Positions 1-64,000 of a stretch of DNA of 64,000 nucleotides are shown here, one piece after another. The stretch spans positions 28,396,001-28,460,000 of the forward strand of contig NC_135766.1 in the NCBI RefSeq assembly GCF_052425735.1. The letters are read 5' to 3'. Both the position numbers and the translations under genes were made by a program. The notes under the pieces were generated by a model. It saw only the letters and a list, made by a program, of their open reading frames with translations, was not told the DNA's origin and made no database searches. Each line of letters starts with the position of its first letter. Position 1 is the first letter of the stretch. The DNA comes from Oculina patagonica. Lineage: Eukaryota.

Positions 1-11311: not shown

Positions 11312-11802
11312 CAGCGCTTAGCTAGCTTGGTGCAGAGTCATACCTTGGTTTCTAACTACAAAAGTTATTATGCAAATGAAATTCGATGGTGCAAAAAAAA
11401 AAAAACAAGTTAGCCTTGGTTTATTTCTTTTTATAAGTGGGACGATGACACAACTTCCTTAGTAACCTCTGAACATTGTACTTAGAACCGCTGTAGCAGG
11501 CTTGGACATGCATTTCTTAAAATATCACATGCTTATTGTTCACGTGCACAGCGCTTAGCTAGCTTGCATGGTGCAAAGAGCCATGATTCCTAATAAAAAA
11601 AGAAAAAGAAAAAGAAATTCAATGATAATTCATGATAAAGATAAAAAGAAAAGTTAAACTTGGTTTTATTTATTTTTAAATGGGACGATGTCAACACTTC
11701 CTTAGTCTGCATCTCCGATATCTTGTTGTGCTCTGAACCGCTGTAACAGGCTTGGACAGTGCAGTTCTTTAAATATCACATGCTTATTGTTCACGTGCAC
11801 AG
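11312..11802. repeat. Two-copy tandem duplication (~240 bp) upstream of gene B
   Basis: CAGCGCTTAGCTAGCTTG...GGCTTGGACA...AAATATCACATGCTTATTGTTCACGTGCACAG occurs twice in tandem. Confidence 0.85.
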
Positions 11803-11984
11803 GAAATTAACAGTGTTTGGGTAATAATTACAAAAATTTCCTGGTTGTTCTCTTATGACATGAAATATCGTTTACGTAGCTAACAGATTTAAACCAATCG
11901 AAACATCGTTGAACTGATACAAGAACCTTACATTCTCGGAGAACACATCACATAGCGATACAGTGGTCAAAGACGCGCTTCAAA

Positions 11985-14900
11985 ATGAATCCTGCATCTT
12001 CTTCACTGTCAGCTCTGCTGATTTTGGTCGTCTTTGGAAATCTCTCTTTCGCAGTGAAAGGTAAGGCGTTGATTATTTTCGTCATTGTGAAGAGTTATTT
12101 TGCATTTTCCATGTGTTTCTTCATTGAAAATTGAGATGCGTTTATGTTGACTGTATCTCAACAAAATTTGATCAAGATCTTGAAATTTTGCAGTTTGCCG
12201 ATTTTCCTGCTTTTGAAATCGATTTGCTATCATTTCAAATTGTTTCCTTTTGTCCTTTCAGTTTTTCCTTTCGCGATTTATCACCAGGGCCTTTTTTTTA
12301 CAAGGAAATTGACGAAAAACGTGTAATGGCAGAGATCTCGCTTTCGTAATGCGCAACTTTGAATTCGGCATAGACTGGCAGAGTCCTTTCCAAGGAATGA
12401 GTTTCTTTCTAATTCTGCGGGTTACTGAGTTCATCTTTTCGGAGTTAAATTCGCTTCTACCGTTATCATTGAGACAACGATTTATTTTTAATTCAGATAC
12501 ACTCATGAAAACTCCATCACACGCCCCCTCCGTGAGTAGATTCTTTGCACTCGACATCTTATAAGATAACAGAAATCAATGACAATCGTTAGCTGTTGGG
12601 ATTGAACTTAAAGGCTGTTTGCATGTATCAATCTTTCTATTCTTTGTGCTTCATGCTATATATGGTTCCCATTCATGCATTAAGGTCTCCGTCATTATAT
12701 AGCTCGGTACACTCGTACGAATTTCGGCTCTACAATCTCCTTAGCGTAAACCAAGCAGAAAATTGTGTACATTATTGCCGCATTTCAGAGAATGTCCTAC
12801 GTTGCAAAATTTGTTTCAGTAGCTCAGTCTTGTATGAAAATGCAAACACGCCCCCGTTAAGGATCACATAATCGGAAAAATACACATAAAAGCGTTAAAA
12901 TGCTTGGTAATGCTTTACTTTCGGGATTCAAAGCTGCAGTTGCTGTTTGTCGTTTGCTTTGCAATCTCCCTGGGATACAAAAATTCATTTTGGTCCATTT
13001 CTTTCAAAAGTTGTTACTTGACAATTAAGCTCACTCTGGAGTGCGCGGATTCGACACAGATTTCCGGGTCCGGTTTAAATAACATTTCAAAAGAAAAACT
13101 TAAGCGAAGATTTTTAAGTGCCGTTCAGCTTTTCTATTAAAATCCTGTTACCCGTTCCTTACGCAAAATTCTTTGTAGTTCCTACCTCAAAGACATAAAG
13201 AAACTGACTAAACGCGAGAATATTCTTAACCAAAGGCATATTTCCACTGTCAGGATTCAAGGGGGGTACTGTGTATCTTTCTCTCTCTTCTTCATCCTTT
13301 GCATATCTGGTTTCCCGCACTCTCCAATTCAGTTAATTATTTGGCTCTTCAGTGTATTTGCATTAGACTGTCTGCTTTGATAATCCGTTGGCTAAAACCC
13401 TGCTAGATCACCTTTTCCTCGTGCGCGTCAAAAAGCGTCGATTTATAACTGAACCGTAATGGTCCATAATGAACCAATACCCAATTGTGTCGAACAGATG
13501 TATACTCAATAGGCCTTCAGCATTTGTGGGGATTTTGATGCACAATATTTGAAATCTTGACCCATAAAGAAGTTATATTTAGCATGTCTGTCACATCCGA
13601 CAGATGATGCGGAAACTAGAAAAAAACAACAAGGCAGCATTTGGTCGCGGAGAGCCGTTATCTACGTCACACGACACAAATCCGATACAAATCTACCCAG
13701 GTGTCTGAAAAGACTGGAATAATAAATGTCTTCACGCCAGATTCGCACAAAATACCCCTCTTAGAAAATAAGATACATTGAGACGGAAATATTTCTAACT
13801 GAAGTTTGCATCTGCGTGACTATGAAGCAATAGCAAAATATAGACTTCACGTTCATGCCACTGACACGTTTGTCATTCGATTTTTCCGTTGGCTCAATAA
13901 GTGTTCATATAAGATATAATCCTCTCTTTTCGTGATAAATGCTATTTATGTATAGAAACATGCTTATACAGAGTTGACCTTTGGCTCTGGCTATCATTTG
14001 TTCTGATTGTTATCCTCTTGAAAGACCTGAAATAGCCATTTCTAACATATGGGGCTAAGATTACATTTACATACAGACACACAGTCACGGTCACAAATAA
14101 ATTAAATTAAATTTCAATTAAATTTGTATGCGCAACTATATGCATCGATTTATATTTTCGGTGGTACGATTTACATCTGTAAATTATTACTTTATTTATT
14201 ATATTCATGATGATAGGTACCTGCACTGCACTGTATTTACGTGGGACTTCAAAAGGAAACAAAAAAAAAAAAAAATAGATGGGTTAAGTGCACAACAAGT
14301 CCAACCATAAAGTGATACTAACTCCACAGAAATCCGAAAATTTTCTCTAGTTCATGAGTGTTTTTATCCGATTTTTGAAGAGCAGATAATGATTTACAAT
14401 GCCAATTTTTTTTTTTTTTACGGAACATCCTTCAAACATTTAACAGTATTTTCTCTGGAAGCAGTAAACATTGAAAAAAATGGCCATTGTAACAGCAAAC
14501 ACTAAAAATTATGGACAAATAGTACTTAACACTTAACCTCATTCAGACCCTCTTGAAGATTTGGTGTAGGAATTGAATTTGCATTATCTAAAAATTTATC
14601 CGGCATGCCTTTTATTTCGCAAGTGATGTCGGTATTTAATGTGCGCGCAAGTTTCTGTTGATTGACGTAATTGATGAGGAAACTTATTTGATAGGTCATG
14701 AAAACACAGGACCACACGCCCCTTATCAGGGGGGGAAATCACGTTCAACTTTTATTTTCAGTAATGCTGGTCAATCTTATGCTGCAGTCTAAGTTCACTC
14801 TTCGTTTCATTTTGCAGTGCTTGTGTGGTGCTAGTATAATGCTTATACTTCAGCTACAGCAGAAACATATTCAAATATTTCATTTCACCTGAAATGTATT

Positions 14901-17900
14901 CCTTATCTATTGCACATTAATTGTCGACACGTGTAACCGCCTCTTTTGACGTCGATAGATCAGAGAAAATAAGACCTCTTACGCAAAATTGCTTCCACCA
15001 ATTTGGATATTTACACCAGAAATTTACGATTTCGTGATCAAACCACGCTTTAGACCGTTTATAGTTTCCTGTTATAAAAAAGGACAAAGATTGTTAGGAC
15101 AAGAAGAGACCGTGAGAGGGAAAGAGGGGGGGAGGGGGGGGGGGGGGGGGGGTGTGTGTGTGTGTGTGTGTGTTTTTCAACGCTCTCGTGAGTCCTTATC
15201 AACCTAGTAAAATGGCCCAGCTCACAACGAGTCTCTCGTAGCTCAGTTCAGGTTAGAGCGCCCAACCGGTATCTGGGAGGCCATGGGTTCGATTCCCGTC
15301 GGGGACTTAGAATATTTCTTTATCCCCTGCTCGTGTCATGTTGAATACTTCATCTTCATCTTCCATTTACTCTTATTATTTACTATTGAGAATTTGGATA
15401 CTGCAGGCATTTCTATCAGGAACGATGACATCAGTCACTTTTATGACCTTGACTACTTGAATTTGTTGATATAATCCGTTCAGTGATTCTAGCGGCCTCG
15501 GTGGAAAACCCGCAGTCCACAATCTCGCAGTCGACTTGATTCGCAATTTTAATCAGTTTAAGTCATAACTTGAATATGTGTGATATCACAGTGATATCGT
15601 CCTAACACGCGACTTTGAAAGACACCGTATTCTGCAGAACTCTCGATATAGACGGACCATGTGTCCAACAGTCACGATTTAAATCGTAGAAAAAAAGGTC
15701 ATAAGATGAAATCGTCACGTTAATCGAAACGAAATGACGTGACTCAAGTTTGCCTGCGCTGCAATCTAAGATCACTATTTGTTTATTTTATGGGGGCTAG
15801 TCACGTCTCGCCCTGATTTTCAAAATGGCAGTTTACTGCCAATTTTAGCGCACGTTTTTATCCATGAAAGTCTTTTATTCAGAATCAAGGATACCAAAGG
15901 AAGTGAAAACTCTCATGCAGATCACTATTGAAGCGATTTTAAAAAAACAACAAACGTCTTGCATTTACTATAATCATTTGCCATGGATAGCTTGGCATAC
16001 TGCATGCATGTTTTCGACATAAACAATGGGATCAGTCACTTTTATGACCTTGACTACTTTATATAATCCGTTCAGTGATTCTAGCGATCTAGATGGAAAA
16101 CCCGCAGTTCACAATAACAAGAACACTTGACTTACTGCAAGAATCGGCTGAACCACAACTTAAATAAAGCGACGTTTCTGTGATGTTGTCCTCTCGAAAA
16201 CGAGCTAATCGAGGCAAAAATTTGCTGAGGACTGGCCTTGTGTTTATCAGTATATGCTTTGTAGGCCTTTTTTTTGACTGTTTATTTATCGGAGATTTTT
16301 ACAAATGAAATGTACTTGTCGTCACGCCACATTTCGAATCATTTTCAAAATGGCGGTTTTACCGCCAATTTTACAACGTTTTTGTTTGTGTAAGTTTTTT
16401 TTCAGAATCAAGATCACCAGAAGCAGATAAAATTCTCACTAGTTAACAGATTTAAATTAAAACATCTTTCATTTACTCTTATTATTATTCATTACTGAGA
16501 ATTTAGTTACTGCAGGCATGTCTATCAGAAACGATGACATCAGTCACTTCCATGACCTTGACTACTTGAATTTGTTGATATAATCCGTTCAGTGATTCTA
16601 GCGGACTCGGTGGAAAACCCGCGGTCCACAATAACAATAACACTTGACTCATCGTAAGAGTCGACTTGATTCGTAATTTTAATCGGCTTAAACCATAACT
16701 TGAATACGTGTGATATCACAGTGATATCGTCCTAACACGCGACTCTGAAAGACCCCGTAGTCTGCAGAACTCTCGATATAGATTTACCACGTGTCCAACA
16801 GTCACGATTTAAGTCGTAGAAAAAAGGTCATAAGTTAAAATCGTCACGTTAAACGAAACAAAATGACGTGACTCAAGTTTTTTTGTGCTGCAATCTAAGA
16901 TCATTCTTTGTTTATTTTATGGGGGCTAGTCACTCATCACTCGATTTAATTCGATTGCAATTGCAAAAAAAATGTACTTGTCGTCACGCCCATTTTAAAA
17001 ATGGCGGTTTACCGCCAATTTTAGCACGTTTTCACATGAAAGTCTTTCATTCATAATCAAGAATACCAAAGGCAGTGAAAACGCTCCCCATTGAAGCGAT
17101 TTAAAAAAAAAAACAAACATCTTACATTTACTATAATAATTTGCCATGGATAATTTGGCATACTGCATGCATGTTTTCATAAACAATGGGATCAGTCAAT
17201 TTTAGGACTTTGACTAAGCGATGTTTCTGTGATGTTGTCCTTTACGCACAAAAATCCTCAGAAAAGACTTCGTTATCCGCAGACTGCTCTCGCAAACGAA
17301 CTAATCGAGGCAGAAACTGCCGAGGAATGACCTTGTGTTTATCAGTATGCTTTGTAGCCTTTGCAAAAATAAATCATTAAAAGAACAACTCGCTATGAAA
17401 AAAAATGGAACCTAGAGCAAACTGCTAATGAAAGGCAATTTATAAAAAGCAAATAACACCGAGTAGTATACATACACGAAGAGCAGTTTTAGAAAACTAG
17501 TTTTTGAAAATAATTTGCCAACTATGATTTAAATGGAATCGAGAATAAATAGAAAAAAAAAAACATTTTCTGAATCAAGTGGCACTGCATGGTTTCAACT
17601 TGGCACTGTACATAGGCGGCAGAGGGGGAGGGCAAGTGCAGCATTAATTAACTTGGTTTTTAAGAAAACAAATCTCTACTCTGGCCACATTAGCTGCGTC
17701 ATCGGCGACTTCAGATCATACATCTTTTCCCTCGGATACGACATCTAAAGAACAATCCAAAAAGAACCACGAAGCAGGATCGTCTTAATATGCCGGGTTA
17801 TGCACAAATCGATTACGGACGCATTGACACTGTTAAAAGGCATTTTGGGAAATTTTAGTAGGGAATGCGCCTTCGGGGGAGATGAGAGGGGTATGCGCTT

Positions 17901-20900
17901 GACTTGAAGCGAAGTGGTTCTCCCCACTATGTCCCCCGCGACACCCTAGTGACACTTTTCCTACCACTAGGCAACCAGCCCCAACCCCTGCCCCATTCTC
18001 TCCAAAAGTTCTTTATGCAAAACATTAAGGGAACCCTGGATTTCTATTGTTTTTATACTTGAGTTTAATGAATGTCATGCGCTTTTTACATAAGCCTCTG
18101 GCTCGGCTGGATAGGAAGCTCGGAGCGTAATGTCATCCCCTGCCATGGCCCTTATAAATTGATTGATTAATTGATTGGACACAAACTTTGTGTTTTTTTG
18201 TTGCTTCTAAAAGGAATTCCATTGCAAACTGGACACTTAAACATATCTGAAACGCTACAAGAATGGGGTTGCAGCGGTAGCTGTCTTTCTTTACAACATT
18301 GTCGATTACCACGTTGTGGAAACGTTGTATTTCCATTTACATTTAGTGGATCAGGAACGGTACGTATATATATCGTAATGAATATAAATGGAGGGTCTGA
18401 ATGTGGGTACCACGATAAAACTAAACAGTTAATATTTGGCCCTGTAACATGAAACAGTTAGATTTTTGGCATTTAACTTTAACAGTTAAAAAATCACTAT
18501 AACAGTAAATTTTATCCAGAAAGAAACAAAAACGGCTTCAAAAAGGTCAATATCATTTTGTTTAGTATACCAAGAAGTTTTCGGACATTTTCCGACGACT
18601 TCCATTTTCGATCATATTGGAAGATTTTTTAAGATACTGAAAATTCCCGAATGCGACCGAAGATGTTCGAAGACTACCGAAAATTCTCAAAGAGAAAATC
18701 AATGATGTCCGAAGACTACCGCAAATTCCAAAGAGAAAACCAACCAACAGACTGGTTGGTGAATTTTGCGTGGCCTCCCTGGTGAAAATTTTAGCTCTCA
18801 GGTCATTGTATTTTGTTTAAAAAAATGTAAGGGTTTTATTTCTCCCAAAGACTGGTGCTTTGTTTATGTACTCAAACGACTGCGTCTGGATTAACTGCAC
18901 GATCTTCAGTTTTTCTAGGTCAGGGAAATGAAACACATTATTAGATGTTTGCTTGCCCTTGTAAAGCTTTCATCTAATTTGTGTGAAACATCCAGCGGTT
19001 TCCTTCAGCTCCTCCACTCCCAAATACAGTAACAAAATCAACAAAAATGGGTAAAAACTCTAAGTTGTCAAATGAGAGAACTGAAGAGATAGAGAACTCT
19101 GACATTTTTGTATCTTACTCGGATTGTTAGGTCCAAGTTCATGTAACATTGAGCCATGGTGAGCAGTTTTCACGTGTTCACTCGCCTGCTGCTGTGTGGG
19201 TTGAATCAGTCAGTACACGTGGATTTAAGGTGTGTGCACGTGAGTCAGGCATCGGAACAAATGGAACTGGAGTCCTTAACTGGCTGGCTTTCCAAGATCA
19301 ACCAAAATTGACACATGGAAGCGTTAGTTTTAATGGCATTTGGACAACAGAAACTAAATGCGAGAAAGTCACATTCTCTCAGGTAAGATGGTATGATTTG
19401 TTATAGATGTTTATCTCGAAAATGTCTTTTAATTGTCACACTTTTATTTCTATGAACATATTGCAGAGCTTTGGTGGAAGACCTTCTGTGTTTGTGTCAG
19501 CTAAGTACACACGTGACACAAAGCCTGATGACGCAATGTACGTCTGGCTGGAGAATGTAAAACCAGGAAGTTTCGAAGTGTGCCTCCGAGAGTTCTTGGT
19601 GTTTGACGGCAAACATCAAGACACTATTGTGGTGGGTACACGACTTGTAAAATTTTCGATCACCCAAGTTAAAATATTTTAACCGTTTAAAAGATATTGG
19701 TTGAATGCTTATATACGGAATAATAGCTTCGAATAATTAACAACTATTCCATGAGCGCATGTTGGATATGATGTGGTAGTTAGCTATAACTATGTCATAT
19801 CCAACATGCGCTAGTGAAAAAATTGATTTATTAGAAACGCTAAAATAATGGTAGTATTTGAGCACCCCAGCTATTTCCGTTGACGCGTAGACTCCTACCA
19901 TATTTGCAGTTCATAGTATATGAGCTCATATTTCATGGCCTGTGAACCAATCAAGACACAGGAATTGCAATATACCACAGCGTACAGCTACGTTTATCAG
20001 GCACTACATGAATTAATATTCCTCACAACAGTTTCTCAATCTCGTCTTTCCTTGCGTACACTTAATATACAGTAAAACAAAGTCATTTTTCAATTGAATA
20101 ATGAACTTTGGCCTGCTTGAAGTATATACTTTTTAATTTCATCGTGAGTGATTCTTTCTTCCCAGGACTGGTTCGCATTCACCAGCAATGGGTCCGAGCT
20201 AAATTTTACGATGACAGGGGAAGTGTACTTCCCCAACAGCGGCAGTCCTACGGCGGACAATAATTATGGCTTCTGTCATGTAAGTGGCTTTGATAATCTT
20301 CAACAACATCATCCCAAAACTGAAATGGAGGCCTTTAGGTTATTACCCACTAAATTAAAAATACATTTTCCCAAATCACGTGGTTTCTCACTACATGAAA
20401 ATCGTGGAAATAAGCACTAGGTTTAGATTTGCAAAACACCCTTTTTTAGAAGCGCTTATATTCAGGAGGGCTTACATACAAGGCGCTTTATTGTGCAAGT
20501 TTACCTTTAAAAATGTTCTAGGTTTCAGTTTTTACGGGATACTACGACTGTCTATTATATAATTTATCTCTCTAAACATGTCGGATAAAATCCAAAAATG
20601 CCTCTCAGTCTTTTCAAACATTCTCTAACAACGTGAGAGGAGAACAAGTTAATAAAAAAGTAAGCTTATCTGCTTATATTCAGAAGGGCTTATTTCAGAA
20701 GTGATTTTTGAGGGATGGGATTTGGACGATTGGGGGAGGGCATGGGGAGGAGTAAGGGATGGTTTTTCGGGAAGTGGTTTTAAGAATTAACGGTAGTTCT
20801 TTTCCTATTTTTCATGCTCAGGAAGTTCAGTATAACACGACTTTTTATAAGTCCCCGGCTGTGCTAGTCTCTGTCAGTCATCAATATGACCGACAAGTGA

Positions 20901-23900
20901 AAAGTCATGTTCCGTCGGAGAATAACCTGATAACAGCTTGGGTTGAGGTAGGGTTAAATGACGATTGTTAGAAAAGAGTTATTGAGTCCAAATCAATTGA
21001 CTAAAAAAGGTTGACATTTTCTTTATAGGAAGTTCGTCTGACATCCATGAAAATTTGCGTTAAGGACTTATCTGGAACAGGAAGTCAACACGACCCCCTG
21101 ACAGTCAGTTATGTTGTGATTGGAGGTTGGTAATAAATTGAATTATGATATCTTTTATTTGAAAAGTTTTCCATGTCCAAAATTAAAGCAATTAAGAGAG
21201 ATTGAGTTTCCGTGCTATGGCGAAGGTGACTATTTTAATTTCCTTTCATTAATTTTAAAAGAAAGCTCAAAATGAATATCCCTTTATTTTCCATCTACAG
21301 ACTTGAATCCATGTTTGGGCGTAGTGTGTGAGTCGTTTGGTGTCTGTAAGACCTACAGTGCACATGAAGCTCGCTGCGTGTGTAACGAAGACTGCCCTTC
21401 CTATCAGGATCCAGTGTGTACCGCCAATGGTACAACATACGACAACAAATGTCTTTACGAGCTTAGCTTCTGTAAAGAACATGACAATAATACTGTTTAT
21501 CACCCAGGAAGCTGTGAGGGTAAGTGAGCAGTTATCATGATATAGCTTACGAGGTCTAGAGAAGGTCTAGAGAAGGTTAACGAAAGGGCCATTCGCTTTG
21601 TTTTCAAGGACAAGAACACCCCTTACAGGGACCTTCTACAAGCCCTTGGCCTGCGAACCTTGGCCGAGCAACGAGTATACAAAATTGCTAGCTCGATTTT
21701 CAAAACAATAAACGGTCCTAGCCCTCCCTGCTTGCGTGAGCTGATACAACCTAGAAGCTATTCCTACAACTTAAGAGGACAAAATATTCTCAATCTACCT
21801 AACGTGCAAACTACCAAGCACGGACTCAAATCTTGGCGATATTTCGCCCCCAAATTATAAACTTCAATATGCTGTAAAACCTTTAGAAAGGCGTTAAATG
21901 CTGTAGATATTAGTCGTCATTTGTAATTTTTAATTAATTAAATAATTGTATATATTCTATAACTTTTAGCTCATTTTTAATCAGGAAATGCGTCGCACAT
22001 ATTCAAAGCTTTAAAGCTTTGAAGAATTTTATTCACTTTATTTTATTTTATTTTATTTTTATTTATTTTTTATTTATTTATTTTTTTTTCATTGTGGCTT
22101 ACCTGTAAACTAGCTGGTGCGTTCCCGCAGATTTTGCTAACCATATCTGCGGGACGCATCGAAACCATAGCTAAGTGTAATGACCACATTGAACATTGTA
22201 TTATATTGTATTGTATTGATTTTACAGTTTTATTGATTTTGAGTACTTTGCAGTAATTTTGGGCGGTTTTCGGACGTTTTGGAAACATTTTTGAAATCCA
22301 AGATGGCGGAGCCAAGATGATGGCTGTTATGACATTATGATGTCATTGTCACGTGATGTGATGTCATCATCCCTCGTGACGTATACCAAAAGATAGATTT
22401 TTGTACATACTATGTATCCTCCACGTTTCGTTGTGATTGCTTAAATATTCTGGAAGTTACGGAGGGGTGGGTTTTCACGTGAGTGTCAATTCCATTAACA
22501 GTCTTGTCGGTAATCAAATTTTCTTATCTTCTTATTTATGACTTTAGTAGGACCAAGGTATAAATGCAATACAATTCAGATGCTAAAATGGTGTAGTGGC
22601 CCAATGTGATAAGGTTTGTAGCTTAATAAAAACTTTTCCATTCAATAACAGGCTTTCCAATTGCGCATGGCCGTGTAAAGCTTCTTCGAGTTCCCAAATG
22701 GTCTGACTCAAGCTGCAAGACAGTGGTATTCCCACCATACCGGTTCTACCCGGATAAACAAGTTCACGTACAAATAACACTGAATCACATGAATTTGAAT
22801 GACTCGGTAACAGTTCACCACGCTATCACCTCGTGGACGGAAAATGTGAATACACGAAATTTTACAGTCTGCGCCATGCAATCTGGGAGGAATGGAAACA
22901 ACTTTAACCCATTTGCAACTGTGGAATGGATGGCGTATCAAGGAGCAACGCAAGAAGTAATGACGGGAATAATCAGCATTAAAAAATGGTGGTCTGGAAC
23001 AAATTGCGAAGATATGACGTTTCCAAAGGTTTGCTTGGAATACATCTGTATTAGAAATTCAACACACCTTACAGCTAACTGCATGCAACATGGCGCAATT
23101 TTCTTATCAGCAGTCATCTTATGATTAATTTCTCTGTTTTTCATTGCAGGACAAGTTTAAGGAGGCGCCTGTAGTTCTGGTGACGTCAGAGCATCTTAGG
23201 ACTGGTAAAGAGTATGATGCCTCGCTGATCTGGACAGAGGATGTAACCAAGGACTCATTTAAAGTCTGTCTCCGGGAACTACAAAACTTTGATGGAAAAC
23301 ATGAAGATATTAATGTGGTATGTGATCAAGTGATTTATTTTTCGAAATGTTTTGGAATGAACGAAATGAACAAAAATCCTCTCCTTAAAAATTAATGAAA
23401 CACTTGCTTTGATCTGACGTGTTAGGCTTATTGTATTCCAGTTGAGTAGTCCTTTTGGTAGTCTGGGTACCGTACGGTGACATAAATTATATTCGGTCAC
23501 GAAAGGATGAACGTTGTGAAGCTAATTGCTCTTTGTATTTATCGCTAATTCATTGATCAGTTTAGCTACAGTTGAAGGTTACAAGGTAATAAAAACATAA
23601 AGCCCTTTTCATTTGAGTGTCGTAAAACCAAAGTAATTACTCTATAGCTAGCAAATCACAAAGGGCAGGATAATCCATTGAACCAATGAAGCAAATGCAT
23701 GTAGCCAGCACAAAGCTCGGGAAAAATGTATTAGGAAGTCCCGATTGGGTTTGGTTTTCTTCTGATTGGTTGAAAAAGTGGCGCGAGATTTTAAAACCAA
23801 TCAGAAAGCGTAGCAATGCTAAACCAAAACAACAAGTGATCACTACTCTATCATTGCCATTTCCACATTTTACTTGCAGAACTGGATGGCGTTTACGAAA

Positions 23901-26900
23901 CTACACAAGCCACTCTTCACTGAACATGGCTCTGTGAAGTTTACAAACACAAACCCACCAACAGATGATAACAACAACGCTTACTGTGAGGTAAAGTTAC
24001 AAAATTAATGTACTTTGGGTAACAAAATACTTCTAGATACAGAAACATTAATTTATATTTTAATTGTCCCCGCCTTAATTAACGATCATTTTGTGAGCGA
24101 TTTGAAACGAGGATAACGGTTCAGACGACTGATTATAATTGCATGCAGGAAACATTTCCATTCTTAAGCTCCTCTGGATTTTTTTCTGTCATTACCTCTT
24201 TCCCCGAAGCCTCAAAACAATCATTTTTTTGTTGTTGAATAGACTATTGTATCTTACCTATTAAGGAGGAAGTCTGAGGGTTAAATAGGATAGGGAGGGT
24301 ATTGCGGCGTTTGGGCAAAAGAGAGGTGAGGTGTTTGGGGGGCGGGGGGGGGGGGGGGGTTAAACAGTAGAGTGTTTATGGCATTTCGTTGTTATCTACA
24401 GTTTGTGCCGTTTACACGAAGTTATAACATTACACCATCAGTCCTGATATCAGCCAATCACAGCACAACGGCCAGCGGAAACTCGGCACCAGTTCACAAC
24501 GGTATTACTACGTGGATCGAGGTAAGTTGTCACATTGAAGAAAATCACTTTAATATCTCTTACTGAGAGACATAATATAACTTTTCTGTTATAAACCTGG
24601 CTTAGGGAAACGGCCATTTGATATCGACAATATAAATTATCAACAGAATAACATTGTCTTGATGAAAAGTCATGTTTCAATGAAATATATAGAAAAAAGC
24701 GATCAGGTCTAAGAGAGTTACAATGTAAGAACTGCTATTCCAAACTATCCAATAAGGTTGTAGATTTTGGAAACTACGCTTTGCAGGCTAAGAACTAATT
24801 TATTGTTGTTATTTTCGTAACTGCAGAAATCATGGTTTTGTTAATATTGTATGGCATTTGATTTGCAGAACATGAACGCTTCTGGATTTAGAGCCTGTGT
24901 TAAAGAGTTGTACGAGACCAGATATGACCCTGTGTCAGTGAATTATGCGGTCCTTACAGGTAAGTAAACACTGCATAACACGTGGTGATTTCGAATATAA
25001 TTGTTTGAAGACTGAAATCAAGAGAAATTACCATGTAAGGGTAGAAAATTCATTCTATCAGACGCACATTATGGAGATCTGTGGACTATTGGCTGTTATA
25101 ACCGATATTTACACAAAATAGCAAAACCGTAACAATGGACATATTACTAATAGTATGTTGCACACTTTACCGTTTCGAACTGTTTTAAGGAAATGACACA
25201 AATGAAACAGTTAAGCCTTTTAGATTTTTTAGCGCTGTTTGTTAATATACTAATAGCCCAAAAGTGGAAATATGAACTTTCGAAATACAACGAAAGAATT
25301 TAAGCAGACCTTAGAGTAGTCTCATTCAGAAGAAACTGAGTGCTAAAATACATTTGTTACTTGCGCAGATATTTGTGAACCTGGATGGAGTTATTTTAAC
25401 GGCTTCTGCTATTTCACGAGCGAAACCTGCACAAACTGGACCAATGCGCTATCAAAATGTCGGCAAGCAAACTCCGTTCTTGTTGATGTGAACAGCAATG
25501 AGGAAAATGTTTACATCCAACACAGACATAATGGCGAGAAATCGTGGCTGGGATTGAACGACAGATCAACAGAAGGTGACTTTACTTGGGCGGATGTTGG
25601 ACGGGCGAACTTTACAGCTTGGGCCAGAAACCAGCCTAATAATTTCAGAGGAGAAGATTGTCTGCACGCCCTTGGTTTGAAGTTGAACTACGAGTGGAAT
25701 GACGTGAAGTGTAGCGACTGTCATCAGTATACTTGTAAGAAAGGTAAGCTTTAAGTTTTTGTATCCCGTTGTTTACACAGATACGATAGAAATTAGGCCG
25801 AGCTGACATATATCCAAAATTCAACATTTAACGTCGAGAATCTTTAAAAATTGTCACTCAAATGCAGCTAATAGGAATTAAGATAATCCGCGTAACTAAC
25901 CGATGAAAACTGATAATCGATTAGCAACTCGATGAATCAATATTAATCGATAGTATTTGTAAATGCAGAATATTGAAACTTTTCGATAACCGACGATTAA
26001 ACAATAGTTACGCTTAGCTATTCTTCAATTACCTCCAAATGTTATTGACTGATATCGATGAACATCGATCGGTCGACATCGATTTCATTCACCATCGACA
26101 AAATGTCTAGCAATATTTAGTGATAACCACCTAGTTGGATATTTTCTTGCTGCTTCACCAAATTAATTTTCAGAAGAAAAAAAAGCTTAAAAAATATACA
26201 GACTTGTTGGTTGGTTACAGACTTGTTGGAGCTCGGATACTGGCAGGAAATAAAAATAATAATAAGGGCACTGACTAGTTCACCAAACCAAATCAACTGA
26301 ACCATGCAAGCCAAACCAAACCTAACCTAACCTAACGAAATCAAAATCAACCAAACCAGATAAAGAAAGGTTTAACTGAAAGTAATATAATTTACTCGAT
26401 TTTTAAACAGTTATCAATTAAGGGAGTAAAAATTATATCCCTAGACTAACTTATTATAAAATATAATTACCGCAACGACGTATGGAATCAAGTTATAAGG
26501 TTGTTCCGCAAAAAGTGTCATATAATGTACTGTCAATAATGTTGTACAAGTAGATAAACTGATGACTTCAGTGATATTTTACCTATCTATCCACCAGACT
26601 TAAATGAATGCCAGAGAGAGAAGAATTACTGTCACAAGCTGGCCACTTGCGCTAATGAGCGCGGTTCATACACGTGCACTTGTAACAATGGATACGTTGG
26701 AGATGGCTTTGATTGTTACCATAGTTACGCGGGTAAGATTTATTAATTAATAGTGAAAGCAGTTGATGAACAGTCCAAAGCCTTTTTGTTAAAGACATTT
26801 TCATTACAGCGCCTTGTTTTGACCCTTAAATTAGAATTCAGTTAAACTGAACAAAATCTTAATCTTATTGTTCTAGTGGAATTCTAACTACATTTTCTTC

Positions 26901-29097
26901 AAAAACAATTTTTTAAACAAGCCTTCTCGGGAATTGAGTTATTTATTAATATTTCTTAATTTCCGGCTTTGAAACTTCAGAGAAACGAAGCCATTTTGAT
27001 GACAGCTACGACGAGAAGCCACTGTACACAAATTGGTCACAGTGTTTAATAGCCCAGCCAATCAGATGGCAGCATTTGCATAAGCACAGTAAAAATATTC
27101 TACTAATTGTGAATCAGACGAGAGTGTTACTTTGGCCACTCTTTTGCTAGAAAAATCTTTGTTACGTTTAAACATAAGCGTGAAAGGGTGGCGACATTCG
27201 TAACGTAACGATAACAACATGTAATGGTGAGATAATGCATGTGCAAATTTACATATCAAGGCAGTGCACTGAACATTTAATTTTATCCTGACAAGCTTTA
27301 ATTTTATTGAAATTGTATGTTTGCTCCCATTTAGGTTTGGGATACTCAGCAATCCTAGCAAATGACGATAATTACTTGAGTACCCTAAGCAACTGGTTAA
27401 AACCTGTAACCCAAAGTAAATCTTCGTACTGGAATCGTTGCTACCGAGCAACCGTAAATGGTTGGTCTTCTGGAACGTTCCACTCAAACTGTGACGACCT
27501 GGGTCCTACTGTCACAATCGTTCGTGTAGGAAGGTACATATTTGGAGGATATACGAGTCTCTCATGGAGTAAGTAATATGAAATACTTTATCTCTTTTAA
27601 TTTTCAATTTAAGGAGCCACATATGTCAAATGTGCTCTATGTACGTGGAAATCGCTGTGTCTAAGGACTGGAAAGCCATATCAACCATAACTGATTTTCA
27701 CGGGGTTCTCTTTACCCTTGGAGAAAGGCTAGAAAACTCAGTTGAGAAAAATTCCTCCCACATGTCCCGGCTCTCGAACGGAAGTGAACTATCCAAATGA
27801 CCCATCTTAGTCTGCTCATCAGCTGTCAATTCAGTGACCCTTCCTTGCTATTTAAAAAAAAAACAACACTAATTACGGGGATCAAGACCCGCTTTATAGG
27901 TGATTGCGAAGGAAGGGGCCCCATGCAAAAGGTTTCGGCCCACCCCTAGATCCACCTCTAAAATGAAACTCACTTATATAGCAGTTATTAAAAGTTGTTC
28001 CTAAGCCGTACAACTGTAATCCTATTTTGTCCAAGCCTGTGAATACGGCCACTTCTTAAAGCGGCTGTATAAGCAGGATAATTATTTTGTTTTTGAAAGT
28101 TATTCGCTTTTGTGAATTAACTATACGCGTTGTGTCAAACAAGTGAAATTTATCGTATCTGCGCCAGTAGCTGGTTGGAGTTCAGCGGCACTCCTCTGTA
28201 CTCGAGTCAGCGGTGTTTATTGTTGTATAAAAGATTGCGGTTGTTCCTAGGCGACCGCCATCTTTGTTGTATCTAGTTCTTGTTACGAGGAGATTTCGCT
28301 TGTATTAAAGTTTACGCTTACGGATCATCGGGTCCTAGTGTGTTTATTCAAACTACTGGCGCTGAAAAAAATCAGACAATTTATTTACTAGGAGTGCAAT
28401 TGTATTCTTTGTCGACTGTCTTTAGAAAATTTACTCTGCACACGGAAACCAGGGTAGATGAGTTTCTGTATCTGACAGGTATGCTAATTCAAGGGGTCTG
28501 AAAGAGGTAAACCGCACCCCAAACAAACTTGCAATTATCTCTGGTTCTGTTATTCGAACGGTTAACATTACTATATGTCCTTGAGACAAAATTTCAGGGG
28601 AGCACGACACCGTACGATGTTCAGGAATTATGACGAAATGTGTTTCACCAATCTAATTAACCTTATAAAATTCGTTCGATTTGAAGCGGTCCAAAGTGTT
28701 ATTAAGCATCATATAAATGTATAACATATGTTCCACTGTGTTTTTCTATTTAGGCTACAATTGTATCGGATATCGGTACGATTCAGCAGCATTCCTGTTC
28801 TCACTTGTTAACAAGCCTGGTTGGCAACCACTAAAAATATACCAAACAGGACAGTATAGTTATCAAAAAAGTTACTCTATCTACACTTGCTTTTCATATG
28901 GACCAATATTTGGAGGAGGAAATGATTTCTTAATTGCAGACTACGCGTCGTCAAGCACAAATTCCCACTCAAACCTTGGTTACACATATGGCCCGCCATC
29001 TGGTTACAGCTATAAGTCCTCCTTCGCTGGTTCATTCCTGGCGGGTAGTTACAACTTTCAGCCTGACGAAGTGGAAGTCTTTTATGAAACTACGTGA
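11985..29097 (+). CDS. Gene B: secreted mosaic protein (6 H-type-lectin-like repeats, follistatin/Kazal, C-type lectin, Ca-binding EGF, TLDc), 1049 aa
   Basis: 17 exons, all GT-AG and phase-compatible, 3150 nt with no internal stop: 11985-12060, 18214-18359, 19131-19382, 19467-19631, 20166-20279, 20822-20947, 21029-21125, 21301-21519, 22652-23028, 23150-23317, 23880-23990, 24402-24521, 24869-24959, 25369-25743, 26598-26732, 27335-27568, 28754-29097. Exon 1 encodes signal peptide MNPASSSLSALLILVVFGNLSFAVK; its link across the 6.1-kb intron is the least certain. AATAAA at ~29141. Confidence 0.85.
15200..15360 (+). mobile_element. Fragment of a tRNA-containing interspersed retro-repeat
   Basis: GTAGCTCAG..GGTTAGAGCG..GGGTTCGATTCCCGTCGGGGA with flanks matching the inverted copy at 37135-37270. 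Confidence 0.65.
15361..17362. repeat. ~1.1-kb direct tandem duplication in intron 1 of gene B
   Basis: 15361-16270 aligns with 16467-17362. Sub-repeat ATCAGTCAC(T)TTTATGACCTTGACTA occurs at ~15430, 16031, 16539 and 17191. Confidence 0.85.
18214..21125 (+). CDS. Gene B exons 2-7: first triplet of H-type-lectin-like repeats
   Basis: Three ~95-105 aa repeats with pattern G.V...C..V.F...F...P.V.V...W(V/L)E.V...F.VC.RE...(N/D)W.AF. Confidence 0.7.
21301..21519 (+). CDS. Gene B exon 8: follistatin/Kazal domain
   Basis: PCLGVVCESFGVC...ARCVCNEDCPSYQDPVCTANGTTYDNKCLYELSFC...HPGSC is the 10-Cys follistatin pattern. Phase 1-1 exon. Confidence 0.9.
21555..22220 (+). mobile_element. 5'-truncated CR1/L2-type LINE 3' fragment in intron 8 of gene B
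   Basis: LEKVNERAIRFVFKDKNTPYRDLL...YNLRGQNILNLPNVQTTKHGLKSWRYFAPKL resembles a CR1/L2 ORF2 C-terminus. Followed by a 3' UTR with stem-loop and (ATTGT)n tail. Confidence 0.75.
22652..24959 (+). CDS. Gene B exons 9-13: second triplet of H-type-lectin-like repeats
   Basis: Repeats align with the first triplet (e.g. SFEVCLREFLVFDGKHQD vs SFKVCLRELQNFDGKHED) and share intron positions. Confidence 0.7.
23608..23840. repeat. Abundant short interspersed repeat (CCAATC-rich family)
   Basis: GAGTGTCGTAAAACCAAAGTAATTACT...TTCTGATTGG..GAAAAAGTGGCGCGAGATTTT. Related copies at ~45960-46170 (reverse) and 60088-60660. Confidence 0.7.
25369..25743 (+). CDS. Gene B exon 14: C-type lectin domain
   Basis: CEPGWSYFNGFCY...W..A..KC...ENVYI...WLGLND...W...QPNN...EDC...WNDVKC...YTCKK. 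Phase 1-1 exon. Confidence 0.92.
26598..26732 (+). CDS. Gene B exon 15: calcium-binding EGF domain
   Basis: DLNECQREKNYCHKLATCANERGSYTCTCNNGYVGDGFDC. Phase 1-1 exon not shown in the ORF track. Confidence 0.9.
27335..29097 (+). CDS. Gene B exons 16-17: C-terminal TLDc domain
   Basis: WNRCYRATVNGWS..FHSNCDDLGPTVTIV..IFGGYT / AFLFSL..GPIFGGGNDFLI..FLAGSYNFQPDEVEVFY. Intron at the same position as in gene A. Confidence 0.9.
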
Positions 29098-31310
29098 AGG
29101 AATCGCGGAGTTCGGAGTCTTAGCTTTACAGGCCATGCACAATAAAAATAAACTTTAAAAATTGGGATATCAGAAAACTTCATTTTGTTCTCATTATGTC
29201 AGTTCACATATTAGTATCATTTACACACGATATGCAAAAAAGAATCGAATTATTAATTACAATAATTATAGTAATTAGATCTAAAAGCTTCTGAAGGATG
29301 ATTGCAGCAAAGCAATTACCAGGAATTAAATTGAAATTATTGATTTTGTCGGGATGGCAGCGTTCTCGAACATAATGTTTATTTAGGTTAACAACAGAAA
29401 CCGGCTCGGATAACTTTATGGTGTCAGCCTGACTTAGTATTCAAACTGAGAAAAATCGGGAACAGATCTATCCAGTAATAAAACGACAAGAAATGATACC
29501 TTAAACTTGGAATGGGTGGCATATGGTTTAAAGGGGCGTAACTGGATTTTCTTTTTAACTTAGAATTCTTTCTCGAAAAGTGTATGCCCTGAGTACAAAG
29601 AGCGGCAATAAAAATACTAAAAAGAAAACACATTTTACACTAAACCAACTTTTTTTTAAAAATAAACATAACTTTTGACTGCCCGTTTGAAAGGGAGAGA
29701 TCTCATTACGAAGTTTTAAATTGAATTTAATTTGATTCTAATTTATCATGCCAAGAATGTAATGTGTAGGTTTCAAGCTGATTTTGCTGGTTTAGATTTT
29801 TAAGAAAAAATAGGCCGGTCAGATTATGATAGTTCTTGTGTAGTTGGGTACTGATCAGCATTTGTCATTAAATTGTGCTGTCTCACAAAATAATTACTTG
29901 CAGTTGTGTGACACAACGTTGTAAAAGTGTGAAATAATTAAATAGAGCAGGGTGAAAATAACGTGTTTCTTGTGCTTGTTTTTATCCCGTTCTTATCTCT
30001 GCTATGTCCCTGATTTAGAGTTACTGCACGGTATAACAGGGTTGCCACAGGCCAGAAAATGGCCAGGAAAAAAAATTATTGAAGGTTAGGGGAAGTCAGG
30101 AAATTTCAACATTTCGAATTAAGTAAAGGCCGAAAAAATTACAATTTTAACAACTTTGATTTTATCCCATTGTAGGCTGTAGGCTTGTGACCACTGCTAT
30201 AACTGTCCGTTTGCTTTTATTTAGTCAGGGAAAATCATTTGCTTTTTCTGTGAAAAGTCAGGGAATTTTGAAAACTGATGTCTTTGGTAGCCATGTATAA
30301 ATGAGAACGATGCGATGCAAGGGAACGTCCAAAATAAAAGCCAACTAAAGTGCACTTTCAAGTTGCGTCATCTGTGACAAAGCGCCGGTCACGCAATGGC
30401 ACGCAAGATAACAGTTAGCAAACTGCAACCAGTCTTAAGCCGGAACGCATACAATAATGTTGACATGTCTTTGTGACTGCCATGTTTTATAGTAAATGCT
30501 TTTAATCGTGGTTAATTTTAAACCCATTTACCTTATAGCGTATCACACCAAAACGCCTCAAAAAACCACACCCTTTGGCGACACTAATACTTGTAGAGAG
30601 TATAAACGGGAGTACTTCTTCAACCCCTGCCTCCCCCGACTTATGATAACTGACTACTGAAGCAGAATGAGTTCAATATCTATATCGGCTATCTCAATAT
30701 CTTGCAATATCTACAAAGCACATGTGGCGTTCGGTGCTCGAGCTTCAGCACGAGTACTGCCTGTGAGATACGTATTCACTAGAGTCTATGTAAATAGCGC
30801 CTTATATAAGTGAGGAACCATGTAATTTTGAGGGGAGAGGGGTGGGAAATTTTCTCAATAATTTTTGTTTTTCAGCATTGGTATTTGCAAGATTTTTTTT
30901 ACGAACATAACTCTATGCAAGATTTTTTTTGTACCATCCATGTTTATCAGGTGGGGCCTCGAATTTTTTTTCCGTGCTCGCCGGTGCACGATTTTTTTCT
31001 CCTACTTTTCATATAAAATCAGTTTTTTTCGTAATTGCCCCCTTGAACAATTAAATTGTCTGTTCCCAAGTCGACATTAGTCACGTTAGCCTCAGGCAGA
31101 AAAAAAAAATCCTTGTCACAACCGAAATAATTAAAAAAATTTCGGTCACGTTTTCCCAATTCCTCGGTTCATGTTTTGCTGAAGCGAAGATATTAAACAA
31201 CATTATTACTGCTACTACTCAGTTTCTTCGCGGTCATTTTTCTTCCTTTCTTTTTTCAAGGATATGCGAGAAAGACTAGTGCTCTCAGTCTAGTACATTT
31301 GCCTTTTTGG
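28547..31310 (+). repeat. Segmental duplication, copy 2 (last TLDc exon + 3' flank)
   Basis: Colinear with 7770-10440, with an extra ~200-bp segment near 30640-30830. Confidence 0.9.
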
Positions 31311-34300
31311 CTGTCGAGTCCTAGCGAGGCAACAGCCTTTTCTTTACAATAGCGAGTAAGAGCCAAATTAAGTCACAGGGAGCCCTCGCATCAGCTATAA
31401 GGATAAATAAAAATAAATTTTACCTTACCTATCGTCGCTTTTTTTGCTTAGCGGCCATTTTGAATTTTTAATACTCGGTCAAGCAGGTGGGAGGTCTGCA
31501 ATCGAGAAAGGTGTGGGGTCTGGGACGGTCGAAAACAGTTCGGAAATATTAATTCTCGGGACCACGTCCGATCACTTTGGGAGTGCTATATAGTGATAAG
31601 CATAAACTAAGAGTCTTCTCTCGGTTCCAGTCTTCTCGCTCCGGCTGGCCGCCTATAAATTATTCGGCTCCAGACCACCAACTTGCAGACCGCGTAAAAA
31701 GAACAAAGTGGCGACAAAAGCAGGTAAACTGTTATTTTTAATTATTTTCTTATCAGGTGTGAGGGCCCCTGTGTTTTGTCGGATGTAAGATCGGAGACAT
31801 GCGCAGTCGATGCAGTTTTTTTTTATATCCTGGGTAATCTGTATGCCATCCGGGGTAACCACTCTTTTGTGTTTGTGTACTTAAAATGTAGGTTTAAATA
31901 GACATGTGAGATATCGATCGATTTCGAGCAGGATTGGAAATCAAGGACACGATAAACTGTGGAAAGTATTCATCAAGGTCATGAACAGTTTAAGGATGAA
32001 TCTCGAGGAAGACAATAGATTTTTATTTGTTTGGCTGTTCTATTATGTGAGCATTTTTTGCCGATTCACGAATGGAGGTGCCAAGATATCGATCAGGTCC
32101 TTCTTCATGGAGATCATTTTTTCTCAGTGCATTCATCAGCAGTCAAGTGCCAGAAAAACATGTTTCCATTCGGAGTAAACTGCCGACTGCTGCTTGCTGG
32201 TCTCGGGAGAAAATAGAGGAAGGTGTGAAGCCAACCTGCTTTGTGTCTAAAGCGACTTCAGTACCATAGTTAAATCATTCAAGTTTTTTGGCTTCGGGCT
32301 CATGGACGCTGCCAAGATGGTGAGCCTAGCAAAGGGCTGGAAACCAGTACCTCCGCGGCTAAGACGTGAAATAAAAGGCGGCGATGAGAACAAGTAAGCG
32401 TAAGTATAGAAGAGGCAATCTTTAGTGAGTATATCTATATGTAGGGTCATCGATTTTGAAGGGACTGTGTCAAGGATTTTAGCCACATTTAGGCACGAGA
32501 AGTGAACATCAAGTTCGGCGAAATAAAAATAACCTTTGAAGGAACATTTCAATAACACGGCAAATACAAAAGAAGGTACGGATGGCAAAAGGGACGAAGA
32601 TTAATGGATTGGAATATGGGTTTTTTTCTAAAATTTGAAAATACAATATAATATAAAATAAATGGTGGAATAAAAAAGGACCAAATAGGAATTGCGCGAA
32701 CGGGAAAAGTTACCTGTGCAAGGCGCAACCCTAAAAACTAGTAAAAAATATAAAAAATTTAATAAAATTACAATAAAACTAATTAATTACTTATGGTTAA
32801 AAACAAGATGCAGATAATTTTAGCCAGCTAAAATTAAGAGCGGTGGCAAAGGCAGTTACGGGAGAGGAACCAGGTGCAGGGCATGTCAATATCATAGGTT
32901 TTGTCCGGTAAAGTAAAATAAGTGGCGGAGAAATTTTTAAGACTAGAAACTTTGCCTTGAGGGGCGAGATTACTGATAGTGTTCCACGGTTTTACAATGA
33001 AATGTTGCTGGGATAAACAGTTTTCAAAGTTAGTCTCGCTATGGTCTTATATTATACGTCATTTACCTTATTATAGGAAATTAACGCTTGTGTTAACTAA
33101 TAAGGTGTTTGAAATTAACGCGAATTGAAGGAAAAATTACTTCCAAATAAAGAAAATTAACGCGAAAGAGAGGGTAACATTTCAAAATGAAGGAAATTAA
33201 CACGACGTACACAATAGGAACAAGTTTATTTCAACACTTAAAAGCCTATAACCTTAAACGCGAACAATTTTTTCGGTACTTTTCCCAAACATAAAGGATG
33301 AGCGAAGGAATCTGACAACTTCGAGAGTCGTTTACAGTATCAGTGTTACCGGCAGATTTCGACTCTTATAAAATAATACTTTTTCCTAGGAGTCAAGAAC
33401 GTCTGGACTTTATCGACAAATTGGGGCCAAAATAATGGAAATTAAGGTCATGGAAAATAACGCTCCACTTAATTAACGGCACGAAAATCAACGCTAAGAA
33501 AAATTAAGGTAACTTAAATTAACGCGAAATATTTCCATTCGCGTTAATTTCATGAAGCGATAATTTCCTATAAGATCCAGAGAGGTCGATTTTCTACCGG
33601 AAATAGAAAATCGTCGTTTTAGAAAAGGGCCGGCAATTTTTATGTGACGCTGTGGGACCCGGACCTCTCCGGGTCCCACAGCGTACGTAATTTGGAGTTA
33701 GTGACAATATCTTCATGCCTTCCCCGCTAATGTATATTTTGTCTAACCAGCGCCATTTTAAAGTTGTGTGTGGTTTCACCTGTTACGTGTTATAAAATAA
33801 AAGCAAAAATTGCACTTTGGAGGATTCTTCTACGCTTCAGTATAGCACTCGGAACCAGAGAGACAACGATAAGAAAGGGAAATGGCTGGAGGTTACGGTG
33901 GTGAAAATTCCGTAGCGATTTGACCAATTTCACGAAAGATGTTTCGCTTCGGGTTAGATGCAGTCGATAACAGTTTCCAGCCTTGGGAGTACTTATTTAA
34001 TAAAGTACACGTGTTCAAAGTTTACGCAAAGCAATAACTCGTCGAAATTACTTCAAATTGACCTGATAAGATGGCAAACAAGAACGGACACGACATAGCA
34101 GCAGTGTAAGTCAATTTTTAGTAAGCGTTCGAGTTTATATATCTCAAAACAAATTTTTTTCCAAATCATAAATTGAGTCTCAGAGTACTGTGACTCTTAT
34201 CGTTAGCTTGAGCTTGATGTGGAAATAATTCGGTGGCGTTGCATAAGTAATGTTAATCGCGATCGCCTTTTATTTCGTGAATTGTAAGTTTCCACAAATT

Positions 34301-36672
34301 TACGTCTGTTAGGTGAAGTGCTTGGAAAGTAAATGTAATGGTAAACATTTAACGGCGCCATATTCGGTAAAACGAACCGTCTATTAGAGATAGGGTTTTC
34401 ATGAAACGTCTTTTAGTTTGACATAATTTTAAATAATGTTTACTCACTTGCTTGTTGTAACAATGGTCGAGTTTTGTGGTCTTGAAACTTGAATGTCAAC
34501 AAAAACTTTCTGAGCTTAAACAATTATCTTCCGTAAGGAAACAATTGACAAACCTGCTTTATTATTCCTTTTTCGTAATTTTAGTCTTTGTCGACATCTA
34601 TATTAAAATCGTAAAAATGTGAATGCTATTTTCATACTCAACATAGCTTTGAAATTGAGTTCCAAATGGTAAGAATGATTGTTGATATTTACGCGCTTTC
34701 TGGCTGTTGCACTTTTGTCGAAGCGGCCAGCTATTCCTTATTCTGCTAATGGCCACTCACAAAGATCATTCCCGAAAGCGGCCAGTCCCGCTTAAGGGCA
34801 CTTTTTTTGGCTTTCTTTGGGTGTCCACTTTCGTGGAGCTTTGATAGTATTTCAGTAAAAACAATGTCTCTAGACAGTGTCTAGTCACGAAACTTCAGTG
34901 TGGTTTCCATCATGCATGACCAATGCTCAGTCACCGAGAAATACTTTCTTTAAACAACCATTTTATTGCTTTAGCTAGAACACTTTTATGTCAGATTAAC
35001 AAAAGCGATCTTTTTTTCGCTTCGTGACTCGTAATGCCAAAAATTTTTGCATGCGTTATACGATACATTTACGATGGTTGTGTAAAGTATATAGAAGGTA
35101 AAGTAATGGTAAACATCTAATGGCGCCATATTAAAGCCATTCGATACAACGTTTCATCTATTAAAGAAAGTGTTTTCTTGTAATGTCACTTCATTTTACA
35201 TTTAAAAAGTGTTTACTCATTTGCATGTTGCAAAATGTCGCGTTTTGTGTTCTTGAAAAAGGAAATTTTCAGCAAAAGCATTCTTACCTTAAACAATTAT
35301 TTTCTCAGGTAACAAATGAAAAATCTGCTTTATTATCCTTCTTCGAATAGTCTTTGTCGTCTTATATTTTAAAACTGTAAAATTTGAGCGCTATTTTACT
35401 ACTCAAATTTTTTTAGCTCGCTGTTTTACTCATTTGCTTGGTGCAAAAATGGTTGAGTTTAGTGTTCTTGAAACTCGATTATCAATATGATAAGTCTAAA
35501 CTTAAACAGTATAGTGTTTGTCGTTTTTATATAAAAAATTATAAAGTTTGAGTGCAATTTCAATGCTTAATATTTCCCATGAACAATTGAGAATGATTGT
35601 TAACATTTACGCGCCATCTGGTTGTTGCACTTTTGTTGAAGCGGCCACATATCCCTCGCACTGCTAATGACTGCTTAGCAGTCGTAAGCGCTCAGACGCC
35701 ATTGACACTTTTTTACTTCCTGTGGGTGTCCGCATTCGGGAGCCTCGACAATATTTTCGAGTCCTAGGAAAACAATTTCTCTAGTCAGAGCGTCCTGTTT
35801 TTCTCATTTGCTTGGTACAAAAATGGTTGGGTTCTGTGTTCTTGAAATTTGATTATCGATACAATAAGCCTGAACTTAAACAGTGTTCTTTATTCATCAT
35901 TCGTATAGTGCTTGTCGTTTTTCATTTTTAAATTGTAAAGTTTAAATGAAAATTCAATGCTTTAAAATTTCCCTTGAACTTGAGTTCTAAATTGCGACTG
36001 TGATTGTTAACATTTACGCGCCTTCTGGCTGTTTCACTTTTGTTGAAGCGGTCACCTTTCCTTCATACTTCTAATGGCCGCTTCGTAAGCTGCAAGCCCG
36101 CACGGACACTTTTGTGCTTCCTGTGGGTGTCCGCATTCGGGAGCTTTGACAGTTTTTTCGAGTATTTTCTAAAAACCAATATCCCTAGTCAGGGTCTAGC
36201 TAGTGACGAGAATTTCCATCCTGACCAGAGTATTCACAGTTACCCAAAAGTATTTCTTTAAACAAGCAATTTAGAGGCCGTCTTTCTAAAAAACACCCAC
36301 TCAAATTATGCGTCAAAAATAATTTTGCCTGAAACTGTGGCAACTGAAAGACTCTACCAAGGCTAGAACTAAAACAGATTTGGTTTGATTCAAAATGATT
36401 TTCTGGCCGCGTTAGGATCCATTAAATATTTTCCCCCTTCAGTCCCACTGCCATGTCTTGAAAACGGGAAAAGTAGGCATTTTTCGAGCCGCTGTCAAAT
36501 ATTTTATTCGCATCGAATACCAACAACTTTTGTATCAATTTGTTCATAAACATTTCAAGTTTCTTAAGAAAGTAGGAATTTTTCTCTCGCTTTATCTGGA
36601 AATGCGAAATCAAGGATATAATGACTTCCACTGATCGACATCGAACGACGGTTGAAAAATGACCTTAATTTA

Positions 36673-60087: not shown

Positions 60088-60660
60088 AGAGCGCGGTTTT
60101 TAATTAAGTGTCGTAAAACAAAAAGCAAAGTAATTACTCTGGCCAACCACAAAGGACACAGACAATCCAGTAAGCCAATCAGATCTTGAAGCAAGTACAT
60201 GTCGCAGGCACAAAGCGCGGGAAAACGTGCGCAAGCGAGCCACGATTGCATTGGTTTTGGCTTTATTTCTGATTGGCTTAGAAAGTGGCGCGAGATTTTT
60301 TATCCAATCAAGGCAAAACGCAAATTACTTTCGACGCTCAAGTAAAAACCGCTCTAATTGTTACTACCGATGGAGTCTTCTGTCCAACCATGCCGATCAT
60401 AATAGAACAGATTTTAATTGAGTTTCCTAAAACCAAGGCAAAAATTCTGACCAATCACAAAAATCATAGGCAAGCCAATATCAAAACTCGAGGCTAAAAC
60501 ATGTATCCGGCACGAAGGGCGGGAAAACGGGCGTGTGTGAGTCTTGATTGGTTTTGATTTTACTTTCGAATGGGCGAAAAAGTGACGCGTGTATTTTTTA
60601 ATCAATTGCTAAGCGAAGTCATACAAAACCAAAGCATATGCGAATTACTTTTGACGATCA
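60088..60660. repeat. Two adjacent copies of the CCAATC-rich short interspersed repeat
   Basis: First copy bounded by TAGAGCG...CGCTCTA; both share GCGGGAAAACG..CG...GATTGGTTTTG...AAAAGTG.CGCG. Confidence 0.7.
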
Positions 60661-60895
60661 TAACATGTGCAAGGGTCAATTTTATATCAAGACCTTTTGA
60701 GCGAGGTTTTAATAGAGGAGGGAGGAAGAAAAGGGGCTAATTGGGGAGGGGGGGGGAGGTTATTTCAAATCACACATCAGTTAGGGTTCACGTTAACGGA
60801 ATAAAGTGGACTTTTTAATGTTATAGTTAAGTTGTAACAATCAGTAACCATACACGAGCTTTATGGCACGCGATAACGTGGTCGTGCGTCATATA

Positions 60896-61234
60896 CCGTA
60901 AAATTCCGGTTATAAGCCCCCCCGCTTATCAGCCCTCCCGGTTATAGGCCCATCTACCTGGAAACAAAAAAATACATCCGATTATAAGCCCCCCCGGATA
61001 TAAGCCCCCCTCTGTGGGATGACAGTACTGAACAAGGTTAAACGTTGCTTTATTATGCGTTTTTAATTAACTTAAAAACGTGTTTCGATCAACACGCCCG
61101 TGGCTCTTTTCGAAACGCTTTTTTCATGGTTCCACTTATAGGCCCTCCCGGATATAAGCCCCTCCGCTTATAAGCCCACCCAAAACCCCTTACGAAGTTG
61201 TATAAGCCCAGAGCTTATAACCGGAATTCTACGG
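60896..61234. mobile_element. Tc1/mariner (pogo-like) MITE
   Basis: TIR CCGTA.AATTCCGGTTATAAGC with TA TSDs; many internal TATAAGCCC repeats. Confidence 0.9.
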
Positions 61235-61286
61235 TATTGCGGATATATTTACCCATCCAGGGCCCGGTTGTTTGAAAGCCAGTTAA

Positions 61287-62774
61287 GGAGGCTCGATGTA
61301 GTTTTTTTTAGCCGAAGGGTGGTTGTTTTGAGAATTGAAATGATCTAGGAAGCCAATGTTCAATTTTTGCAAAAATACACCGTAATGATCAAATATGACC
61401 AAATTTTAATTGTTTACCCGTCACTTTTGTCACAAATGTTACCATAGCAACCATTGACGTTTTCTTTTGTTCTCAAACAAGCTTGATTTTCTCGAAATCT
61501 AGATTGACTCTTGGTATCCATTTTTTGATATGTTCAAGTATAGTAGATTTACTACCTGTACACAAAATTTTAGGAAAATCTGTAAGACTGTTTTAGAGTA
61601 AATCAAGAGTGAAGTTTTTGGTATTTTCTTATAATTTCTTACAATCGGCAGTTGATATATTTTAACATATTAAGGTGGCTCAATAATTTTTTTCTGGGCC
61701 ATACCTACAATTTGCAATTGGCCTTTAAACGATCTTCCCTGACTCGGATCGATATGAAAATTACACCATATATTGTTTTAAGATTGAAGTTTACTTTGAT
61801 TTATATTTTAAAGTAATCGATATTTCCATAGCAACGATAAACAGAAAACCGCTAATACAGTAAAACCTGCTTTTCGCGTGAATCAGATTTGCTGCTTAAA
61901 AACTAATACCAGCATCTTAATCTATGATGTACTGCAAATAAAATATTCAAGATCTAAAAAAATCTGTATGTTTGATTTCGAATAAATCGCAAAAATGTTT
62001 CAGATTGTACTTTTGGTGTAGCGATAATAAATGAGCCGAGACACAAACACTACGTTGAGGAAGTAATCTCAAATAACGCCAAAGTGTGTATTAAAGTAAT
62101 CTTTCGAAGTCGTGAAAGTTTTGTCGAGTTTCCACAACGCGATTCTGAGAATTTGTTTTTTTCTTACGACCACTCGTATTGTAATTTTCAGATAATTTTC
62201 GGTTTTAAGCGCTTGTTGAAAAATCTATAAAACGGCTCGATAGATTTTCTTTAAACTTCCAGCACGAAAGCTCGATTATGTAAAGAATTTTATCGCAAAG
62301 GCCAATTGAAAATTGAAGGTATGGCCCAGAAAAAACTGTATCGAGCCACCTTAAAGAAAAAGGTCTTTCGATGTAGTTAATGGTCTTTCATGGTGTAAGT
62401 ATTTATATTTCAGTGATAGTGACTGTGCTCAAATAATACGAAAATTTCATTCTTGATTTACTTGAGAACGCTCTTTATACAGATTTTTTTAAAATGCCGT
62501 CAACAGTAAGTCAATTAGCTACTAAACTTGAACATATCAATAAATAAACACAAGAGTCAATCTAGATTTCGAGAAAATTAAGCTTGATTGAGAACAAAAG
62601 AAAACGTCGATTGTTCTATGGTAAAAGCTGTGACTAAGTGACGGATAAAAAATTAAAATTTGGTCTTATTTGATCATTATGGTGAATTCTGGCAAAAATC
62701 GAACATTGGCTTCCTAGGTAATTTTAATTTTCAAAACAACCACCCTTCGGCTAAAAACACAACATCGAGCCTCC
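61287..62774. mobile_element. Kolobok-like element with long (~270 bp) inverted arms
   Basis: TTAA-GGAGGCTCGATGT...AGCCGAAGGGTGGTTGTTTTGA / TCAAAACAACCACCCTTCGGCT...ACATCGAGCCTCC-TTAA. Arms extend through TCTCGAAATCTAGATTGACTCTTG. Confidence 0.88.
61674..62350. mobile_element. Nested Kolobok-like element
   Basis: TTAA-GGTGGCTC...TTTTTCTGGGCCATACCT...CAATTGGCCTTT / AAAGGCCAATTG...AGGTATGGCCCAGAAAAA...GAGCCACC-TTAA. Confidence 0.88.
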
Positions 62775-62778
62775 TTAA

Positions 62779-62960
62779 GGTCCCGTCCACACTGACCCGG
62801 GTAAATTTGAAAACGCAACTTTTTTTACCCGGACAGGCCAACCGTCCACGCTGGACCGTCCTTTTTTGGTCACCGAAAACGGTACTTTTAAAAAACGTTC
62901 TCCAAAGTGGGTAAATTTAAAAACACCGGCTAGGTAATGTAGTGTGAATGGCGAAAACAA
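62779..62960. mobile_element. Harbinger-like MITE fragment
   Basis: GGTCCCGTCCACACTGACCCGGGTAAATTTGAAAACGC, related to 53720-54125. Confidence 0.6.
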
Positions 62961-63482
62961 GCAATAGGCCTAAAAACTAAATCGAGCCAACTAGTTCGAT
63001 TCGCTTTGATATTTTGTGAGTTCGATGTTATTTGATGGCCGAAAAAAATCAAATTTTTATCGTTCGATTGAGTTCAAAAACCGAACGTTTGATGCGATAC
63101 GCCTGGTAATTTGAATGAAACATTCTTCAAAAGAACCACATTCATGTCATGGCTACATGAGGCAGGTGAAACCTTTAAAACCCCTTGGCAAAACCCTTTA
63201 TTTAGTCCGGCAATATGGTGAAATGATTGTGCGATTTTTGTTAAAAGCGCCAAATTTGACACAGTGGTAGTATTTAATGAGCTGATCAACTTCAGATATA
63301 GGCCCATCTGTAATTCTGTCAGGGGGGGGCACCTTTTGGACCCAGGGGGTAGGGGTTGGTAGCATTTGAGCTTTATGGCAAACTGTACTACATACTTTGA
63401 GTTAGAAGCACCAAATTTGGCACAGTGAAAGTATTCGATGAGCAGATCGATTTCAGATATAGGCCTATCAAGCACTTACAGC

Positions 63483-63655
63483 CAATACCCGATTCCCTCT
63501 ATAGCGCGCGCCTGCAGGGAATCACGGTAGTTGTATTTATCAAACCATGCGCGAGACTCAGCAACGATGCACGTTGCTGAGTCTCGCGCATGGTTTGATG
63601 AATACAACTACCGTGATTCCCTGCAGGCGCGCGCTATAGAGGGAATCGGGTATTG
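63483..63655. repeat. Near-perfect palindrome (~84-bp arms, 5-nt loop)
   Basis: CAATACCCGATTCCCTCTATAGCGCGCGCCTGCAGG...CAGCAACG-ATGCA-CGTTGCTG...GGGAATCGGGTATTG with one mismatch. Confidence 0.95.
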
Positions 63656-63971
63656 CTATCCAACAACAGTTATTTCCAACATTTTAAAAAAGAAGTCAGT
63701 CCTGACAACTCCTCCTCCAGAAGAATTAGTGTCCATGTACTTCAAATGGGCCGATCCACCCGACACATCCCTGGGTTTCGCGTGCCTCCCCTCTCTCCGC
63801 GGATTGACTGAACCTCTCACCAGATTACTTCGTAAAAATGACATCCGTGTAGTAAGAAAACCAGCTAAAACCCAGCAACAAGAATTCCCTTCTCCTAAGT
63901 TTAGGCAGTCCCTGGATCTGCAACGCAATGTTGTTTACAAAGTTCCGTGCGCTGACTGCTGTTGGAGTTGG
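63656..63971 (+). mobile_element. Penelope-like retroelement fragment (RT-to-GIY-YIG linker)
   Basis: FACLPSLRGLTEPLTRLLRKNDIRVVRKP.KT.QQEFPSPK...NVVYKVPCADC matches the Penelope linker and the start of the GIY-YIG domain; truncated before YIGET. Confidence 0.8.
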
Positions 63972-64000
63972 TAAAGTCTGCTTCGAGCCTAGTGGCCCAT

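What the first reader, a model, noticed from the sequence alone, without database searches (positions are those of the whole stretch)
11985..29097. Secreted multi-lectin protein ending in a TLDc domain
Seen: a clean 17-exon, 1049-aa model with signal peptide, two kinds of putative glycan-binding domain, Kazal, cbEGF and a terminal TLDc, with no TM segment. Established: characterised animal TLDc proteins (OXR1, NCOA7, TBC1D24, MEAK7, TLDC2) are intracellular, bind V-ATPase and are tied to oxidative-stress protection. Inference: TLDc has been recruited as an extracellular module. It may be a recognition domain, or a protective domain delivered to glycosylated surfaces such as microbes, symbionts or mucus by the lectin modules. 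I know of no characterised protein with this architecture, but cannot search to confirm that.
Basis: partly seen in the sequence, partly recalled or inferred. Interest (0 to 1): 0.88.

Follow-up and report, generated by a model that had tools for sequence, protein, structure and literature searches.

The report
LePin-family coral lectin with TLDc head
This coral gene encodes a secreted multi-lectin protein of the LePin family, which soft corals use to catch their symbiotic algae, and it ends in a TLDc domain, a module so far studied only inside cells, here used as one of many interchangeable outer "heads" in a very large gene family.

Summary
I rebuilt the same 17-exon, 1049-aa model from splice sites alone. 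It has a signal peptide, two triplets of H-type-lectin repeats separated by a Kazal domain, a C-type lectin, a cbEGF and a C-terminal TLDc, with no membrane segment. Likely-RNA contigs confirm six of the seven junctions in the 6 kb that was laid. Full-length collinear proteins are predicted in at least seven stony-coral genera and in a sea anemone.

The interpretation needs correcting in two ways.
- The scaffold has a characterised relative. It matches LePin, the secreted Xenia lectin that binds Symbiodiniaceae and starts their uptake.
- The gene is not a one-off. This genome holds about 40 close and at least 90 total copies of the scaffold exon, in tandem arrays, and at least 150 TLDc exons.

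In relatives, the position after the EGF carries TLDc, fibrinogen-like, COLFI-like, pentraxin, olfactomedin, PHR, D8C or CUB+SRCR domains. TLDc is therefore an exchangeable extracellular head. It keeps the canonical TLDc fold and is under purifying selection. No paper in the searchable library links TLDc to secretion or to LePin.

Another follow-up in this scan found LePin-like genes elsewhere in this genome. What the TLDc head binds is unknown.

The parts
11985..12060 (+). Exon 1: start codon and signal peptide (aa 1-25), ends in phase 1
   Evidence: It is the first ATG of the open frame. It holds the only hydrophobic segment of the protein. The donor is cagtgaaag|GTAAGG. It is 92% identical to the N-terminus of P0208.
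18214..18359 (+). Exon 2: N-terminal Cys-containing linker and start of H-lectin repeat A1
   Evidence: The splice sites keep the frame. It is 98% identical to P0208.
19131..19382 (+). Exon 3: H-lectin-like repeat A1 and start of A2
   Evidence: It is a paralogue of exon 9 within the gene.
19467..19631 (+). Exon 4: H-lectin repeat A2
   Evidence: The equivalent repeat in homologues scores H_lectin 85-87 bits.
20166..20279 (+). Exon 5: end of A2 and start of A3
20822..20947 (+). Exon 6: H-lectin-like repeat A3
21029..21125 (+). Exon 7: end of repeat A3, ends in phase 1
21301..21519 (+). Exon 8: Kazal domain (phase 1-1 exon)
   Evidence: Pfam Kazal_2, 34.3 bits, E 2.6e-8. Phases.
22652..23028 (+). 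Exon 9: linker, H-lectin-like repeat B1 and start of B2
   Evidence: At least 90 related exons occur in the genome, about 40 of them at 71% identity or more.
23150..23317 (+). Exon 10: H-lectin repeat B2
   Evidence: Pfam H_lectin is 19.2 bits on this exon alone and 61.6 bits on P0208. In the AF2 model of the P0208 triplet, the corresponding repeat matches SLL-2 at Z 6.6.
23880..23990 (+). Exon 11: end of B2 and start of B3
   Evidence: RNA-contig joints and loose ends in runs X16 and X18.
24402..24521 (+). Exon 12: H-lectin-like repeat B3
   Evidence: The joints 23990|24402 and 24521|24869 appear in X16 and X18. In the AF2 model of the P0208 triplet, the corresponding repeat matches HPA 2CCV at Z 10.1.
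24869..24959 (+). Exon 13: end of repeat B3, ends in phase 1
25369..25743 (+). Exon 14: C-type lectin domain (phase 1-1), with QPN and WND motifs
   Evidence: Pfam Lectin_C, 62.2 bits. Motifs at aa 776 and 797.
26598..26732 (+). Exon 15: calcium-binding EGF (DLNEC; phase 1-1)
   Evidence: Pfam EGF_CA 39 bits and EGF_3 43 bits. It is joined to exon 16 in X16 contig 18.
27335..27568 (+). Exon 16: N-terminal half of the TLDc domain (phase 1-1, no Met)
   Evidence: Pfam TLD 43.5 bits, profile positions 10-76. No Met occurs in aa 858-1049.
28754..29097 (+). Exon 17: C-terminal half of the TLDc domain and stop codon
   Evidence: Pfam TLD 27.6 bits, profile positions 83-167. The search found 1593 relatives. 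It is joined to exon 16 in an X18 contig from a diverged copy. Stylophora has the same exon structure.

Best explanation
The gene encodes a secreted, soluble pattern-recognition lectin of the LePin family. It is one copy in large tandem arrays.

Shown:
- The signal peptide, and two H-type-lectin triplets, each predicted as a compact three-sandwich unit.
- A Kazal domain, a C-type lectin with an intact QPN/WND calcium-sugar site, and a cbEGF. Together these form a conserved scaffold.
- A genuine TLDc fold attached after the EGF through phase-1 exons.
- The same position in relatives carries other extracellular binding heads.

Inferred:
- As with Xenia LePin, the lectin scaffold binds surface glycans of Symbiodiniaceae or microbes at the mouth and gastrodermis.
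- The C-terminal head adds a second binding specificity, either for another ligand on the particle or for a host surface receptor that triggers uptake.
- On this reading TLDc acts as an extracellular protein- or ligand-binding head, not as a regulator of the cytosolic V-ATPase.
- The array keeps a stock of old, diverged TLDc heads on a scaffold that is kept nearly uniform.
For: - Gene model and domains.
- Full-length collinear homologues with H_lectin + Lectin_C + EGF_CA + TLD in Oculina, Pocillopora, Porites, Stylophora, Montipora, Acropora and Actinia.
- LePin is described as a secreted protein with a signal peptide, H_lectin, Kazal, CLECT and EGF. It binds algae and is needed for uptake, and LePin-like proteins occur in symbiotic anthozoans (PMC7332420; bioRxiv 10.1101/2022.12.13.520278). 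Multiple LePin paralogues are expressed in alga-engulfing cells of Stylophora.
- Alternative heads on the same scaffold are Fibrinogen_C, COLFI, CUB+SRCR, F5/8-C, PHR, D8C_UMOD, Pentaxin and OLF. On C4, scaffold exons about 80% identical to this gene's are followed by a COLFI-like head instead of TLDc.
- TLDc also ends collagen-Ig-Sushi, TSP1, EGF and coiled-coil secreted proteins of anthozoans.
- The AF2 model of the TLDc of P0208 (74% identical) has pLDDT 94.9. The top 16 PDB matches are all TLDc domains.
- The TLDc exon has dN/dS of 0.17-0.34, so it is constrained.
- The H-lectin triplet model has pTM 0.87 and matches HPA at Z 10.1, discoidin I at Z 9.1 and SLL-2 at Z 6.6.
Against: - There is no binding, localisation or expression data for this gene or for any TLDc-bearing paralogue.
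- Signal-peptide calling is heuristic; no SignalP was available.
- I could not obtain the Xenia LePin sequence. Homology to LePin therefore rests on the published domain criteria and on papers that call stony-coral proteins of this architecture LePin paralogues.
- All characterised TLDc domains bind V-ATPase V1 in the cytosol. No extracellular ligand for any TLDc is known.
- One near-identical RNA contig reads through the exon-16 donor into intron 16. Some transcripts may therefore lack a complete TLDc.
Confidence: 0.6

Rival explanations
1. It is a matrix or mucus structural protein. The multi-domain protein would be a building block of mucus, mesoglea or skeletal organic matrix. TLDc and the lectins would serve to cross-link, not to recognise particles.
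For: Automatic names of relatives include 'fibrillin', 'aggrecan', 'hemicentin' and 'uromodulin'. cbEGF, D8C/uromodulin and COLFI heads are typical of matrix proteins. The protein carries 14 N-glycosylation sequons.
Against: The only tested family member, LePin, acts in alga binding and uptake. Copy-number expansion in tandem arrays with variable heads is more typical of recognition repertoires than of structural proteins.
Confidence: 0.15
2. The TLDc head keeps its canonical activity and modulates V-ATPase. After the lectin-coated alga is engulfed, it would influence acidification of the phagosome or symbiosome.
For: The fold is closest to the V-ATPase-bound TLDc domains of mEAK7, NCOA7 and Oxr1. 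LePin-type lectins travel with algae into phagosomes.
Against: The topology is wrong. A secreted protein ends up in the lumen, while the V1 sector that TLDc binds is cytosolic. Identity to V-ATPase-binding TLDc domains is only 15-21%. In relatives the head slot is filled by classical extracellular binding domains.
Confidence: 0.07
3. The TLDc is a protective antioxidant module delivered to glycosylated surfaces.
For: OXR1-family proteins are historically linked to resistance to oxidative stress (review PMC13570293).
Against: No catalytic mechanism is established for TLDc, and current structural work explains its effects through V-ATPase binding. Nothing in the sequence, the family context or the head-swapping pattern points to redox chemistry.
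Confidence: 0.05
4. This copy is not expressed as modelled. The TLDc exons would belong to another transcript, or this paralogue would be a transcribed pseudogene or a mostly intron-retaining copy.
For: The exact E16-E17 joint was seen only in a roughly 5%-diverged copy. A near-identical contig retains intron 16.
Against: - The frame is open through all 17 exons.
- E16 and E17 have no Met and start in phase 1.
- The E15-E16 joint appears in a near-identical contig.
- A paralogue model 89% identical is collinear over the full length.
- Stylophora has the same EGF-TLDc three-exon unit.
- There is purifying selection.
Confidence: 0.08

Closest known systems
LePin (Xenia sp.; Hu et al. 2020 Nature, PMC7332420; bioRxiv 10.1101/2022.12.13.520278)
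   Same: Both have an N-terminal signal peptide, no transmembrane segment, multiple H-type lectin domains, a Kazal domain, a C-type lectin and EGF domains. LePin-like proteins are reported in symbiotic anthozoans, with several paralogues in stony corals.
   Different: The published domain lists and text do not mention TLDc; 'TLD' has 0 occurrences in the papers read. Here a TLDc domain follows the EGF. I could not obtain the Xenia sequence, so direct homology and whether LePin itself has a TLDc tail are untested. LePin is treated as a single gene in Xenia. Here there are dozens of tandem copies.
Intracellular TLDc proteins (OXR1, NCOA7, TBC1D24/Skywalker, mEAK7, yeast Oxr1/Rtc5)
   Same: They share the Pfam family (TLD, 75-95 bits on homologues) and the fold (TM 0.66-0.71 by model length, 0.74-0.83 by target length to 4ACJ, 6R82, 7OBP and 8AR6).
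   Different: Those proteins are cytosolic and bind the V-ATPase V1 sector. This one sits behind a signal peptide at the end of a lectin chain and shares only 15-21% identity. It belongs to an anthozoan expansion of at least 150 exons in one genome.
H-type lectins: Helix pomatia agglutinin, discoidin I/II, octocoral SLL-2
   Same: The six-stranded beta-sandwich fold is shared (Z 10.1, 9.1 and 6.6). Those lectins work as non-covalent trimers. SLL-2 binds Symbiodinium.
   Different: Here three diverged repeats lie in one chain, twice over. They probably form single-chain pseudo-trimers (pTM 0.87; weak whole-model matches to the PCSK9 C-terminal domain and to single-chain C1q and TNF-family (APRIL-BAFF) trimers). 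Sugar-binding residues were not checked.
Ficolins, collectins, C1q-domain proteins and mollusc FREPs (by analogy, not homology)
   Same: They are secreted recognition proteins with a variable C-terminal globular head on a conserved stalk. In invertebrates they are expanded in tandem arrays.
   Different: The folds of stalk and head differ. Anthozoan collagen-Ig-Sushi-TLDc and coiled-coil-TLDc proteins resemble this layout more closely than the gene studied here does.

Membership tests
LePin-like lectins | N-terminal signal peptide and no transmembrane segment | tested here: met
   The only hydrophobic window is aa 4-25, and the C-terminus is not hydrophobic. This is a heuristic; SignalP and TMHMM were not available.
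LePin-like lectins | H_lectin, KAZAL, CLECT and EGF domains all present (the filter used in bioRxiv 10.1101/2022.12.13.520278) | tested here: met
   Kazal_2 34 bits, Lectin_C 62 bits and EGF_CA 39 bits on the window's exons. H_lectin is 19 bits on one exon but 47-86 bits on full-length homologues, and the fold matches HPA at Z 10.1.
LePin-like lectins | Sequence homology covering at least 60% of Xenia LePin | not testable with these tools
   No Xenia sequence was returned by any search. All three protein-search slots were used.
LePin-like lectins | Binds Symbiodiniaceae, is expressed in alga-hosting cells and is needed for uptake | not testable with these tools
   This needs experiments. The only expression evidence is that contigs exist in runs guessed to be RNA.
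TLDc domain family (PF07534) | Profile match above Pfam's gathering score | tested here: met
   43.5 and 27.6 bits on the two exons against a cut-off of 24.5. P0208, 89% identical overall, scores 80.8 bits.
TLDc domain family (PF07534) | TLDc fold | tested here: met
   AF2 model of P0208:850-1047 with pLDDT 94.9. The top 16 Foldseek PDB matches are all TLDc domains, E 1e-9 to 3e-3. The test was run on a paralogue 74% identical in this domain, not on the window's own spliced sequence.
Characterised animal TLDc proteins (OXR1/NCOA7/TBC1D24/mEAK7 type) | Cytosolic location | tested here: not met
   Location is predicted from sequence only: the TLDc lies behind a signal peptide in a chain of extracellular modules.
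Characterised animal TLDc proteins (OXR1/NCOA7/TBC1D24/mEAK7 type) | Binding to the V-ATPase V1 sector | not testable with these tools
   V-ATPase binding could not be tested here.
H-type lectins | GalNAc/Gal-binding residues at protomer interfaces | not tested
   Only fold and profile similarity were examined.
C-type lectins | Calcium/sugar site motifs (EPN/QPD-type triplet plus WND) | tested here: met
   QPN at aa 776-778 and WND at aa 797-799. QPN is a variant triplet and its specificity is unknown.

The most novel reading that the evidence does not exclude
In anthozoans TLDc is a major class of extracellular recognition head that has gone undescribed. It has hundreds of copies per genome. 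It is mounted on LePin-type lectin scaffolds and on collagen/Ig/Sushi, TSP1, EGF and coiled-coil stalks, and it is interchangeable with fibrinogen-like, pentraxin and olfactomedin heads. Its diversity would help decide which algae or microbes a coral accepts.
Probability: 0.35. Interest if true: 0.8.

Novelty: new variant of a known kind. Interest (0 to 1): 0.6.

Why it matters
LePin is one of the few coral proteins with a demonstrated role in recognising symbiotic algae. This work shows that stony corals carry dozens of LePin-type genes whose C-terminal heads differ, and that TLDc is one common head. That gives a concrete, testable source of recognition diversity for symbiont choice and immunity.

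For the TLDc field the finding is also new. A 2026 review mentions the domain 146 times without the words extracellular or secreted. A large, constrained, secreted TLDc family means the fold can do something other than bind V-ATPase. It also offers natural variants for finding out what.

Tried and rejected
- The spliced protein could not be handed to the search and folding tools. I worked through single exons and then through P0208, an 89%-identical full-length paralogue.
- The first literature searches (TLDc with secreted/lectin, coral, cnidaria, signal peptide, PF07534) found nothing relevant.
- One search with min_terms 2 was wasted.
- LePin + TLD returned only unrelated papers.
- Runs X10 and X12 held about 0.26-0.28 of the sampled words, close to the exon share. 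When laid they proved to be 90-95% similar genomic DNA, not RNA.
- Looking up P0001 returned no record.
- P0003 from Pocillopora is a separate TLDc gene beside collagen-Ig genes, not an orthologue.
- Foldseek on the H-lectin triplet gave only weak PCSK9 C-terminal-domain matches. VIA-align was needed to recover HPA.
- Positive selection on the TLDc head was tested and not found. dN/dS is 0.17-0.34 against this gene and no pair has dN above dS. The low protein identity of the heads reflects older divergence (dS 0.45-0.83 against 0.07-0.25 for the scaffold exon).
- The idea that TLDc exons are a separate gene was rejected. The reasons are under the rival explanations.
Full report
**Observation**

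The window has about 38% G+C and split genes. I listed GT donors and AG acceptors around the coding-looking open frames on the + strand and kept the combinations that preserve the frame.

- Every intron is GT..AG.
- The ATG at 11985 is the first in its open frame.
- The only hydrophobic window is aa 4-25, and the C-terminus (…EVEVFYETT) is not hydrophobic. The prediction is therefore a secreted, soluble protein.
- There are 14 N-glycosylation sequons after the signal peptide.

**Domains**

Single exons give these Pfam matches:

| Exon | Family | Bits |
|---|---|---|
| E8 | Kazal_2 | 34 |
| E14 | Lectin_C | 62 |
| E15 | EGF_CA / EGF_3 | 39-43 |
| E16 | TLD | 43.5 |
| E17 | TLD | 27.6 |
| E10 | H_lectin | 19 (sub-threshold) |

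The C-lectin has QPN and WND motifs, and the EGF starts with DLNEC. Two stretches of about 290-300 aa (aa 26-325 and 399-687) are internal duplicates, each made of three H-lectin-like repeats.

The Kazal, C-lectin, EGF and TLDc exons all begin and end in phase 1. This is the classic signature of shuffled extracellular modules. The TLDc exons contain no methionine, so they cannot be a separate gene with its own start.

**Transcript evidence**

Two searches for sequencing runs found coral runs. I laid four of them on 23101-29100.

- X10 and X12 behave as related genomic DNA.
- X16 and X18, guessed to be RNA, leave most intron bins empty and carry contigs with exact GT..AG skips.
- Junctions 23990|24402 and 24521|24869 (E11-E12-E13) appear in both runs.
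- Loose ends in X18 match E10|E11.
- A near-identical X16 contig joins 26596-26731 to 27334 onward (E15-E16).
- An X18 contig joins E15, E16 and E17, but it comes from a copy about 5% diverged.
- The X16 contig runs past the E16 donor into intron 16. Some transcripts are therefore unspliced or retain that intron.
E14-E15 appeared only as an imprecise skip in X10, which reads as genomic DNA.

**Relatives**

A full HMMER scan with exon 17 found 1593 relatives. The best were all anthozoan and uncharacterised.

One is a Stylophora fragment with EGF_CA + TLD. Its locus has the same three-exon structure as E15 to E17.

I used a long anthozoan TLDc protein as a carrier for a region-restricted search. 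This returned full-length proteins with H_lectin + Lectin_C + EGF_CA (+ Kazal) + TLD from Oculina, Porites, Pocillopora, Stylophora, Montipora and Acropora.

My model aligns end to end with these proteins:

| Protein | Source | Identity |
|---|---|---|
| P0208 | O. patagonica LOC144664642, 1047 aa | 89% |
| P0209 | O. patagonica | 81% |
| P0190 | O. patagonica | 77% |
| P0215 | Pocillopora | 78% |
| P0194 | Porites | 71% |

On such homologues H_lectin reaches 47-86 bits and TLD 75-95 bits. A sea anemone (Actinia) also has an H_lectin-Lectin_C-EGF-TLD protein in Pfam content.

The window's contig is 32,227,393 bp. The contig carrying these O. patagonica proteins has the same length, so that species is the probable source.

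**Link to known biology**

LePin was named in Xenia as a marker of alga-hosting cells (PMC7332420). It was then shown by RNAi and antibodies to be a secreted lectin that coats algae and is needed to form new alga-containing cells. LePin-like proteins occur in symbiotic anthozoans (bioRxiv 10.1101/2022.12.13.520278).

A Stylophora single-cell study reports multiple LePin paralogues in alga-engulfing cells.

By the published domain criteria this gene is LePin-like. None of these texts mentions TLDc. No relevant paper in the library holds both LePin and TLD. A 2026 TLDc review never uses 'extracellular', 'secreted' or 'signal peptide'.

**The TLDc head**

- An AF2 model of the head of P0208 (74% identical to this gene's head) has pLDDT 94.9.
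- Its 16 best PDB matches are all TLDc domains: mEAK7, OXR2 4ACJ (TM 0.70/0.81), Skywalker, NCOA7, Oxr1 and Rtc5.
- Profile search of PDB sequences agrees.

In relatives with the same scaffold, the segment after the EGF is instead Fibrinogen_C, COLFI-like, CUB+SRCR, F5/8 type C, PHR, D8C_UMOD, Pentaxin or Olfactomedin.

TLDc also terminates anthozoan collagen-Ig-Sushi, TSP1, EGF, Sushi and coiled-coil proteins. One of these lies in this same window at about 5.2-8.3 kb.

TLDc is thus one cassette in a slot otherwise used by recognised extracellular binding domains.

**Scale and evolution**

- The genome has at least 150 TLD-matching exons (260 candidates).
- It has at least 90 full-length exon-9-like exons, about 40 of them at 71% identity or more. 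They lie in arrays on C9, C4, C2, C1 and C5.
- In at least ten C9 copies, an exon-9-like exon is followed 6-22 kb downstream on the same strand by an exon-17-like exon.
- In the C4 array, the scaffold exon (about 80% identical) is followed by a COLFI-like head. That head is itself present in at least 150 copies.
- Scaffold and head have different histories. Exon 9 has neighbours at 94-98% identity, while exon 17 has none above 79%.
- Against P0208 the scaffold is 93-98% identical, the EGF 63% and the TLDc 74%.

Nei-Gojobori estimates against this gene, over ten paralogues:

| Exon | dS | dN/dS |
|---|---|---|
| Exon 9 (scaffold) | 0.07-0.25 | 0.06-0.26 |
| Exon 17 (TLDc) | 0.45-0.83 | 0.17-0.34 |

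The heads are therefore older and constrained, not hypermutating. Either the scaffold is being homogenised by gene conversion or the 3′ modules are being exchanged.

**H-lectin triplets**

An AF2 model of triplet B of P0208 shows 18 strands (three sets of six) with pTM 0.87. In that model, VIA-align matches repeat 3 to Helix pomatia agglutinin (Z 10.1, 90 of 99 residues) and discoidin I (Z 9.1). Repeat 2 matches the octocoral lectin SLL-2 (Z 6.6). There are weak whole-model matches to single-chain C1q and TNF-family (APRIL-BAFF) trimers and to the PCSK9 C-terminal domain. This is consistent with single-chain pseudo-trimers but does not prove them.

**Verdict**

It is best filed as a LePin-family secreted lectin with a TLDc head.

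The mechanism has an inferred part: glycan capture by the scaffold, and a second specificity or receptor coupling through the head. This rests on LePin's published function and on the company TLDc keeps in the head slot. What TLDc binds outside the cell is unknown.

A V-ATPase role is topologically unlikely. An antioxidant role has no support.

An independent follow-up in this scan also identified LePin-like genes elsewhere in this genome.

Noticed in passing
window 5178-8306 (+): A neighbouring gene carries TLDc exons at about 6219-6440 (TLD profile positions 9-82, E 2e-10) and 7977-8303 (71% identical to exon 17). The scan noted it as signal peptide + coiled coil + TLDc. P0012 from O. patagonica has a similar layout.
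   Followed up: partly
G000 C4:10.79-11.96 Mb, C4:20.34-20.43 Mb, C4:59.8-60.3 Mb, C14:23.1-24.1 Mb, C13:6.4-7.1 Mb: A roughly 192-aa single-exon head shows a weak Pfam COLFI match. It is the C-terminus of the LePin-like protein P0283. It has at least 150 copies (384 candidates) at 59-100% identity. Many lie 5-11 kb downstream of LePin-type scaffold exons on C4, and others stand apart from them.
   Followed up: partly
G000 C13:34.51-34.92 Mb and C14:19.69-20.12 Mb, 6.09-6.17 Mb: These are dense tandem arrays of TLDc N-terminal exons in long open frames (about 165-330 aa). They are the best TLD matches in the genome and appear unrelated to the LePin scaffold.
   Followed up: no
window 27569-27715: Contigs from likely-RNA runs continue past the exon-16 donor into intron 16. 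One is X16, near-identical, at depth 6. The other is X18, at depth 2.7. Reading through would end the frame two codons later and truncate the TLDc.
   Followed up: no
window about 23630-23800 (intron 10): Contig depth rises to about 6,000-196,000 in all four runs, with many loose ends. This indicates a very high-copy repeat inside the intron.
   Followed up: no
window 15280-17380 (intron 1): Near-duplicate ORF fragments lie about 1.1-1.2 kb apart on the - strand, for example 15376-15546 vs 16503-16652 and 15602-15775 vs 16809-16904. This suggests a tandemly repeated element in the 6-kb first intron.
   Followed up: no
window 21546-21857 (intron 8, + strand): A 104-aa open frame with no Pfam call looks like the tail of a retroelement ORF. 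This is a recollection only and was not tested.
   Followed up: no
window 44986-45485: A 500-base run of N (assembly gap or mask), which I left untouched.
   Followed up: no

Follow-up and report, generated by a model that had tools for sequence, protein, structure and literature searches.

Positions 18214-24959 (forward strand) of the window, the whole 64,000-nucleotide stretch of Oculina patagonica DNA analysed here, are the N-terminal part (the front half to two thirds) of a gene for a secreted LePin-like lectin. They encode six homologous domains, each about 95 residues long and of H-type lectin fold, arranged as two triplets, of which the second arose by an ancient duplication of the first. 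We think it probable that each triplet folds as a fused pseudo-trimer with differing grooves, and that the two triplets, flexibly tethered, would serve multivalent recognition.

The segment contains 12 canonical exons corresponding to residues 26-687 of the O. patagonica protein P0267 (XP_078381929.1, 1049 aa). Its ends are exact, with an AG acceptor directly before 18214 and GTAAGT directly after 24959. Splicing the 12 exons at their AG/GT boundaries yields a single open frame of 662 codons, whose translation is 100% identical to P0267 over 661 residues (27-687). The start codon and signal peptide lie outside the segment in exon 1 (11985-12060; all features are on the forward strand), whose peptide, MNPASSS...FAVK(G), is the N-terminus of P0267 (residues 1-25, a hydrophobic leader) and which ends in phase 1, followed by GTAAGG. 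We call the six repeats R1 to R6. Exon 2 (18214-18359), entered in phase 1, encodes the first two strands of R1 and a Cys-rich insertion, with low pLDDT at model residues 17-29. The remainder of R1 and the first two strands of R2 come from exon 3 (19131-19382, ending TFSQ|), the R2 core from exon 4 (19467-19631, ending DTIV|), the last strand of R2 (DWFAF) and the first strands of R3 from exon 5 (20166-20279, ending FCH|), the middle of R3 from exon 6 (20822-20947, ending WVE|), and its end from exon 7 (21029-21125, phase 1 exit). Exon 8 (21301-21519), in phase 1 on both sides, encodes the follistatin-like/Kazal domain between the triplets (Pfam Kazal_2, 2.6e-8), which matches Fstl1, follistatin, and ovomucoid in structure. 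In the second triplet, exon 9 (22652-23028, ending TFPK|) holds the whole of R4 and the first two strands of R5, exon 10 (23150-23317, ending DINV|) the R5 core, exon 11 (23880-23990, ending YCE|) the last strand of R5 and the first strands of R6, exon 12 (24402-24521, ending WIE|) the middle of R6, and exon 13 (24869-24959, phase 1 exit) its end.

Downstream of the segment, tblastn places a C-type lectin exon (25353-25742; Pfam Lectin_C, 9e-17), a calcium-binding EGF exon (26597-26755; Pfam EGF_CA/EGF_3, P0267 813-852), and a first TLDc exon (27325-27570; Pfam TLD, 3.6e-20, P0267 869-1045), all three with approximate borders, and the last coding exon of the TLDc domain (28756-29094; 100% identity, P0267 937-1049). 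From its N-terminus, P0267 carries the signal peptide, then R1-R3, the follistatin/Kazal domain, and R4-R6, and finally the C-type lectin, Ca-EGF, and TLDc domains. A single Oculina chromosome holds at least 22 nearly identical paralogues in tandem, of which this gene is one.

P0267 has features by which the methods of the LePin preprint (10.1101/2022.12.13.520278) define LePin-like proteins: a signal peptide, no membrane anchor, and H_lectin, Kazal, C-type lectin, and EGF domains (Pfam). It has in common with LePin of Xenia sp. that it is secreted, lacks a transmembrane segment, and draws on this domain vocabulary, whereas its C-terminal domain is a TLDc. Similarity in sequence to LePin across 60% or more of its length is a further criterion of the group; the comparison with LePin itself was made through three published antibody peptides, which match P0267 at 9/15, 7/15, and 5/15 positions. 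The first two fall on corresponding motifs; the third (5/15) has no convincing match in P0267, and its motif is found in R6 of other members. Against other family members, from octocorals and scleractinians, the peptides score 10-12/15. Their motifs, conserved in the family, are a loop in R6, the loop 'P..xNNxAYC' found in R3/R6, and the junction between CTLD and EGF. With the Dendronephthya member P0232, P0267 shares about 41-43% identity. RNAi in Xenia showed that LePin binds algae and promotes the formation of alga-containing cells (Hu et al., bioRxiv 10.1101/2022.12.13.520278).

The six repeats, each of 89-107 aa and each with a conserved disulfide pair, are clearly homologous: HHalign comparison of their profiles (66-69 orthologues each) gave probabilities of 96.7-100% for 15 out of 15 pairs. 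An earlier note, made from the DNA letters alone, had proposed a 3+3 layout pairing R1 with R4, R2 with R5, and R3 with R6. The highest identities (35.6%, 40.9%, and 32.4%, respectively, against 17-27% for the remaining pairs) and the top HHalign scores (R2-R5 204, R3-R6 159, R1-R4 111) agree with it. Aligned with each other over 281 columns, the two triplets are 35.9% identical. All four introns inside triplet 2 coincide, in column and in phase, with introns of triplet 1 (TFSQ|/TFPK|, DTIV|/DINV|, FCH|/YCE|, and WVE|/WIE|). The note had given these shared introns phase 1 ends; their equivalence stood, but all are phase 0, and phase 1 is confined to the outer ends of the triplets and of the Kazal exon. 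A fifth intron of triplet 1 (18359/19131, after GSGT) is without counterpart in triplet 2. Together, closest pairs that run across the triplets and four introns at identical columns show that the triplet was the duplicated unit, as had been suggested, and that triplet 2 is an ancient copy of triplet 1. A sponge protein (P0035) already has the typed order from R1 to R6, and the 3+3 arrangement with its Kazal spacer is kept from sponge to coral.

The assignment of the repeats to the H-type lectins, also made in the earlier note, is supported by profiles and predicted structures. P0267 matches Pfam PF09458 with 66.2 bits (cut-off 24) in three stretches. Taken singly, R5 (31.2 bits), R2 (23.9), and R6 (22.3) match this profile; R1, R3, and R4 give no H_lectin match in Pfam when searched alone, and are tied to the other repeats by HHalign (96.7-99.8% probability). 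The predicted models show six strands in every repeat. In VIA-align, predicted R6 superposes on the agglutinins of Helix pomatia (HPA) and Helix aspersa (HAA) with Z 8.0-8.9 and an rmsd of 2.6 A over 91-92 of about 100 residues, and predicted R5 on the C-terminal domains of phage tailspikes, including LKA1 gp49 (Z 8.7-10.8). For predicted R2, Z is 6.9 on discoidin II and 6.2 on SLL-2; structural matches of predicted R4 are weak (Z 3.8-3.9). The R3 profile matches HPA by sequence (E 0.004), while the sequence profiles of R1, R4, and R2+R5 found no solved H-type lectin. The repeats thus belong to the same Pfam family as the homotrimeric H-type lectins HPA/HAA (2ccv, 4q56), discoidin I/II (2w94, 2vm9), and SLL-2 (3wmp), and share with them a six-stranded beta-sandwich (Z 6.2-8.9 over about 90 residues). 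Because domain searches detect only two or three of the six repeats, the architecture of a large anthozoan family has been under-described.

The homotrimeric lectins assemble from three identical chains, or from six in two trimers, whereas P0267 carries unlike domains on one chain. AlphaFold2 applied to triplet 2 (residues 399-687; 123 sequences) gave a model with pLDDT 90.7 and pTM 0.90, in which the linkers between domains have 6-7 residues. The three unlike domains are thus predicted to pack into one rigid globule, which would be the covalent counterpart of the HPA, discoidin, or SLL-2 homotrimer. We scanned 48,161 solved chains with this model. Every whole-model match is a single chain that folds into three beta-sandwich subdomains arranged about a (pseudo-)threefold axis. 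The matches comprise the PCSK9 V domain (454-681), the monomeric dUTPases of EBV and pseudorabies virus, MHV-68 ORF10, and the Cbln1 C1q trimer 5kca_A, which we take to be a single-chain construct. These matches align 174-210 residues with Z 3.9-5.1 and an rmsd of 4.6-6.4 A, a range that the tool itself rates as common. AlphaFold DB clusters with the same three-domain body superpose with TM 0.6-0.8 over residues 1-288, and triplet 1 matches the same modules. The body also recurs in ESMFold models (ESM Atlas) that superpose on the triplet with TM 0.71-0.75 and an rmsd of 3.2-3.7 A; their sources are Planctomycetota, Pseudomonadota, Bathyarchaeota, and Mucoromycota. The AlphaFold DB and ESM Atlas models cover every domain of life. 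The earlier note had proposed that each triplet folds as a fused trimer; the compactness of each triplet agrees with this at the level of prediction, and its structural neighbours are single-chain pseudo-threefold proteins. Against this, AlphaFold may pack paralogous repeats in the manner of a homo-oligomer, through their shared co-variation.

The PCSK9 V domain, Toxoplasma PLP1 APC-beta, and the monomeric dUTPases of herpesviruses resemble the predicted triplet in having, on one chain, three six-stranded subdomains with disulfides inside each, set around a pseudo-threefold axis that the triplet would share. PMC6294395 describes the PCSK9 V domain as pseudo-threefold. The triplet aligns with PCSK9 454-681 over 180-195 residues at 5-8% identity (Z 4-5, rmsd about 6 A). 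We considered homology with this V domain and rejected it (5-8% identity, Z 4.0-4.7, rmsd about 6 A); the likeness is an architectural analogy only.

Sequence relatives of the triplet occur in prokaryotes, fungi, and protists, where tandem H_lectin proteins (AlphaFold DB A0A2H0VY65, ESM Atlas clusters, Pfam DUF7431), none of them characterised, have the same predicted body. They were found by phmmer with E-values down to 1e-11, in three or six stretches, and are fused to peptidases, Big domains, MACPF, and phage tail proteins; they differ from the coral protein in having neither the Kazal spacer nor the typed order from R1 to R6. All 10 metagenomic proteins examined have three or six repeats, and one of these lies on a gene-dense contig of prokaryotic type. 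Exon 9 (22652-23028) was the query of a family search; the order R1-R2-R3-R4-R5-R6 is present in 75 of 136 family proteins, and in 18 members, as annotated, a lone R3 replaces triplet 1. If these annotations are real, the triplet is not needed by every domain.

These data bear on another arrangement, in which the six domains fold independently like beads on a string and gain avidity by number, or trimerise across chains, the compact triplet being an artefact. The fold of each repeat is self-complete (R6 covers HPA residues 1-99), AlphaFold can over-pack homologous repeats, and some family members are annotated with four or five. Yet the triplet reaches a pTM of 0.90 with linkers of just 6-7 residues, its three-domain body recurs in the ESMFold and AlphaFold DB models of relatives only 11-24% identical, and sets of three or six return in unrelated prokaryotic contexts. 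Moreover, P0035 implies that the three repeat types have been distinct since before sponges and cnidarians separated, as expected for fixed, non-equivalent places in one body. We therefore regard independent folding as quite unlikely, and retain the fused pseudo-trimer.

The relation between the two triplets is another matter, and here the proposal of the earlier note that they mimic a hexamer was not supported. The model of both triplets (662 residues) has a pTM of only 0.59, and full-length relatives from AlphaFold DB superpose on it with TM 0.41-0.44 and an rmsd of 11-22 A, although lone triplets superpose well. With a TM of 0.44 and an rmsd of 20 A, the relatives therefore superpose one triplet at a time. 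In a fixed pseudo-hexamer the triplets would stand back to back, as in HPA or SLL-2. The pTM of 0.59 is somewhat above what is expected for fully independent halves, and the conservation of the Kazal-spaced 3+3 layout from sponge to coral would suit such a body. However, this fits poorly with the superposition of relatives by separate triplets, with prokaryotic six-repeat proteins that lack the spacer, and with the frequency of single-triplet proteins, and we consider a fixed hexamer highly improbable. In these models the two triplets appear flexibly tethered rather than packed together.

In H-type lectin trimers the ligand sites are at subunit interfaces (PMC6048534), and the statements of the earlier note on these sites and on SLL-2 hold in the literature (PMC6048534, PMC8290866). 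Grooves between domains are expected likewise in the P0267 triplets, where they cannot be identical because three diverged domains (17-27% identity) share one chain. Since H-type ligands bind in the groove where two protomers meet, three different grooves would be on offer in a fused hetero-trimer, R1|R2, R2|R3, and R3|R1, in a fixed 1:1:1 ratio, each free to diverge. In an alignment limited to HPA residues 21-62, R3 and R6 have P-T-x-D-N at HPA P23-G24-R25-D26-N27, and the R6 loop P-T-D-D-N-N (exon 11) aligns to residues 23-28; HPA Asp26 is presumably a residue that contacts GalNAc. R2 and R5 share an invariant 'FDGxH' loop. The triplet could also be a compact pseudo-threefold prism that has lost lectin activity, with grooves for peptides, proteins, or lipids. 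There are precedents: in the H-type trimer of CofB, the pocket expected to take GalNAc is where a peptide binds, and no binding of GalNAc is seen (PMC6048534), the PCSK9 V domain and PLP1 APC-beta are non-lectin prisms, and MACPF proteins of Mucoromycota carry a triplet-like module (TM 0.74); R1 and R4 have also diverged beyond recognition by Pfam. Against these weigh the P-x-x-D-N loop that R3 and R6 keep in alignment with HPA residues 23-27 and the action of LePin as a secreted, alga-binding lectin, although its ligand is chemically undefined. Such a loss of activity seems rather unlikely to us. If the fused triplets are lectins, then together with the C-type lectin and a variable C-terminal domain (here TLDc) they would form a secreted protein for multivalent recognition, whose targets may be glycans carried by microbes or symbiotic algae, by analogy with Xenia LePin. 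The action of LePin fits the symbiont binding at which the earlier note had guessed.

The text of the LePin paper (10.1101/2022.12.13.520278) does not describe six repeats, a 3+3 duplication, or a pseudo-trimer, and the H-type family is absent from the list in a 2024 review of tandem-repeat lectins. The family is already known as LePin-like, while its cryptic 3+3 layout and the reading of the triplets as fused pseudo-trimers seem to be undescribed.

H-type lectins are regarded as small proteins whose binding sites are built from three identical chains. If the fused pseudo-trimer is true, unlike domains on one chain would show a route to asymmetric, separately evolving sites, comparable to the beta-trefoil and beta-prism lectins. 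A broader scenario is possible, and we offer it tentatively: the triple H-type unit may be an ancient, undescribed module of bacteria, archaea, fungi, and animals, a covalent version of a homotrimeric lectin with three diverged sites, and the coral LePin family, with two units per chain and dozens of tandem paralogues, may read surface glycans combinatorially and so help to decide which algae or microbes are taken up. The pseudo-trimer reading would give a structural frame for LePin, the one lectin for which knock-down showed that it promotes algal uptake, and would indicate surfaces to compare between corals with different symbiont choice.

The window is eukaryotic DNA with a G+C content of ~38%. 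On its forward strand, we built a model of 12 exons at 18214–24959, each with an AG acceptor and a GT donor, that reads as a single frame of 662 codons. A family search with the largest exon as query against 1.8 billion representative proteins retrieved 294 relatives. Across 661 residues, the exon model is 100% identical to P0267, an annotated protein of 1049 aa from the stony coral Oculina patagonica (XP_078381929.1/KAL9963116.1, "hypothetical protein ACROYT_G032291"). The gene starts at 11985, with the signal-peptide exon, and ends at 29094. In P0267, the signal peptide (residues 1–25) is followed by three repeats, which we call triplet 1 (R1, 26–129; R2, 130–218; R3, 219–325), a follistatin/Kazal domain (326–398), three further repeats, or triplet 2 (R4, 399–495; R5, 496–585; R6, 586–687), a C-type lectin domain (710–812), an EGF domain (813–852), and a TLDc domain (869–1045). 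In the whole protein, Pfam finds H_lectin at 66.2 bits (cut-off 24, three stretches), Kazal_2, Lectin_C, EGF_CA/EGF_3, and TLDc.

The first intron (12061–18213, 6 kb) holds recurring open stretches, of which those at 15311–15457, 16023–16127, and 17183–17377 have TMGSV.F.TLT in common, and simple repeats, with poly-G and TG runs near 15080–15240. Copies of dispersed repeats probably account for all of these. An open stretch of 104 codons (21546–21857, forward strand), which we take to resemble the ORF2 C-terminus of a non-LTR retrotransposon, lies in the intron that separates the Kazal exon from R4. In the AlphaFold DB, a relative from Stylophora bears the name of a "jockey" reverse transcriptase; this entry is probably a chimeric gene model.

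The six repeats can be aligned over their entire length and have in common two Cys residues (one each in strands 2 and 5), a W-x-E motif within strand 4, and a terminal W-x-A-F/Y. Sequence identity is 35.6% for R1/R4, 40.9% for R2/R5, and 32.4% for R3/R6, and it ranges from 17% to 27% in the remaining pairs. HHalign, with profiles of 66–69 orthologues per repeat, gave probabilities of 96.7–100% for all 15 pairs, and its top scores went to the same three pairs. The two methods thus agree on the 3+3 arrangement proposed in the earlier note, where the first repeat matches the fourth, the second the fifth, and the third the sixth. The triplets as a whole are 35.9% identical over 281 columns. Triplet 1 has five introns, and four of them share their exact alignment columns with the four introns inside triplet 2, all in phase 0; phase 1 occurs only where a triplet or the Kazal exon begins or ends. 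The claim that introns lie at equivalent sites therefore holds for these four, and the accompanying description of phase-1 ends is incorrect for the internal ones. The pairing of the repeats and the matching intron columns imply that the triplet is the duplicated unit, as had been suggested. The order R1-R2-R3-R4-R5-R6 is found in 75 of the 136 family proteins that have a Met start and at least 250 residues. The typed order is also present in the sponge Oscarella pearsei (P0035) and in an unnamed eukaryotic protein (P0141), where every repeat scores best with its own type. The duplication of the triplet is old.

When single exons were used as queries in Pfam, all H_lectin matches were below threshold. 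Scoring at the level of repeats used whole repeats cut from the annotated P0267, among which R1, R3, and R4 had no H_lectin match when scored singly. Because these three escape Pfam, automatic annotation gives two or three H_lectin domains, not six. The sequence profiles of R1, R4, and R2+R5 gave nothing relevant against PDB sequences, and those of R3 and of the triplet matched Helix pomatia agglutinin (HPA) weakly (E 0.004–0.1). We made two AlphaFold2 models, one of residues 26–687 (662 residues; 69 sequences, pLDDT 83.4) and one of triplet 2 alone (123 sequences, pLDDT 90.7), and both have six strands in every repeat. Superposed with VIA-align, R6 matches HPA and the agglutinin of Helix aspersa (HAA) over 91–92 of ~100 residues (Z 8.0–8.9, rmsd 2.6 Å), and R2 matches discoidin II (Z 6.9) and the octocoral SLL-2 (Z 6.2). 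R5 matches phage tailspikes and pyocin fibres in their C-terminal domains (Z 7–10.8), and R4, the most diverged repeat, matches similar pyocin-fibre and phage-tailspike domains at a Z of just 3.8–3.9. Together, the Pfam score of P0267 and the predicted folds, including the superposition of R6 on HPA and HAA, indicate that the repeats are H-type lectin domains, as the first reading of the sequence had it. Apextrin (ApeC) and uromodulin D8C were dropped as identities of the repeats, since Pfam and fold indicate H_lectin; D8C occurs in the family only as the C-terminal domain of some paralogues.

H-type lectins assemble as homotrimers, and their ligand is bound in the groove where protomers meet (PMC6048534). 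The simplest reading of the triplet would therefore be an H-type lectin trimer made covalent, which is also what the earlier note had proposed. Modelled alone, triplet 2 is predicted to form a single compact body with a pTM of 0.90, and its strand list gives linkers of 6–7 residues joining the last strand of each repeat to the first strand of its successor. Domains of uncertain mutual placement do not attain such a pTM. Over-packing of paralogous repeats by AlphaFold might produce such a compact triplet. A Foldseek search of the PDB with the 662-residue model returned mostly the Kazal domain and weak PCSK9 matches, which became interpretable once one triplet was modelled alone. In a structural scan of 48,161 solved chains, independent of Foldseek, single repeats matched H-type lectin-like domains, and all whole-model matches were single chains in which three beta-sandwich subdomains surround a (pseudo-)threefold axis, at low Z (3.9–5.1) and an rmsd of 4.6–6.4 Å. 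The latter are the V domain of PCSK9 (residues 454–681, with 186–195 residues aligned), monomeric dUTPases from EBV and pseudorabies virus, MHV-68 ORF10 (dUTPase-like), and the 5kca chain of the Cbln1 C1q trimer, presumably a single-chain construct. Their arrangement is like that of the triplet, by analogy and not by homology. The PCSK9 V domain forms a beta-prism of two layers that has pseudo-threefold internal symmetry and whose layers are joined by disulfides (PMC6294395). The evidence for the pseudo-trimer reading is indirect and rests on predictions, and the covalent trimer is consistent with the compact body and with the pseudo-threefold matches, at their low Z.

The further idea that the two triplets mimic the hexamer of HPA and SLL-2 was not borne out. 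The 662-residue model has a pTM of 0.59, and full-length relatives from the AlphaFold DB superpose on it poorly (TM 0.41–0.44, rmsd 11–22 Å); single triplets superpose well. In the models, the triplets look tethered by the follistatin/Kazal domain and not fixed to each other. Only residues 21–62 of HPA can be aligned by profile, and R3 and R6 have P-T-x-D-N at HPA P23-G24-R25-D26-N27, where we take Asp26 to be a ligand of GalNAc. In place of this motif, R2 and R5 have a nearly invariant F-D-G-x-H loop. Such conserved motifs, differing among the three repeat types, would at least fit non-equivalent grooves; sugar binding and the three non-identical sites of the earlier note are what we infer.

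The same three-domain body occurs in cluster representatives of the AlphaFold DB (TM 0.6–0.8, residues 1–288), which include "H-type lectin domain-containing" proteins, peptidases, a PEP-CTERM protein, and a phage tail protein, and triplet 1 matches the same modules as triplet 2. ESMFold models with this body come from Planctomycetota, Pseudomonadota, Bathyarchaeota, and Mucoromycota (TM 0.71–0.75, rmsd 3.2–3.7 Å). Ten metagenomic proteins were examined among the more distant sequence relatives; each has three or six repeats, and one is on a gene-dense contig of prokaryote type. On metagenome contig Ga0606682_0004930, a 406-aa protein (L001:3313–4533) has three tandem H-type lectin repeats and lies among typical bacterial genes (a short-chain dehydrogenase, a phosphoribosyltransferase, a Ser/Thr kinase, an MgsA-type AAA ATPase, and a FliMN_C-domain protein). 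Mucoromycota proteins with DUF7431 (PF24209) and MACPF match the whole triplet at a TM of 0.74 (ESM Atlas cluster). DUF7431 may, on these models, be a triple H-lectin-like prism, which would parallel the MACPF and pseudo-threefold APC-beta of Toxoplasma PLP1. In 18 annotated family members (P0163, P0195, P0204, and 15 others), R1 and R2 are absent, and the signal peptide is followed by a lone R3, Kazal, and R4-R5-R6. These forms may be genuine, as a class in which one H-type domain stands free, or may reflect an error that recurs in gene models.

LePin, a marker of the endosymbiotic cell lineage in the soft coral Xenia, is a secreted protein that combines H_lectin, Kazal, C-type lectin, and EGF domains and is located both on free algae and at the surface of the mouth; LePin-like proteins were noted by its authors in other symbiotic anthozoans (10.1101/2022.12.13.520278). 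The P0267 gene is a member of this LePin-like family, because the three LePin antibody peptides match conserved family motifs (a loop in R6 that follows strand 3, the loop P..xNNxAYC in R3/R6, and the junction between the C-type lectin and EGF domains). In P0267 itself, two of the peptides map (9/15 and 7/15); in other members, all three do (10–12/15). A search for Xenia LePin with a Dendronephthya member found no Xenia-named sequence and no exact peptide match. The family has more than 100 proteins across Scleractinia, Octocorallia, and Actiniaria, with a constant front end (triplet, Kazal, triplet, C-type lectin, EGF) and a variable last domain (uromodulin-type D8C, fibrinogen-related, TLDc, CUB/SRCR, F5/8 type C, or pentraxin). 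In Nematostella vectensis, precomputed Pfam gives Lectin_C, EGF, and H_lectin for P0301 and P0303, and also Kazal for P0301. The family, its lectin nature, and the symbiosis role of one member are already published, and Pfam labels P0267 as H_lectin. We found no description in the literature of six repeats arranged 3+3 with intron positions in common, of the triplet as a single-chain pseudo-trimer, or of the wide occurrence of the triple module outside animals. Searches on three, tandem, or six H-type lectins gave nothing relevant beyond the LePin preprint, and H-type lectins are absent from a 2024 review of tandem-repeat lectins.

One 32-Mb Oculina chromosome carries at least 22 copies that are >90% identical to each other. 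Variation among recent paralogues is not concentrated in the lectin loops, the TLDc tail being the most variable part: in ~16 paralogues (most >90% identical), variable sites make up 52–75% of the EGF-linker-TLDc tail (P0267 residues 813–1049, window ~26597–29094) versus 22–43% of the six lectin repeats. Hence, it is the C-terminal domain, rather than the H-type triplets, that has diversified recently. The TLDc exons of the neighbouring gene (6147–6422 and 7980–8303, forward strand) have 57–71% protein identity to the TLDc of P0267, which suggests that this module was shuffled between the two genes. Oculina hosts Breviolum (Symbiodiniaceae). Oculina patagonica is a facultatively symbiotic coral, and the targets of the TLDc-type paralogue may be symbionts, bacteria, or something else. 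P0267 is best read as a secreted, multivalent pattern-recognition protein, whose C-terminal domain would add a second specificity or a link to an effector, with surface glycans as the putative ligands of the two fused H-type trimers and the C-type lectin domain.
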